This document shows positions 1-64,000 of a stretch of DNA of 64,000 nucleotides, piece after piece. The stretch is from Acidobacteriota bacterium (GTDB lineage Bacteria > Acidobacteriota > UBA890 > WLXD01): contig CBDBHB010000009.1 in assembly GCA_965205505.1 (NCBI GenBank), positions 1,184,001 to 1,248,000 of the forward strand. The letters are read 5' to 3'. The position numbers and the translations under genes are program-made. The notes under the pieces are model-generated. The model was not told the DNA's origin, did not search any database, and saw only the letters and a program-made list of their open reading frames with translations. Numbering within the stretch: the stretch's first letter is position 1; each line of letters opens with the position of its first letter.

Positions 1-1296
1 CTGATCACCCTCGGTTGCGCCGCCGAGCCGGGAGTCGAGCTGACCATCCTTCACCTCAACGACCTGCACGCTCGACTCTTGCCGGACTCTGAGGGCAAGG
101 GAGGCTTCGCGCACCTGGCCGCCGTGCTCGAGCGTGAGCGCAGCGCCACGGCCGCGCACCTGACACTGCACGCCGGGGACATGGTGCAGGGGACGCCGGT
201 CTCGACGCTGTTCCAGGGTGTTCCGATCTTCACGATCGCCAATGGGCTCGGGATCGACGTTCACTGCCTCGGGAATCACGAATTCGACTACGGTTGGCAA
301 CAGATTTCCGAGTACGTCGAGCGTTCCGCCTTCGCCACCGTGTCGGCCAACGTGACCGACGCCGCCGGCAACACCCTCGTGCCGCCGTACGTCGTACGAC
401 GGGTCGGCGCGTTGCGAATCGCCGTGATCGGTGCCATGACCGAGCGGCTCAGCGGTCTTCTACGGTCGAGCAGCCTTGGCCCCTGGCGTGCGGCGCCGTT
501 GGTGACGACGCTCAAGCCCGTGGTGGAAACGGCGGCCGCAGCCGCCGACATGGTGATCGTCCTCGGCCACCTGAGCAGTGGCGAGGCCGAGACCATTCTC
601 GAGGCGCTGCCGCAAGTCGCCGTCGTCGTTCAGGGCCATCCGCATGCCGCCTGGGAGCAGGTGCTGGAAGTCGACGGGCGGATCGCGGTCAACGCTTCCG
701 GCTACGGCCGTGACCTCGGCCGGTTGCGGTTGCGCTACGACCCGGAGACGCGGCGAATCCTTGCCCATGAGTGGGACCTGCTGCCGGTCGTTGCCAGCGA
801 GGTGCCGCCCGACCCGGCGGTCGAACAACTGGTCGCAGACTGGGAGTCGCGTGCTGCCGATGTGGTCGATGTACCGATCGGCCGGGCTGCCCGGACTATC
901 CGGGACGCCGAGTTGATGACGCTCATAACGACCGCCCTGCGCGACGGTACCGGAGCGCAGCTGGCGCACGTAGGTCGCGGCGGTATCCGCGACATCCTGC
1001 CTGAGGGCGAGCTGCTCGCCCGGCACGTCTGGAACGTCATGCCGTTCGATAACACCGTCGTGACCACCGAGATCACCGGGCGGCAGCTGATCGAGCTATA
1101 CGACACGGTGCTACGAAACGAGCCGATCGATGGCTATGAGTCACTCGACCCCTATCAGACCTATCGCCTTGTCACGAACGACTTTATTGCCGAAACGTGG
1201 AGCGATCAGGGTATCGATCTGGAGTGGACCGACACCGGGGTGGAGCCGCGCAACATGGTCATCGCTTGGATCGCGGCTCGCGAGTCGGTGCCATAG
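1..1296 (+). CDS. Bifunctional metallophosphatase/5'-nucleotidase (5'-partial, probable lipoprotein)
   Basis: Frame open from base 1 (LITLGC...ILHLNDLH); motifs DLH, AGD, GNHEFD, GHPH and C-terminal MPFDN of the 5'-nucleotidase family. Confidence 0.9.
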   Translation: MITLGCAAEPGVELTILHLNDLHARLLPDSEGKGGFAHLAAVLERERSATAAHLTLHAGDMVQGTPVSTLFQGVPIFTIANGLGIDVHCLGNHEFDYGWQQISEYVERSAFATVSANVTDAAGNTLVPPYVVRRVGALRIAVIGAMTERLSGLLRSSSLGPWRAAPLVTTLKPVVETAAAAADMVIVLGHLSSGEAETILEALPQVAVVVQGHPHAAWEQVLEVDGRIAVNASGYGRDLGRLRLRYDPETRRILAHEWDLLPVVASEVPPDPAVEQLVADWESRAADVVDVPIGRAARTIRDAELMTLITTALRDGTGAQLAHVGRGGIRDILPEGELLARHVWNVMPFDNTVVTTEITGRQLIELYDTVLRNEPIDGYESLDPYQTYRLVTNDFIAETWSDQGIDLEWTDTGVEPRNMVIAWIAARESVP

Positions 1297-1388
1297 ATCG
1301 TTCGCGAGTAGTTGGCAGGATCGCCTGGACGATCGTGCTGGCGCGAATGTCGACCGGCTTGCGTGCGATCGCTTCCGTCGTGGCGCGA

Positions 1389-2588
1389 CTACAGCGAGCG
1401 CAGGAAATCCAGCAACGCTTGTCGACTAGCTTTGTCCAATCGCCGATATGCCTTACGGGCGGCGGCGGCTTCCCCCTCATGCCGTTGAATCGCCGCCCCG
1501 ACCGAGCCGGCAGAGCCGTCGTGCAGCAGAATGCGGCGGAAACGCAATCCCCACAGCGCCGGCGTGCGAATCTCGTTCGGTGCCGCGTCAGCTTGGCCGA
1601 TGCCGTCGCCCGTTCCGATATCGTGCAGTAGGAGATCGGAGAACAGTGGCACCGGCTGCCGGTCGAACAACCGATTGTCTGACGGGCCGGTGCGCAGCGT
1701 CGGCACGTGACAGCTGGAACAGCCGATCGAGCGGAATAGGTCTTCGCCCCTCTGTTCCTTGCCCCTGGTCGCGGCGCGTGATGGCGGAGCGAGAAATTGC
1801 ATGAACGAGACGAAATTGTCGACGCCGCTCAAGCCGGTGACCGGATCGGCGAAGTCCTCGGGATCCGGTATCGGATCGCAGAGAGTCATCTTCTCCGGCG
1901 AGATGCCGAAGGCAAGCTCTAGGGGGAAGATCTCGTTGGTGATGCCCATCTCGTTGCGGTATGCATCGCCGGCGAAGTCCCGCAGGGTGGCGAGCTGCGA
2001 CTTCCACCCGAATCGCCCCACCCGTAGCTCGCCGGTCACGATGTCTTCCACCACCGCTGCTCGTCCGCTGACGCCGTCGGAGTCGAGGTCGTCCGGATCA
2101 GCCCGGGCCGCTATCTCCGAGTCGGGGATCGCCTCCACTAGGCCGGCTCCGAACAGGGGAATCGGAATGCGCCGAGCCACGACTTTGACGTCGGCCGGGG
2201 GAACGGGCTGGCAGGCGTGGTCCGGTATGGAAAACACCTGAAACAGCGTGTCGCCCTCGGTGCCGTCTGGGAGCAGCGGTGGCCCGAAGACCCCGGCCGC
2301 GTTGCGCACGCCGAAGCGCACCTCGGTGGTGAGCCCACTGCCACCGACTGCCGGGATGCTGTGACACACGCCGCAGCTCGTGCCGTTGTAGGCGGGGCCG
2401 AGGCCGTCTTCGGAGGTTTCCACCTCGAGAAAGTCCTCGAGCCCGAGCCGGAAGCGCTCGAACTCGTGCGGCGTGATGCCGGCAATCGGTTGGCCCACGG
2501 GCACGGGCGCTGCCTGGCCGCCGGCTCGCCAGGCGCTCGCCGTCAGCAAGACGATCGCCGTCGCCCCCACAACGAGTGCCTTCTTCAT
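1389..2588 (-). CDS. Exported di-heme oxidoreductase family protein
   Basis: Signal peptide, two CxxCH motifs (CGVCH, CSSCH), GRFGWK, RTPALWG and LLHDG motifs. Confidence 0.85.
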   Translation of the reverse strand: MKKALVVGATAIVLLTASAWRAGGQAAPVPVGQPIAGITPHEFERFRLGLEDFLEVETSEDGLGPAYNGTSCGVCHSIPAVGGSGLTTEVRFGVRNAAGVFGPPLLPDGTEGDTLFQVFSIPDHACQPVPPADVKVVARRIPIPLFGAGLVEAIPDSEIAARADPDDLDSDGVSGRAAVVEDIVTGELRVGRFGWKSQLATLRDFAGDAYRNEMGITNEIFPLELAFGISPEKMTLCDPIPDPEDFADPVTGLSGVDNFVSFMQFLAPPSRAATRGKEQRGEDLFRSIGCSSCHVPTLRTGPSDNRLFDRQPVPLFSDLLLHDIGTGDGIGQADAAPNEIRTPALWGLRFRRILLHDGSAGSVGAAIQRHEGEAAAARKAYRRLDKASRQALLDFLRSL

Positions 2589-3022
2589 TGGGAGCCCCCT
2601 TCCGCCGCCGGCTCAGAGGGAGCCGAGGGAGCCGCCCTCACCCGGATGACGCCGCTCATGTAGCTGTGACCGGCGCCGCAAAGGCGTGAGCACTCGAACC
2701 GGTAGTCGCCTGGCTCGGTGGGTGCGAACAAAGCGCTTGCGGCGCCGCGATTGCGCTTCGGAATCGTGATGTCGATGTTGCCCGGGCCGACGATGCGGAA
2801 CCCGTGATCGGTGTCCTCGCTGGTGAGCCGAAACTCCACTGTGGTGCCGGCCTCGATGGTGATCTCGGAAGGTGTGAACAGGAACCGCTCGGCGACGATC
2901 TCGATCACACGGTTGGCCTCGGGTCGATCGACCGTGTCCTCGACCGGAGCCGGCTGCACCGTGGCGCACGCCAAGGCGCCACATAGAACCAGGCAACAAC
3001 CAGTGGCTGCGGGCATCTTCAT
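2585..3022 (-). CDS. CuA-type cupredoxin (COX subunit II-like domain), probable lipoprotein
   Basis: DHGF...CSRLCGAGHSYM (H...CxxxCxxxHxxM); ALAC lipobox; start overlaps the upstream stop. Confidence 0.8.
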   Translation of the reverse strand: MKMPAATGCCLVLCGALACATVQPAPVEDTVDRPEANRVIEIVAERFLFTPSEITIEAGTTVEFRLTSEDTDHGFRIVGPGNIDITIPKRNRGAASALFAPTEPGDYRFECSRLCGAGHSYMSGVIRVRAAPSAPSEPAAEGGSQ

Positions 3023-4158
3023 TAGAACCACCATCCGATTCCCAGGTTGAGCGAGCGCGGTCCGGCAATGACGTCGCTTTTCGAGCGCACGTGCGAGTAG
3101 TCGACCTTCAACACCACATCGGGATCCAGCCAGTAGTTGGCGCCGATCACCCAAGCATCGCGGTCAAACCCCGGTAGCGGCACGTCGCCCTCGTCCATAC
3201 GAAATTGGGTATCGAAGTCTTCGTAGCGTACGAACAGCCCGAGCTCGTGCGGAAAGCTGCGAGGCAACACGCTGTACGCCCCCTCGACATAGAACCCGCG
3301 GATCTGACTTCCCACGTTCGGATCGACCCCCGTCAAGCGAAACACCGCATCGTTCAATTCGGCGGCTCCCCCGATGAAGCCGTGGCCGTACTGGGCGCGA
3401 CCTTCGAAGCGTCCACGCCGATAGCGGGCGTCGGCCGCGATCATCTTGGTGGGCGTTTCGAGGCGCATCAGGGTCACGCTGCTGTCGCCCCGCCAGAAGC
3501 TCGTGCCGAGTGTAAGACCACGGATGCCCATGTACTCGAGGCGCCCGGTTACCGCCATCTGACGTACCTGCGCGTTACTGCCGTTTTGTGCCGCCCCGCG
3601 AAATCCTTCCTCGCCGCTGAACTCCACCGAATCGAGTGGCGCCATCACGTACATGCGGTAGCGCAGCTTGCCGCCGAGTGTGCCGTGGATGCCGCCACCG
3701 ACGTCGAACCAGGTGGTCGGAATGATGAACGTGTCGACGAAGGGCCGCTCGACGCCGTAGAACGTCGGCGGCTCGTGCCGCTCGTTGATGATGCCCATGG
3801 GTGCGAGCATCATTCCGGCGCGAAAGTTCAGCTCGGGCGTCACCAGGATGTCGACGTACGCCTGCTCCAACTCGAGCTCGCCCTTCTCTTCCAACCCTTC
3901 AACGATGCTGTGCTCGATCTCCACCTCACCGAAGAACTGGATGCGGTCGCTGAAGCGGTGCGACAGCAACAATACGAAGCGGTGAAAATCCAGAATTGGT
4001 GCGGCGATCGGGTCGCCAATCGGCCTGTTGTAGTGCATCTCCATGTAGCCGGAGATGGGCCCGGTCTCGGAAGTGGTCTGGCTCGATCCACCCTGGGCGG
4101 TCGCCGTGCCAGCCCACAGGAGGGGTGCCAGAAGAAAGCCGATCCGCAGGAGGCTCAT
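3022..4158 (-). CDS. Outer-membrane beta-barrel porin-like protein
   Basis: Signal peptide, DFHRFVL..EVEIEH..ELEQAY..HEP motifs, amphipathic strands, terminal GWWF. Confidence 0.8.
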   Translation of the reverse strand: MSLLRIGFLLAPLLWAGTATAQGGSSQTTSETGPISGYMEMHYNRPIGDPIAAPILDFHRFVLLLSHRFSDRIQFFGEVEIEHSIVEGLEEKGELELEQAYVDILVTPELNFRAGMMLAPMGIINERHEPPTFYGVERPFVDTFIIPTTWFDVGGGIHGTLGGKLRYRMYVMAPLDSVEFSGEEGFRGAAQNGSNAQVRQMAVTGRLEYMGIRGLTLGTSFWRGDSSVTLMRLETPTKMIAADARYRRGRFEGRAQYGHGFIGGAAELNDAVFRLTGVDPNVGSQIRGFYVEGAYSVLPRSFPHELGLFVRYEDFDTQFRMDEGDVPLPGFDRDAWVIGANYWLDPDVVLKVDYSHVRSKSDVIAGPRSLNLGIGWWF

Positions 4159-4284
4159 GAGAGCCTCTCACCAGAGTTCGAGCCTTCCAGATACTCGATA
4201 TTTTCCAGATTCCTGGCGTCGGTTTTCATCGTGTAGGTCCCACCCCGTCGGATCGGTTCGTGTGAATTCGGTTGCCTAATGCAG

Positions 4285-4324
4285 AAGTTAGCCTAGACTA
4301 AACTAAAGTTAGCCTAGACTAAAC
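4285..4324. promoter_or_regulatory. Tandem DtxR/MntR-type operators (2x AAGTTAGCCTAGACTAAAC)
   Basis: Perfect 19-bp direct repeat with 21-bp period, each containing TTAG-N6-CTAA; AT-rich; upstream of the porin operon. Confidence 0.65.
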
Positions 4325-4391
4325 CACAAGCTGCTCGTGGCTGTGAGCCCGCGACGGCCTCGACAATCCGTTCCCGGCGGGCCAGATTGTC

Positions 4392-4411
4392 GACTCCAGT
4401 CGACTGGAGTC
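4392..4411. promoter_or_regulatory. Perfect 20-bp palindrome GACTCCAGTCGACTGGAGTC, candidate operator
   Basis: Seen directly in a divergent intergenic region. Confidence 0.4.
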
Positions 4412-4481
4412 TGCTGACTTGAGCCTTGGTTTGGGAGACGTCTGGACACGGTAGGTCGATGGGCACGGTAGGGAACATGCC

Positions 4482-6203
4482 ATGAAGAAGCTGTGCGGGA
4501 TTTGTTGGGTGATCTTGGCTGTTGTGGGCTGCGCGCCGGACCAGCCCGGCGCGTCTTCGGTTGACCGTGTCTTCGTCGACGGCAGGGTTTGGACCGGCGA
4601 CGAGGAGCGACCGATCGCGCAGGCGTTGGCGGTCGCCGGGGACACGATCGTCGCGGTGGGCACAACGTCGGAGATCCGCGCTCTCGTTTCGTCTGATACG
4701 GAGGTTGTCGACCTCGCCGGGCGCCTTGTCGTGCCGGGATTTCAGGACTCTCACATGCACCCCCTGTTTCGAGCGGTTGATGGGCTCGTGCTCGACGGTG
4801 CGGAGACGTTGGCCGAGATCCAACGTCGGGTGTCGGAGTACGCCGGCAGCCACCCGGACGCGCCGTGGATCACCGGCATGGGCTGGGCCTATGCAGCCTT
4901 CCCGGACAACACTGTCGACAGGAAGTACATCGATGAGATCATGCTCGACCGGCCGGTGTATCTGACCTCACGCGATGGTCACATGGGGTTCGGTAACTCC
5001 AGGGCGCTGGCCGATGCCGGGATCACTGCCAATACTCCCGATCCTCCGAACGGACGCATTATCAGGGACGCGAGCGGAGAGCCCACCGGCGAGCTGCAGG
5101 AAGCGGCGCAAGGCCTGGTGAGATCTCAGATCCCGCCCCCGACGGCCGAGCAGCTGTACGACGACCTGATCGCCAACATGGCCGCGGCGGCGGCCGTGGG
5201 CCTGACTACCGTGCAGGACGCGGGCACGTCGTTGGATCAGGTTCCGCTGTATGAAAGGGCGGCCGCCGAAGGAGCGCTGAAGCTGCGTGTCCGACTCACG
5301 CCCCGTATCTCGTTCGATGGCGACGATGCGTCAGGCAACGTCGAGAGCGCCGAGGATTCGACCCCGCCCGTTCCTGCTGAGTACAAGGCGCTGCGTGACC
5401 GCCTGGCCGGGCCTCTGGTCGAGCTCAGCTCCGTGAAGGGCATGCTGGATGGAACGATCGACGCGAAGACGGCGGCGATGTTCGAGCCATACGTGGGTGG
5501 CGGCGGCTCGGGGCTCCCGTTCTGGGACCAAGATGAGCTCAATAGCATCGTGGCGTCTTACGACCGAGACGGATTTCAGGTCGTGCTGCATGCGATCGGC
5601 GACAGAGCGATCAACACGGCGCTGAACGCGTTCGAGTATGCGCGGGACGTCAACGGGACGTCGGGTCGGCGGCATCGAGTCGAACACGCGGAACTGCCCA
5701 GGCTGTCCGATCTCGAGCGGTTCAGAGAGCTCGGCGTGGTGGCATCGACTCAGCCGATGTTTGCGCATCCGGATGCCACCGTGCTCGAGAACTTCGCGGT
5801 GTTGCTGGGGCCCGAGAGGGCGCAGCATGCAGATTCCTTCTCGTTGTACGACGACAGTGGTGTAGTGCAGGTGTTCGGTAGTGACTGGCCGGTGTTCACG
5901 TTCGACGTGCTAAAGGGGATCGAGGTAGCCGTGACGCGGACGACCGACAGCGGCACGCCGGCCGGAGGCTGGTATCCGGACGGTCGTATCTCGGTCGATG
6001 CTGCGTTGCGCCACTACACCGTCGATGCCGCATACGGAAGTCTTCAGGACGACGTCAGGGGCACGCTGGCGCCCGGCATGTGGGCCGATTTCGTCGTGCT
6101 CTCGCGAGACATCTTCGAGATTTCCCCTACGGAGATTTCTGAGACGAAAGTGGTGCTGACTGTGATGGGCGGCGACGATACGTATCGAAGCGAGGCTTTC
6201 TAG
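4482..6203 (+). CDS. Amidohydrolase 3 family (YtcJ-like) lipoprotein
   Basis: PGFQDSHMH, HAIGDRA, HRVEH, FGSDWP, ADFVVL; VGC lipobox. Confidence 0.9.
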   Translation: MKKLCGICWVILAVVGCAPDQPGASSVDRVFVDGRVWTGDEERPIAQALAVAGDTIVAVGTTSEIRALVSSDTEVVDLAGRLVVPGFQDSHMHPLFRAVDGLVLDGAETLAEIQRRVSEYAGSHPDAPWITGMGWAYAAFPDNTVDRKYIDEIMLDRPVYLTSRDGHMGFGNSRALADAGITANTPDPPNGRIIRDASGEPTGELQEAAQGLVRSQIPPPTAEQLYDDLIANMAAAAAVGLTTVQDAGTSLDQVPLYERAAAEGALKLRVRLTPRISFDGDDASGNVESAEDSTPPVPAEYKALRDRLAGPLVELSSVKGMLDGTIDAKTAAMFEPYVGGGGSGLPFWDQDELNSIVASYDRDGFQVVLHAIGDRAINTALNAFEYARDVNGTSGRRHRVEHAELPRLSDLERFRELGVVASTQPMFAHPDATVLENFAVLLGPERAQHADSFSLYDDSGVVQVFGSDWPVFTFDVLKGIEVAVTRTTDSGTPAGGWYPDGRISVDAALRHYTVDAAYGSLQDDVRGTLAPGMWADFVVLSRDIFEISPTEISETKVVLTVMGGDDTYRSEAF

Positions 6204-6475
6204 TGGCCTGTAACAGATGATCGTTGCATATCGCAGATGGGATTTGCGGGTGAGATCAAGGCGCGGTGAGGAAGGCGATGCATTGGGCATCGTCGACGAG
6301 GCGCAACGCCGATATCGCCCGCAACCGCCCATCTGTCCGGAGGATGGCGGCGAAATCGGCCCGTCTGCGGCGTTGCTCCTCCTCGACGATGGGCAAACAT
6401 CGTCTCGTCGTCGCGCCTGGCATCCGGACCCATTTCGCCACCACGATATGCAACGATCATCTGTTACAGGCCACT
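6200..6475. mobile_element. Miniature inverted-repeat element, end type A
   Basis: About 30-bp TIR GTGGCCTGTAACAGATGATCGTTGCATATC at both ends; left CTAG supplies the amidohydrolase stop; right CTAG is split by the IS1111 element. Confidence 0.85.
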
Positions 6476-6489
6476 TCTATGAGAAGGCC

Positions 6490-6735
6490 TAGTTCGGTCA
6501 AGGGCAATGTGGTGCCCAGCGAAGAATCGATCTGCACGCCATGCTCCTATTCGCACTCTGGTGGACGAGGATTCAGGTCGTCCGGTGCATTCTGGGGTCC
6601 GTCCCGATTCGAGGCGCTGCAATCTAGCTGCCGAGCTCGAAGCTCGTAGTGACCTTCGCAGTCGCCCGGACCGGGCGGTCAGATCGATAACCGTTGGGTC
6701 GCGTCGCCCTACCGACCTCCTGGTTGCGGGTTAGT
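6490..6735 (-). ncRNA. Putative seekRNA/bridge RNA of the IS1111 element (exact ends unknown)
   Basis: Noncoding region downstream of the transposase; stem with internal loops GGUCACUA and GCAGCUAG matching the insertion site; AUAGGAG resembles the element end ATAGAAG. Confidence 0.75.
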
Positions 6736-7782
6736 TCATGCTGCTGAAACCTCTACAGGTGCGCGCAACGGTTCGTACTCGTCTCCACTCAGCCACAGTC
6801 GGTGCAGCACAACGGCGAGCTTACGGGCGACAGCAACTGCTGCCTTTTTGTTGCCATGAGGACCACCGCGTCCGGCCAGCTTGAGCCCCCAGCGTCTGAG
6901 CTCAGTATCGGGCCCGAAGGGGCCCAGGATGTAATGCGCCGAGCCCACCAACAGGCGTCGGAGCATTTTGTCGCCCGCCTTGGTTATTCGTAGCGCAGGG
7001 TCCTTGTCCCCCGACTGCCGTTTCTTCGGTCTCAGTCCCAGGTACGGGCCCACGGCTCTGGAGGTATTGAACCGCTCCGGCTCCTCGAGCGTCAGCACAT
7101 ACGCCAGTGCGGTCAGAGCTCCGACCCCGGCCACTTGCTGGAGCTGCTGTGTCTCCGGGTATCGCCCCTGGCACAGCTGCACGATCTGACGCTCGTATTG
7201 CTGGATGTTGCCCGTCAGCATGGCGATCGTTTCAAGCACCGGCTCGAGCGCTCCCTTGAGCCGCTCCGGTATGTGCTCTGGCGCGGTGCGCGCGAACGCC
7301 GGCGTCGAGCACCTGGGAATACGACAACCGGCCGACTTGACCGCACCACGCACATGGCTCACCAACTGCGTGCGGCTCTTTACCAGAGCATCTCGGCTCC
7401 GAATCACGGCTAGATCCGCTCGCGCTTGTCTGCCTCGATGCTGCACCGTCTTAAGCAGCTTTGGGTCCATTCTGCCCACTCGTGCCAGGTGCTCGGCATC
7501 CAACCGGTCGGTCTTGTCGTGCTCGCCATAGATCAGCTTCAGCCGCCTCGGGTTAGCCACCAGCACCTCATGACCCAGTTGCTTCAACTGCTCACTCATC
7601 CACGGCGAGTGCGTTCCAACCTCCAGCACTACTCGAGCGGGCTCCTCGCACCCGAACCGCCTCGCCAGCCCCTCCGGGCTCGTCCTCACCCGCCCTTCCT
7701 CCATCACCCTGCCCTTACTGTCGAGCACGCACATACGGCTGTACCGGTCGCTTACGTCCAGTCCAATCGTTACACTCCTCAT
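6736..7782 (-). CDS. IS110 family transposase/recombinase
   Basis: IGLDVS, LEVG, KTDRLDA (DEDD RuvC-like domain), GVG, LGLRP..QSG and ARKL motifs. Confidence 0.95.
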   Translation of the reverse strand: MRSVTIGLDVSDRYSRMCVLDSKGRVMEEGRVRTSPEGLARRFGCEEPARVVLEVGTHSPWMSEQLKQLGHEVLVANPRRLKLIYGEHDKTDRLDAEHLARVGRMDPKLLKTVQHRGRQARADLAVIRSRDALVKSRTQLVSHVRGAVKSAGCRIPRCSTPAFARTAPEHIPERLKGALEPVLETIAMLTGNIQQYERQIVQLCQGRYPETQQLQQVAGVGALTALAYVLTLEEPERFNTSRAVGPYLGLRPKKRQSGDKDPALRITKAGDKMLRRLLVGSAHYILGPFGPDTELRRWGLKLAGRGGPHGNKKAAVAVARKLAVVLHRLWLSGDEYEPLRAPVEVSAA

Positions 7783-7879
7783 CGGCCAACCTCCTTGGGC
7801 TTCGAGCCCGTTACGTTTGAAGAAACGTTTGCAGAGCCGTCAGGCTACTGCGTTCAGGAGGTTGGCCTTCTCATCTCAT

Positions 7880-7924
7880 CTAGCAGGCCTTGGCGGAAGT
7901 GTGGCGGACCTGGTTGCCTGCTAG
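7880..7924. repeat. Collapsed type-B miniature element
   Basis: CTAGCAGGCCTTGGCGGAAGTGTGG...GCCTGCTAG, similar to the ends of 10504-10782. Confidence 0.7.
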
Positions 7925-7962
7925 GTCTGTCGAATTGTTTTGATCATCCTTTGGAGCCACCG

Positions 7963-9516
7963 ATGCCCGGACATCACCGCACGATCGCGCTTGCCATATC
8001 AGCGTTGCTGGCGGGCTGCAGTGGCGGCACACAAAACCCGTTTGCGGACAAGCTCACCAACGTCGATCCATCGTGGGCGGTAACTGCCGACGAGGGTTAC
8101 GAGTGGGCGCTGGTCAAGGACGCCAACCTGCCGGCGATGACCGGTAGCCCGGAATGGAACAACTACGTCGGGTTCCTGGAAGACAAGCTCCTGGAGTACG
8201 GCGTCGTCGACATGCACCGCAACAGCTGGATGTACGACCGGTGGTCCACAACGAAGGACAACAGCGGCTGGTCGCTGGTTTCAGATGGGGAGCCGGTGCG
8301 AGTAGCTCACTACGCCATGAACTCCGGCAACACCGGCCCCGAGGGGATCACGGCCCAGATGATCTACTACGACCACGACAACCCGCCCGACTCCATCGAG
8401 GGCAAGATCGTGGTCTTTCCGACGCGGCCGCACCCGGAGCCGCCCTACGACGACTACTACATCAAGAACTTCACCTTCAACGACTACGAGTGGCGCGCCA
8501 ACGACGACACGTATTGGGAGCTATTCGAGTTCGTGCCACCGGAGTTTTCCATCACCTTCGATATCTGGTGGCAGCTGCGGCAGAGCTTGTGGCGGATCGC
8601 AGTAGAGGGAGGTGCGGCGGGTCACGTCACCGTCTACGACATGGCCTTCGAGCGCACTGAAGGACTGGTGGCCCGGCCGATACCACCCCTGTACCAGTTG
8701 CCGGGGCTGCAGCTGAGTCGCGAGGATGGCGCCAAGGTGATCGCGGACGCCAGGGCGGGCAAGACGGCGACGCTGCGGCTGGAGGCCACGGTCGAGGAGT
8801 CGGAGGCCTACCAGACGATCGCCTACCTTCCGGGTCGCGACTACGGCACACCTGACGACGAGCAGATCCTGCTGATCAACCACACCGACGGTCCGTCGAT
8901 TACGCAGGACAACGGTGCGCTGGGTCTGCTGGCGATCGTCAAGTACTTTTCCAATATCCCGCGGGAGCATCGGCCGCGAACGCTCACCGTCTTCCTCGAC
9001 AACCGCCACTACTATCCAGGACAGGAGCGCGCGGCGCATGAGGTGAGCTGGCTGGAGCGCCATCCCGAGGCCAAGGAGCCTCTGGTGGGCATCATTCAGG
9101 CCGAGCACATGGGCGAGAACGACTACCGCGAAGTGGACGGCGTGGTGGAGCCGGTGGGGCTGGCCGAGCAGTCGTATCTCTGGTCGCGCAACAACCCGGT
9201 GCTCATCGACGCCGCGATCGCCGCCGCCCAAGAGCATGGCTGGGAGCGCGTGCAGGTGGCGGTACCCGAGCGTCCGGGAATTAACGACGGCCTGCAGCAG
9301 GTGTGGTGGGGGGTCGGATCCCGAGCGCAGCGGGGCTGCGCCACGTGCCTCGATCTACCCGGCTACGGCCTCGGCGGGTTTCTTGGTCTGTATTGGACAA
9401 CCGCGTCGGGTATCGAGCGCTGGAACAAGGGTCTGTTCGAAGACCAGGCACACACGATGACCCAGCTGACTGGCGTATTGATGACCGCTGACCTGGATGA
9501 AATCCGGCCTGAGTAG
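7963..9516 (+). CDS. Lipoprotein, PA-domain/M28 peptidase-like
   Basis: LAGC lipobox; INHTDG..QDNG motif and PA-like segment; ORF-track upstream extension is antisense to the IS. Confidence 0.65.
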   Translation: MPGHHRTIALAISALLAGCSGGTQNPFADKLTNVDPSWAVTADEGYEWALVKDANLPAMTGSPEWNNYVGFLEDKLLEYGVVDMHRNSWMYDRWSTTKDNSGWSLVSDGEPVRVAHYAMNSGNTGPEGITAQMIYYDHDNPPDSIEGKIVVFPTRPHPEPPYDDYYIKNFTFNDYEWRANDDTYWELFEFVPPEFSITFDIWWQLRQSLWRIAVEGGAAGHVTVYDMAFERTEGLVARPIPPLYQLPGLQLSREDGAKVIADARAGKTATLRLEATVEESEAYQTIAYLPGRDYGTPDDEQILLINHTDGPSITQDNGALGLLAIVKYFSNIPREHRPRTLTVFLDNRHYYPGQERAAHEVSWLERHPEAKEPLVGIIQAEHMGENDYREVDGVVEPVGLAEQSYLWSRNNPVLIDAAIAAAQEHGWERVQVAVPERPGINDGLQQVWWGVGSRAQRGCATCLDLPGYGLGGFLGLYWTTASGIERWNKGLFEDQAHTMTQLTGVLMTADLDEIRPE

Positions 9517-9607
9517 CGTTGGGTCCCCGGTTATTCCGGCAATCGAAGGCCGCTCCCGGAACGCGGATCTACGCGCACTTCAATCCCGACGACACCTCGG
9601 GCCTCGT

Positions 9608-10285
9608 CTATCGCTCCGCGGCAAAACAGTAGAAGAGCCCGTTTCCTCCTGTGCCGACGAGATTCTCTTGGCTGCAGCCCTGCGACGGATGCGCCATGTT
9701 CCACGGGCTGCCCGGCGTGGTGAACCTGAACCGGTCGTGGTGGCCCAGCATCGCGCTGCCCTCGCCGCTGCTTGTCCAGTTGCCGCAGGTCCGGTCGTCA
9801 CCCGGCGGAAAGGCGGTGCCGTCCAATCTCGACCCCGTCAGGATGTCGTGCATGCTCGGAGAGTCGCCCGATGCTCCGGAGTTCACACGCTCGCCCCGCT
9901 CGTTGAGCGCATACTCGTAGCGGATGTTGGCATTGTTGTAGTGGAGCTCGTCCGCATCGGAGGCGATCCCGAGCCCCATGGAGTTGGCCCAGGGACCCTC
10001 GCCGATCCGGTCCCGGGCGTTGATGGCCTGCTGGCCGCCCACTGCCTGGGTGCTCAGGTACGCCCGCCAGGTGCGGCCGCCGGCACCCACCGCCTCGGCG
10101 AGCGATTGACAGTGAGCATCCGCTCCCACCAGGCCCCCGAGATCGCCGCCGCTCCCCGGACCGACGCTGGTAATGAAGAAGCCCATCGGTTCCGTCTCGT
10201 GGTCTTGCTGCGCCGTGACCTGGACCGCCATCGCCAGCATCACCAGACCGAACACCGCGAACGTTGCATTTCGCTTGCCGCTCAT
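9608..10285 (-). CDS. Exported lectin/endostatin-like domain protein
   Basis: Signal peptide; GGLVGADAHCQ, WRAYLS, ARDRIG.GPW, HDILTGS, FYCFA motifs. Confidence 0.7.
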   Translation of the reverse strand: MSGKRNATFAVFGLVMLAMAVQVTAQQDHETEPMGFFITSVGPGSGGDLGGLVGADAHCQSLAEAVGAGGRTWRAYLSTQAVGGQQAINARDRIGEGPWANSMGLGIASDADELHYNNANIRYEYALNERGERVNSGASGDSPSMHDILTGSRLDGTAFPPGDDRTCGNWTSSGEGSAMLGHHDRFRFTTPGSPWNMAHPSQGCSQENLVGTGGNGLFYCFAAER

Positions 10286-10503
10286 CCTCTTGCCTCCTGT
10301 TAAGCAGATCCGCCTAGCGCGGACTTCCCCGGTCGTCGCGGGGCCATCCACCGGCGTGCAACTCTCCGGGTCTCAGCCCATCGAGGCCGGACCCTCGCAT
10401 ATCGACCATATGCGCGGCAAGGGCATTGCATTGCATGTCTTTCTCCAGCCGGTGCAAGTCGACCATCTGAGCTTCGATGTCCAAGGAGCGCGAAAGACCT
10501 CGC

Positions 10504-10782
10504 CTAGCAGGCCGTGGTGAAAGTGTGGTGGGTCTGGCGACAGGGTCTTGCGAAGTGGAGGCAAGGAGAGAGGAGGAGGCGATGGTTACCCCATCGTTGA
10601 CGAGGAACGACGCAGCATACGCGCGCAACCCCCTGTCGCCCGAAGGGTTACGGCGAGTTGGGGCAATTTGCGGCGTTGGCCTTCCTCGACGATGGCTAGG
10701 GCATCGCCAGTGTCAGGCCGCCTTGCATCTGGCCCCAACTCGCCGTAACCAGACCCACCACACTTTCACCACGGCCTGCTAG
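10504..10782. mobile_element. Miniature inverted-repeat element, end type B
   Basis: CTAG at both ends; TIR CAGGCCGTGGTGAAAGTGTGGTGGGTCTGG; near-identical copies at 41370 and 45684. Confidence 0.9.
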
Positions 10783-10956
10783 GCTGATTACCTCGAGCCA
10801 CAGGCGGGTTCGCCGCTCGTCGTCGCACGTCGTCCACGGCCCTGGCTGCCTGGTTTCGGAGAGCCGAGACTCGATTGCGCCGTGGCCTGCAACGTCATAA
10901 AACCCTCGTATCGTTTTTGTCTGGTCTCGAGGATTAGTTATTCAAGCTGCCGCGTG

Positions 10957-13332
10957 ATGCTGAGAACGTACACGCTCCACGCCCTGAGCTCGGCGCTATT
11001 ATTGACGGTTGGTTGCGGCGCGCCCGACCCGGTCGTGTTCGACTTTGCCGCCAACTTCGAGTTCGCAACCGTCCGTCCGGAAACACAGCTCATCAACCTC
11101 GGGCTGCCGGCGGCGCGCCCCCACTTGTTACATGGGTGGAGCAACGACGAGCTCTGGGCGGGCGAGATTCCTTTCGTGTGGGGCTTCTGGCCCGAGTCGG
11201 CTCTCGAGTTCTACACCTACGAGCCACGCGGCACGGTGATCTGGTTCCGGGGCCGCCCATCCGTCCCGATGGAGCGCGCGGAGGTTGCGGTCGATCTGGT
11301 GGTCAACGGTCACCATGTCTCCACGTTTTCGCTGCGCTCCGGCTTCCATGACTATCGCGTGCGCGTTCCGCGCCCACGGCTGCGCGTGGGTCGCAACGTG
11401 ATGCGCCTGCGATACAGGCACGCCGCCAAGGAGTTTCCTTCGTCGGCCGATAATCTCCGACCGAAACTGTCCGTCGCCTGGCAGCAAATCAGCATCGGTC
11501 CCGGGTTCTCCTCCGGGTCGGTGCGGGTCGATGACCGATCCCTCGAGATCCCGTTGCTGACGAGGGTCGAGTACTTCGTCGACGTTGCGCCGGGTGCGAC
11601 ACTGCGATGGGATCGAGCCTCGGTCCGAGGTGTGGCGAGCGGCAGCAGGGCACACACCTTGAGCGTCGAAGTCCTCTATGAGGACGGTAGCACGCCGGCT
11701 CAGGTCACCGAATTGACCGATTCGGAGCTGGCGTCGCCAGTCGAGGCGACACTGGATGGTCAGGGTGTGGCGCGTGTGTCGTTCCTGGCTTTGCCGACCG
11801 AGCGCACACCCGAGCGCGCCTCGGGGCTGCGCATCCACCGACCTGTGTTGACCGCGCCGGTCGCACCCGCACCGCCGAGACCGAGCGGCGCGGAGGCTGA
11901 GCTCATTGCCCAGCCGGCCGGGGAAACCGCCTACCCGGTTGTCCCCGGACGCAGCGCTTTGCCGGCAGCGCTGAGAGCTGCGATGCAAGCGAGCTCGGTG
12001 GACGGGCGGCCGCCGAACATTGTTGTTTACTTGGTGGATACGCTCCGTGCCGACCATCTCGGCGCCTACGGATATGAGCGCCCGACGAGTCCTTTCTTGG
12101 ACGCCATGAGCACCGAGGGGGTGATCTTCGACCACCCGATGGCGCAGTCCGGATGGACTCGAACCTCGGTAGCTTCGATTCTCACCGGCCTCGGGCCACG
12201 CTCCCACAGCGTGCTCAAGCGCGACGACAGCCTTTCCGCCGAAGCCGTAACGATGCAGAAGTTGCTCGGGCACAACGGCTATCAGACGTACGCCGTGATC
12301 ACCAACATCAACGTGACGTCCCGGTTCGGCTTTGACGTCGGATTCGATGCCGTGGAGGTCCTCCCGCTGCGGGTTCCCCTAGGCGCCAACCAGGGTGTCC
12401 AGGATGCCGAGTTGTCGGACCGGGTGAACGACCACTTCTTCGCATGGCTCGCAAGGCGCCAAACCGACCGGCCCTTCTTCGCTTACCTGCACACCATGGA
12501 CCCGCACCACCCATATACACCACCCGAGCCATATCGCTCGCGCTTCGTTGCTGATTCTCCGCTCGCTCGCAACTCCGATGGGCTGCTGATTCCCCACCTA
12601 CGCCAGCAGTTGCCGGGCTCTTCCATAGAAGAGGAAGTGCGTCTCGCAACGGACCTCTACGATGGCGAGATCGCCCACAACGACGCGCAGTTCGGGCTCA
12701 TGCTCGATCGCTTGCGAGAGCTCGGCATCTACGACTCGACCGTCATCGTGTTCATGTCCGATCACGGTGAAGAGTTCTACGACCACGGGGGATTCGGGCA
12801 CGGGCGGACGCTCTATTCAGAGATGATCTTCGTCCCGCTGGTGATCAAGTTCCCGGGCGGCTGGGCTGCCGGCACGCGCGTCACCGTCCCCGTTCAGCAT
12901 GTCGATCTCCTGCCGACGATTCTCGATCTGGTGGGTGAGCCCCCCCTGTCGGAGCACCATGGCGACAGCCTGGTGCCATTGGTTCTGAGCGCCGTCGAGG
13001 GCACCGAAGCCCCACGCTTTGCCGAGCGGCGCTTGCTGGCACACCTCGACCTGGACCAATGGCGCGTCGACAGCCTTTTGACGAGCGACCACCACCTCAT
13101 GGAGTGGTATCGCGGCGTGCCAGAGGTCGGCGGGGCAACCCAGCTGTTTCGGTGGCGTACCGACGCCAGTGAGCTGATGGACTTAATCGGTGAGTCTCCG
13201 GCGTCGATCGGCTATCTACGGCTTGTCTTGCAGGGCATGGTTTCCTCCCGAAAGCCGCTGCTCGAGTCGCCGGACGTGGTGATCGACGACGAGCTCGCTC
13301 GCTCGCTCCGTGCTCTTGGTTATCTCCAGTAG
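10957..13332 (+). CDS. Sulfatase (Ser-type) with long N-terminal extension
   Basis: VDTLRADH, SGWTRTS, DPH.PY, YDGEI, SDHGE, LRALGY motifs. Confidence 0.85.
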   Translation: MLRTYTLHALSSALLLTVGCGAPDPVVFDFAANFEFATVRPETQLINLGLPAARPHLLHGWSNDELWAGEIPFVWGFWPESALEFYTYEPRGTVIWFRGRPSVPMERAEVAVDLVVNGHHVSTFSLRSGFHDYRVRVPRPRLRVGRNVMRLRYRHAAKEFPSSADNLRPKLSVAWQQISIGPGFSSGSVRVDDRSLEIPLLTRVEYFVDVAPGATLRWDRASVRGVASGSRAHTLSVEVLYEDGSTPAQVTELTDSELASPVEATLDGQGVARVSFLALPTERTPERASGLRIHRPVLTAPVAPAPPRPSGAEAELIAQPAGETAYPVVPGRSALPAALRAAMQASSVDGRPPNIVVYLVDTLRADHLGAYGYERPTSPFLDAMSTEGVIFDHPMAQSGWTRTSVASILTGLGPRSHSVLKRDDSLSAEAVTMQKLLGHNGYQTYAVITNINVTSRFGFDVGFDAVEVLPLRVPLGANQGVQDAELSDRVNDHFFAWLARRQTDRPFFAYLHTMDPHHPYTPPEPYRSRFVADSPLARNSDGLLIPHLRQQLPGSSIEEEVRLATDLYDGEIAHNDAQFGLMLDRLRELGIYDSTVIVFMSDHGEEFYDHGGFGHGRTLYSEMIFVPLVIKFPGGWAAGTRVTVPVQHVDLLPTILDLVGEPPLSEHHGDSLVPLVLSAVEGTEAPRFAERRLLAHLDLDQWRVDSLLTSDHHLMEWYRGVPEVGGATQLFRWRTDASELMDLIGESPASIGYLRLVLQGMVSSRKPLLESPDVVIDDELARSLRALGYLQ

Positions 13333-13411
13333 GATCTGTGCCCCTCACCCGGGTAGCGCTGCCGGCCGCCGCAACCTCCTTGTCCCAGCGACCCCATCGG
13401 GGCGGGCTCTC

Positions 13412-14758
13412 TCAGGCGTATCCGATCCATACGGCCACGACCAATGCGATCGAGCCGACGATCCAGATCTTCACCATGAAGGGCAGGATGAAGCGCAGCC
13501 AGCGGTCGTATGGGATTGCCGCCATGGCCAGGGCTCCGACGATCACGGCTTGGGTGGGAACCAGGATATTGCTGAACCCGTCGCCAAACTGGAAGGCCAG
13601 CACCGCCACCTGCCGGCTGACGCCCACGAAGTTGGCGAGGCTCTGAACGAAGAACATCCCCACGGCGGAAACGGCGCCTGGAAGCTGCTGCAGGGGAAGG
13701 CTGATGCCGTGGACCACTGTGTCCACGATGCCGCCCTCGTTCAGCACCACCTGGATGCCCCGCGCCACGCCGATCAGCAGGGCGGTGCTGGTGAGGCTCG
13801 CCGCGCCCGCGCCGAACTCCACCGCTGTGCGGTCGGGGCTCAGGCGGGCGATGATGGCAATGATCACCGTGAGGGCGACGAAGACTGCTTGCATCTCGAT
13901 CAGATACCAGCCCCGCTGGCTCAGCCCGTAGACAAGGACGATCTGCGAGATGCCAACGGCGGCCAGGACCAGCTTGTGCGTGGTGGTCATCGGAGGATGG
14001 TCTGCGCCGGCCTCTCCATCTCCGCCATTGGAGATCGGCACCACCCCTTCGGGCGCCTCAACGTCGGCCACCAGGCTCGCCGCCGGATCCCGCCCCACCT
14101 TCTTGGCATATGACCAGACGTGGTGAATGCCAATCGGCAGGAAGACGACCATGAGCACGACGCGGTACCAGAGCCCCGATGCGGGTTGGAGCCCCGCGAT
14201 GTCCTGCGCGAGAATAACGGTGAAGGGGTTGATGAGGGCAGCGCCGTAGCCGACGCCGTACCCGACCATGATGATCCCCACAGCCGTGATCCTGTCGTAT
14301 CCGAGGGCGAGAGACAGGGTGATGAGGACGGGTACGAAGGGGAAATACTCTTCGCCGAATCCGATGGTGCTCGACCCAACAGCGAACAGGGCAATTCCGC
14401 CGGCCACCAACCAGAAGGGTCGATCCCCCCAGCGCCTCAGAAGGGCTCCCAGAGCGGCATCCACCGCTCCCGTGGCCCGTAGAACGGCGAATGCGCCCCC
14501 GATGATGAAGACGAGGAAGATGATCTGGTGTGCTCCGCCGAGACCCTTGGGAATGGCCGTCAGGATGGCCAGCGGCGACAACGCCGGAGCGTCGGGGGTG
14601 AACTGGAAGCTGCCGGGCACCACCTGCAGTCGTCCGGCGGCATTCTCCACCCGTTCGAACTCCCCGGCGGGAAGCACGTATGAGAGGGCCTGGGCGAGGA
14701 TCACCATCGCGATGAGGATGACCAGAGTGTGTGGGACCTTGAGTCTGCTCTTCGTCAC
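13412..14758 (-). CDS. YfcC/DcuC-like transporter, apparently with an in-frame deletion
   Basis: KVPHT, NPFT, AFQFGDG motifs and many TM segments; the usual PSGSG segment is absent. Confidence 0.8.
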
Positions 14759-16783
14759 GAGCCCTTCACGTATTTCTCGAACCAGGCGAGAAAGCGCTCC
14801 AGCAGGTCCTTCTGATAGCTATGCCGCCTGATGCCGTGGTGCGCGTCGGGGTAGACCACTAGCGAGGTCTCGCGGCCCAACTGCTTCATCGCCTGGTACA
14901 TCTGCTCGGAGTTGATGATCGGGACGTTCCAGTCCTTCTCGCCTCCTATGAAGAGCGTCGGCGTGGTGATGTTCTGGACCCTGTTGAACGGCGAAACTCT
15001 CTCCCACACCTCGCGGCTCTCCCAGGGCCGGCCGAGCTCCGTGTCGTACCAGTCCTGGTAGCGGTCGTGGCCGTAGTTGGTGATCCACAGCCCGTTACCG
15101 GCCCCGGAAACGGCGCCCGCGAACCGATCCGTTCTGGTGATCACGTCGTTCGTAAGCGTCCCTCCGTAGGACCAGCCGCCGATGCCGAGCCGATCGGGGT
15201 CGGCGTAGCCCAGCTCCACGACGTGGTCGGTGGCGGTGATCACGTCCTCGGAGTCGTGGGTGCCCCAGGCGCGAAAGTTCGAGAGCGTGAAGTCGAGCCC
15301 CCTGCCTCCCGATCCTCGAACGTTCGGCATCACCACCACGTAGCCGTTGGCGGCGAAGAGCTGTACCCGAAAATTAAAGCCGTAGTCGTACTGCGACTCC
15401 TGCCCGCCGTGAAGCCAGAGCAGGGTCGGGTGGCGGAGCGTCGGGTCGAACGAGCGCGGCTTGTAGACGAAGGCCTGGATCTCGGTTCCGTCGACGGCGG
15501 GGAAGCGCTCCTCCTCGGCGTCGGCCAGCGCGATCGTCTTCAGCAGCTCGTCGTTGACGTGCGTGAGGCGTCGTAGTCGCGGGGAGGCTGTGGGCTCGGC
15601 ATCGAGGGCAAACAGCTCGGCCGGCAACCGGGGCTCGCTGACCAGCGCCACGACGGTGCCGTCTGGACCCACGGTGGCCGTCTGCACCGCGCGCCGTCCG
15701 GCGATCGGCCGGCTCAAGCTGCCGTCGTCCACGGACACAGCGGCCAGATGGACCTGGCCCCAATCCTCGAGCAGCACGTAGATGTGTTCTCCGTCGGGCG
15801 CGAAACGTGGCGCGTACACCTTCCGGTCGAGGGACTCCGTGAGCAACGCGGGCTCGTCGTCACCGACCCGGATCACCGCTAGCTTCGTCTGCAGGTAGGC
15901 CAAGGCCATTTCGGGCCGGATCGTGGTGATGTAGGCGAGCCGCTCGCCGTCGGGGTGCCAGACTGGACTGTCGTCAGACCCGGGGTTGGAGGTCACCCGG
16001 ACCGGACTCTGGTCCTCGTGGGAGGCGTCCGGCTTCACCAGCCAGATGTCGCTGTTGTAGTTGGCGTCGGGCTCGTCGGTGCGGTTGCTGACGAAGGCGA
16101 TCACGCTCCCGTCCGGAGACCAGGTCGGATCGTAGTCCTCGTAGTCGCCCGAGGTGATCTGCACCCTGGCCTTCGTCTCGATGTCGAAGACATGGAGATG
16201 GGCGCGCTGACGATTCAGATAGCCCACATAGTCATCCTTGAACTGCAAACGGTCGATCACCCAGGGTCCGTCCGGGGGCCTCCCCCTGGCTGGGCTCCGG
16301 ATCGCGGATCAGGAGCACGAGTCGTTTACCATCGGGCGACCACTCGTAGGCCTCGACGCCCTGAACCACACTGGTGAGCTGGACGCGCTCCCCGCCGCTT
16401 CGGTCGAGCGTGAACACCTGTTGCCCGCTGTCGCCTTCCGACAGGAACGTCAGGTACTTGCCGTCGGGGCTCCATCTGGGCTGCCGCGAAGAGCTGCCTT
16501 TGGCCGTCATGGGCACCGCTTCGCCGCCGGAGGTCGAGACCACCCACAGCCGCGTTTCGGAACGGTCGTTCTCGAGATCTTTGGTCCCGACCGTGTAAGT
16601 GACCCAGGCGCCGTCTGGGCTGATGCGCGGGCTGCCCACGTTCTTCAGGGCGAAGTAATCATCGACCCGGAGATTACGGAGGGCGTCGGCGTCCTGCGCC
16701 AAGGCTCGCGTTCCCGAGCCCGCGCCGACCAGCAGCAACCCGAGCAAAGTGAGCCCGATGAGCGAACGTCTTCGCATTGGCAA
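14755..16783 (-). pseudogene. S9 (dipeptidyl/acylaminoacyl) peptidase, frameshifted near 16270-16290
   Basis: Signal peptide and PD40 repeats in 16232-16783 continue as 14755-16260 with GWSYGG, D and H triad. Confidence 0.8.
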
Positions 16784-16867
16784 TTGACCTCTCTGGCAGA
16801 CGGGCTGCTTGGTAGTGCGACGAGTCAGGCCAGCACCTGCAGGGCGCTGGAGTTGTCTATCTCTCCA

Positions 16868-19100
16868 TCAGCGGGAAAGCAGCGGCCTGACGTCTTGCTC
16901 AATGACCTGGTTCAACCGGTTCCGTTGGATCTCGAAGCGTTCCGAGAGGTCCTCGAGTACCGCGTACATCGATTCCGTCGGTCTGGCATCGGCCGCGCTG
17001 ACATAACCCAAGAGGCTGCTCATCTTCTGGATCAAGCCCGGGGCGCCCCACATCATCGGGTGGTCCGGGGACCCCATCCATATCGTGAGAACGCCCTCGA
17101 TCTCCCTCAATTGCCCCAGGATCCCGCTGGCTTTCACCTTCGAATCCTCCCGCAGTTTAGGCCAGCGACGCCGATCTCAGGGCCCAGTTCGAGCTCATGG
17201 TTGAGCTCAGCGATCGGCTTTCGCAAGTGGTCGACATCGTGATCAGAATCCGAGAGGTCCGAGCCCTGGACCGTACTGTCGTCGGTGCCCACCCAGAGCT
17301 CACCCTCCTGCAGGGGAGACTCTGCGACGGTCCGGATGAGGCTCACGTAGAAAAGCGACGACGCGTTGGAGCTGATGGGCCTTCCGGGGATCGTGCCCAT
17401 CGCCTCCCGGTGGTTCCGCGTGAGATCGGCACTGATGCGGTCCCAGGACTTGCCTTCGTCAGTGGATCGGAAGACGTACTGCGCCCCCGTGTAGAGAACG
17501 CCAGGATCGTGCGGCGACAGAAGCATCGGGAACGAGTAGTAGAACCGGTACTTCACGTCTTCGACGGCTGTACCGAACTCCACCTCGGGCCAGACGCTGA
17601 TGTGCGGGGCCTGCCCGGTTGCCCGGTCGAAACGGACCGTCCTGGTCCGATCGTTCGCATAGACCACGCTGCCGTCAGGCTTCACCGCCGTGTGCCCGCC
17701 CTCGCCGGCCGGAATGGGAAGGTAGTGCTTCCAGCCGATGAACCGATCGTCGGTTCGGCTCGGGATCGCGATGTGGCTGTTGTCGTTCTGAGCTCCGTAG
17801 AGCCAGTAGGGCTCCTGGTCGTCTACCGCCAGACTGAGAAGATCTGCGGTGGGCTGGTTCTCCAGGCTCGACCAGGACTCGCCACCGTTCAACGTCACCG
17901 AGGCCCCCCCGTCGCCTCCTTCGATTATTCGGCGAGAATCGTTCGGATCGATCCACAACGCATGAGGGTCCCAGTTCTCCAGGCGTACACGTTGGAAGGT
18001 GCGGCCCGCGTCCGTGGACTTATGCAAACCGCTGATGGGCTGGATATAGACGACGTCGGGATCCTGGGGGTCGGCGGTGATGTGGTTGTACGAATTGGGG
18101 ATCTCCATCTTGCCGGGGTCTTGATGCGTCAACTGCCAGGTGGCCGCGCCGTCGTCGGAACGATAGATCCCGCCCTCGCCTCCGTCGGCCTCGACGAACG
18201 CATACACCCGGTCAGGGTCAGCCGGGGAGATGGATATTCCGATCTTGCCGACCATCCCCTCTGGCATTCCGGGGTTGTGGGTGATGTCCGTCCAGGTATC
18301 CCCACCATCCGTGGTCTTGAAGAGTCCGGTGCCGGGCCCGCCGCTCACCTCGTCTGACAGGTAGGTCACATGGTGGTTCAGGGCGGCGATGATCAGCTGT
18401 GGGTTCGAGCAATCGATCGTCAGATCCACACCGCCGGAAAACACGTTCCGATACAGGATTTGTTCCCACGTCTCCCCCCCCCATCCGTGGTGCGGTAGAA
18501 GCCGCGTTCCGGGTTGGGGCCGAACATGTCGCCCATTGCCGCCACGTAGACGATGTCGGGATTGGTGGGATGAATACGCAGCCTGGCGATGTGCCGGGTC
18601 TCTCGAAGGCCCACGTGGGTCCACGTCTCGCCGCCGTCGGTCGATTTGTAGACCCCGTCTCCGGGCGAGATGAACTGCCGTTGAAGCCCCTCACCAGTTC
18701 CCGCGAAGATCACCTGGGGATCCGAGAGCGAAACGTCCAGGGCTCCCACCGCCGGGAACTCGAAGAAGCCGTCCGACACGTTCCGCCAGTTCCTTCCGGC
18801 GTCGGTGGTCTTCCACACACCGCCGTGGGCAGCCCCGAAATAGAAGACGAGGGGGTTGTCGGCATCTCCCGCCACCGCCGGGGCACGCCCTCCACGGAAG
18901 GGCCCGACGAACCGCCACTCGAGGGCCGAAAGAAAGCCAGGATCTACGCTCGGATCGTCGGCGAGCACGGCTGCGCCCACGACTGCGCCCATGCCCACGG
19001 CACTGCAGCCGCCGAGGCCTCCCAACAGCACAAGCAGGGCAACACCCGCGGTGGAGAACATCCTCGAGCCGACTCGGGCAACACGGCGAAGCGCATTCAT
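16868..19100 (-). pseudogene. VPS10/BNR-repeat glycosyl-hydrolase-like protein, frameshifted and internally deleted
   Basis: GPFRGGR, repeated S.DGG.TW; frame switch at C9 run 18474-18482; jumps to a C-terminal-like helix region after WVGTDD. Confidence 0.8.
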
Positions 19101-19576
19101 CGCGTAATCGTGAGCCTGACGTTCCCCAGCGGGTTGTAATCGGCCAGGTCAACATTGGTGACGGCGTTGTAGTGGGTGAATGTCCCCAGCTTGAACGAGG
19201 TCCCATCGGTGGGCACGCTGGCGCCGTACACTCCGTCGAAACCGAATCCGCTCTGGTCGGCAAAATCGTGGCAGGGCGGAGGATCATCGTTCACGTCCTG
19301 AGCCCCATACCGCACTTGGTTCTCGTCGTTTGTCGCCTGGTTCTGAATGGCCGGGTCGGTGTCGCTGATGGCATCAGGCCTAGCACCGGGGCCCGTAGCC
19401 CAGCGGTCGCAGTTGGCGCCTTCTCCATCGGTTCCTGGGTCGGAGATTCCCCATACGCCATCAACGTCGACGATGGCGTCCTGGGCCGCGCCGGCCACCC
19501 CAAGCGTCAGAGAGAGCGCCAGAGCCAGCAGCATCATGACTGGCAGTAGTCCTGGTGCCTTCGCTTGGTGTTTCAT
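19097..19576 (-). CDS. Exported protein, choice-of-anchor K-like domain (possibly a fragment)
   Basis: Signal peptide; QSGFGF..FKLGTFTHYN motif; short. Confidence 0.5.
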   Translation of the reverse strand: MKHQAKAPGLLPVMMLLALALSLTLGVAGAAQDAIVDVDGVWGISDPGTDGEGANCDRWATGPGARPDAISDTDPAIQNQATNDENQVRYGAQDVNDDPPPCHDFADQSGFGFDGVYGASVPTDGTSFKLGTFTHYNAVTNVDLADYNPLGNVRLTITR

Positions 19577-19677
19577 CTAGGTATAGAAGCTCACTTATGC
19601 CCCTCAGATTTCGCGGCACCATAGCACGAGCGAAAGGGAGCCAAGTCAGGGCAGTCGCCGTGCGCGTTTTAGGATGA

Positions 19678-19705
19678 CCGCCAGAGTTCTTCAGCACCCT
19701 GCGAG
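19678..19705. repeat. Isolated type-C element end
   Basis: CCGCCAGAGTTCTTCAGCACCCTGC identical to the right end of 59900-60179. Confidence 0.75.
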
Positions 19706-19980
19706 TGTCCTGTAACAGAGGTTCGTTGCATATTGTGGCGAGCGCGACTGAGTCGAATCCAAGGAGGCACGACGACGGCGATGCTGAGGGTATCGCAGAG
19801 GAGGGCCGACGCCGGAGGTGGCCGGTCCCGCGGCCACCCGGAGGGCTGGGTCGATATGGGGGCAATCTCAGCGTTGCGATTCGTCGACGATGGCCACCGC
19901 ATCGCCATCCTCATCACGCCTTGAGCTTGCCCCCATCTCGTCCCAGCAATATGCAACGAACCTCTGTTACAGGACATTAG
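19702..19980. mobile_element. Miniature inverted-repeat element, end type A
   Basis: TIR TGTCCTGTAACAGAGGTTCGTTGCATATTG at both ends; flanks CGAG and TTAG. Confidence 0.85.
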
Positions 19981-19992
19981 ACGGAGAAGTCA

Positions 19993-20862
19993 TTGAGCGA
20001 ACTGACCGGGATCAACCTGGCGATGCAAACCCCGATGCATGCCGACGGCAGCATCGACTATGCACGCTGGGAAGAGTTAATCGACCTCTACATCGACGCC
20101 GGCGTCCATGGGCTGGTGCTCGGTGCTGGCACCGGGCAGCATCCCTACCTCACCCGACAGGAATGCGATCGGCTTTACGAGCTCGGCGCCGGGCGTATCG
20201 AGGCACGCTGTAACCTGATTTGCCAGACCTCGGCGCTGGTGCCCGACGAAGTGATCGAGCGCAGCAAGCACGCTCAGGGACTCGGCGCCGATGCGCTGAT
20301 GATTCTGCCGCCCTACCTCGAAGGCCCCGAGGACGACGACGGGTTGTTGGCGTTTTACGAGGCCGTCGATGCCGCGATCGAAACCGACGTCATCGGCTAC
20401 AACATCCCGCAAGCCACCGGCATCGGTGTTTCGGTCGACCTGTTCAAGCGCCTGAACCAGCTCGAGCATTTCAACTACATCAAAGACAGCGCCGGCGACC
20501 TGGCCACCCACCAGGAATACCTCGCCACCGGATACAACGTGTTGAACGGGTGCGATCCCAACACCGTTTTCAGCTTCATCGCCGGGGCGCAAGGGTGTAT
20601 CTGGGGTGGCGCAAACTACATGCCGCACGAGAGCGTGCGCCTGTTCGAGCTGGTAGCCAGCAACGACATCGCCGGCGCCATGGAACTGTGGTCGCGCATG
20701 ATCCCGTCGCTGCTCTGCATCTGGAGAGGCAACTATGTTCCCAAGGTCAAGGCTGCCTCCCGGCAGCGTGGTTTCGACGGCGGTGCCGTGCGCGCGCCGC
20801 TGCAAGAACTATCAGTCGAGGAGGCGCGTGAGCTCGCGGCCTCTCTCGAGCCGCTGGGTTGA
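19993..20862 (+). CDS. Dihydrodipicolinate synthase family protein
   Basis: TP..DGSID, YNIP, IKDS Schiff-base lysine motif; GTGQ in place of GTTGE. Confidence 0.85.
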   Translation: MSELTGINLAMQTPMHADGSIDYARWEELIDLYIDAGVHGLVLGAGTGQHPYLTRQECDRLYELGAGRIEARCNLICQTSALVPDEVIERSKHAQGLGADALMILPPYLEGPEDDDGLLAFYEAVDAAIETDVIGYNIPQATGIGVSVDLFKRLNQLEHFNYIKDSAGDLATHQEYLATGYNVLNGCDPNTVFSFIAGAQGCIWGGANYMPHESVRLFELVASNDIAGAMELWSRMIPSLLCIWRGNYVPKVKAASRQRGFDGGAVRAPLQELSVEEARELAASLEPLG

Positions 20863-20967
20863 GCCGCATGTGAACGGCGGACGCAGACGGGCATTGTCAA
20901 CTTGACGGAGATCCTGGCAGAGTGCGGCGATGATTACCGCCGCGAGCCGCGATCGCAGACGAGGTCG

Positions 20968-22725
20968 ATGATGCAGAAGGCCGTAGGGATAGGGGTTGCT
21001 GCCATGCTGGTCGTGGCGTCCGTGGCCGCGCCTGCCGCTCCGCAGGTCTCGAGCACGGTCGTTGCCGACGTGATCTATCGCAACGGCAAGATCTTCAAGG
21101 GCCTCGATGAGGGCTTCGCGGAGGCGGTCGCGGTGCGCGACGGCAGGATCATCGCGGTGGGAGCCGACGAGCTACTGCTGACCCACCGGGGCGAGGCGAC
21201 ACGCCTTGTCGATCTCGATGGCCGCACGATGCTGCCAGGGTTTTTCGACAACCACATCCACCTCGGGCGCGACGGCCCCCGGCTGATGGAGTGGAAGGGC
21301 GGCCTGATCGCGGAGGTGCCCGAGTGGATTCGCGATGCGACCGAGATCACCGGCCTGCAGGACGCGTTGCGCGACAAGGCGGCCGAAACGCCGCAGGGAG
21401 ATTGGATTCTGGGGGCGCTGAGCCGTGAGGTTTGGCCGAACCAGACCCTGCCCACGCGGTGGGACCTGGACGAAGGCGCGTTCGACCACCCGGTGCTGCT
21501 CACGCGGGGTCCGCACACCACGATTCTCAATTCCCGCGCCCTCACCCTGGTGGGGATCAGCCGCTCCACGCACTCCGCCGGCGGCGGCGAGGTTGGCAAG
21601 GACGCCACCGGTGAGCCCGACGGCCGGCTCTACGACGCCGCGCGGCGCCTGGTCGAGGAGGAGGCGCCTTCGCGTCGGGCCACGGTGATCGATCAGCGAC
21701 AGGCCATCGAGAACATGCGTCGCAGCTTGCTCCAGCACGCCAGCGGAGGTGTGACGAGCGTCAACATCGCGTCGGTGCGCCCGGACGAGCTGCGCACCAT
21801 CCAGACACTCTACGAGCGTCATGGCGAGGAGCTTCCGCGGGCCACGGTTCAGCTACGTCTGCGGCCTGGCTACGATGCCTACGACGACCTCGATCTAGCG
21901 GTTCGCGAGGCCGTCCAGGAGCTCGAGTCGATCGGCTTCGTCACCGGGTTCGGCGACGATCGACTTCGGCTCGGCGCCATCAAGATGAGCATTGACGGCG
22001 GTTTGAGCGCGCCGGCGTTCTGGTCGCTCGAGCCCTACGAGAACCGCCCGGAGTTCCAGGGCGTGGTGCGCATTCCGGCCACCGCCTTCTATCCGGTGGC
22101 CCGGCGGGCCCATGAGCTGGGTTGGCAGCTCGGGATCCATGCCATCGGAGACGGTGCCGCCAAGATGGTGGTGGAGCAGCTGGAGCGGATCCTCACCGAG
22201 CTGCCGCGCCAGGATCACCGCCATTACCTGCACCACGTATCCGTCAAGCCGCCGCAGGCGACCATCGACGCGATGGCGCGCCTCGGTATCGGCGTTGCCA
22301 GCCAGCCAAGCTTCACCGTCGGTCTCGGAGCGTTCGCCACCGAGGCGCTTGATGGCGACCGCGAGGCCACGATGAACCCCACTCGATCGCTGCTCGACGC
22401 CGGCGTATGGGTGAGCTGGGGCTCGGACGGCGCGCCCTACGGTCCGCGCGTCAGTCTGTGGGCCGGGATCACGCGGAAGGGTTGGGACGATCGGGTGTAC
22501 GGCCCGGCAGAGGCCGTTACGCGCTCGGAGGCCGTCCACCTGCATACGTGGGCACCCGCCTACCAGACCTTCTCGGAGGACGTGAAGGGGACCATCGAGG
22601 TTGGCAAGCTGGCAGACTTCGTAGTGCTGGGAGAGGACGTGTTCACGATCGACGTGGATCGGATCCGCTACGTCCCGATACTGCGGACGATCGTGGGGGG
22701 ACGCGAGATTTACGCACGAGAGTGA
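20968..22725 (+). CDS. Amidohydrolase 3 family, exported
   Basis: PGFFDNHIH, HAIGD, GSDG, GKLADFVVL; signal peptide; start approximate. Confidence 0.85.
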   Translation: MMQKAVGIGVAAMLVVASVAAPAAPQVSSTVVADVIYRNGKIFKGLDEGFAEAVAVRDGRIIAVGADELLLTHRGEATRLVDLDGRTMLPGFFDNHIHLGRDGPRLMEWKGGLIAEVPEWIRDATEITGLQDALRDKAAETPQGDWILGALSREVWPNQTLPTRWDLDEGAFDHPVLLTRGPHTTILNSRALTLVGISRSTHSAGGGEVGKDATGEPDGRLYDAARRLVEEEAPSRRATVIDQRQAIENMRRSLLQHASGGVTSVNIASVRPDELRTIQTLYERHGEELPRATVQLRLRPGYDAYDDLDLAVREAVQELESIGFVTGFGDDRLRLGAIKMSIDGGLSAPAFWSLEPYENRPEFQGVVRIPATAFYPVARRAHELGWQLGIHAIGDGAAKMVVEQLERILTELPRQDHRHYLHHVSVKPPQATIDAMARLGIGVASQPSFTVGLGAFATEALDGDREATMNPTRSLLDAGVWVSWGSDGAPYGPRVSLWAGITRKGWDDRVYGPAEAVTRSEAVHLHTWAPAYQTFSEDVKGTIEVGKLADFVVLGEDVFTIDVDRIRYVPILRTIVGGREIYARE

Positions 22726-22817
22726 CCGGTAACGAGGGTGTGAGTGTGGAGGGTGGCCCACGATATGCTCGCGCGCGACCAGGCTCCGGTGGCTTGAGCT
22801 CGGGGAGGTCAGCAGTC

Positions 22818-24371
22818 ATGCAGGAAAGGCGCGAGCACACGTCCTGGGGTTTTGCTTCCTGCATAGGAAAGTCTGCCGCGATCATCATGTTTGCCTTCGT
22901 CGGCTTCGAACTGCAGGCACAGGATGCCGGGGTGCTCCTGGACACCGACGGAGAGGTTCGCGACGAGGCGTTCGACTACATGCGCATGCCCTTGTCGGGC
23001 CGCGATTGGGTGTATGCAGATATCGACGGGCATCACATCAAGGAACTGCTCGAAGAGGTCGTGTCTATTTCGCGCCGCAGCCGGGACGACGGCAACAGGT
23101 ACTGGGGTCGGATCTCTGGTTCAGAGTACGAGGTGATGACGGCGGACTGGCTCGAGGCGAAGTTCCGCGATCTCGGACTGGAGAACATCCATCGCGTGTC
23201 GTTCGAGCTGGGACGACAGTGGTGGCCGCGGGATTGGGAGCTGACCGCGACCGGTAGCGGACAGATGCTCACCTTCTCCAGTGTGTACCCGGCGCCGCCA
23301 CGTACAGTCTGGGGTTCAGGCCGATACACGGACCAAGCGGTGGTCACTCCTTCCGAGATGTCCGACCCGCTCAGCGTCGACGCGGTCTGGGTTGGCCTGG
23401 GCACCGCCGCGGACTTTGCCGGCCGTCAAGTAGCTGGCAAAGCCGTCGTGTTCCAGGCGATGCTCGCGCCCGGCCAGATGGGGAACTCCTCGCGTTGGGA
23501 AGAGGTGACCCAGCGTGCAGAGGCGGAGGGCGCCGCGCTGGCGATCGGCATCTGGGGATATGCCGAGAACTTGGGTGTGATCCAGGACATGCCAGCGTTG
23601 GATACACCTGGTTTCTGGATCGGGTACGAAGACGGCAGGCGACTGCGAGACCTGATCGCGGCCGGGTCGGTGAAGATCTCCGCAAGCCTGGAGCTCGACA
23701 TGCGCGAGGGGCTAACGAGCCCGAGCCAGTACGCAACGCTGTCCGGCATGACGAACGAGACGATCATCGTCACAGCGCATCAAGACGGGTGGTTCGATGC
23801 GGCTCTGGACAACGCATCGGGTCTGGCGGTGATGGTTGCGCTGGCGGAGCACTTCTCCCGGCTGCCTCGAGAACAGCGCCGCCGGAACATGATCTTCATC
23901 GGCACTGCCGGTCACCACATCGGCTCGCCTAACTCGCCCTACATGCTCGAACAGGGGATGCTCGACAGGTGCGCGCTGTTGCTCAACGCCGAGCACATCG
24001 CGTCCGCGCAGTTCCTGGGTTACGGGACCGAGCTGAGACGAACGGCGGGCATCTCGCCCCGCCGGTGGTGGGTACACGGAAGCGACGCGCTGCTCGACGT
24101 GGCGCTCGACGCCTACCGTACCTTCGGAGTGAGCCTCGTCGGGCCGATGCATCCGAGCGCCTCAGGCGAGATCGGATCGATAGACGAGGAGGCGCCCTCG
24201 ATCCAGCTCATCCGCTCTCCTGAGCACAAGCACACGGATCTGGACATTGCGGCGCTGATCCCCTCAGTCGGACTCGAGGCCGTGGCTCGCGCGTTCGCCA
24301 AGATCATCGACGGGGCCAACGAGCTGAGCCTCGCCGAGTTGCTACGCAAGCCCGTGCCGACGACGAACTAA
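22818..24371 (+). CDS. M28 family peptidase, PA domain
   Basis: TAHQDGWF.AALDNASG, GHH, EH, HT motifs; start uncertain. Confidence 0.75.
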   Translation: MQERREHTSWGFASCIGKSAAIIMFAFVGFELQAQDAGVLLDTDGEVRDEAFDYMRMPLSGRDWVYADIDGHHIKELLEEVVSISRRSRDDGNRYWGRISGSEYEVMTADWLEAKFRDLGLENIHRVSFELGRQWWPRDWELTATGSGQMLTFSSVYPAPPRTVWGSGRYTDQAVVTPSEMSDPLSVDAVWVGLGTAADFAGRQVAGKAVVFQAMLAPGQMGNSSRWEEVTQRAEAEGAALAIGIWGYAENLGVIQDMPALDTPGFWIGYEDGRRLRDLIAAGSVKISASLELDMREGLTSPSQYATLSGMTNETIIVTAHQDGWFDAALDNASGLAVMVALAEHFSRLPREQRRRNMIFIGTAGHHIGSPNSPYMLEQGMLDRCALLLNAEHIASAQFLGYGTELRRTAGISPRRWWVHGSDALLDVALDAYRTFGVSLVGPMHPSASGEIGSIDEEAPSIQLIRSPEHKHTDLDIAALIPSVGLEAVARAFAKIIDGANELSLAELLRKPVPTTN

Positions 24372-24425
24372 CGTGTGATTCTCGTTGGCGTCAGCCCTGC
24401 GGCTCTCAGCGGAGATCTGGTCCGT

Positions 24426-26582
24426 TCACCGCACTAGCGGGTCGGGTCGCAGCTGGAACTTCACGACCTTGCTTGTCGTGCCTTTGCCTCCTTCGAGGTG
24501 AAAAGGCGTTCGGGTGCTGTATGTCGCCCACAGGCCCTTGCCCTTCCAGCCGGTGCTCGGATCATCGATGCGGCCATCCAACCACTTGGTGTAGAACCCA
24601 AGCGGATAGGGCACGCGCATGACGACCCACTCTCCGTCCTTCAGGGCCAGCAGCGCTTCGGACCCGTTGCCCGTATTAATCGGCACGTTTTCGCCCAATC
24701 CCAACGTGTCGAACTGATCCACCCAGGTGTAGTAGCTAGCCTCGGCGCTGCCCGAATCCGTGACGCCTTTGAGTTGCGGTAGCGGCTCTGGATAGAAGGT
24801 CCAGCCTTCCGGGCAGTGCTGGCCGGTCGCCGTCGGCCCGTTGAGCGGCCCCGTACACTTGCGGCGGTCGAAGCTGGCGAGGTGTCCGCTGGCAAGGGGC
24901 GTCCATACGACACCGTTGCGGTCGATGTCCATTCCGCGCGGTGAGTACCCTTGCACCGTTGCCTCCGGGTTGCCCCACGGCAGCAGGTAGTTTTCCGTCA
25001 GAGCCGTCGCCGGCGGGTCTGGCCCCGGGTCGAGCCGAATAATCGAGCCGGGGAAGCCCAACGACGATCCCCAGATCGATCCATCGACGGGGCTCACGGC
25101 AACGCCGTAGTAGCCTGCGCTGATCCGCTTGTCCTTGGTGGGATCGATGGGCTCGTCGGGCTCCACATAGGTATCCCGTTTGCCGTTGCCGTTGGTGTCG
25201 AGGATGAGCGCAGTCCAACCCTGCGACTTTTCCTCATCGCCGGTCTCGTCGAACATCTTCGTGTTCAGCCAGCCGATGACCTGGCCGCCACCGCTTGTCC
25301 ACAGGGTGTGGTCAGCATCCTCGGCGAACACCAAATGGTGGGTGCTGAAACAGGTGCTGATGAGCGCGAACTCCTCCAACGTCGAATCGTACATAGCGAG
25401 ATGGCGGCCCGATCCGGCGACAGGAAACAGCTGCGCCGAAGGATGGTCCGACCCTTCTTGACAAAAAGCAGGATTCTCACGCGGGCGGACTCTCGAGGTA
25501 AGCCAGAGCCGTCCCTGCTGATCGAGCATCGGATTGTGCGCGTTGGCGCGACTGGTCCAGATCGCTTCGTTTCCCCAGTAGGGTGACGGCTTTAGTGGTG
25601 GTCCCGAGGCGACGGGGGTGTCCGGATCGCGGACCGGCAGTGTCACTTGGGTCGCCGTGTGACGCACTGGATCCAGGACCGGCGTGTAGTCCGCACTGGC
25701 CTCGAGCGCCCCGTAAATCGGGCCATTGGCGTTGACGGTGGGGTTCCGCTTGTCGGTGGAAACCTGATCGTGGAGATACGCCTTCGGGTCGGCCCAGTCC
25801 CACTGGGTAATGACGACATTGCGCTCCAAACCTTGCGGTCTGGGCGGCGTCTCCGGCAGTTCTCCGGCGGTGATCCGTTCGCTCCAGTCGGCGAACACCT
25901 CCAACGTCCGCCGCCGGCCCATCCTGTTGAGGCCGTTGCGCATGCTCCCGCCCGCCTGGCCGGACTCGATGCGCCGCTCCCACGCGGCCACCAGGGAGTC
26001 GAACTCGCCCAGCTCTGCGGGGATCTCCCGCGTGGCCTTGTTGCCCATTTGATGACAGGCCATGCAGCCACCCGACTTCACCGCCCTGAGCCACTCGGCC
26101 TGGCTTCCCATGTTCGATGAGATGCCATTGCCTTGGGGTCCCGTGCCCGGGAACTCGTCCGTGCCCGGTGCCTGGATCAGTGAAAACCAGTACCCGGCCG
26201 GGTAGTATTGCGCTGCCGCGTGTGGATCGGGTGCCGCCACCGCTGTCAGGTTCTGAACAGTGCCCGGCGTGACCGGAACCTTCGACGAATCGACCAGCCC
26301 GTAGCCGCGTACCCACACGTCGTAGCTCGCGTTCGGTAGGTCGGGGAGCAGGTAGCGTCCGCTATCGTCCGTGACCACGATCTTGTTGAGCTTGGTGGGC
26401 AGGTCGGTTGTTTCCGCGATGACCCAGACACCCGCCTCGGGCCCGAGCGGTCCGCTTACCACCCCGCCGATGTCATCGTCGTCAATGCGCACGGTGTCGC
26501 CGGGTTGCTGGCAGGCACTCAATGCGGCCAGCGACGCGGCCGCGAAGACGACGATGCCAACTCCCACGATTCTCAAAGACAT
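24426..26582 (-). CDS. Lipoprotein with carboxypeptidase-regulatory-like domain, c-type heme motif and propeller-like region
   Basis: LSAC lipobox, GVWVIAET, WVRGYGL, CMACH. Confidence 0.75.
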   Translation of the reverse strand: MSLRIVGVGIVVFAAASLAALSACQQPGDTVRIDDDDIGGVVSGPLGPEAGVWVIAETTDLPTKLNKIVVTDDSGRYLLPDLPNASYDVWVRGYGLVDSSKVPVTPGTVQNLTAVAAPDPHAAAQYYPAGYWFSLIQAPGTDEFPGTGPQGNGISSNMGSQAEWLRAVKSGGCMACHQMGNKATREIPAELGEFDSLVAAWERRIESGQAGGSMRNGLNRMGRRRTLEVFADWSERITAGELPETPPRPQGLERNVVITQWDWADPKAYLHDQVSTDKRNPTVNANGPIYGALEASADYTPVLDPVRHTATQVTLPVRDPDTPVASGPPLKPSPYWGNEAIWTSRANAHNPMLDQQGRLWLTSRVRPRENPAFCQEGSDHPSAQLFPVAGSGRHLAMYDSTLEEFALISTCFSTHHLVFAEDADHTLWTSGGGQVIGWLNTKMFDETGDEEKSQGWTALILDTNGNGKRDTYVEPDEPIDPTKDKRISAGYYGVAVSPVDGSIWGSSLGFPGSIIRLDPGPDPPATALTENYLLPWGNPEATVQGYSPRGMDIDRNGVVWTPLASGHLASFDRRKCTGPLNGPTATGQHCPEGWTFYPEPLPQLKGVTDSGSAEASYYTWVDQFDTLGLGENVPINTGNGSEALLALKDGEWVVMRVPYPLGFYTKWLDGRIDDPSTGWKGKGLWATYSTRTPFHLEGGKGTTSKVVKFQLRPDPLVR

Positions 26583-26768
26583 GACTCCTCTCGCCGTGCT
26601 GTCTGTTCCCTCCTGCGGTCGCTGCGCCTGAAGCCTATCGCTGGAGCGTGCGAGATCCAACGGAGTCTTCAACTTGGTCAGCCCCGACCGCGAGGACGTC
26701 CGGAATGCTGCGGTCTGTCCGTGCACGGCGCAGTTGATCTCGTTTCCTTAACTTGACAGTATCCGCTG

Positions 26769-27443
26769 ATGCCATCTGCGAGGCCGAGGATCGGCTTGAT
26801 TGTTCCTTCGTCGAACACCGTCATGGAGCCCGATCTTCATCGTCGTCTCGGTGCGACCTGTACGATCAGCACATCGCGGATCTACCTGCACGAGGTGACT
26901 CGCAAGGCCGAGAGGCGGATGCTCGACGAAGAGCTGCCGCGATCGATAGGGCTCATCAAGACGACGGAACCCGACGTCGTGATCTTCGGCTGTACGTCTG
27001 CCGGGTCACTGGACGGGATCGAGCACGATCGAGGAATCGCGCGAAGCATCGAACGAGGCACGGGGTGCAAGGCCCTGACGGTGGTCGAATCGGTGCTCGC
27101 GCAGCTGCGCTCGATCGGTGCCCGCAGGGTGGCCGTCTTCACGCCGTACGAAGAGGACCTGACGAGCAGCGTAGCAAGTTGCGTCACCGCGGGCGGCTAC
27201 GAGCTCGCCAAGGTCGCGGGCATGGGCATTCGCGACAACTGCGACATCGGCAAGGTCATGCCGACGGAGATCGTCGAGTTCGTCGATTCGCAGATGACCG
27301 GCGTCGAAGCCGATTGCGTGTTCCTTTCCTGCACGAACTGGCAGGCAATCGATGCCATCGAGTCCGGGCAGGCGCGGTTCGGTGTTCCCGTCATCACCAG
27401 CAACCAGGCGACGCTGGAAGCGGCGCGCCGCATGGTCGGCTGA
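26769..27443 (+). CDS. Maleate cis-trans isomerase / Asp-Glu racemase family
   Basis: IVPSSN, GCTS, TPY, SCTN, TSNQA. Confidence 0.85.
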   Translation: MPSARPRIGLIVPSSNTVMEPDLHRRLGATCTISTSRIYLHEVTRKAERRMLDEELPRSIGLIKTTEPDVVIFGCTSAGSLDGIEHDRGIARSIERGTGCKALTVVESVLAQLRSIGARRVAVFTPYEEDLTSSVASCVTAGGYELAKVAGMGIRDNCDIGKVMPTEIVEFVDSQMTGVEADCVFLSCTNWQAIDAIESGQARFGVPVITSNQATLEAARRMVG

Positions 27444-27450
27444 GGCCGCA

Positions 27451-27555
27451 GTGACCGTCTACTGGATCTTGGCCTCGGCGATTGCGATCGCACTGGTTCC
27501 CTTGATCCTCACCTTGGTCCTCGAGAGCCTGGAGGGCAGGCGGCGACCGCGATGA
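27451..27555 (+). CDS. Small single-TM protein coupled to the SSS transporter
   Basis: GTG start, 34-aa hydrophobic peptide, stop overlaps the symporter ATG (ATGA). Confidence 0.55.
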   Translation: MTVYWILASAIAIALVPLILTLVLESLEGRRRPR

Positions 27556-28997
27556 ACGCCACGCTGCTGGCCACGTTCATCGCCTATTCCACCTTCGTCC
27601 TCGCGGTTGGCCTTTGGGGCTACCGCAAGGGTTCTTTCGCCTCCTACGCGGTCGCCGATCGGACCATGGGGACGGTGATGGCGACGGGCGCGTTCGTAGC
27701 GACCTTCCTGTCGGCGGTCACCGTCATCGGCGTCTCCGGATACGCGTCGCGGTACGGATGGGCTGCGGCAGCGTTCACCTGCTACGGCTACGCGACCGGG
27801 TGGATCCTCCTGGTCGTCGCCGCGCGGCGCATGCACAGGTCGCGACTCACGACGGTGCCCGAGCTCCTGCGAGTGCGCTACGAGTCGCCGGGGCTGGGAA
27901 CCCTGGCCGCGCTGGCGATCATCGCGCTCTACTCCATCACCTTGGTCGTGCAGCTGCTCGGCGTGGCGATCACCTTGAACATCCTGATCGGCCTGGCCGT
28001 GCCGGCGGCCGTCCTGCTGGTCGGTACGGTGTTCGTGACCTACACGGTTCTGGGCGGCCTGATCTCCGTCGTCAGGACCGATCTCATCCAGGCCGTTCTG
28101 CTCGGAGGCGGCGTGGTGACGGGCGCCGCCGCAGTTCTGTGGAAGACGGGCTGGCAGGTGATCACCGCGCCGCCGGAGCCGTTGTCGCACTTCTTCGGAG
28201 GCAGCGTGCAGAACGCCGGCGATTTCATCGGTTGGGCGCTGGTGTGGGGACTCGGGATCCCGACGCAGTCCTACTATCTGCATCGCTTCTACGCCAGCCG
28301 GGATGCCGGCGTGGCGCGGCGGCAGGTTGCGATCGGCGCGGTCGTGATCATGGTGTTGCTGCTCTCGGTGATCATCTGCGGCGTCGGGGCCGGCATGCTC
28401 ATTCCGGCCGATCAGCGGGGCGACGGCGCGTTACCGTACCTGTTCAGGAATGTCATCGGAGGCTGGATCAGCATCCCGATACTGCTGGCGATCACGGCCT
28501 CGGTACACTCCACCACCGACGGGCTGCTGCACATCGTGGGGCTCTACTTTGCCGTCGACGTCTACGCGCCAGCCGCCGGCCGCTCCGACGATGCGCGCCT
28601 GCTGCGCGTCAGCCGCCTGGCAACCCTGCTCTTCGGAGCGGCCGTCACCCTGGTCGCTCTCTATGTTTCGACACGCCCGATACCGCTGATCAGCCTGATC
28701 GGCGCTATCGCCTGGGGCGGCATGGCGTCGGCCTTGTTCGCGCCGCTCTTCTTCGGGCTGTTCTGGCGCCGCGCCACGCGGGCTGGTGCGCTGGCGAGCA
28801 TGGTCGGCGGCATCGCGTTCGCCATCGTCGGCTTCTCGCTGAAGCGCCTGGGCCTCATCGGCTTTCACGAGATCTACCCAGGGGTGATCGCCTCCATGAC
28901 GTTGATGGTTGCGGTGTCCTGCTGCACCCGTGCGAGCAGCGCGGCGACGATCAGCCGCTTCTTTCCGGACCCTGTCCCGCCTGGGGCCGCGCGATGA
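27552..28997 (+). CDS. Sodium:solute symporter family protein
   Basis: About 13 TM; TVPE...RY, GG..SV..TD..Q, STTD, GLFWRRAT motifs. Confidence 0.9.
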   Translation: MNATLLATFIAYSTFVLAVGLWGYRKGSFASYAVADRTMGTVMATGAFVATFLSAVTVIGVSGYASRYGWAAAAFTCYGYATGWILLVVAARRMHRSRLTTVPELLRVRYESPGLGTLAALAIIALYSITLVVQLLGVAITLNILIGLAVPAAVLLVGTVFVTYTVLGGLISVVRTDLIQAVLLGGGVVTGAAAVLWKTGWQVITAPPEPLSHFFGGSVQNAGDFIGWALVWGLGIPTQSYYLHRFYASRDAGVARRQVAIGAVVIMVLLLSVIICGVGAGMLIPADQRGDGALPYLFRNVIGGWISIPILLAITASVHSTTDGLLHIVGLYFAVDVYAPAAGRSDDARLLRVSRLATLLFGAAVTLVALYVSTRPIPLISLIGAIAWGGMASALFAPLFFGLFWRRATRAGALASMVGGIAFAIVGFSLKRLGLIGFHEIYPGVIASMTLMVAVSCCTRASSAATISRFFPDPVPPGAAR

Positions 28998-30835
28998 ACG
29001 CTGTCGGGAGCGCCGCTCGGTGCGTGGCGCTCGCGGCCTGCCTGGCGGCAGGGCAGGTCGAGCCAGCGGCGCGCCACCAGCACACGCCGCCACCTCCGAG
29101 CGCAGGGCCCGGGGCGGACACCGGCACCCAGGTCGCCGCGGGCAACCGGGCCCCGGCGACCATCCAGGCTGCAGCTCAGGTGCAGCGCGCCGTGGCGGTG
29201 CCGATGCGCGACGGTGTCACCCTGGCGGCCGACATCTACCTTCCGGCGGAAGACGGACCGTTCCCGGTGCTACTCAGCCGCACGCCGTACGACAAAAGGC
29301 GCGGTGAGCGTGAGGCGACGTTCTACACGCAGCACGGCTATGCGGTCGTCCTGATGGACTCTCGGGGACTATACGCCTCCGAAGGCGAATGGCGTCCCTA
29401 TGTGGATGAAGCCCGGGACGGCTACGACACCCAGACATGGATCGGCGAGCAACCGTGGTGCAACGGCAAGATCGGCATGTTCGGGACGTCCTATCCGGGG
29501 TTCACACAGCTCCTGCCGGCGCCCTATCGAAGCCCCTACGTGAAGGCGCTGGTGCCGGTGGCCGCCCAGTCCGACAACTTCGGGAGCATCTGGTCTACCG
29601 ATGGCCTCTATCACCTGGCGACGGCCTTGAGTTGGGGCACCCGACAGCGGGCCATCGCGACAGATCAGCGCATGCCCGCGGTGAATTGGATGCGCGTGAT
29701 GAGCCAGCTGCCGCTGCGCACGGCGATGGATCACATAGGCATCCACTCGCCGTTCGTCGCCGACACGCTGAGCCACGATCGCTACGACGATTTCTGGAGG
29801 CAGATGAGCGTCCGGCATCGCTATGCCGAGATGGACGTTCCCGCCCTTCACGTTACCGGCTGGTACGACGATCTGACTGCCGAGACCCTGCGCAACTACG
29901 TTGGCATGCGGAAGCTCTCGCGCTCCGAGCATTCGCGACGATGGCAGAGGCTGCTCATCGGGCCGTGGGGCCACGGCGTGCGTACCGATCCGGCGTACGG
30001 GGATGTTGACTTCGGGCCGCAGATGGCGATCGACATGCGCGCCCTACACTTGCGCTGGTTCGACCATCACCTCAAGGGCATCGCCAACGGGCTCGCCGAG
30101 GAGGCGCCGGTGCGCATCTTCGTGATGGGCGAAAACGTCTGGCGCGACGAGCAGGAGTGGCCGCTGTCGCGGGCGCATTCGATGGAGCTGTTCCTGCACA
30201 GCGATGGCGCAGCGAACACGCGTTTCGGGGACGGAGCGCTTACCGTCGAACCGCCTGGCGACGAGCCCCCCGATCAGTATGCCTACGATCCGCGCCACCC
30301 GGTTCCCACGTACGGCGGTCACGGTTGCTGCGGGGCGGGCCTCACACCCCTCGGCCCGCTGGATCAGCGCGTCACCCAGCAGCGACAGGACCTGCTGGTC
30401 TACACCACGGAACCGCTCGCCGCGGACACCGAAGTCACCGGTGCCGCCGAGGTGCGGCTGTTCTTTTCCACCGACGTCGTGGACACAGACTTGTTTGCGA
30501 CCCTCTCGGACGTTCGCCCGGACGGGCACGCCATCCAGATCACCGAAGGAGCTATTCGCACGCGGTTCCGCGACTCCCTGGAACATCCGAGCCTTTTGAC
30601 GCCCGGCGAAACCCACGAGATCAGCATCCGGCTCTGGGAAACCAGCAACGTCTTCAAGCAGGGGCACCGCATCCGCCTGCACATCACCAGCAGCAACTTC
30701 CCGCGCTTCAACAGGAACCTCAACTCCGGCAAGCCACTGGCGGAGGAGACCGAGTCCGACATCCGAGTGGCCACGCAGACGATCCGCCACGACCGCGATC
30801 ACCCTTCGGCGATCATCCTGCCGGTGATCCGCTGA
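28994..30835 (+). CDS. CocE/NonD (S15) hydrolase
   Basis: MRDGV.LAAD, RTPY, GTSYPG, GWYD, GPWGH, SNFPRF. Confidence 0.9.
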   Translation: MNAVGSAARCVALAACLAAGQVEPAARHQHTPPPPSAGPGADTGTQVAAGNRAPATIQAAAQVQRAVAVPMRDGVTLAADIYLPAEDGPFPVLLSRTPYDKRRGEREATFYTQHGYAVVLMDSRGLYASEGEWRPYVDEARDGYDTQTWIGEQPWCNGKIGMFGTSYPGFTQLLPAPYRSPYVKALVPVAAQSDNFGSIWSTDGLYHLATALSWGTRQRAIATDQRMPAVNWMRVMSQLPLRTAMDHIGIHSPFVADTLSHDRYDDFWRQMSVRHRYAEMDVPALHVTGWYDDLTAETLRNYVGMRKLSRSEHSRRWQRLLIGPWGHGVRTDPAYGDVDFGPQMAIDMRALHLRWFDHHLKGIANGLAEEAPVRIFVMGENVWRDEQEWPLSRAHSMELFLHSDGAANTRFGDGALTVEPPGDEPPDQYAYDPRHPVPTYGGHGCCGAGLTPLGPLDQRVTQQRQDLLVYTTEPLAADTEVTGAAEVRLFFSTDVVDTDLFATLSDVRPDGHAIQITEGAIRTRFRDSLEHPSLLTPGETHEISIRLWETSNVFKQGHRIRLHITSSNFPRFNRNLNSGKPLAEETESDIRVATQTIRHDRDHPSAIILPVIR

Positions 30836-30852
30836 TGCATGAGAAACAACAA

Positions 30853-30884
30853 CGTCTCCTACAGTGACGGAGATTGTGGAGACG
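30853..30884 (-). terminator. Possible terminator hairpin between cocE-like gene and ssrA
   Basis: CGTCTCC...GGAGACG stem followed on the minus strand by a T-rich run. Confidence 0.4.
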
Positions 30885-30930
30885 GGCCGCGAGACTTCCC
30901 GTAACTCCAATAGATAGAACAACATAAAAG

Positions 30931-31284
30931 TGGAGGCGGCGGGAATTGAACCCGCGTCCGAAAACAATCCGCGCGAAGCGTCTACATGCTTGTCCCGCCG
31001 AAAAGGTTCACGCTGTATCGACCCGGCGGGCCAGCTGATACGACGCTAGTCCGGGTAGTGTCTCGCCGCCTCGCCCCCGAACGGAACTGGGCGGCCAGCC
31101 TGCTGAACGGCGTTCGCTCCGACCCTTGCAGGCCCGGGTCGGGGAACGCTAGCGGGTGTTTAAGCCGCTAGAGCTACCGGTGTGTTGGCAGTTGTGTTGG
31201 TTTCCACGTGGGATTAACGAGCATACGTGGAACGCTCGACATGCAGCCTCGGCTTCAGTGCTCCCGTCGAACCCTGACGCCCCC
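30931..31284 (-). ncRNA. ssrA: tmRNA
   Basis: 5' GGGGGCG..GGTTCGAC; 3' T-arm GGTTCAATTCCC and CTCCA end; tag reading ANTPVALAA-stop. Confidence 0.95.
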
Positions 31285-31373
31285 GACTCTGCGGCTGTTC
31301 CGGCACTACCCGGATCCGAAGTCGATGCTCCCAGAATAGCATTCCGCGCCCGATCCGGCCTAGCGAAACCTGG

Positions 31374-32552
31374 CTACTGCTGCTGGGCTTCGATCGGCAC
31401 CTCGATGCCCAACCGATTGTGGATCTCGATGCGCTCGCGGAACTTCTCCATGTCGATCTTCTCGTTGCCGAAGTCGCGGATGTCCTTGTAGCGAATCGAG
31501 ATCACATACTCGGTCTGGTCCACGCCCACGCCGTTGCGCCGCGCCAGCATCCAGGGGTTTGGCGGCAGCACCATGATCGACACCTGGTTGTCGGAGTCGA
31601 GGCCGCGCAAGAGGGTGCCGAACTGCGCCAGCGCCTCGATGGCCGCGTCGTTTACGGCGTTGGCGATTTGCTGATGGTCGCGCTCGAGGATCTGCTTGAG
31701 GGTGCGCTGTTGCTCGATGGCGCCGCGGAAGTATGCGCGGCTGTCGCGCCAATGCGGGCGCGCCCAGGCTCCCTCATCCCGGCGCCGCGCCTGTGCGGTG
31801 GCTTCTTGCTCTCGATCGAGCGCGGCTTCCTCCGTCCCTTCGGTACCGGGATCCAGCGAATTGCGAATCTCCTCCAGCACGTCTTCGAACCTGGATAGCT
31901 CGTGCAGGGCATCGATGTCGATCGCGGCGTCGTCGCGTTCCATGAGGACGCGCAGATCGCCGACGGAGCGCATGAGCATGTCGGCGCGCATGTCGATAAG
32001 GCCGGGGGCGAGGGGGTAGTCATCGAAGTCCAAGCCCGCGCTGCCGCGCAGCATGGCCATCGGAGCCGCCATCCGTGCATCGAAGCTGCGCGGCAGCACC
32101 GCCACCTGGGGCGTTTGGATGGAGAACATCACGCCGTAGCCGTCGAGGTAAAACCCGTGGGCGGCAAGCGGCCTGCCCACCTTGACGACAACCGGCTCCA
32201 GGGCCATGAGGTTGGCTTCGCCATCGCCGTCAGGGTCGCCGCTGCGCTCCAGATCAATCGTCGTGTTGACCTGCACCGAGACACGCTCTTGCACCAGGTC
32301 GGTGAGCAGGCCCTCGAATACCCCGAGCTGCCGCAGGCGCTGCGACTCCTGGCCCTCCAGCGCCGCGCCTTCCGACGCTGCACTTTCCGGCCCAGCATTT
32401 TTCGGCACTGCGCTTCTTGGCACTGCCCAGGAGCTGCCGCCGGCGAGCAACAGCGCTGCCACCGCGCCGATCGCCAGCCTCCCGATGTGCCTGGTGGTGA
32501 TCGCGTTAGTCATCGCGCTGCTCGGGTACCTGTGGCTCGATGTCGCTACCAA
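31374..32552 (-). CDS. Exported hypothetical protein of the ECF sigma operon
   Basis: Signal-like N-terminus, GFYLDGYGVMF motif; start may be 32513. Confidence 0.65.
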   Translation of the reverse strand: MVATSSHRYPSSAMTNAITTRHIGRLAIGAVAALLLAGGSSWAVPRSAVPKNAGPESAASEGAALEGQESQRLRQLGVFEGLLTDLVQERVSVQVNTTIDLERSGDPDGDGEANLMALEPVVVKVGRPLAAHGFYLDGYGVMFSIQTPQVAVLPRSFDARMAAPMAMLRGSAGLDFDDYPLAPGLIDMRADMLMRSVGDLRVLMERDDAAIDIDALHELSRFEDVLEEIRNSLDPGTEGTEEAALDREQEATAQARRRDEGAWARPHWRDSRAYFRGAIEQQRTLKQILERDHQQIANAVNDAAIEALAQFGTLLRGLDSDNQVSIMVLPPNPWMLARRNGVGVDQTEYVISIRYKDIRDFGNEKIDMEKFRERIEIHNRLGIEVPIEAQQQ

Positions 32553-33384
32553 TCCGGGTAACCAGGAAATCGATGACCTGGTTCGTACGCTCGAGCTCGA
32601 GCCCGGTGGAAGAACGCAGCAAGCCGAGCTCGTCGAAGACGACGCTCAGATCGCTAGTGCGCTGGGTATCGAAAGTCTGGTACAGGTCGGTGAGCAGCGA
32701 GTCGGTCTGCTGCTGATGTCGCTGCTCGGCGGCAGCGACCATCTGGCGCACCAGGATGCGAAGTTGGAGCTCGCGATTGCCGGGCACCTCGACCAGCATT
32801 GGCTCGATGCCGAACTGGCTTGTGCTCATGCGGAACGGCCGCGCCTGGCCGCCTGAAACCCTGCCGCCGGCAACCCGACCTACAGCTGTCTGACCGACGG
32901 GCGTCTGGCCGGCTGGATTCTGGCCGACTGGAATCTCGCCGACTGAAGGGTTACCCACCGAGGTTGTGGCGCTCGGTTGCGAGACCGGCGCTGCCGGCGC
33001 GGATGCGGCGCTGCGCGACAGGCCGGTGCTGAGCGTCCAGCCGATCTCGGTGCGTGTCAGGGTGGTGCTGGCGAACGCCGCAGCCAGCAGGATACCGAGC
33101 ACGAAGCTTGCCGCGATTGCCGCGCCCTTTATCCAGCCGAACGTGTTGATGGAGCCAGGGCGCACATCGCCCGGCATGGTTACGAAGGCGATTCGGGCCG
33201 GCTGTCCCTCCACCTCATCCCAGGCCGACAGGTCGTCGCGCACGGCACGAAAGGCCGCTTGCATGCGGACCAGATCGGGATGTTCGTCGATGCGTGCCTG
33301 CGCTGCTGCGCGGTCTGCGGCATCGAGCTCCCCGTACTCGAGCTCGACCAGCAGCTCCTGTAGGTCTTCGCGGTCGCCGCTCAT
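32506..33384 (-). CDS. Putative anti-sigma factor (single TM)
   Basis: Follows the ECF sigma; degenerate zf-HC2-like N-terminus (YGELD...H) then TM. Confidence 0.65.
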   Translation of the reverse strand: MSGDREDLQELLVELEYGELDAADRAAAQARIDEHPDLVRMQAAFRAVRDDLSAWDEVEGQPARIAFVTMPGDVRPGSINTFGWIKGAAIAASFVLGILLAAAFASTTLTRTEIGWTLSTGLSRSAASAPAAPVSQPSATTSVGNPSVGEIPVGQNPAGQTPVGQTAVGRVAGGRVSGGQARPFRMSTSQFGIEPMLVEVPGNRELQLRILVRQMVAAAEQRHQQQTDSLLTDLYQTFDTQRTSDLSVVFDELGLLRSSTGLELERTNQVIDFLVTRIGSDIEPQVPEQRDD

Positions 33385-33998
33385 ATCTCCAACCCCTCGG
33401 TCTTCAGGTGTCCCAGGCTCTTGGCCAGCGATTCGAAGCCATGGTAGAGCCGGGATTTCACTGTGCTTTCAGGTGTGTCGAGCACTTCCGCAATCTCGCG
33501 GAATTTCAGCCCGTGATACTGCTTCAGGATGATTACTTCGCGTTGCGTTTCGGGCAACCCCGCGATCGCCGCGTTCAGCACTCTCGATCGCTGGCGCCCC
33601 ATTGCCGAGCGATCGGGCGCCTCGGCCGAGTCCTGCACGAGCCGAAGCTGGTGCTGGTTGTCGTCGTCGTCCAGCGCCACCGTCGGTCGCGATTGCTTGC
33701 GGCGGAACTGACTGCGGCACTGGTTGAGGGCGATCTGGTACAGCCACGATGAGACCTTCGCCTCGCTGCGAAAACGGCTCAAGTTCGAGTAGGCCCGCAG
33801 GAAGGCCTCCTGGCAGATGTCGCGCGCCTCCTCGGGGTCGCCGAGGTAGCGGTAGACGAACTTGTACAGCGGCCCCTCCCAGCGCACAACGAGCTCGTTG
33901 AACGCACCTACGTCGCCGCCGACGGATCGGGCTACGAGCTGTTCGTCACTGGGAGCTGTGGGCGCTTCTGCCATTGAAGTTCCAGCGGCCCTTACCAT
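33381..33998 (-). CDS. ECF sigma-70 factor
   Basis: GD..AF..LV, D..QEAF, SWLYQIA.N, EIAEVL....TVKSRL. Confidence 0.9.
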   Translation of the reverse strand: MVRAAGTSMAEAPTAPSDEQLVARSVGGDVGAFNELVVRWEGPLYKFVYRYLGDPEEARDICQEAFLRAYSNLSRFRSEAKVSSWLYQIALNQCRSQFRRKQSRPTVALDDDDNQHQLRLVQDSAEAPDRSAMGRQRSRVLNAAIAGLPETQREVIILKQYHGLKFREIAEVLDTPESTVKSRLYHGFESLAKSLGHLKTEGLEI

Positions 33999-34173
33999 TC
34001 TCGTCTCTCCACAGAATGGGACGCCCCGCAGGCCGAAAAAGTCGAACTGGCCAGCCTGTACGTCGGATCGCCGGCCATGGTGCCCGTCTAGTGGAGGGTA
34101 GCGGCAGAGACCGCAGAACCGCTGCCAGGTCGCTCGGTAGGGAAAGCTGCTTGCACGAGAAAGTCTATCAAAG

Positions 34174-34854
34174 GTGCCATCGACGTCCGCCGACCTCGGC
34201 GATCGTCCACGGGAGCGGCTCGAGCAGCTCGGTGCGGGCGCATTAAGCGACGTCGAGTTGCTGGCGCTGGTGATCGGCCACGGTCAACGCAACCGCTCTG
34301 CGGCGGCGATGGCGCGATCGCTGCTCCGTCATGGCGGGCTACGGGAGCTCGCCCGCGGCGACCCGCAGGAATGGCGCTCCGAGCCCGGCGTGGGGGTGGC
34401 GTCGGCGGCGCGCCTGGCAGCCCTCTTCGAGGTGGCGCGTCGGCTCGCCGCTCCAGCGCCCTCGCACGGGCTGGTCATACGGCGCCCGCGCGACTTGGGA
34501 CGACATCTGATGTCGCGCTACGGCGCCGAGCGGGCCGAATGCTTCGGAGTGGTGCTGCTGGATGGTCGCAACCGCTTCCTGAGCGAGCGTGTGCTTTCAC
34601 GCGGCGGGTGGAGCGCCAGCGTCGTTCGACCCCGTGAGGTATTCCGGCAGAGCCTGCTGGCGGCTGTACCGGCGCTTGTCTTGTTCCACAATCACCCCTC
34701 GGGTGATCCGACGCCGAGCCGGGAGGACGTCGGAATCACCCGGCAGATTCTGCAAGCCGGCGAGTTGCTGGGCATTCGCGTGCTCGATCACCTGGTGGTT
34801 GGCGCCGAGGGGTTCGTGAGCTTTAAAGAGCGCGGGCTCCTAGGCTTCCCCTGA
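34174..34854 (+). CDS. radC: RadC/JAB domain protein
   Basis: [33 protein letters not shown]. Confidence 0.92.
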   Translation: MPSTSADLGDRPRERLEQLGAGALSDVELLALVIGHGQRNRSAAAMARSLLRHGGLRELARGDPQEWRSEPGVGVASAARLAALFEVARRLAAPAPSHGLVIRRPRDLGRHLMSRYGAERAECFGVVLLDGRNRFLSERVLSRGGWSASVVRPREVFRQSLLAAVPALVLFHNHPSGDPTPSREDVGITRQILQAGELLGIRVLDHLVVGAEGFVSFKERGLLGFP

Positions 34855-36613
34855 TGATCTCGCCTTCCATGATGACCGCTTCGGGTCGAACCTCGTGGAT
34901 CTCGTAGCGATCGATTTCGAACAGGTTGCGATCCAACACGACCAGGTCGGCGAGCTTGCCGACCTCGATGGAGCCGAGCTGGTCGTCCATGCGGAGCTGA
35001 TAGGCGCCGCTCAAGGTATATCCCTTGATTAGATCCTCCAGGTCCAGGCGTTCGGTCATCGGCAGCCTTATCGGCGCAGCCTCACCTTGTTGATGGTATT
35101 GGCGGTTGTGGCCGATCTGCATTCCCAGATAGGGGTTGGCCCGCTCCATGCCGCTGAGCGACACCACGTCGCTGGAGAAGGTCACGACCGCGCCGTCATC
35201 CAGTAACGGCTGCACTAGCAACATCCTTTCGAAGCGGGGGCCAAGGGTACCGGCGGTCAACGGCAGTCGGTCTCCCAGGCCGTGCCATTGGGGCGTGTAG
35301 TTGGCAATGACACCCAGCTGTTTGAAACGGGGGTAGTCAGCCGTATCGATGATGTCCAGGTGGCAGATGGTGACGCGTGGATAGAGCTCGCCGTCGACCG
35401 AACTGCGCGCTGCTTGCACGGCATCCAGCGCGATGCGAACGCCCCGGTCGGCCACGATGTGTAAGTGCAGATCGATCCTGGCTTCGTGAAGCTGCACGAT
35501 GAAGTCACGCAGTTCCTCGGTGTCGAGCAAGGTTGCGCCCAGATTGCCTGGGTCGTCGCTGAACGGCTCGAGCAGCGCGCCGGTACGAATCTCATTGGTG
35601 CCGTCGAAGTGAATCTTGATGGTGTTGAACCGTAGCCGTTCGCTGCCGTAGGTGCGGCGCAGCCGCTGTAGCTCATCGATCGCATCGGGCACCTGATCGG
35701 GCAAGTAGATGTGATAGCTGCCCTCGTAGCGAACCGGCAGGCGACCGGCTGCCTCTAGCTCAGCCAGCAGCGAGTACGTGAGATCGTGGTAGTTGTTGTT
35801 GCCAGCGTCCAAGAGTGAAGTAACGCCGTGGCCTGACAGGTACTCCAAGAAGGTGTCGATACCCTCCTTGTTGGACTCCCGGTCAACGTCAGTAAGGTGC
35901 TGCGCATAGGGCCAGGCGGCCCATTCCTTGATCCAGCCGGTAGGCTCCCCATCGGCATCCCGTACGAAGTATGAGAGACCGGGTACCGGATCGGGTGTGT
36001 TGCTGTCGACCCCCATCATCTCAAGCGCCACGGAATTGACCCAAACGCTATGGACGCTTCCTAACATCACCGGTCGATCCGGTACGACGCCATCCAAATC
36101 TCTCCTATGTGGGCCCGCAACGCCGTACAGATCCCCGGACCAGCTACCCATCTCGATCCAGGCAAGGTCCGGGTTGGCTTGGGCATACGCCTCCACCGCA
36201 GCGACGATCTCCTCCTTGCTCCCGCCCCTGGGCAGCGTCCCTCTGGGACCACCACCCACGGGGACCGCGGTATACCCGGCCGTCTCCCGCCCCATCAGAC
36301 CTGGGTGTGTATGGGAATCCACTAGACCAGGAATTGTCAGCTTGCCGCCGAGGTCATGGCGAGCGGTATCGGCGCCAACAAAGCCCTGTGCGCCAGCGTT
36401 GTCGCCTACGTAAACGAACCTGCCGTCCTTGATCGCGACGGCTTCCGCCCAAACCTGGGCTTCGTCGACGGTAAAGAACTTACCGCCCTGCAGCACCCAA
36501 TCGGCAGGGCTGGCAGCATCGCCTGGCGACGCGTCCTCCGTTGACGGCTGACAAGCCGATATGCTCAGGCTCGCCAGCAAAAGGATCCACAGCCCGGGCC
36601 TGGTTTCCGTCAT
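34823..36613 (-). CDS. Amidohydrolase 3 family lipoprotein
   Basis: PGLVDSHTH, SSD, GKLADLVVLD; ISAC lipobox. Confidence 0.88.
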   Translation of the reverse strand: MTETRPGLWILLLASLSISACQPSTEDASPGDAASPADWVLQGGKFFTVDEAQVWAEAVAIKDGRFVYVGDNAGAQGFVGADTARHDLGGKLTIPGLVDSHTHPGLMGRETAGYTAVPVGGGPRGTLPRGGSKEEIVAAVEAYAQANPDLAWIEMGSWSGDLYGVAGPHRRDLDGVVPDRPVMLGSVHSVWVNSVALEMMGVDSNTPDPVPGLSYFVRDADGEPTGWIKEWAAWPYAQHLTDVDRESNKEGIDTFLEYLSGHGVTSLLDAGNNNYHDLTYSLLAELEAAGRLPVRYEGSYHIYLPDQVPDAIDELQRLRRTYGSERLRFNTIKIHFDGTNEIRTGALLEPFSDDPGNLGATLLDTEELRDFIVQLHEARIDLHLHIVADRGVRIALDAVQAARSSVDGELYPRVTICHLDIIDTADYPRFKQLGVIANYTPQWHGLGDRLPLTAGTLGPRFERMLLVQPLLDDGAVVTFSSDVVSLSGMERANPYLGMQIGHNRQYHQQGEAAPIRLPMTERLDLEDLIKGYTLSGAYQLRMDDQLGSIEVGKLADLVVLDRNLFEIDRYEIHEVRPEAVIMEGEIIRGSLGARAL

Positions 36614-36978
36614 CGATCCTCCAGCCACTGTCTACCTCCCGGGATTTCCGAGATGACCCTGGTCGAGGCACGTTCCTGGCTTGGTCAGTATCGGGACGCC
36701 CGGATACAACCACCGATCGTTTGGCTCCTCAAGGGATTCTCTGCGTAAATAGCTGGCGTTTCAGCTCCGGCCAAGAGGCCTCAGCTGCCTCCAGAAGTAA
36801 CGCCAGCGAGCTAAACCGGCTCGTGTCGACGGACCCGTAGCGCGCTAGCTGAGCCTCGCGAGCCGTGCAACATACTCCGCGTGGTGTTCACGATTCCCAC
36901 CGTTGGGGCTACCAAATCACCTCGTTTGCCCCGGTCTCGCTCGCCGGCCAACTGCGCTCGTCGTCATCTGGCTCCAGG

Positions 36979-37666
36979 TCAGTGAGGGGTGGCGCTGAAC
37001 AACGATCGCAGTAGCGTTTCGCGGAAATCGGACGACGGTGCCAGGTAACCGCCGAGAACCGCGCGGCGGTGCTTTGGGCTTACGACCGTGAAGTTCACCG
37101 GAGTAGAGTCGTCGGCGGCCTCGAGAAAAACGACGTCGACTCGGTCGCCGCGGATCCTGTACCAGGTCGAGTCGCCGGCCAGGATGCCGCGTTCCGCGAT
37201 AAGGCTCCCACGCGAGCTCCATGTCGGCGAGCATCTCACCACGCTCCTCGTCGGTGATCAGGCCACCGTCCTGCGCGGCCGTCAGATTCTCTGCGGTACC
37301 GTCGAGGAATTGTCTTATCGTGAGGTTGCGAAGAAAGCGGGTACGAATGAGAACATCCCGGGCCTCGAGCACTGTCTCGGCGAGTGACGCGGCGAGCTCG
37401 TTGGAGTAGCTCTGCGTTGAAACCACCGGCTCGATCCCCGCAGTCGTCGCGGCTCCGAGCACGATCGTCAAGTGGAGAACGTCAATCCGGAAGATGGTTC
37501 GTTCGTAGAGCATCTCCATTGTCGAGTGCGGACCGGCGACAAGGTCCGCGACGTCGACGGGCGCGCCAGTCGCCCAGGCGGGGACTGGCGCCTGGGCGGC
37601 GGTGGGCGCGCTGACCGCTCCGAGCATCGCTAGCGTCAGGATGACCGTCTGCGAAGCGCTGCACAT
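36979..37666 (-). pseudogene. Exported hypothetical protein, frameshifted near 37200
   Basis: Signal peptide in one frame; plausible C-terminus continues in ORF 36979-37242. Confidence 0.55.
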
Positions 37667-38120
37667 CCCCGACTCCGATTTTCGGTGGGCGCGGAGGCTA
37701 TATCGCGTGACCCATGAGTCACAAGCAGGCCGGGGACGAATCCGGTTGCGATCCACGCTCCAAAATCGAATCAGCGTCGGTGCGCGGTCGGCAAAGTCAG
37801 GGCAAGACCCCACTTCACGTGGCGATAGCGGATCGGCGCTCGGCGACAACGCTCGCCAGATCGGTTCGACTCGGCAGTACATCTGAGCTTCATATCTACG
37901 AGTCATCCATGGGGTCGCAGTCATCCATGAGGTCTGCTGCTGATCCAGTCTGACCTCGCCGCCCTTTTTCAAGCGACTTTCGCAACCGCAGCAGACCGGC
38001 TGCCGGCAGCATCGAGCCGCACCCTGAATGGTGACTCCAGGGTGCGTATAGGGTGCAGTTCTCGTCACCACAAGCCACAGAGCCCCTTGCTATAAGGGCT
38101 TCTCGCAGGCGGCAACAATA

Positions 38121-38284
38121 TGTTCCACAATCACCCCTCGGGCGATCCGACGCCGAGTCGAGAAGACGTCGGAATCACCCGACAGATTCTGCAAGCCGGC
38201 GAGTTGCTGGGCATTCGCGTGCTCGATCACCTGATGGTTGGCGCCGAGGGGTTCGTGAGCTTCAAAGAGCGCGGGCTGCTCTAG
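38121..38284 (+). pseudogene. radC: Displaced 3' fragment of radC
   Basis: Encodes [16 protein letters not shown]...FKERGLL-stop; near-identical to 34682-34843. Confidence 0.9.
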
Positions 38285-38336
38285 TCGCCTCGGCCCGAGC
38301 ATGCTTCACACGATGAGCGAACAACGGGAACGCCAA

Positions 38337-38656
38337 TGATCTCGATCAAGGACTTCATGGAAATCGAGTTGCGCACCGCCCGCATCGAGACTGCTGAGCG
38401 CGTCCCGAAGACGGACAAGTTGATAAAGCTCACGGTGGACCTGGGCGACGAGGTGCGCACCCTAGTGGCGGGGATCGCCGCCGCATACGACGTGGCCGAG
38501 CTGCCCGGGAAGAAGATCATCGTCGTGGCCAACCTCGAGCCGGCGACGATCCGTGGCGTGGAGTCGCAGGGCATGGTGCTCGCCGCCGACGTCGACGGCA
38601 GCCCGATGCTCGCCACGTTCGATCGCTGGATACCCGCCGGGCAGCGGGTGCGTTGA
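38337..38656 (+). CDS. tRNA-binding domain protein (MetRS C-terminal/CsaA-like)
   Basis: DKL.KL.VDLG, VANL.P..IRGVESQGM. Confidence 0.9.
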
Positions 38657-39561
38657 AGCTCATCGACTCACACGCACATCTCACCGACGAGCGCTTCGAC
38701 GAGGACCGCAGCGAGTTGCTGGCGCGTGCCGCGGTGGCCGGCGTCGAGGCGGTGGTGGTGATTGGCTACAACCTGGAGTCGAGTCACCAAGTGGTGGAGT
38801 TGGTGGCGTCGGGCGCCGCCGACGCCGATTCTCCGGCCCCGGCTCCGGCTCTGGATCCGGCACACGCAGCAACATCGGCACCGGCAGCAGTACCGACACA
38901 AGCAGCTGCACCCGCACTGGCAGCAGTACCAGCACCGGCACAAGTACCGGCGCTGTATGGCACGGTCGGCTTCGCACCGCACAACGTTGCCGAGGCGCAT
39001 GCCAGCGCTCGTACCGAGGTGCAGGCGTTGCTGTCGCGTCCGCGCATTGTTGCGGTCGGCGAGATTGGCCTCGACTATCACTACGACATGCCGCCCGCCG
39101 AGCAACGCGACCTGTTCGGCGAACAACTCCGATGGGCCGTCGAAGACCAACTCCCGGTGGTGGTGCACAGTCGCGAGGCCGAGGATGACGTGATGGCGAT
39201 GATCCTCGACGCCGGCGCCAACCCCGAACGGGCTCCGCTGCGCGGCGTGATCCACTGCTTCACCGAGAGCGAGCACATGGCGGCGGCGGCCGTCGATGCC
39301 GGGTTCTACGTGTCGTTCTCGGGCATCCTGACGTTCGGTAGCGCCGAGGACCTCCGACGCAGCGCCGCCACCGTGCCGCTCGAGCGCACGTTGATCGAGA
39401 CCGACGCTCCCTATCTGGCGCCGGTGCCGCACCGTGGCAAGCGCAACGAACCGGCGTTCGTGGGCGCCGTGGCCGAGTGCCTGGCGACGATTCATCGGGC
39501 GGACGCCGAAGAGGTGGCGTCGATTACCGCCGCCAACTGCCGGATGCTGTTCGGTATCTAG
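38653..39561 (+). CDS. tatD: TatD family hydrolase with Ala/Pro-rich insert
   Basis: DSHAH, GEIGLDY, HSREA, HCF, ETDAP. Confidence 0.92.
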   Translation: MKLIDSHAHLTDERFDEDRSELLARAAVAGVEAVVVIGYNLESSHQVVELVASGAADADSPAPAPALDPAHAATSAPAAVPTQAAAPALAAVPAPAQVPALYGTVGFAPHNVAEAHASARTEVQALLSRPRIVAVGEIGLDYHYDMPPAEQRDLFGEQLRWAVEDQLPVVVHSREAEDDVMAMILDAGANPERAPLRGVIHCFTESEHMAAAAVDAGFYVSFSGILTFGSAEDLRRSAATVPLERTLIETDAPYLAPVPHRGKRNEPAFVGAVAECLATIHRADAEEVASITAANCRMLFGI

Positions 39562-39614
39562 CAGGCCGTGGTGGAAGTGCGCCTACGGCGAGTTGGGTCA
39601 GATGCAAGGCGGCC
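39558..39614. repeat. Partial type-B element
   Basis: CTAGCAGGCCGTGGTGGAAGTG..TACGGCGAGTTGGG..AGATGCAAGGCGGCC; CTAG supplies the tatD stop. Confidence 0.8.
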
Positions 39615-39618
39615 CGGG

Positions 39619-41058
39619 TCAGCCGGCGAGCACAGTCTCTACACCGTGGGCGATCTGCAACAGTCGTGATTCCGCCAGCTTTGGCCCGACGAGCTGGATG
39701 CCGATCGGCAGGCCGTCGTCGCCTGATGTGGCCGGGATCGAGATCGCCGGTAGTCCGGCGAGGTTCGCTGTCACCGTGTAGATGTCGCTCAGATACATCG
39801 CCAGCGGATCCGCGGTGCGCTCGCCGAGCTCGAACGCGACGGTGGGGCTGGTGGGCCCGATGATGGCGTCGACGCCGGCGAACGCCGCGTCGAAGTCGCG
39901 GCACACCAGGGTGCGAACGCGTTGGGCGCGCCCATAGTATTGATCGTGGTAGCCGGCCGACAGAACGAAGGTTCCCAGCAGGATGCGCCGCTTCACCTCG
40001 GCGCCGAAGCCCTCGCTGCGGCTGCGTCGCAACAACTCCACGGGGCTCTCGGTTTCCTCGGTGCGATGCCCGTAGCGCACACCGTCGTAGCGAGCCAGGT
40101 TGGAGCTCGCCTCAGCGGTGGCGATGACGTAGTAGGTCGCCACCGCGTAGGCGGCATGCGGAAGCTCGATCGTGCTGATCTCGATGCCGCGGTCGGCGAG
40201 CGCCTCCAGCGTGCCCTCGAAGCAGCTGGCTACGGCGCTGTCGATGCCCTCGCCCTTCCAGTCGGAGGCCACCCCGAGGCGGATCGGAGCGCCGGATTCA
40301 GCGAGCCGCGCAGCATAGTCATCGACGGGCTCGTCGAGGCTGGTGGAGTCGCGTCGATCGTGCCCGGCGATCGCCCGCAACACGTGGGCGCTGTCGGCGA
40401 CGTTGCCACAAAGCGGGCCGATCTGGTCGAGCGACGAGGCGAAGGCGATGAGCCCGTAGCGCGACACGCGTCCGTAGGTGGGCTTGAGCCCGACGATGCC
40501 GCAGAAGGAAGCCGGCTGGCGTACCGAGCCGCCGGTGTCGGAGCCCAGCGCCACCGGCACCATCCCCGCCGCCACCGCTGCCGCCGGGCCGCCGCTGCTA
40601 CCGCCAGGAACGCGGCCCGGAGCCGCGGGATTGTGGGTGGGGCCGAGCGAGGAGTTCTCGGTCGACGACCCCATGGCGAACTCGTCCATGTTGGCGCGCC
40701 CGACCGGAATCGCACCGGCGTCGAGCAGCCGCTGCACGGCCGTCGCCGAGTAGGGCGAGATCCAATCGCGGAGGATTCTGGAGCCCGCCGCGGCGACGTG
40801 GCCCTCGAAACACAGGTTGTCCTTGAGCGCCACCGGAACGCCGGCTAGCGGCAGCCGGCTCTTGTGGGAGCTGGCGTCGAGTTGCTGCGCGGCAGTGCGG
40901 GCCTCGTCGCCCCATACCTCGAGAAACGCGTGTACCTCGGGATCGCGGTCCTCGATGCGGCGCACCGCCGACGCGACGCGCTCCGCGGCGCTGAATTTGC
41001 CGGAGTGGATCCCCTCGACTGTCGCCGCTACCGAGAGGTCGCCGAGAGCGTCGCTCAT
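39619..41058 (-). CDS. gatA: Asp/Glu-tRNA amidotransferase subunit A
   Basis: KDN, DEFAMGSS, GGSSGG, SDTGGSVRQP, SSNLARYDG, EVKRRI. Confidence 0.95.
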   Translation of the reverse strand: MSDALGDLSVAATVEGIHSGKFSAAERVASAVRRIEDRDPEVHAFLEVWGDEARTAAQQLDASSHKSRLPLAGVPVALKDNLCFEGHVAAAGSRILRDWISPYSATAVQRLLDAGAIPVGRANMDEFAMGSSTENSSLGPTHNPAAPGRVPGGSSGGPAAAVAAGMVPVALGSDTGGSVRQPASFCGIVGLKPTYGRVSRYGLIAFASSLDQIGPLCGNVADSAHVLRAIAGHDRRDSTSLDEPVDDYAARLAESGAPIRLGVASDWKGEGIDSAVASCFEGTLEALADRGIEISTIELPHAAYAVATYYVIATAEASSNLARYDGVRYGHRTEETESPVELLRRSRSEGFGAEVKRRILLGTFVLSAGYHDQYYGRAQRVRTLVCRDFDAAFAGVDAIIGPTSPTVAFELGERTADPLAMYLSDIYTVTANLAGLPAISIPATSGDDGLPIGIQLVGPKLAESRLLQIAHGVETVLAG

Positions 41059-41071
41059 GTGCGCCTGCTGC

Positions 41072-41359
41072 CTATCCGGGGATCACACGCGGCACCGCGA
41101 AATGCTCGTCGACGATCTCTGGCGCGCCCTCGAAGGTGCGCTCGCGTGGCAACGACGGTTGCGGCTCGTCGGCGCGGCGCACGTCCTCCTCCTCACGCAG
41201 GTTGCGGGTACGCTCGACGTCCGTCACGTCGACCTCCCGCAACTGATCCACATAGGCGAGGATACGCTCGATTTGGGGTGCCAGCTCGGCGCACTCGTCT
41301 GCCGAAAGCTCGAGTCGGGCGAGCTCGGCGACGCGTTCGATGCGCTCTCGGGCTGACAT
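41072..41359 (-). CDS. gatC: Asp/Glu-tRNA amidotransferase subunit C
   Basis: VAELARL, IL.Y..QL, F.VP.V; upstream of gatA. Confidence 0.9.
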   Translation of the reverse strand: MSARERIERVAELARLELSADECAELAPQIERILAYVDQLREVDVTDVERTRNLREEEDVRRADEPQPSLPRERTFEGAPEIVDEHFAVPRVIPG

Positions 41360-41369
41360 GGCGGGCAGT

Positions 41370-41649
41370 CTAGCAGGCCGTGGTGGAAGTGTGGCGGGCC
41401 TGGTTACGGCGAGTTGGGGCCAGTTGGAAGGCGGCCTGACGCTGGCGATGCCCTAGCCATCGTCGAGGAAGGCCAACGCCGCAGATGGCCCCCAAATCGT
41501 CGTAACCCTTCGGGCGACAGGGGGTTGCGCGCGTATGCTACGTCGTTCGTCGTCAACGATGGGGTAACCATCGCCTCCTCCTCTCTCCTGGCCTCCTCCT
41601 CGCAAGACCCTGTCGCCAGGCCCGCCACACTTCCACCACGGCCTGCTAG
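41370..41649. mobile_element. Miniature inverted-repeat element, end type B (reverse orientation)
   Basis: CTAG both ends; reverse complement of 10504-10782; supplies the stop of 41646-43073. Confidence 0.9.
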
Positions 41650-43073
41650 CTCCGTACGGCCCAGCTGTTCCAGCCGTACATCGACTTGAGGGCATACAGC
41701 CAGTCGAAACCGCCGTCGCGCATGTGAAACAGGGCGCGGTTGGTGGCCGCCGGCATGAGCGCGTGTCCCTCGAACTCCTCGTTCCACGACCCGGCGATAA
41801 CCAGCGGCGCGGGCATCGCCGGTGTGCCGAGTCGCTCGGCGTGCAGGTCGCGCAGGTGCTCGTCGGTGAGCTCTTGCATGGCCGCCAGCAGGGAGGCGTA
41901 ATCGTCGCGGCTGGCGAGCAGCGAGGGCAGGCGGGCCTTGGCGAAGCCCGCTGCACTGGACGGGATCACCAGGAGTGGTTCGCCGCTGTAGCGATTCTTC
42001 ACCGATCGGTAGGCCGCCATCGTGCGCTTCTCGTTGGCCACCAGCCGCCGCACATGCGACCCGTTGAGGCGCACCGCGCGACCCTCGCCGAGAGCCCTGA
42101 TCTGTGCGGTGTCGTAGTGGTGGTAGCGCGACACCGCATCGAAGTAGGCGGCCCGAAACAGCCGGTCATGTCCCGCTTCCGTGTCGCCTGGAAACAGCGC
42201 CTCGTCGCCGATTAGCCAAGGTGGGGTGCCAAAGGCCTCGGCGAAGGCGCCGCGGGCGCGTTCGAGGGCTCTGCCCACGTGCGGCAGATTGGCGCGCGTC
42301 GGGCCGAAAGTGTGAGATCCGAATACGAACACCACCGGACGCCCGTCGAACCGCAAGAGTCGATCGCTGTCGACCGCCGCCAGCCAGCCGCCCATGTGGC
42401 GGAAGTCGCGCACCAGCCTGTCGAACGCCGCCCCTTCCGGGGCGAAGTCGATTCGCTTGGTGGTGCCGAGGCTGATGTTGCTTTCGTACAGTAAACCGAA
42501 GCGTCGTCGGTGGTGGTTCGAGGCGCTCAGGTAGGCACGCTCGTAGGCTTGCAAGAGCCGGCGCTCGTCGGTCCACGACAGAAGGTCGGCGCTGATGCCG
42601 AACTCTTCCTTGAGCGCATTGAACTCTTCCTCTGTGCGACGATCGCGCGACAGGTAGCTGCCGCCCAGGTAGCGGACGGTGGGCGTCTCACCGCGTCGGC
42701 GTCCTGGTCCGTACCAACCGTAGTGCCAACAGGCCACGATGGGCCGCGGCGGCAGGCGAGTGCCGAGCACGGGACGCAGCGCATCGTAGCGTTGCAGCTG
42801 GTCGGCGTCGACGCGGCCTCGCGAGAGGAAATCGAGCCGCGGATCCCAGTCGTCGCGGGGGTGCAGCCGACTGCCGCGCAGCGAATTCTGCAGGCCGGAA
42901 AGCAGGGCGCGATCGGTCGCTGAGATCACACCGTCGCCATCCAGGTCGAGTGGCCAATTCCATCGCCGAGGCGCGCCGACTCGCTGTGGCAACCGTGGAA
43001 CGCCGAGCAGCGAAGCAGCTCCGAGCGCTCCCAGTACGAAACGACGGCGATCAGTGGGCTCGGCCGGGCTCAC
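41646..43073 (-). CDS. Tat-exported GH99/GH71-like glycoside hydrolase with dockerin/EF-hand-like motif
   Basis: DRRRF twin-arginine signal, DLDGDGVIS..D, WHYGWY, DGRPVVF, SWNEEFEG. Confidence 0.55.
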   Translation of the reverse strand: MSPAEPTDRRRFVLGALGAASLLGVPRLPQRVGAPRRWNWPLDLDGDGVISATDRALLSGLQNSLRGSRLHPRDDWDPRLDFLSRGRVDADQLQRYDALRPVLGTRLPPRPIVACWHYGWYGPGRRRGETPTVRYLGGSYLSRDRRTEEEFNALKEEFGISADLLSWTDERRLLQAYERAYLSASNHHRRRFGLLYESNISLGTTKRIDFAPEGAAFDRLVRDFRHMGGWLAAVDSDRLLRFDGRPVVFVFGSHTFGPTRANLPHVGRALERARGAFAEAFGTPPWLIGDEALFPGDTEAGHDRLFRAAYFDAVSRYHHYDTAQIRALGEGRAVRLNGSHVRRLVANEKRTMAAYRSVKNRYSGEPLLVIPSSAAGFAKARLPSLLASRDDYASLLAAMQELTDEHLRDLHAERLGTPAMPAPLVIAGSWNEEFEGHALMPAATNRALFHMRDGGFDWLYALKSMYGWNSWAVRS

Positions 43074-44941
43074 TGATCGAGGCGGCCCGATCGTGGCCGC
43101 GACTCGAGGAATCGGGCGCGGTCGAGGTCGTTCGCGGTGTCTTCCGCTTCCATCAACCGTGTTAGCAGCGGCGCGACGTCGCGGAACCAGACCACCGCGA
43201 TGAGGTTGTAGCCGAGTTGATTCGGGTGGACGTCGTCGGAGTAGAGGTCAGGGTGGAACATGAGCGCCGAGTGCAGATCGACGAGGAGCGCACCCTCGCT
43301 GCCCGCCATCGCTGGCAGTAGGGCGTTGACTTCGACGATGCGGGGGTTGAGACCACCGAGGAAGCCGGCGTTGCGCCGCGGGGTCAGAGTGGCGAGCAGC
43401 GGCAGACATCCGGCTGCGGTCACCAGTCGCACCATGCCGGTGAGGTTTGCCACGATGGTGGCGGCATCGACGAGAGCCCCGATGTCGTTGGCGCCCATCA
43501 GGATCAGCACGTACTGCTTGGGGTCGGTGGTCATCAGTATGGAGAGTCGCGCCAATCCCTCGACCGTCTCCTCACCGCCGACGCCGCTATTGATCACCAC
43601 GATGTTACGGCCGGTGAAACTCGACAGATAGCTGCCAAGTGGCACGAGGTAGCCGTCGACCGGCGTTATGACCATGTTCTCGTCCACCTCGACGCCTTCC
43701 GTGATGCTGTCGCCGAAGCCGCGCCACGTTCCGGGAATCGAGATACCGCCGGGTATGCTGCTACGCGCGCGCACTCGTCGTATCGTTTCGACCTGTGGCA
43801 CCTGGAGTCGTAGGCGTCCTGCGACGTCGGTCGAGCCCGTCGTCGGCAGCGGCCCGGTCGGCGACTGCTGCCAGGTCGCCAGCACCTTGCCGTCGTCTCC
43901 CAAGGCGACGTCGAAGCGGCCGTTGTAGAGATCTGCAAGGTCGACGGCACGGTGGGCGCGCCGTCCGTCGAAGGTGGCGCTCTGCAGTCGCGACCCGCCG
44001 TCTGGTCGAGGACGAGACCACAACACTTCCCCGTGCCCGCCCTCGACCACCGCGGGGCTCGTGGCCGGCCCCGGCGACAGTGTTCGCGGGGCGCCGAATG
44101 TGCTACCGCGCTCGCTGCTAGCGCGGATCTCATAGCCGACGGGGGTGAAGCGCGACCAGGCGACCAACAATCGGCCCGCGGCCGTACGCGCAATCGAGGG
44201 TTGGATGTCCGGGACCTCGTTGTCGCTCAGAGCGATGGGTGTGCTCCAGCGGGCTGCGTCGCTGCGGCGAGAAAGCCACACCTCGGCATCATTCCCGTCG
44301 CCTGCGGCCCAGACCACTGCCGGCCGCCCGTGCTTGTCGATGGCGATGGCCGGCGCCATCGGCTCTCCAGGTGCCGACGGCAAGGGCTCGGGATCGGACC
44401 ATCGACGGCCGTCCCAGTGCGCCGCGTAGAGCGGGTCGCCAGGCCGCGGTGCGGCCGTCTCCCCAGCCACCCAGACCACCCATGCCCCGTTGCTGTGCGC
44501 AGTGGCGGCGGGATGGTGGTTCTCGCGTCCGGCGCTCGGCGCTCGCCCTGCTCGCCGCCAGGATCCAGATTCCCAACGTCGGGCCCAGAGGCGGCTGCCG
44601 TTGTCGTTGGTTCGAGCCGCCACCAGCAGCAGGCCGCTTCGTGTCGACACCAGCGTCGGGGCTCCGTCGTTGCCGGCGCCGGCCGGGCCAACGGCGTGCG
44701 GAACGTCCCCGGCGGGCACCGAGGCCACCACACGCTGGCCGGCTTCTTGGTGCGCCGTCCAGGCCATTGCTGGAAGCGGTTTCACGGCTACGGCCGGGCG
44801 CAGTCCCAGCACCGGCGGTGATGCTGCGCTCGGCTGCAGCAGCGGGCCTTCTGCGGCACCGTGGGCCAGTCCGGGGGCGCGCGAGACCAGGAGCCCGCCG
44901 ACGGCAAGCGTCAGGGCGACAACGAAGCGGAGCCTTTTCAC
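43070..44941 (-). CDS. Exported SGNH/GDSL hydrolase with N-terminal propeller-like repeats
   Basis: GDSITEG, NSGVGG, GAND, DDVHP. Confidence 0.85.
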   Translation of the reverse strand: MKRLRFVVALTLAVGGLLVSRAPGLAHGAAEGPLLQPSAASPPVLGLRPAVAVKPLPAMAWTAHQEAGQRVVASVPAGDVPHAVGPAGAGNDGAPTLVSTRSGLLLVAARTNDNGSRLWARRWESGSWRRAGRAPSAGRENHHPAATAHSNGAWVVWVAGETAAPRPGDPLYAAHWDGRRWSDPEPLPSAPGEPMAPAIAIDKHGRPAVVWAAGDGNDAEVWLSRRSDAARWSTPIALSDNEVPDIQPSIARTAAGRLLVAWSRFTPVGYEIRASSERGSTFGAPRTLSPGPATSPAVVEGGHGEVLWSRPRPDGGSRLQSATFDGRRAHRAVDLADLYNGRFDVALGDDGKVLATWQQSPTGPLPTTGSTDVAGRLRLQVPQVETIRRVRARSSIPGGISIPGTWRGFGDSITEGVEVDENMVITPVDGYLVPLGSYLSSFTGRNIVVINSGVGGEETVEGLARLSILMTTDPKQYVLILMGANDIGALVDAATIVANLTGMVRLVTAAGCLPLLATLTPRRNAGFLGGLNPRIVEVNALLPAMAGSEGALLVDLHSALMFHPDLYSDDVHPNQLGYNLIAVVWFRDVAPLLTRLMEAEDTANDLDRARFLESRPRSGRLDQ

Positions 44942-45091
44942 GGTCGGTTACGTGGGCCCGTGTGGGGAGGAAACGCCGACGGGCGGGAAGCCGGCTACCA
45001 TGAGATGGTGATCGATGGCCGAGCGCGCCTCGACCGACTCTCGATATGCTAACGATCGTCGCTCGTGTGGGCAAGAACCGGGTGGGAAGCG

Positions 45092-45700
45092 ATGCCGCTG
45101 CCGATAAGCCATAGCCTGGCTGCCGGTGCCATCTACACGGCGATGGACGCGGACGGCGACCTGCGTGGTTGCCGGCGGCTGCTGATGGCGATCGGGCTGG
45201 CGAACGCGCCGGATCTCGACCTCTTGCCGGGCCTGCTCGCCGGCGACCCGAACCGGTTCCATCGCGGCGCTAGCCACTCGCTGATCATCGCAGTCGGGGT
45301 GGGGTTGGTCGTCGCCGCCGTCGCCTGGTACGCACGTCGCTGGGAATGGCGACTGCGCGGCAACCTGCCCAGCGGGCTCTATGGAACGGCGTTGATCGTC
45401 GCCCTGCTCGTGGGCTCGCATGTGCTGCTTGACGCGCTCACGACGGATCCGAGCCCGCCTGTGGGCGAGCAGATGCTGTGGCCCGTTTCCGACGCCTGGA
45501 TCCAGTTCTACCCGTTGTTCGAGAGGGCCGACAAGGTGGTTGGCCAGGCGTCGGCAGGCGAATTCTTGCGCAGCCTGGTGTCGATGCACAACGCCCGCGC
45601 CATGGTGCTCGAGGTAGTGCTCGTCGGTCCGTTCCTGCTGTGGGCGCGGTGGTGGCGCCGCCGACGAACGATCGATTCGGCGGGTGGCAGGCCGTGGTGA
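45092..45700 (+). CDS. Membrane-bound metal-dependent hydrolase (YdjM-like)
   Basis: H, PDLD, HRG.SHSL, SH.LLD motifs; stop lies inside the adjacent element. Confidence 0.8.
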   Translation: MPLPISHSLAAGAIYTAMDADGDLRGCRRLLMAIGLANAPDLDLLPGLLAGDPNRFHRGASHSLIIAVGVGLVVAAVAWYARRWEWRLRGNLPSGLYGTALIVALLVGSHVLLDALTTDPSPPVGEQMLWPVSDAWIQFYPLFERADKVVGQASAGEFLRSLVSMHNARAMVLEVVLVGPFLLWARWWRRRRTIDSAGGRPW

Positions 45701-45962
45701 AAGCGTGGTGGGTCTGGCGACAGGGTTTTGCGAAGTGGAGGCAAGGAGAGAGGAGGAGGCGATGGTTACGCCATCGTTGACGAGGAACGACGCAGCGTAC
45801 GCGCGCAACCCCCTGTCGCCCGAAGGGTTACGGCGATTTGGGGCCACCTGCGGCGTTGGCCTTCCTCGACGATGGCCAGGGCATCGCCAGTGTCAGGCCG
45901 CCTTGCATCTGGCCCCAACTCGCCGTAACCAGACCCACCACACTTTCACCACGGCCTGCTAG
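45684..45962. mobile_element. Miniature inverted-repeat element, end type B
   Basis: Near-identical to 10504-10782; supplies the stops of both convergent flanking genes. Confidence 0.9.
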
Positions 45963-47653
45963 GGCCGTCCGCTAGCAGGCCACACGTCCACTACGGGCCT
46001 GCTAGAAGCCGGCTGCCACCTGCTCAGCTCCATGAGGTCGGCTGCTTGTGGCACCAGGGCGAGCGACTGTTGAACCTGGCCGTCGTATCGCAGCAGCACG
46101 ATGCGGCCGGCCTGGAGACCCCAAATGTTGCCGGCGATGTGTGCTTGCAGGTACATACGGATGTCCTCGCGGGCGCCGTCGAGGGTCTCGTCGTCGAGCG
46201 GCACCTTGGCCGCCTCGAGTTGCTCGCGCAAAGAGGGCCAGCGCAGAAACTCGATGAACTCGTCGATCACAGCGTCGTCGACGCTGAACCCGTCGAGATA
46301 GGCGTCGAGATCGGTGGGAAGCGTCGCGGCGTTCTCGGCCACGTAACGGGTGGCGAACTGGAACGTCAGCCGGCGGTTGTAGAGCCACATTGCCAGGCTC
46401 GACACACTGGTCGGGTCGATGGAGACGTCTGGAACGATGCCACCGCCGCCGTATACGGGACGGCCGGCGTCGGTGTGGAACAGCGGGCGCTCGAGGGGCT
46501 CCTCACCGTCTTCCGACTCGGCCACGGCGCCATCGGTTGACTCCTCGATAGCTTCCCAGTCGGGGTTGAAGTACTCCTCGTCGCTACCGTCGACGTAGGG
46601 GCGCTGGATGAGTCGGCCACTCGGCGTGTAGTACCTCGCAATCGTCAGAAAAAGGGCCGAGCCGTCGTTGAAGGGAAACTGGTTTTGTACCAGCGCCTTG
46701 CCGAAGGTCACCTGTCCTACTACCAGCGCACGGTCCCAGTCTTGTAGGGCACCGGCGACGATCTCCGAGGCGCTTGCCGACTGGTGGTCGACGAGCACGA
46801 TCATCGGCGTGGCGGGATGCGTATTGCGATCAGTCGACAGATTCTCGCCGCTGGCATTGGCGGTGCGGCCCTTGGTCACGAGGATCTTCTTGCCGCCCGA
46901 CAGGAACTTGTCGGTAATGCGGATCGCCTGGCTCATGAGGCCGCCGCGATTGCCACGCAAGTCGAGAATAAAGGCCCGCATGCCGCGTTTCTCGAAGTCG
47001 CGCAGGTGCTCCTCGAGCTGAGCGGCGCCCTTCTGCGAGAAGGTGCTGAGCCACACGTAACCCACATCTTGATCGAGCATCGTCGCCGCCAGAATGGACG
47101 ACACCTCGACCTGGTCGCGCGTGATGTTCACATCCCACTCTTCGTCGAGTGCGGGGCGCCGCACCGTCACCGTGACTCGAGTCCCTTTGGGGCCGCGCAA
47201 TTGCGCAAAGATCTGCTCGTTGTCGAGTCCTATCGCGTCCTCGCCCTCGATACGAACGATCTGATCGCCGGGGCGCAGGCCAAGCCGTTGCGATGGACCT
47301 CCTTCCAGAGAGTCGAGCACCGTGAGCACGCCATCGAAGATGTCGAACTGGATGCCGATGCCGAAGTAATCGCCTCGGTAGCGCTCCTGCAGGGTCCGGT
47401 ACTCGTCGGCGGTGTAGTAATGCGAGTGGGGGTCGAGGTTTTCGAGCACGCCGCCGACCGCATGCTCGAACATGTCGTCCGCCGCGACCTCCTCGACGTA
47501 GTACATCTCGATGATCTCGAACATGCGGCCGAGCACCTCGAGCCGCTTGTAGAAGCCCTGCGCTTTGTTGACCGCCGCCGGTCCGGCCGCGATCGAGACC
47601 GCCAGCGCGGCGATGAGCACAGTTACGACGAGGGTCTTGCGCTTGGCTGTCAT
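45959..47653 (-). CDS. ctpA: S41 carboxy-terminal processing protease
   Basis: LDPHS, PDZ domain, DLRGN.GG, SASASEI, TFGK..VQ, RYYTPSGR, GGGI.PD. Confidence 0.9.
   Translation of the reverse strand: MTAKRKTLVVTVLIAALAVSIAAGPAAVNKAQGFYKRLEVLGRMFEIIEMYYVEEVAADDMFEHAVGGVLENLDPHSHYYTADEYRTLQERYRGDYFGIGIQFDIFDGVLTVLDSLEGGPSQRLGLRPGDQIVRIEGEDAIGLDNEQIFAQLRGPKGTRVTVTVRRPALDEEWDVNITRDQVEVSSILAATMLDQDVGYVWLSTFSQKGAAQLEEHLRDFEKRGMRAFILDLRGNRGGLMSQAIRITDKFLSGGKKILVTKGRTANASGENLSTDRNTHPATPMIVLVDHQSASASEIVAGALQDWDRALVVGQVTFGKALVQNQFPFNDGSALFLTIARYYTPSGRLIQRPYVDGSDEEYFNPDWEAIEESTDGAVAESEDGEEPLERPLFHTDAGRPVYGGGGIVPDVSIDPTSVSSLAMWLYNRRLTFQFATRYVAENAATLPTDLDAYLDGFSVDDAVIDEFIEFLRWPSLREQLEAAKVPLDDETLDGAREDIRMYLQAHIAGNIWGLQAGRIVLLRYDGQVQQSLALVPQAADLMELSRWQPASSRPVVDVWPASGRP
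45972..46005. repeat. Mini type-B inverted repeat inside the protease 3' end
   Basis: CTAGCAGGCC-N14-GGCCTGCTAG. Confidence 0.65.
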
Positions 47654-47889
47654 GATGTACTGCTGGTTGCGACGGCCGGATGGCCCGTCGAGTGCAGGAG
47701 CGACGAGGTCGGTAGTTCGTTCACGCACATGCGAATCCACTTAAGATAACGGGTAGCAAGGGACCAAGGCCAAGCGAATCGACATCGCGATCGGTTTCGA
47801 CGGCCCGACTGAGCATCTCACTCCAGACTAGCAGCGTCGGCCGCGCACTGCATCGACCAGGTCGCGAGGACGCTCGAGGGGACGATAAG

Positions 47890-48591
47890 GTGACCGACAG
47901 CGGGGAAGGGGTTCTGCCGCCTGCCCCTGGCAACGCACCTGGTGAAGCCGGTGCGTCGGGGCGCTCCGGACTTCCATGGGAAACGGGCGACCCCGGTCGC
48001 TCAGCCACTGGTGTGTTGGACACCGTCCGCATGGTGCTGCTGTCGCCGACCGAGGCCTTCCAAAGCATGCATCGGAGCGGCGACGTTGGCGGGGCGATCG
48101 GCTTCCTGCTCATCGTCGGTACGTTCGGCAGCTTCTTCGGGCTGCTCTGGGGGGCGGCAACCCGCACCATGGTCGGCTCATTCGGCGGGCTCAACCTCGG
48201 TGAGATCGCTGCTATCAACACCGTCGGGATTATCCAGTTCATGCTCGCACCCGTGGCAGTGCTCGTATTCGCGGTTATCCTCACGGGGATTTATCACCTG
48301 TTGCTGGTGTTGTTCGGCGGTGCTCCGTATCCGCCCGAAACCACGCTCAAGACGGTGTGCTACGCGGCGGGCGCCAACTATATCTGGCTCGCCATACCGT
48401 TCTGCGGCACCCTCGTGGCCAGCTTGTGGGGAATCGTCAGCACCGCCATTGGCTTGCGCGAAGCCCAGGGTGTTCCGGTTGGCCGTGCGGCAGCTGCCGT
48501 CCTGGTGCCCTACCTGTTCGCTTGCTGCTGTCTGCTGTCGCTCCTCGCGCTCAGCACGCTTGGCGCTCTCGCCGGAGTCGCGGGCGGGTGA
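47890..48591 (+). CDS. YIP1 family membrane protein
   Basis: LPWE, P..AF, multi-TM, IPFCG. Confidence 0.75.
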   Translation: MTDSGEGVLPPAPGNAPGEAGASGRSGLPWETGDPGRSATGVLDTVRMVLLSPTEAFQSMHRSGDVGGAIGFLLIVGTFGSFFGLLWGAATRTMVGSFGGLNLGEIAAINTVGIIQFMLAPVAVLVFAVILTGIYHLLLVLFGGAPYPPETTLKTVCYAAGANYIWLAIPFCGTLVASLWGIVSTAIGLREAQGVPVGRAAAAVLVPYLFACCCLLSLLALSTLGALAGVAGG

Positions 48592-49001
48592 GCCGTTCTG
48601 GCCTGCGGGCGGTGCGGTTGGGAAAGGTCGAGGTGGCGCTGGTGGCACTGGTCGCGGCGAGCGCGCTGGCCACCGCCCGACTGCACCCGCTATGGGATGG
48701 CCTTCTCCAGACACGCTGTCCGCTGCTGGCGCTCTTCGGAGTTCCCTGTGTCACCTGCGGTGGGACGCGCGCGCTGGTCGCGCTCGTAACCGGCGACGCG
48801 TTCCAGGCGCTGGCCTGGAACCCACTGGTGGCGCTCGGCGGACTTGCCGCGATCGGCTGGTTGCCGCTGGCCACGCTGATACTCGTCGGGTGGCTCGAGC
48901 CGCCGCGCATCCCGACGGTCATACCGGTTGCCGGACGCCGGGCAATCGTTGCCGGGTTCGCGCTAAACTGGGGGTATCTACTGCTCTGGTTCCAGGGATG
49001 A
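48588..49001 (+). CDS. DUF2752 family membrane protein
   Basis: CP....GVPCVTCGGTRA, A..WNP. Confidence 0.8.
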   Translation: MSRSGLRAVRLGKVEVALVALVAASALATARLHPLWDGLLQTRCPLLALFGVPCVTCGGTRALVALVTGDAFQALAWNPLVALGGLAAIGWLPLATLILVGWLEPPRIPTVIPVAGRRAIVAGFALNWGYLLLWFQG

Positions 49002-49002
49002 C

Positions 49003-49593
49003 ATGAGCGTGCAGGAGAGCTCGGCGCGACTCGTTGATGCTGCCGCCGCATCGGACGACCTTCGCGGCGGTGCGCTCGGAAGAATTCGCTCGGCGTTCGA
49101 TATCCTGCGCTTCCGCGCTGCTGCGGTCGATGAGGCGAGCAACGACGAGGGCGCCTTCCTGGCTGCGGCGACGATTGCGGCGCTCGCCGGCATAGCCGCC
49201 GCCGCCGGCTTTGGCTCATCGCTCGCGGGCCACCTCGGTTACAGCGTTGTCTACCTGGCAGGCAGCTTCCTGTTCGCCGGCGTCATCCATCTGGGCGCCG
49301 TGGTCGTGCTCAACGCCAAGCGCGATTTTCTGGCGTTCTATCGACCGTTCGGACACACCTACCTGGCGCTTTGGATCATCGGCATTCCGGTGATCCAGGT
49401 GTTCTTCGGCTGGGCGGTGTGGCTGTGGCAGCTGGCCTCGGTGGTGTTCATAGCCGAGCGTGTGTATGGCCTCGATCGAGGGCGCGCCGTCGCCTTGATT
49501 GCGGTGCCGGCAGTGGCCGGGCTCGTGGTGGCCGTAGTGTTCAACGGCGCGCTGACGCTGATGGCGCTGGTGGCGAGCTGGCTGCTCTGGTGA
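49003..49593 (+). CDS. YIP1-like membrane protein
   Basis: About five TM segments; operonic with previous genes. Confidence 0.6.
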   Translation: MSVQESSARLVDAAAASDDLRGGALGRIRSAFDILRFRAAAVDEASNDEGAFLAAATIAALAGIAAAAGFGSSLAGHLGYSVVYLAGSFLFAGVIHLGAVVVLNAKRDFLAFYRPFGHTYLALWIIGIPVIQVFFGWAVWLWQLASVVFIAERVYGLDRGRAVALIAVPAVAGLVVAVVFNGALTLMALVASWLLW

Positions 49594-49643
49594 CGGGTGG
49601 CGGTACTGCGGCGCCGCTCAGGAAGAATCGCAGCGCATAGTCA

Positions 49644-49695
49644 ACTCAGTCGCGCGCGACACAATATGCAACGAACCTCTGTTGCAGGACGCTAA
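49644..49695. repeat. Isolated type-A element end
   Basis: Reverse complement of 19702-19753; supplies the stop of the M23 gene. Confidence 0.8.
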
Positions 49696-50726
49696 TTCTC
49701 CAGTCCGAAGATCCGATTGGCCAGGGCGCGGATGGCGTCGGGGCTCAGGCCCTCGCCCAGATAGTGATCGTCGGTGCGCAACTCGAAGTGCAGGTGGGCT
49801 CCCCCGCGGGTGCCGTTGGCGCCGGCTTCCATGCCCGAGTTGCCGACGAATCCAATGACTGTTCGCGCGCCGATCGCGGCACCCGGCTCGATGCCGGGAG
49901 CGACGCCCGACAAATGGGCATACCGGGTGACAACGCCTTGCCCATGATCGATCCAGATCTGACGGCCCCGTAGCGAATCGAGCTCGGCCGGGGGGGTGGT
50001 TCCGGCGGCGCGTGATGTGGCGATGACCTCGGCGTACTGATCCGGCGTCATCTCCACGTGGTTGATGTCGGCGCGCACTACTGTGCCGGCTTTCGCCGCT
50101 ACCACGGCGGCGCCATAGCCGGTCGGCACACCGACGAAACCGCCGTACATGTCGAAGCCCTGGTGGATGCCGAAGCGATAGCCGCGGGTCGCGCCGGGCA
50201 GCAGTCGATCAGCGTCGGGTAGCTTCGCACCCAGCACCGGCAGCTCGAAGCCCGACAAGCGCCAGTTGTCGTAGCGTCGGCTGAGCTCGCCGACGAACTC
50301 GCGCACCCGCATGTCGACCAACTCCACGTTGCCGGGCCCGCTGGCGGCCAGCGCGGCAGCGAACGGCTCGGAACGCAACAACTCTTGCAGGGCTCCTGGC
50401 ACCTCACCCTGGTCGAGGATCGAATCGCCGCCGTAGTCCCAGGCGGTAATGCCGCCGGAAGGCTGCAGCTGATCCTCGGGGCCGATCGCGGCGTCGTAGG
50501 CAACCACGTCGGGGGCGCCGTCGTCGTCGCGGTCCCAGTACCACAAGCGTGCGGTGGCGACGATCTCCTGCAGGCGAAGGTCGGCGGTACCGCTGGCGTC
50601 GGTGTCGTACAACGTGGTGACCACGGTGTAGCTAGGGCCCGGCGTCGGAATCAGGTCGAAATAGAACGCCGCGCCTGCAGCTGCCACCAAGAGCAGCGCG
50701 ATGAAGATGAGCCCAATTCGTTTCAT
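49692..50726 (-). CDS. M23 family metallopeptidase
   Basis: HQGFD, YAHL, HLHFE; N-terminal TM. Confidence 0.88.
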   Translation of the reverse strand: MKRIGLIFIALLLVAAAGAAFYFDLIPTPGPSYTVVTTLYDTDASGTADLRLQEIVATARLWYWDRDDDGAPDVVAYDAAIGPEDQLQPSGGITAWDYGGDSILDQGEVPGALQELLRSEPFAAALAASGPGNVELVDMRVREFVGELSRRYDNWRLSGFELPVLGAKLPDADRLLPGATRGYRFGIHQGFDMYGGFVGVPTGYGAAVVAAKAGTVVRADINHVEMTPDQYAEVIATSRAAGTTPPAELDSLRGRQIWIDHGQGVVTRYAHLSGVAPGIEPGAAIGARTVIGFVGNSGMEAGANGTRGGAHLHFELRTDDHYLGEGLSPDAIRALANRIFGLEN

Positions 50727-50833
50727 GCGTTTCCCAGGGTGGCATAGCCAGCTGCTCAGGGCAGCGTAACACGGGGTAAGCTTGTGCTTGGGCGGTTCCC
50801 CGAGTGCTCGACCATCAACGATAGGGAGGCGAC

Positions 50834-52258
50834 ATGCTTGGCAGCCGAGCTGGGCGTGCGGTTTTGATCGCCTTGGCGCTCGCCCTCTGCGTTGACAGTC
50901 CGGCCGGCGCCGCCGCCGCACAGGGAATCGACTGGGACGCGCTGGGCGACGAGGCGGTGACGTTGCTACGTCACTACGTGCGGATCCGCACCGTAAACCC
51001 ACCCGGGGACGAGTATCTGGCGACCGACTTCTTCGCCGCGCTGTTCACGGCCGAAGGAATCCCGCACGAGATCTTCGAGAGCGAGCCGGGACGCAGCAAC
51101 GTCGTGGCCCGCCTACCGGGCAACGGAACGCTCGGCGGGCACGTGGTGTTGCTCAACCATACCGACGTGGTACCGGCCGACGAGCGTTTCTGGAACGTCG
51201 ACCCCTTCGGCGGCGACCTGGTAGGCGATCACATCTACGGTCGTGGGGTGGCCGATATGAAGGCCGACGCCATTGTGCAATTCCTCGCCATGGCAGCGCT
51301 CCACCGTGCCGGTATCGAGCTCGGACGCGATGTGATCTTCATGGCCACGGCGGCGGAGGAGACTGGTGGCCTCGAAGGGGCGGGCTACATTGTTCGCGAG
51401 CGCCCGGACTTGCTCGAAGGCGTCGAGTTCGTGCTCACCGAGGGCGGCAGCGTGCGCGTCGTGGGCGATCGCACGGTTCATCGCATCGAGACAACGCAGA
51501 AGACCCCCCTCTGGCTCCGCCTTACGGCGCGCGGACGCGCCGGTCACGGGGCGCGCGCGATTCCCACGTCGGCCGCTAATAGGCTCGTTCGGGCGCTGGA
51601 TCGCGTCCGCACCTACCGGCCGGCAATCCGGCTGGTGCCTGCCGTCGCCGAGGCCATTCGAGCCGCGGCGGCCGTCGAGGCCGACACCGACCTGGCGGCT
51701 GAGATGCGCATCATCGAGCGCACCATCGCCCGACCCCACATGCTCGATGTGTTGGAGGTCCCATTCGGCAACCTGCTCCGCAACACCATCGCGATCACCG
51801 TGATCGAGGGAAGCTCGAAGACGAACGTGATATCTGCTGCCGCCGTCGCCGAGCTCGATTGCCGGCTCCTGCCGGGGGAGAGCCCCGAGCTGTTCATCGC
51901 GTCGCTGCGCGATGTGATCGACGACGACGAGATCGAGATCGAGACCCTGCTGAGCTTCGAACCCTCGGCCTCGCCCCGCGACACCGCGCTGTGGGGAGCG
52001 ATCGAGGAGGCGGCTCGCCGTGACGACGCCCGTGCCGCCGTGATCCCGACCGTGCTCGCCGGCTTCACCGACAGCCACTTCTTCCGCGAACGAGACATCG
52101 TTGCGTATGGCTGGTCACCGATCCTGCTACGGCTCGGCGATGGCCAGGGCCATGCCGTCGACGAGCGCCTGTCCGTCGAATCGATCCGTCGAGCGCCGCG
52201 AATGTTGTTCGACGTATTGACGCTGCTGGCTAGCTTACCTGGGAATTCGGGAGGCTAG
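50834..52258 (+). CDS. M20/M25/M40 family peptidase
   Basis: HTDVVP, GRG..DMK, EE.GG, GH, H..DE. Confidence 0.9.
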   Translation: MLGSRAGRAVLIALALALCVDSPAGAAAAQGIDWDALGDEAVTLLRHYVRIRTVNPPGDEYLATDFFAALFTAEGIPHEIFESEPGRSNVVARLPGNGTLGGHVVLLNHTDVVPADERFWNVDPFGGDLVGDHIYGRGVADMKADAIVQFLAMAALHRAGIELGRDVIFMATAAEETGGLEGAGYIVRERPDLLEGVEFVLTEGGSVRVVGDRTVHRIETTQKTPLWLRLTARGRAGHGARAIPTSAANRLVRALDRVRTYRPAIRLVPAVAEAIRAAAAVEADTDLAAEMRIIERTIARPHMLDVLEVPFGNLLRNTIAITVIEGSSKTNVISAAAVAELDCRLLPGESPELFIASLRDVIDDDEIEIETLLSFEPSASPRDTALWGAIEEAARRDDARAAVIPTVLAGFTDSHFFRERDIVAYGWSPILLRLGDGQGHAVDERLSVESIRRAPRMLFDVLTLLASLPGNSGG

Positions 52259-52291
52259 GGGGATCGGCGGCGTGTCGTCTCCGCCGCCCTC

Positions 52292-53422
52292 CTACTCCCC
52301 AGGTTCCTCCCCCTCCGCTTCCCCGAACGCCTTGTACGCATAGTCGCGCAGCGCCTCCAGGTCAGCGATAGACAGATTGGCGCGCAGCGTCACGTCGCGT
52401 CCGCTGCTGCCGGCGGTGATGCCGCGGTCGAGGATGGCGAAAACGTCGGGGTCGCTGCCCTGGATCATCATTTTGCCGAAGGCAAGCATGCCGTTGAGCG
52501 AGTCGCCGAGCAGCTTGGCATCGGAAGATTCCGCGGTGCGGCCGCGCAGGTTGACCTGGATACCGTCGGCCAGTCGCATCGACACGATCATCGCGTTGAT
52601 GCGATCGATGGGAATCTGCTGCATTGGAGCGCTGTCGTCCGGCGTGAAGTCTTTGAACAACGCGTCGTTCGCCGAGACGAACCAAGTCTCGCTGTCGGGA
52701 TCGACGTCCTCCAGCAGACCCATGAGTCGTGTGTTCGTGCGCGCCGACGCAGCGCCGTTGGCGACGTCGATGATGGCGCGAATGGTGCGGCTGCCGCCGA
52801 ACGCCACGGTGTTGTCATCGAGGATCGTCAGGTAGCCTTCGCCGTCGTCATCCTCATCCGGGTCATCCTCACCCGGATCGTCGTTGTCCGCGTCCTCGTC
52901 CGGTTGCTCGCCTTCCTCGTCGTTGCGTTGCCAACCGTCGGCAGAGTAGAGCGTGTAACCGCCGTACTCTTCCGTCGACTGTCCGCCTATCGATTCGAGC
53001 AGCTTGTCGCGGTCGAAGGTTGCAACCACGACCGCGCCGGCCGCATCGCCCATGTCATCCGAGAACCACTGGCTGGATATGAACGCGATGCGATGCAGGT
53101 CAGTGCGGGGATCGATACCGGTCTCGGCGATGAGATCTTCGAACTCACTCGCGTCGCCGACGGCAGCGCCCTCTTGCCGTAAGAAGTCGTAGACGGGGCT
53201 GTTGCGCAAAGACGCGAAATTGATCAAGCTGAGGGTGGTGGCGTCGGCCGGCAGCCGCGCGATCAGGTCGCCCTGCGCCGCGGCCGACTCGTCACCAGCA
53301 GCCCCATCGGCGGTTGGCACGGCGGTGCCGGAGCACGCCACTGGAGGCAGCAGCAACAGCGCCAGAGCCCAGGCGATGGTGGTCAGGGGAAAGGCCCGAT
53401 CGCGGACCAGCTTGATGCTCAT
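52292..53422 (-). CDS. Hypothetical lipoprotein
   Basis: VAC lipobox; GIDP..D motif; acidic linker. Confidence 0.65.
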   Translation of the reverse strand: MSIKLVRDRAFPLTTIAWALALLLLPPVACSGTAVPTADGAAGDESAAAQGDLIARLPADATTLSLINFASLRNSPVYDFLRQEGAAVGDASEFEDLIAETGIDPRTDLHRIAFISSQWFSDDMGDAAGAVVVATFDRDKLLESIGGQSTEEYGGYTLYSADGWQRNDEEGEQPDEDADNDDPGEDDPDEDDDGEGYLTILDDNTVAFGGSRTIRAIIDVANGAASARTNTRLMGLLEDVDPDSETWFVSANDALFKDFTPDDSAPMQQIPIDRINAMIVSMRLADGIQVNLRGRTAESSDAKLLGDSLNGMLAFGKMMIQGSDPDVFAILDRGITAGSSGRDVTLRANLSIADLEALRDYAYKAFGEAEGEEPGE

Positions 53423-53460
53423 GCTCGTTCCTCCACGAGATTCCTCGGTATTTTGATAGC

Positions 53461-54375
53461 TCAGTAATCCTGACGCGCGAACCACCAACATGCCAGTGCC
53501 AGGCAGATCAGCGGGAACGGCAAGGAAGTCCACATCGGAGTCAGCGACATGGGCTCGAGACGGGTGGCCTGAGTGGCGCCTTCGGTCAGCTCCAGCGTCT
53601 TGGGCAGCACCCAGTACAACGTCTCCGCGATTCCGCTAGCCAGCGACCGCGGCCAGCCGGCGCGGAACGCTGTGGTCCACTCGGAATACGTGTGCAGGGG
53701 GTACAGGATCAGACCCATGAACCAGATGCCGATGCCGGCGATGATGCTCACCGGGCTGCTGCCGGTAAGAACCCCCACGAGCACCATACCGGCGTAGCAA
53801 CACGCAAAGGTGAACAGCACCGTCAGGCCCGCCAGCAGGAACCCGGCGTTGCCAAAGCCGGTCTTCCAGGTGAGCAACGACCAGCTGCCCCCGAACAGGT
53901 AGACGACCGCCAACGTGACCACTGCGACGGCGCCCAGCGTGCGGCCGAGCACCAGCGTGGTGCGCGCTACCGGCTGCGACGCCAGCAGATCGACCCAGCC
54001 GGTGCGCAGGGTTCGCGGGATGATGTTGCCGGTGACGAATAGCGACAGCACGAGCCCGAAAGTACTCAACAAGCCGACGATTGCCACCTGGATCACGGTC
54101 ACGGCGTCGGCGATAGAGATCTCGGTACCCCCGATCTGCAGCGGGATGGTGCCGAACAATCTTGCCGAAGCGATCATTCCCTCGACCACGTCGACGGAGA
54201 TCACCGTCGCCAGCGCGATAAGGAACAACGTGGTGAGCACGAACAGTGCCACCAGCGTCCACTTGTGGCGAGCCTCGCGCACCGTGTAACCGACCAGCGC
54301 CCCGAGCTGTTGCAGCGTAAGGCGGTGCCGGCTGGCTGCCGGGGTGCCGAGTGTCGAGATGGCAGCGTCTGTCAT
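53461..54375 (-). CDS. ABC-2 type permease
   Basis: About six TM segments, S.PV.R motif, follows the ABC ATPase. Confidence 0.8.
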   Translation of the reverse strand: MTDAAISTLGTPAASRHRLTLQQLGALVGYTVREARHKWTLVALFVLTTLFLIALATVISVDVVEGMIASARLFGTIPLQIGGTEISIADAVTVIQVAIVGLLSTFGLVLSLFVTGNIIPRTLRTGWVDLLASQPVARTTLVLGRTLGAVAVVTLAVVYLFGGSWSLLTWKTGFGNAGFLLAGLTVLFTFACCYAGMVLVGVLTGSSPVSIIAGIGIWFMGLILYPLHTYSEWTTAFRAGWPRSLASGIAETLYWVLPKTLELTEGATQATRLEPMSLTPMWTSLPFPLICLALACWWFARQDY

Positions 54376-55430
54376 GACACGGGCTCGGTAGTGACAGTTG
54401 CCGGGGTGGGCTCGTCGGCTGGTGCCGGCGGGTCGGCGTCGCCCGCCTGGTCGGGCCTCGCTCCGCCGGGCAGGCCGGCCTCCGCATCCTCCGACGAGGC
54501 GTCGCTGATTGTCTGAACGAACACATCCTCGAGGCTGGCGCGAACGCGCTGAACTTCCTCGATCTCGATGCCGGATTGACGTACCCGATCGAGCGCCGCG
54601 TTGAGCTCGCCCCGATCGCTGACGCTCAGTCGCCAAGCGCTGCGTCCGGGCGGCGCTGCGAGGGCTTCGTGCTCATCGCCGGTGGCTGCCAGCGCGGCAC
54701 GCGCTTCGTCGTCGGAGGCGGCGAGCACCAGACGGTATTCGGGGTTGGGCGCTTGCAGTGAGCTGAGCGGCCCCTCGCGCCGAACCCGACCCTTGACGAG
54801 GATGGCCACACGGTCGCACAGGAGCTCGACCTCGCCGAGCATGTGCGAGTTCACGAACAGCGTCTTGCCCCTCTCGAGGTTGCGCCGCAGGATGCCGCGG
54901 ATCGACACCCTGCCGAGCGGATCGATGCCCTCGGTAGGCTCATCCAGGAACAGAACCTGGGGGTCCGGCAGCAGTGCCTGTGCCAGCGCCAAACGTTGCT
55001 GCATTCCCTTGGAGAATCCGCCTACGCGGTGGTCGCGCCAATTCGACATCTCGACTTCCTCGAGAACCACCTCGATACGCCGAGATCGAGCTTGCTTGTC
55101 CATTCCGAGCAGGCGCCCGAAGAGCTCCAGAACTTGGGCGGCGGTCAGAAAATCAGGATATGAGCGTCGCTCGGGCATGTAGCCGACGTTGGTGCGCGAC
55201 TTGGGACTACCGGCGGGCTCACCGAGCAGCATTGCGCTGCCGTCGGTGGGATGCACCAGCCCCAGCAATATCTTGACGAGCGTGGTTTTCCCGGCGCCGT
55301 TGGGTCCCAGCAGCCCGAACGCCTCGCCTGCTCCCACGTCGATGCTCACGCTGCGGAGCGCATCGACTCGGGAACCGAAGGGGCCGCCGCCGAATGTCTT
55401 TGACAGGCCGAGGGTCTCGATGACGTTCAT
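54372..55430 (-). CDS. ABC transporter ATP-binding protein
   Basis: GPNGAGKTT, FSKGMQQR, LDEPT, SH. Confidence 0.93.
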   Translation of the reverse strand: MNVIETLGLSKTFGGGPFGSRVDALRSVSIDVGAGEAFGLLGPNGAGKTTLVKILLGLVHPTDGSAMLLGEPAGSPKSRTNVGYMPERRSYPDFLTAAQVLELFGRLLGMDKQARSRRIEVVLEEVEMSNWRDHRVGGFSKGMQQRLALAQALLPDPQVLFLDEPTEGIDPLGRVSIRGILRRNLERGKTLFVNSHMLGEVELLCDRVAILVKGRVRREGPLSSLQAPNPEYRLVLAASDDEARAALAATGDEHEALAAPPGRSAWRLSVSDRGELNAALDRVRQSGIEIEEVQRVRASLEDVFVQTISDASSEDAEAGLPGGARPDQAGDADPPAPADEPTPATVTTEPVS

Positions 55431-55560
55431 AAGACTTGAATCATGTTTGGTGAGGGGGGCTACACCAGACTAAGACGGCCTCGCTCAGCGTAGGTTTCAC
55501 GCCCCAGTCGCGCCGCTGGAACGCCTGACCCTGCCCTCCTGCTAGGCTTGCCTAGATCCA

Positions 55561-55620
55561 TTGAGCTTGCCCCCATCTCGACCCAGCAATATGCAACGAA
55601 CCTCTGTTACAGGACACTAG
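55561..55620. repeat. Isolated type-A element end
   Basis: Near-identical to 19921-19980; ends in CTAG. Confidence 0.85.
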
Positions 55621-55628
55621 CGAGCGAC

Positions 55629-56003
55629 ATGACGGACACGAGCGGGCTCGCAGATCACTACAGCAACCCTCGTAATCTCGGTGACCTTGACGAGCCTGAC
55701 GCCGTGGCCCTCGTGCACAACCCGGTCTGCGGCGACATGTTGCGGTTGGTAGCAACATGTCGCGACGGCGTGATCGTCGAAGCCCGATTCAAAGCCTACG
55801 GGTGCGCTGCCGCGATCGCTGCCGGATCTGTCGCATCGGAGTTGATTTCCGGAACAACCATCGACGAAGCCGCGTCTATCAAGGACGAGGATATTCGTTC
55901 TGTGCTCGGGCCGCTGCCCCCGATGAAGGTGCATGCCATCGTGCTAGCTCGCGAGGGAATTCAGAACCTGGTCGAGCAGCTGCGACGGGCCAATGATGCC
56001 TAG
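55629..56003 (+). CDS. IscU/NifU-N-like scaffold protein
   Basis: DH..NPRN.G, NPVCGD, F..YGC, LPPMKVHA (third Cys absent). Confidence 0.8.
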   Translation: MTDTSGLADHYSNPRNLGDLDEPDAVALVHNPVCGDMLRLVATCRDGVIVEARFKAYGCAAAIAAGSVASELISGTTIDEAASIKDEDIRSVLGPLPPMKVHAIVLAREGIQNLVEQLRRANDA

Positions 56004-56027
56004 CAGAGTTCTTCAGCACCCTGCTAG
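56000..56027. repeat. Mini type-C element
   Basis: CTAG-CAGAGTTCTTCAGCACCCTG-CTAG; supplies the stop of the IscU-like gene. Confidence 0.75.
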
Positions 56028-56063
56028 GAGCCCGTACTGGCGCTGTGGTGGGCGAGAGCGCTC

Positions 56064-56342
56064 ATGCTACTGAGGCTCGCGGGCCTGACCTACAAGGCGG
56101 CGCGGCGCATCGTCGTGACGCTGGTTGGCGTGACAGTGCTGTTGATCGGCATCGTGCTGTTGGTCACGCCGGGTCCGGCGCTGCTGGTAATTCCCATCGG
56201 GCTGGCAATCCTCGGCCTGGAGTGGGCCTGGGCCCGGCGTCTGCTACGCGCCGTCAAGGACAAGGGCGGCGAGGCGCTGAAGCATGTCGCCTTGGGAGAC
56301 TTTCTGCGCGGCCGGTTCGGTCGCCCACCCACTGACGACTAG
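56064..56342 (+). CDS. PGPGW-domain membrane protein
   Basis: TPGPA..IP.GLAIL..E..WA. Confidence 0.8.
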   Translation: MLLRLAGLTYKAARRIVVTLVGVTVLLIGIVLLVTPGPALLVIPIGLAILGLEWAWARRLLRAVKDKGGEALKHVALGDFLRGRFGRPPTDD

Positions 56343-56983
56343 TCGTTCTGCGCCTCGGCAGCGCCGAAAGCGTGCTCGAGCAGCGAGGTGATATCGCTCA
56401 CCGTCTCGTTGCCTTTGTCCTGGGCATACCACGCGTACTTACGGTCGTAGAGCACCTTGCGCGGTAGCTCGTTCTCGTTGCCCAGGAACCATTCCTGCAG
56501 CACGCCGGGGCGCTCGATCCAGCTGCCGATCTCGTTGTAGTTGCTGTCGAGGGCGATGACGGTCGGTGTGGCGGGGCGGCCATCGGGAGTGGGGCGTTGC
56601 CGCATCACATCCGCGCCGACGTGGGAGTTGACGATCCGCATCTCCAGTCCCGCTACCGCTTCGACCAAACGGGCCAGGTAGGGGATCGTGTTAACCGAGT
56701 CGCCGCACCAATCCTCGGCGACTACGAGAAGTCTGGCTGAAGCGCCTACGCCGCGCGCCCGAGCGAGTGCCGCCGGCGACGGGACACCTTCCTCGTAGTT
56801 GCGAAGCCACGCCTCCCGGCGCTGGTCCGCCACCTCGAGGAACTGATCAAAAGCGATGCCGCGCTGGTAGAGTGCCTCCAGGTCTTCAGGCGACTGCTGC
56901 CGCGCCAGCGTTGCGGAGGCCCCGGCAACAGTGATCAGCACCGTCGCGACGAGCCCGCCGACGGCTCGGCTCAGGCGCGTCAT
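56339..56983 (-). CDS. Exported thioredoxin family protein
   Basis: EDWCGDS, TPT, W.ERP. Confidence 0.8.
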   Translation of the reverse strand: MTRLSRAVGGLVATVLITVAGASATLARQQSPEDLEALYQRGIAFDQFLEVADQRREAWLRNYEEGVPSPAALARARGVGASARLLVVAEDWCGDSVNTIPYLARLVEAVAGLEMRIVNSHVGADVMRQRPTPDGRPATPTVIALDSNYNEIGSWIERPGVLQEWFLGNENELPRKVLYDRKYAWYAQDKGNETVSDITSLLEHAFGAAEAQND

Positions 56984-57441
56984 CAGTAGCTGGCGAAGAC
57001 CTGCGTGTTGCCCTCGTGGTCGATCGCCAGCACGTCGTAACGGTCCCTGCGCCCACCTTCCATGCCAGGCGCGCCCATCGGCATCCCGGGCACGGTGATG
57101 CCCTTGATCTCGGGCCGTTCGCTGAGCAACCGCGCGACCTCGCGCGCCGGGACGTGACCCTCGACCAGATAGCCGTCGACCATCGACGTATGGCAACCGG
57201 CGGTTTCGGGCGTGATCCCCTCACGCTCCTTGATGTTGTTGAGCTCGTCGGTCTTGTGGATCTCGACGGTAAAGCCGTTGGATTCCATGTGCGCCGCCCA
57301 CTTGCTGCAGCAACCGCACGCCGGGTTCTGGTACATCACCACCTTGGTGCCGTCGACCAGGGGTGTGCGTCCGGCATACAGCCAGCCGCCCGCGAAGGCG
57401 ACCAGGACTACGGCGATCGCAACGATTCGCTTGGTGCTCAT
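56983..57441 (-). CDS. DUF411 (CopG-like) metal-binding protein
   Basis: CGCC..W, CHT, EGHVP, VPGMP.G.PGM. Confidence 0.88.
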   Translation of the reverse strand: MSTKRIVAIAVVLVAFAGGWLYAGRTPLVDGTKVVMYQNPACGCCSKWAAHMESNGFTVEIHKTDELNNIKEREGITPETAGCHTSMVDGYLVEGHVPAREVARLLSERPEIKGITVPGMPMGAPGMEGGRRDRYDVLAIDHEGNTQVFASY

Positions 57442-57585
57442 GTCGGGACTCCGGCGTTGTTCGTTATGACTCTGTCTTGACAGTGGTGGGTGCTTCTAGC
57501 CTGAAGTCGAAGCGCGCACCGAGTCGATCTTATCGCCTGGAAGGAGGTCAGGGTATGGGCAGGGATCCTCGCTGCGAGGCGCGGC

Positions 57586-58080
57586 TCACTCGGCCTGGGC
57601 CGACTCAACGGCTTGCGGCCTAGCTGCCGGCACGGCGTGCGGGGTGTTGTAGGCCACCATGATTATGCCCGCACCGACCACCACGATGCCGAGCCACAGC
57701 CACGGGCTCACGTGTTCGGCCCGCGGCAGGGTCACGAGCGCGGAGATCGTCACCGCGCCACCGAACACGATCGGCATCACCAAATGGGGGAGAGCAGCGC
57801 CCCCGGTGAACATGGCGAGAGTCAGATTCAACGCACCCCAGGCCCCGAGCGTGCCGGCGACCAAGCCCCAGAACGCACCGGCGCTGCTGAAAGACAGCTC
57901 GTCGCCGTTGACACGCATACCGATAAGGCCACCGACGATGGCCCACACGATGTATGCGAGACCAATCAAGAAGTACGGCTTGAACGGGCTCGACAGCGAC
58001 GAGCGCGCCTGCGCCAGCGTTGGACCGTACAGTCCCCAGCACATTGCGGTGAGCAGAGCGAAGAGGATCGGATTACGCAT
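57586..58080 (-). CDS. Small multi-TM protein (EamA-like)
   Basis: WGLYG, G.LGA.GA, VMPIVFG. Confidence 0.65.
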   Translation of the reverse strand: MRNPILFALLTAMCWGLYGPTLAQARSSLSSPFKPYFLIGLAYIVWAIVGGLIGMRVNGDELSFSSAGAFWGLVAGTLGAWGALNLTLAMFTGGAALPHLVMPIVFGGAVTISALVTLPRAEHVSPWLWLGIVVVGAGIIMVAYNTPHAVPAARPQAVESAQAE

Positions 58081-58171
58081 TGGGGACCTCGGAGTGCAGG
58101 TTGGTAGAGTCTCCCAGCGTACAGCAGAATCCTTGTGGGCCCAGGCTGGGTCGAGCGCGCCGCACGGCCTG

Positions 58172-59835
58172 CTAACCGTTGGCCCCGGCGTCTCCGTCGT
58201 CGAGGGCATCCAGGTGGGCGCTGTCGATGAGCAGCGCCGTGGCCTCGCCGATCAGCGCCGTCGCCATGATGCTCTCGGCGCCAGTGGAGCTGGTGGACTG
58301 CTCCATTGGTGAGGGTTTCTCGAAGCCCGACCACCACTCGTCGGCATCGGTCGCGAGCCAGTGGCCAGCGGCCTCGCAATCGAGCAACTGGGCGCGCATC
58401 GTGACGGCGTTCTTGGCGCGCATTCCAGTGTCCTTGGAGAGCCCCTTGAGGATCACCTGCTCCAGGTCGCCGGGGATCTCCGGGTTACGCGATCGCGGCG
58501 GCTCCGGCTGCTTGGTCTGGTGCAGGCGGATGTACTCGCGAACATCAGTTGCGACGAACAACGGGGTGCCGGTGAGGAGGTAGTAGCCGACGGCCGACAA
58601 CGAGTACAGGTCGGCGCGCGGCCCCATCATCTCGGGGTACACCGCTTCCGGGGCCATGGTCTCTGGCGTTCCCATGATGATGCCGTCGAGCTCCGGGGCC
58701 TGCTGGCGGAGGCTCTTCACCAGGCCGAAGTCGAGGATCTTGACGACGTCGTTCTCGCCCCCCTGCCGGCAGAGCATGATGTTGGCGGGCTTGATATCGC
58801 GATGCACCATTCCCTCCGAGTGCGCCTCGGCGAGCGCGCCGCAGGCGGCGGACAGCACGTGGATGACCCGCCCAGCAGGCATCGGACCGGTGCCCTCGAC
58901 GATCTCGCGCAGGTTGGCGCCGTCGAGCAGCTCCATGGCGTAATAGAACACGCTGTCGGCGGTGTGCCCGTAGTCATAGATGCCCACCGAGTTGGGATGA
59001 GTCAGGCGGCTTGTCTGCTTGACCTCGCGCTCGAATCGGCGCAGCGAGCTCTCGCCGGCAATCTCGGGGCGCAGCAGCTTGATCGCGGTGGGGCGGTTCA
59101 ACAGCGAATGGGTGGCGGAATAGACCTCGCCCATGGCCCCGGCGCCGAGCTTGCCGTGGATCTCATACTGGCCCAGGTGTCCAGCCTCGTAGCTGCGGCG
59201 GCGTAGCCCGAGGTTCACACGCGAAGCGACACAGGCCACGCCGATGGCGCCGGCAAGCAATATCTGGTTCTGAATCAGAATGTCGACGTAGTGGCTGCGT
59301 GGGTATGCCTGATCGGGGAAAGCGTACGATGCCCCCTGCCACAGCTGGATCGCCAGCACCCCAATGGGGCCGGGATTGACAGCCAGAACGTGCGTGCCGC
59401 GGAGCTCGGCACCAGCGTCGCACGCGTCAGTATGAAGAGGGTCAGGAACGGCAGTACCAGCGCGAATCCGGAGAAGGAAAACGTGTGCGAGCTCGCATAG
59501 AGCAGCAGACAGGAAGCGACGAGAATCTGCAGCAGCAGCCCGTCCAGCATCGCCAGGCCGCGCTCTGACAGCCGGCGGCTCTGCAGACCGCGCCGAATGA
59601 CCGACGCTCCGACAACGAGCCAGAACAGCGCCGCGTTCGGCAGCGTGGTGACGAACGCCACCAGCACCGTCATCACGCTGTCATCGCCCCGTTGCCACTT
59701 CGCGACTACGAAGGCCGCGGCCAGCACCCCGGTGATGACCGTGACGGCCCCGGCGAGCAGCCGCAGGCGCTGCTGCAGGTAGGTGCGAATTTCCTCGTCG
59801 AACCCTGGGGTCGAGAGCTTGCGTGCGCTACTCAC
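58172..59835 (-). pseudogene. Membrane Ser/Thr protein kinase, frameshifted near 59360
   Basis: TM N-part (59275-59835) and kinase part (GAGAMG, AIK, HRDIKPAN, DFG, APE) in different frames, joined at a G run. Confidence 0.8.
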
Positions 59836-59899
59836 GGCGACTCGCGTGCGGGAATCGGATCGTCGGTGTTGGTGCGACCGATCACGATCACACTACTCC

Positions 59900-60179
59900 T
59901 TAGCAGGGTGCTGAAAAACTCTGGCGGGTCTGGCGCGTGGGTCTTGCTGGCGAGATCAAGGAAGAGCGACGATGGCGATGCCAGGGTGCATCGTCGAGAA
60001 GCTGTAACGCTGAGATCGCCAGCAACCCCCACGCGCCCGAAGGGTTACGGCGTCGTGGGGCCATCTGCGGCGTTGGCCCTCCTGGACGATACAACGAGCA
60101 TCGCCTGCCTTGCGCCGCCTTGCATCTGGCCCCACGACGCCGTAACCAGACCCGCCAGAGTTCTTCAGCACCCTGCTAG
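59900..60179. mobile_element. Miniature inverted-repeat element, end type C
   Basis: TIR CAGGGTGCTGAA(A/G)AACTCTGGCGGGTCTGG; TTAG and CTAG flanks; core shared with type B. Confidence 0.88.
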
Positions 60180-60997
60180 ACGCGCGGCGCGCCGCATGGT
60201 CGCACTCAGTCATCGCGCATGACGCCTGGCTGACCGGTGGCCTCGAGCACCCGTTGCCAAACTGCGCCTTCAACGTCGAGCTGCCGCCGCTCGCTGGTTG
60301 CCAAGGGCAGCGGCACGTGCGTGTAGCGCCCGCCCCAGGTACCCACGAGCATGTCGGTTCGGCCACTGAGTCCCGCGTGCACGGCATGCTGACCGAGGGT
60401 CAGGCAAAGAGCCGAGTCGAAGGCGTTGGCCGGCAGGCTGCGGATCAGATAGCTCGGGTCGATATACTTCGCCGCCGCGACGATGCCGCGCGAGCGGAAG
60501 TGCTCCAAGATGCGCTCTCTCAGAAAGCTGCCGATGTCGGCAAGCGCGGGGTTGCCGGAGGCGTCGCGAGCCGGCCCCTTGTGGGCGGTGTGCTCCTGGC
60601 CGGCGCCCTCGGCGACAACTATGACCGCGTGGCCTCGGGCTTCTACCCTTCGCTCGAGCAGGCTCAGGAAGCCGCCTTCTCCATCGAGCGAGAAGGGCGA
60701 CTCGGGTATCAGGCAGAAGTTGACCTGGTTGTGGGCCAAGGTCGCATGGGCGGCGATGAAGCCAGAGCCCCGGCCCATGAGCTTCACCAAGCCGATCCCG
60801 TTGCGCACGGCGTGCGCCTCGGTATGGGCTGCGACGATCGATCGCGCCGCTTCGTTGACCGCGGTAGCGAACCCGAAGCTGCGCTCCAGCCACAGGATGT
60901 CATTGTCGATGGTCTTCGGAATCCCCACCACTGACCTGACCCCCCAAAACGGATCCAGAGGTAATCTCACGATCTGGGTCGAAAAGGGGAGGTCAGA

Positions 60998-61276
60998 ATG
61001 CCGACGAAGAGGCACAGCGCCGAGCAGATCGTACGCAAGCTCCGGGAGGCTGAAGTGGAGCTGGCGCAAGGCGGGACGGTCAAGGATGCCTGCCGCAAGC
61101 TAGCGATCACCGAGCACACCTACTATCGGTGGCGGCGGGAGTACGGGGGGCTGAAGGTCAACCAGGCCAGAAGGCTCAAGCAGCTGGAGAAAGAAAACGC
61201 CCGGCTCAAGAAACTGGTGGCGGAGAAAGAGCTCGACCTGTCGATCCTGAAGGAAGTCGCGGAGGGAAACTTCTGA
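60998..61276 (+). CDS. IS3 transposase OrfA
   Basis: [22 protein letters not shown] leucine zipper. Confidence 0.92.
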
Positions 61277-62157
61277 GCCCAGCTCGACGGCGCGAGGCGG
61301 TGGCGCATGTACAGGGGCGGCTGGGCGTCTCCGAGAGGCGGGCGTGCCGGGTACTGAAACAACCACGCACGACACACAGGTACATGCCAAGAGAACCGGG
61401 CGATGAGCAGATGTTGACGGAGCGGATCGTGGATCTAGCCCGACAATACGGGCGCTACGGGTATCGGCGAGTGACGGCGTTGTTGCGTATGGAGGGCTGG
61501 TGGGTGAACCACAAACGAGTGCAGCGTATCTGGAGGCGTGAGGGGCTGAAAGTACCGACAAAGCAGCCCAAACGAGCCCGGCTGTGGCTCAGCGATGGCT
61601 CGTGCATCCGGCTGCGACCACAGCGCAAAGATCACGTCTGGGCGTATGACTTCGTTCATCACCGGACGCACGAGGGTCGGGCTATGAGGCTGCTGACGAT
61701 CGTCGATGAGTACACACGAGAAAGCCTGGCGATCGACGTGGCACGGAAGCTCAACTGTGAGGACGTGCTCGAGCGGCTCGGGTGGTTGTTCGTGCACCGG
61801 GGCATACCTGAGCACATCCGGTCCGATAACGGACCGGAGTTCACCGCCGAGGCGGTTCGCGACTGGCTCGGTAGGCTCGGTGTGGGCACGCTGTTCATCG
61901 AGCCGGGCTCGCCGTGGGAGAACGGCTACGTGGAGAGCTTCAACGGCAAGCTCCGAGACGAGCTGCTCAACGGCGAGATCTTCTACACGCTCAAGGAGGC
62001 AAAGGTTCTGATCGAGAGATGGAGGCAGCAGTACAACCGCATGCGACCGCACAGCTCGTTGGGCTACCGACCACCGGCCCCGGAGGCGCTGTTGTTGAAG
62101 CCGGCTACGCTCCGCTTCGCCGGCCTCAACAACCCCTTGTCAGCACCGAGTTACTGA
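61273..62157 (+). CDS. IS3 transposase OrfB (DDE), via -1 frameshift at GGGAAAC 61264-61270
   Basis: YGYRR, W.YDF, SDNGPEF, ESFNG, RPHSSLG. Confidence 0.92.
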
Positions 62158-62933
62158 GATAAGACGTGGTACTAACCGTGGGGTCAGGTCACCACCGCGA
62201 TAGGCAGACCGCGTTGTGTGATCGCCGCGGCCAACTCCGAAGCGCCTGCCAGAGTGCCGTCACCGCCGATGGCGAAGAGCACGTCAATCTGGCGTCGCTG
62301 CAACTCGTCGGCGGCGTCGAGTCCGCGGTTGGAGCCCAAGATGGTGCCGCCAAGGGCATGGATGTCATGCCATCGGGGCGGTCATCCGCCAGGCCGGAAG
62401 ATGCGGACAGGCCGGCGTAGCCATAGCGGAACAGAACCCGGCGCACACCGTACACGTGCCACGCGGTGAGCACGATGGCGCGGATGACATCGTTGATCCC
62501 AGGGCACAATCCGCCGCAGGTGACGATGCCAATGCTCGTGTTCGGCGGGTCGAAGAAGAGCCGGGCCCGCGGTCCCGCGGCTTCAAACGCCGGCACTGGG
62601 CCCACGACGTCGGCCAGTGTCTGGGTGTCGGATGGGATCAGGACGCCGAGCTCGTCGGCCACCAGCACGACGTCCCGGGACGCCAGCGGTGACCCTCGCC
62701 GAGGCGTTCCAAGGCGCCGAATACGGAGTTGATCTGGCGTCGGCAGTATTGGCAACGGAGGTTCGCCTCGCTTGGTCGGCACGCCATGACTGTAGCCGCG
62801 GACCGCGCCGGCTGCCAGCAAGCCGTGGTGCTGACGATTGGCGCGGCCCGGGGCGCCGCCAGGCTGGGCAGAGCGCCGTTCGGTGTTCATGCGACGAACG
62901 GCCTTGCGATTAGGTGAATGGCTGCTCAATAAT

Positions 62934-62951
62934 TGAATGAACACTCATTCA
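62934..62951. promoter_or_regulatory. Putative TetR operator TGAATGA-N4-TCATTCA
   Basis: Inverted repeat just upstream of tetR, with related half-sites at about 62915 and 62962. Confidence 0.6.
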
Positions 62952-62972
62952 TAACTACGGAAATGAACGCTC

Positions 62973-63635
62973 ATGTCAGAAAGTGTCTCGTCCCCTGCGG
63001 CCGGGCCGGGCGCGGACCGCGGATCCCCCGCCAGCACGGATCGAACTCGCCGACGCCGCGAGCGCATTCTCGATGCTGCCACCGAGGAGATCGCGGCGGT
63101 CGGCTACCAGCGCGCCACCGTACGGGCGATCGCCCGACGCGCCGGAGTGGCAGACGGGACTATCTACAACTACTTCAGCGACAAGAGCGACCTGTTGCTC
63201 GGCCTTCTCGCTCGCCTGACCGAGGCCGAGCGCCGCAAGGTCGACTTGGGTCAGAAGCCGGCGTCGAGTTTTCGCGTCCTGCTGGGCGCCTATCTTCGGC
63301 ATCGGCTCGATATCCTCTGGCAGCGGCTCGAGCTGCTCCGCGCGACGTGGCCGGAGTTGCTGATAGACCCGGAGCATCGACGCGGCTACTACGAGCAAGT
63401 GCTGCGGCCGGCGACCGCCCTGGGCGAGACTCTGCTCGCCGATCTGGCGGCACGCGGTAGCGTACAGACGGCGGACCCAGCGCTCGCTGCTAGAGTGATA
63501 ACGGCAAGCATCCTCGGGCTCATCTTGCAGCGACTGCTTGGCGACGAAACGGTCGATGAGCGGCGCGACGAGCTCCCAGAGATTCTCACCACGATCTTGC
63601 TCGACGGGCTGCGGCCACGCGACGGCGCCCCCTGA
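62973..63635 (+). CDS. TetR/AcrR family regulator
   Basis: IL.AA...GY..AT...IA..AGVA.GTIYNYF..K. Confidence 0.92.
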   Translation: MSESVSSPAAGPGADRGSPASTDRTRRRRERILDAATEEIAAVGYQRATVRAIARRAGVADGTIYNYFSDKSDLLLGLLARLTEAERRKVDLGQKPASSFRVLLGAYLRHRLDILWQRLELLRATWPELLIDPEHRRGYYEQVLRPATALGETLLADLAARGSVQTADPALAARVITASILGLILQRLLGDETVDERRDELPEILTTILLDGLRPRDGAP

Positions 63636-63663
63636 GGTCGTGTGCGCGGCGGCCGCCTCGCGG

Positions 63664-64000
63664 CTACTGCAGCGGCTCGAGATCGCCCAGCAAGGTGGGA
63701 ATCAGCTCTGAAACGGTCTCTACGTTTGTGGTGGAGCGCTGGACGATGCGGTCCTTCCTTGCTTTGACGGCGCCCATGTTGACCGCGATCGAGCCGTCGA
63801 TCTCGACACCGTATTCAGCTGCTCGCCGTGCGACACGTGCGGTCCGGGCGCTTGCCACGAGTGCCTTGGTCGGCGTGCATCCCTCGTTCACGCAGGTGCC
63901 GCCGAACCGATCGCGCTCGACGATCGCTACCTTCCAGCCTTCGCCGGCCAAACGAGCCGCCAGCGAGGGACCAGCCTGTCCGGTGCCGATGATGAGGGCG
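63664..64000 (-). pseudogene. Pyridine nucleotide-disulfide oxidoreductase (MerA/LpdA-like), internally deleted, 5'-partial
   Basis: IIGTGQAG, GGTCVNEGCTPTK, then directly the C-terminal TVSELIPT. Confidence 0.8.

What the first reader, a model, noticed from the sequence alone, without database searches (positions are those of the whole stretch)
6474..7890. IS1111 element whose RNA guide loops match the junction between two miniature elements
Seen: removing 6476-7881 restores CAGGCCA-CT-AGCAGGCC, the single CTAG shared by a type-A end and a type-B end. The minus-strand noncoding region folds as GGCGACUGCGAA-[GGUCACUA]-CGAGC-UUCGA-GCUCG-[GCAGCUAG]-AUUGCAGCGCC (6666-6613). Loop 1 (6654-6647) matches the target top strand GGCCACTA at 7/8, and the mismatch allows a G-U pair. 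Loop 2 (6631-6624) matches the bottom strand CTGCTAG at 6/7. AUAGGAG (6550-6544) matches the element end ATAGAAG at 6/7. Established: IS110/IS1111 recombinases use bridge/seek RNAs, and some target REP repeats. Inference: this RNA-guided recombinase is programmed against ends of this genome's own repeat family.
Basis: partly seen in the sequence, partly recalled or inferred. Interest (0 to 1): 0.9.

Follow-up and report, generated by a model that had tools for sequence, protein, structure and literature searches.

The report
RNA-guided IS1111-type element targeting repeat ends
This is an ordinary though well-preserved member of the IS1111 group of RNA-guided jumping genes, whose built-in guide RNA matches the last ten bases of a small repeat element scattered through the host genome, so it lands there again and again.

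Summary
Window 6476-7881 is a 1406-bp IS1111-type insertion sequence. It has a 348-aa DEDD transposase on the minus strand, 11-bp subterminal inverted repeats with 7-nt and 3-nt extensions, and a 260-nt non-coding region 3' of the gene.

The genome holds 27 full copies. All 27 sit in one orientation at AGG(C/T)CACT|AG. Sixteen of these sites are ends of a ~270-bp miniature element.

Among 34 distinct relatives with different targets, the 5' loop strand covaries with the right flank and the 3' strand with the left flank (0 of 20,000 permutations reach the observed match). AUAGGAG is the homologue of a donor-end guide that tracks the right-end extension (47 of 47 concordant).

Two corrections. 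Only CUAG of loop 2 is matched generally. The "junction of two miniature elements" applies to 3 of 27 copies, so the programmed target is one repeat end, CTAGTGGCCT.

RNA guidance in IS1111 elements, and their targeting of REP and MITE repeats, is already published. This is a new member of a known kind. The RNA itself and any activity were not shown.

The parts
6476..7881 (-). Complete IS1111-type insertion sequence, 1406 bp
   Evidence: 27 full-length copies at 98.8% identity or more in the genome. The ends fit the 7/3 extension rule.
6736..7782 (-). Transposase/recombinase gene, 348 aa, intact in this copy
   Evidence: Pfam PF01548 (1.1e-17) and PF02371 (5.7e-17). NCBIfam NF033542 'IS110 family RNA-guided transposase', 205.5 bits against a cut-off of 140. 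GLRPKKRQSG motif read in the translation.
7875..7881 (-). Left-end 7-nt terminal extension, AGATGAG. Its first AG is the core dinucleotide.
   Evidence: Relatives have AGATGGG, AGATGGA or AGATGAG here.
7864..7874 (-). Left subterminal inverted repeat, ATGAGAAGGCC
   Evidence: The same repeat is conserved in relatives from many phyla.
6479..6489 (-). Right subterminal inverted repeat, GGCCTTCTCAT
6476..6478 (-). Right-end 3-nt terminal extension, AGA
   Evidence: Relatives have GGA or AGA, and the choice covaries with the donor guide.
6612..6667 (-). Target-binding module of the bridge/seek RNA: outer stem, a 9x9 internal loop and an inner hairpin
   Evidence: MFE fold. Consensus fold of 34 relatives shows compensatory changes in the outer stem and inner hairpin.
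6647..6655 (-). T guide, AGGUCACUA. Pairs with TAGTGGCCT: the right target half, the core and one further nt.
   Evidence: One U-G wobble at 6652. The one copy at AGGTCACT (C9:68587) matches perfectly.
6623..6631 (-). B guide, GCAGCU-AG-A. Same sense as the left target half plus the core.
   Evidence: Sits where the 3' loop strand of relatives sits. In this genome only CUAG is matched generally.
6544..6600 (-). Donor-binding module: GGACCCCAGA segment, stem GCAC (6588-6585) / GUGC (6556-6553) enclosing a hairpin, then AAUAGGAGC
   Evidence: Alignment and consensus fold.
6544..6550 (-). Donor guide AUAGGAG. Same sense as the circle junction ATAGA|AG (right end plus core).
   Evidence: Guide base 3 follows the first base of the right-end extension in 47 of 47 distinct relatives: G/G 42, A/A 5.
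6591..6598 (-). Candidate second donor segment, ACCCCAGA. Poorly complementary to this element's own left end.
   Evidence: Relatives have ACCCCAnC or ACCUCAAC here, partly complementary to their left extension. This assignment is uncertain.
6496..6501 (-). TTGACC, a -35-like hexamer 26 nt from the right end. Candidate half of a circle-junction promoter.
   Evidence: TTGAC occurs in 45 of 45 non-redundant right-end tails, 39 of them 25-26 nt from the end. Function is inferred.
6468..6475 (+). Conserved target half AGGCCACT: the last bases of the type-A miniature element, abutting the right end of the IS
   Evidence: 27 of 27 copies have AGG(C/T)CACT here. 28 right-end junctions: AGTGGCCT 27, AGTGACCT 1.
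7882..7883 (+). AG, the remainder of the split CTAG on the other side
   Evidence: 25 of 27 copies. The two exceptions are explained.
6200..6475 (.). Type-A miniature inverted-repeat element whose end carries the target
   Evidence: Terminal inverted repeats of about 34 bp read. Genome-wide pairs are mostly about 268 bp.
7882..7924 (.). Type-B short palindromic repeat, CTAGCAGGCC...GCCTGCTAG. Its first CT is now supplied by the IS end.
   Evidence: CTAGCAGGCC occurs 350 times in the genome.

Best explanation
Window 6476-7881 is one of 27 copies of an IS1111-group insertion sequence. It carries a DEDD recombinase and, 3' of the gene, a two-module guide RNA (seekRNA / bridge RNA).

Inferred cycle, by analogy with ISEc11, ISPa11 and IS621:
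1. The element excises as a circle.
2. The abutted ends (..CATAGA|AGATGAG..) complete a promoter whose -35 box (TTGACC) lies in the right end.
3. The transcript yields recombinase and RNA.
4. In the target-binding internal loop, the 5' strand AGGUCACUA pairs with the top strand TAGTGGCCT, and the 3' strand GCAGCUAGA pairs with the bottom strand over CTAG.
5. A second module, ending in AAUAGGAGC, recognises the joined element ends.
6. Strand exchange occurs at the shared AG core (CT on the window plus strand), without target duplication and in a single orientation.

The 10-bp site CTAGTGGCCT is the tip of a miniature repeat element. That element is older than the IS in this genus and gives the IS over a hundred landing sites.

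Shown here: anatomy, site specificity, structural homology of the RNA, and guide-target and guide-donor covariation. Inferred: that the RNA is made, the circle, the promoter and present-day activity.
For: Protein:
- Pfam PF01548 and PF02371.
- NCBIfam NF033542, 205.5 bits against a cut-off of 140.
- D9, E54, D92 and D95, plus G249-L250...S257-G258, are invariant or nearly so in 28 homologues.

Ends:
- ATGAGAAGGCC / GGCCTTCTCAT with 7-nt and 3-nt extensions.

Sites:
- 27 of 27 full copies lie at AGG(C/T)CACT|AG in one orientation. 26 distinct sequences occur on the variable side.
- 111 further empty CTAGTGRCCT sites exist, against about 13 expected from composition.

RNA:
- A consensus fold of 34 distinct relatives has 20 pairs, 10 with compensatory changes.

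Covariation. Of 80 fetched relatives, 53 gave both ends by my rules, 42 of those plus this element had both scaffold anchors, and 34 had distinct loops.
- T guide against its own right flank (7 nt, core excluded): mean 6.03 matches, against 3.65 for other elements' flanks.
- B guide against its own left flank (6 nt): mean 3.68 against 1.53.
- 0 of 20,000 permutations reach either observed mean.

Donor guide:
- ATGGAAG goes with GGA ends and ATAGAAG or ATAGGAG with AGA ends: 42 + 5 concordant, 0 discordant.

Promoter half:
- A TTGAC box lies at a fixed distance from the end in relatives.

History:
- The transposase was not found in 4 of 4 congeneric genomes.
- The repeat end is present in 4 of 4 of them.

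Published mechanism: PMC11187229 (sections read) and PMC11208160 (section 12 and passages).
Against: - No direct evidence that the RNA exists. Rfam gave no hit at E<=1.
- Metatranscriptome contigs cover the IS, but the tool states this does not show transcription. No circle junction or empty-site joint was seen.
- The thermodynamic z-scores are weak (-1.9 and -2.1).
- The distal four bases of the B guide are not enriched at the 30 sites.
- The candidate 5' donor segment is poorly complementary to this element's own left end.
- 17 of 27 copies carry frameshifts.
- The transposase is at most 36% identical to plasmid-borne IS110-family elements. Placement in the IS1111 group therefore rests on architecture, not on a tree.
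Confidence: 0.9

Rival explanations
1. Both loop strands are programmed for the composite site created where a type-A end meets a type-B end, so the IS specifically marks junctions of two miniature elements.
For: In the window copy loop 2 matches the type-B side at 6 of 8. 3 of 27 copies sit at such junctions. Only 3 uninterrupted GGCCACTAGCAGGCC junctions remain in the genome, so 3 of 6 are occupied, against roughly one in five of all sites.
Against: 24 of 27 copies have unrelated sequence on that side. The distal B-guide positions match 40 of 120 times against about 34 expected. 3 of 6 is too few to distinguish from the overall occupancy.
Confidence: 0.07
2. Target choice is made by the protein recognising the repeat's inverted repeat or a DNA hairpin. 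The RNA complementarity would then be incidental.
For: Most sites lie in inverted-repeat ends that could form structures. The subterminal repeats are conserved across relatives and are probably read by protein.
Against: 11 of 27 sites are not type-A ends. Six of them share only AGG(C/T)CACT with the rest. Loops and flanks covary across 34 relatives with unrelated targets. Published reprogramming experiments on other family members point the same way (PMC11187229, section 10).
Confidence: 0.02
3. The boundaries are wrong. The conserved flank would be part of a larger composite element (IS plus miniature element) that moves as a unit by another mechanism.
For: 16 of 27 copies abut the same repeat type, and several share 30 nt or more of that flank.
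Against: The repeat occurs without the IS 111 times in this genome and in 4 of 4 congeners that lack the transposase. Six copies have non-repeat flanks. The ends obey the 7/3 rule shared with relatives that have other flanks.
Confidence: 0.01

Closest known systems
ISPa11, ISEc11, ISKpn4/ISPst6 (IS1111 family with experimentally shown seekRNA; Siddiquee et al. 2024, PMC11187229)
   Same: DEDD transposase of 330-350 aa. Subterminal inverted repeats with 7-nt and 3-nt extensions. Non-coding region 3' of the gene. A top-strand complement lying 5' of a bottom-strand complement, with the two overlapping at the insertion point. Orientation-specific insertion. ISPa11 also targets a host repeat (REP).
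   Different: Only distantly related: at most 36% aa identity to any plasmid-borne IS110-family element. No direct comparison with those named elements was possible because no reference sequences were held. Here the bottom-strand guide is used only over CUAG, and the site is the tip of a miniature element rather than a REP or attC. The RNA was not shown experimentally.
IS621 bridge RNA (IS110 group; Durrant et al. 2024, PMC11208160)
   Same: Two-module RNA. Each module reads both strands of target or donor around a shared core dinucleotide. The shorter guide is 4-7 nt. IS621 also lands in REP repeats (recalled, not read here).
   Different: In IS621 the RNA lies upstream in the left end, the strand order is reversed, and the subterminal repeats are 2-3 bp. 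Here the donor guides lie outside a stem rather than in a simple internal loop, as that paper notes for many IS1111 elements (section 12).
IS1111 and the QMITE2 element of Coxiella burnetii (Wachter et al. 2018, PMC5896051; abstract and passages read)
   Same: An IS1111-family element whose target lies in a miniature inverted-repeat element that predates strain divergence.
   Different: Different host, repeat and target sequence. That paper predates the RNA-guide model.
IS4321/IS5075 (Partridge & Hall 2003; seen only as a reference title in PMC11208160)
   Same: IS1111-family members that insert into the terminal inverted repeats of another mobile element.
   Different: Their targets are Tn21-family transposon ends on plasmids. 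No sequence comparison was made here.
ISPpu9 of Pseudomonas putida (PMC12288879; search-listing abstract only)
   Same: An IS110-family element in REP sequences with a small-RNA gene downstream of the transposase.
   Different: Not compared at the sequence level.

Membership tests
IS1111 group of the IS110 family | DEDD (RuvC-like) N-terminal domain plus a PF02371 C-terminal domain | tested here: met
   D9, E54, D92 and D95 are invariant in 28 homologues.
IS1111 group of the IS110 family | Transposase length 330-350 aa with a GL-P----S(T)G motif (PMC11187229, section 6) | tested here: met
   348 aa, with GLRPKKRQSG in the translation. G249, L250, S257 and G258 are conserved.
IS1111 group of the IS110 family | Subterminal inverted repeats of 11-13 bp, with 7-bp left and 3-bp right terminal extensions | tested here: met
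   AGATGAG + ATGAGAAGGCC ... GGCCTTCTCAT + AGA.
IS1111 group of the IS110 family | The long non-coding region lies downstream of the transposase gene | tested here: met
   260 nt downstream (6476-6735) against 99 nt upstream (7783-7881).
IS1111 group of the IS110 family | Insertion at one specific sequence, in one orientation, without target duplication | tested here: met
   27 of 27 copies. Only the 2-nt core is shared between end and target.
IS1111 group of the IS110 family | seekRNA: a top-strand complement 5' of a bottom-strand complement, overlapping at the insertion point | tested here: met
   By sequence and covariation. The bottom-strand match is limited to CUAG in this genome.
IS1111 group of the IS110 family | The RNA is produced, binds the transposase and is required for movement | not testable with these tools
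   One search shows the IS only in contigs of two RNA libraries, which the tool says is not proof of transcription.
IS1111 group of the IS110 family | Circular intermediate with abutted ends forming a promoter | tested here: inconclusive
   A conserved -35-like TTGAC lies 25-26 nt from the right end in 39 of 45 relatives' tails and in this element. No junction reads or contigs were seen in 4 runs.
IS1111 group of the IS110 family | Transposase clusters with IS1111 relatives in a phylogeny | not tested
   No ISfinder reference sequences were held. The best plasmid-borne relative is 36% identical.
IS110 group proper (IS621-type) | Bridge RNA encoded upstream in a long left end, with only 2-3-bp subterminal repeats | tested here: not met
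   The left end is 99 nt, the RNA modules lie 3' of the gene, and the repeats are 11 bp.
Any Rfam RNA family | Covariance-model match | tested here: not met
   0 matches at E<=1 in 5500-9000.

The most novel reading that the evidence does not exclude
This element belongs to a deep clade of IS1111-like elements that may not yet be characterised. The clade has the subterminal repeat ATGAGAAGGCC and an AG core, and its relatives occur in MAGs labelled Acidobacteriota, Actinomycetota, Gemmatimonadota, Chloroflexota, Planctomycetota and others. Its compact two-module RNA has an unusually well-conserved scaffold: GGYGACUGCG ... UKGCAGCRCC, then GCAC ... GUGCGrAUGGAAG.

In this genome the element works as an effectively one-sided guide system. 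Nine bases of one loop strand, one of them a wobble pair, plus CUAG of the other strand suffice for site choice. That lets it colonise the tips of a pre-existing repeat regardless of what lies beyond. Frameshifted copies that keep their RNA and ends may be moved in trans.
Probability: 0.4. Interest if true: 0.45.

Novelty: new member of a known kind. Interest (0 to 1): 0.35.

Why it matters
It gives a clean natural data set for an RNA-guided recombinase. There are 27 insertions in one genome and 34 distinct guide-target pairs in relatives.

The data show which guide positions are actually constrained in nature: the 9-nt strand and the core, but not the distal half of the short strand. They also show tolerance of a U-G pair at nearly every site.

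The conserved scaffold could help annotate such RNAs in uncultured bacteria, where Rfam finds nothing, and could offer new orthologues for programmable insertion.

For the host genome, it explains why this IS sits beside the miniature repeats. It also dates the arrival of the IS to after the repeat had spread in the genus.

Tried and rejected
- **Rfam.** The scan of 5500-9000 at E<=1 found nothing.
- **Thermodynamics.** Folding alone is weak support.
- **Covariation within the genome.** Impossible: the loops and stems at 6612-6667 are invariant in all 27 copies.
- **Perfect-match versus wobble sites.** One of 3 AGGTCACTAG sites is occupied, against roughly one in five AGGCCACTAG sites. The numbers are too small to conclude anything.
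- **Base just beyond CTAG.** Occupied sites have C 11, A 9, T 8, G 2 of 30 (window orientation). Empty sites have T 62, C 21, A 14, G 14 of 111. This is a shift away from T, but it does not cleanly follow the guide, and many empty sites are repeat-repeat contexts. I draw no conclusion.
- **5' donor segment.** Relatives show partial complementarity to the left extension (for example CTCAAC with AGTTGAG, ATTAAC with AGATAAT). Some positions covary in a non-Watson-Crick way, and this element's own segment fits poorly. The assignment is left uncertain.
- **Metagenome scan for closer relatives.** It gave 7 loci, none above 61% identity, and these were not used in any count.
- **Comparison with a plasmid-borne element.** Reading the non-coding region of L138 by eye showed no shared scaffold. 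It is too distant to align, so I abandoned it.
- **Host taxonomy.** A neighbouring amidohydrolase gave only hits of 68% identity or less, to Aminicenantes/Acidobacteriota-labelled MAGs. The host is left unnamed.
- **Sequencing runs.** Two RNA libraries hold contigs covering the IS at depths 18.5 and 16.8, against 0 on the next gene. With 27 DNA copies and possible DNA carry-over this is no proof of expression. No circle or empty-site joint was seen.
- **Rows dropped before counts.**
  - Of the 80 loci, 27 were dropped. Reasons: no subterminal repeat by my regular expression, a repeat shorter than 9 bp, or under 12 nt of flank at a contig end.
  - 11 of the remaining 54 (this element included) were dropped for failing my anchor expression. 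Several of these, such as L091, L093, L097 and L104, visibly have the scaffold and 8-9 of 9 guide matches.
  - Identical loop pairs were collapsed to 34.
- **Regular-expression errors.** Two of my scripts used wrong expressions and were redone.
- **Paper supplements.** None were seen. The target logos and ISfinder-wide RNA predictions in those supplements may already include members of this clade.
Full report
**What is there**

Window 6476-7881 holds a 1406-bp element. Its only long ORF (6736-7782, minus strand, 348 aa) carries the two domains of IS110-family recombinases: PF01548 at 1.1e-17 and PF02371 at 5.7e-17. It exceeds the curated cut-off of NCBIfam NF033542, "IS110 family RNA-guided transposase" (205.5 bits against 140).

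Read in the direction of the gene, the element begins AGATGAG-ATGAGAAGGCC and ends GGCCTTCTCAT-AGA. That is an 11-bp subterminal inverted repeat with a 7-nt extension on the left and a 3-nt extension on the right. This is exactly the rule given for the IS1111 family in PMC11187229 (introduction, read).

The long non-coding region (260 nt, 6476-6735) lies 3' of the gene, as in IS1111-type elements and unlike IS110/IS621-type elements (PMC11187229 section 6; PMC11208160 section 12).

**Copies and sites**

The window's genome (5.98 Mb in 9 contigs, 64% G+C) holds 27 full-length copies at 98.8% identity or more, plus fragments. Oriented alike, all 27 have AGGCCACT (26 copies) or AGGTCACT (1 copy) against the right end of the element. 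Of these, 25 have AG against the left end.

The two exceptions are informative. One copy has a 5-bp duplication at the left end, behind which the normal CT|AG site is found. The other has GCAGTT instead of ....CT.

A scan of end junctions gave 28 right-end junctions (AGTGGCCT 27, AGTGACCT 1) and 30 left-end junctions (T at -1 in 29, C at -2 in 28). The sequences on the variable side are distinct in 26 of 27 copies, so these are independent insertions.

The target is thus CT|AGTGGCCT in gene orientation. The AG is shared between the element's first two bases and the target, giving a 2-nt core and no duplication.

By conserved-side flank, 16 copies lie at the end of the type-A miniature element (...CTGYTACAGGCCACT), 5 at a variant repeat end (...CTGACTCAGGCCACT), and 6 elsewhere. 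A further 111 unoccupied CTAGTGRCCT sites exist, against about 13 expected from composition. Of these, 58 are type-A ends.

**The RNA**

Its energy is not remarkable (z -1.9). The match of the 9-mer AGGUCACUA (6655-6647) to the target is reached by 55 of 5000 dinucleotide shuffles of the non-coding region. On the window alone the case would be suggestive only.

**Comparative test**

A protein-profile scan of one genome per species returned 80 loci at 49-60% aa identity (best segment). They come from MAGs of many phyla.

In 53 of them my rules found both subterminal repeats, nearly always ATGAGAAGGCC, with enough flank. In nearly all of them the left end starts with AG, and in all but two the right flank does. 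The rest of both flanks differs from element to element.

The non-coding regions share a scaffold: GGYGACUGCG, 1-2 nt, about 9 variable nt, a hairpin, CG, 6 variable nt, AG-A, then UKGCAGCRCC. This element's loop strands occupy exactly the two variable slots.

For 34 distinct loop pairs, this element included, the results were as follows.
- The 5' slot is complementary to its own right flank (7 nt beyond the core) at a mean of 6.03 positions, against 3.65 for other elements' flanks.
- The 3' slot equals its own left flank (6 nt, fixed register) at 3.68 positions against 1.53.
- None of 20,000 permutations reached either observed mean.

Several relatives match 9 of 9, for example L066, L076, L086, L090, L093, L094, L097 and L104. 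The consensus fold of the 34 sequences has 20 pairs, 10 of which show compensatory changes in the outer stem, the inner hairpin and a second hairpin.

This is the architecture described for IS1111 seekRNAs: the top-strand complement lies 5' of the bottom-strand complement, and the two matches overlap at the insertion point (PMC11187229 section 9).

**Donor side**

About 55 nt 3' of the first module, relatives carry GUGCG-r-AUGGAAG-C. The heptamer equals the circle junction, meaning the last five bases of the right end plus the AG core. It follows the right-end extension:
- ATGGAAG with GGA in 43 loci;
- ATAGAAG with AGA in L068, L101 and L102;
- ATGGAGG in L067, whose left end starts GG;
- this element has AUAGGAG with AGA.

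Counting distinct non-coding regions, the third base is G/G in 42 and A/A in 5, with none discordant. Its one mismatch would be a G-T wobble.

A second conserved segment sits just 5' of the GCAC stem (ACCCCAnC in relatives, ACCCCAGA here at 6598-6591). It is partly complementary to the left extension in relatives but fits this element poorly, so I leave it open. Durrant et al. note that donor-binding bases of many IS1111 elements lie in a multi-loop rather than a simple internal loop, and this arrangement fits that description.

The 3' loop strand GCAGCUAG matches the type-B side of this particular copy at 6 of 8. But only 3 of 27 copies have a type-B end there. Over 30 left junctions, the four bases beyond CT match GCAG 40 of 120 times, against about 34 expected.

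In this genome the short guide is used only over CUAG. The effective specificity lies in one repeat end. That makes sense: the site is the tip of a repeat, and what lies beyond it is arbitrary.

One hint suggests the distal bases can contribute. The one copy lacking C at -2 has GCAG at all four distal positions.

**History and state**

The transposase was not found in the 4 other genomes of the genus that were searched. The type-A repeat end is present in all 4, at 2 to 84 matches. The repeat is therefore older, and the IS expanded in this lineage.

Only 10 of 27 copies keep the 348-aa frame. Twelve share a 4-bp deletion and five share a 1-bp deletion. The variants are mosaic among copies. Gene conversion, trans-mobilisation of defective copies, or polishing artefacts in a repeat-rich assembly could all contribute.

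All 45 non-redundant right-end tails carry TTGAC, 39 of them 25-26 nt from the end. In this element it is TTGACC at 6501-6496. This is consistent with the junction promoter described for the family, but it was not tested.

**Expression**

Contigs from two metatranscriptome runs of one study cover the IS at 95% identity or more. With 27 genomic copies and possible DNA in the libraries this is not evidence of an RNA. No circle junction or precise-excision joint was seen in those runs, in one other run kept as contigs, or in a thin sample of raw Hi-C reads.

**Comparison with what is known**

RNA-guided target choice in IS1111 and IS110 elements was published in 2024 (PMC11187229, PMC11208160). 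Several precedents cover the target type:
- ISPa11 targets REP repeats;
- IS1111 itself targets a REP inside the QMITE2 miniature element of its host (PMC5896051, abstract and passages);
- IS4321/IS5075 target transposon terminal repeats (title seen).

The literature search for IS1111 + MITE + target returned 38 papers, and none of the 12 listed describes this clade. I could not consult ISfinder or the papers' supplements.

The protein is at most 36% identical to any IS110-family gene on 72,556 plasmids. The clade is distant from the studied elements but shares every architectural criterion that I could test.

**Verdict**

It is a new member of a known kind. Interest is 0.35, and confidence in the explanation is 0.9.

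Noticed in passing
window 6200-6475: Type-A miniature inverted-repeat element with terminal repeats of about 34 bp, starting CTAGTGGCCTGTAACAG. Genome-wide, 23 paired copies were found by a crude scan: about 268 bp most often, with five of about 540 bp. The end motif occurs in all 4 congeneric genomes searched. No autonomous partner was looked for.
   Followed up: partly
window 7882-7924: Type-B short palindromic repeat (CTAGCAGGCC ... GCCTGCTAG). CTAGCAGGCC occurs 350 times in the genome (both strands). Loose ends of contigs in run X1 show similar units next to other type-A ends.
   Followed up: partly
27 IS copies in G000; lesions at window-equivalent 7514-7517 and 7373: Only 10 of 27 copies have an intact transposase frame. 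12 share a 4-bp deletion and 5 share a 1-bp deletion, yet all keep their ends and the RNA region. Variants are mosaic among copies. This suggests trans-mobilisation and/or gene conversion, or assembly polishing artefacts.
   Followed up: partly
G000 C6:424494 / C6:512432 and C6:11751 / C6:191362: Pairs of IS copies share 30 nt or more of one flank but differ on the other flank. This pattern is expected after recombination between IS copies, or from duplications or assembly joins.
   Followed up: no
G000 C9:2702236-2703637: This copy has a 5-bp tandem duplication at its left end, with the normal CT|AG site lying behind it.
   Followed up: no
G000 C8:914023-915426: The only copy whose left flank lacks C at -2 (GCAGTT). 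It matches the short guide at all four distal positions, a hint that those bases can compensate.
   Followed up: no
L077, L078, L081-L083, L085, L089 (relatives): A subgroup that shares the right-flank target AGCCGCG(A/C)(C/A). Its 5' loop strand ends in CGG rather than CU-N, so one core base would be mispaired.
   Followed up: no
L032, L035 (relatives): The left flank ends in AG and the 7-nt extension lacks the usual AG start. The left extension may therefore be 9 nt in these elements. With that shift their short guides fit better.
   Followed up: no
window 7964-9516: The IS left end lies about 80 bp upstream of the likely ATG (7964) of a gene of about 517 aa. The mechanical ORF list fuses it to IS sequence (7426-9516). 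Any effect of the insertion on this gene was not examined.
   Followed up: no
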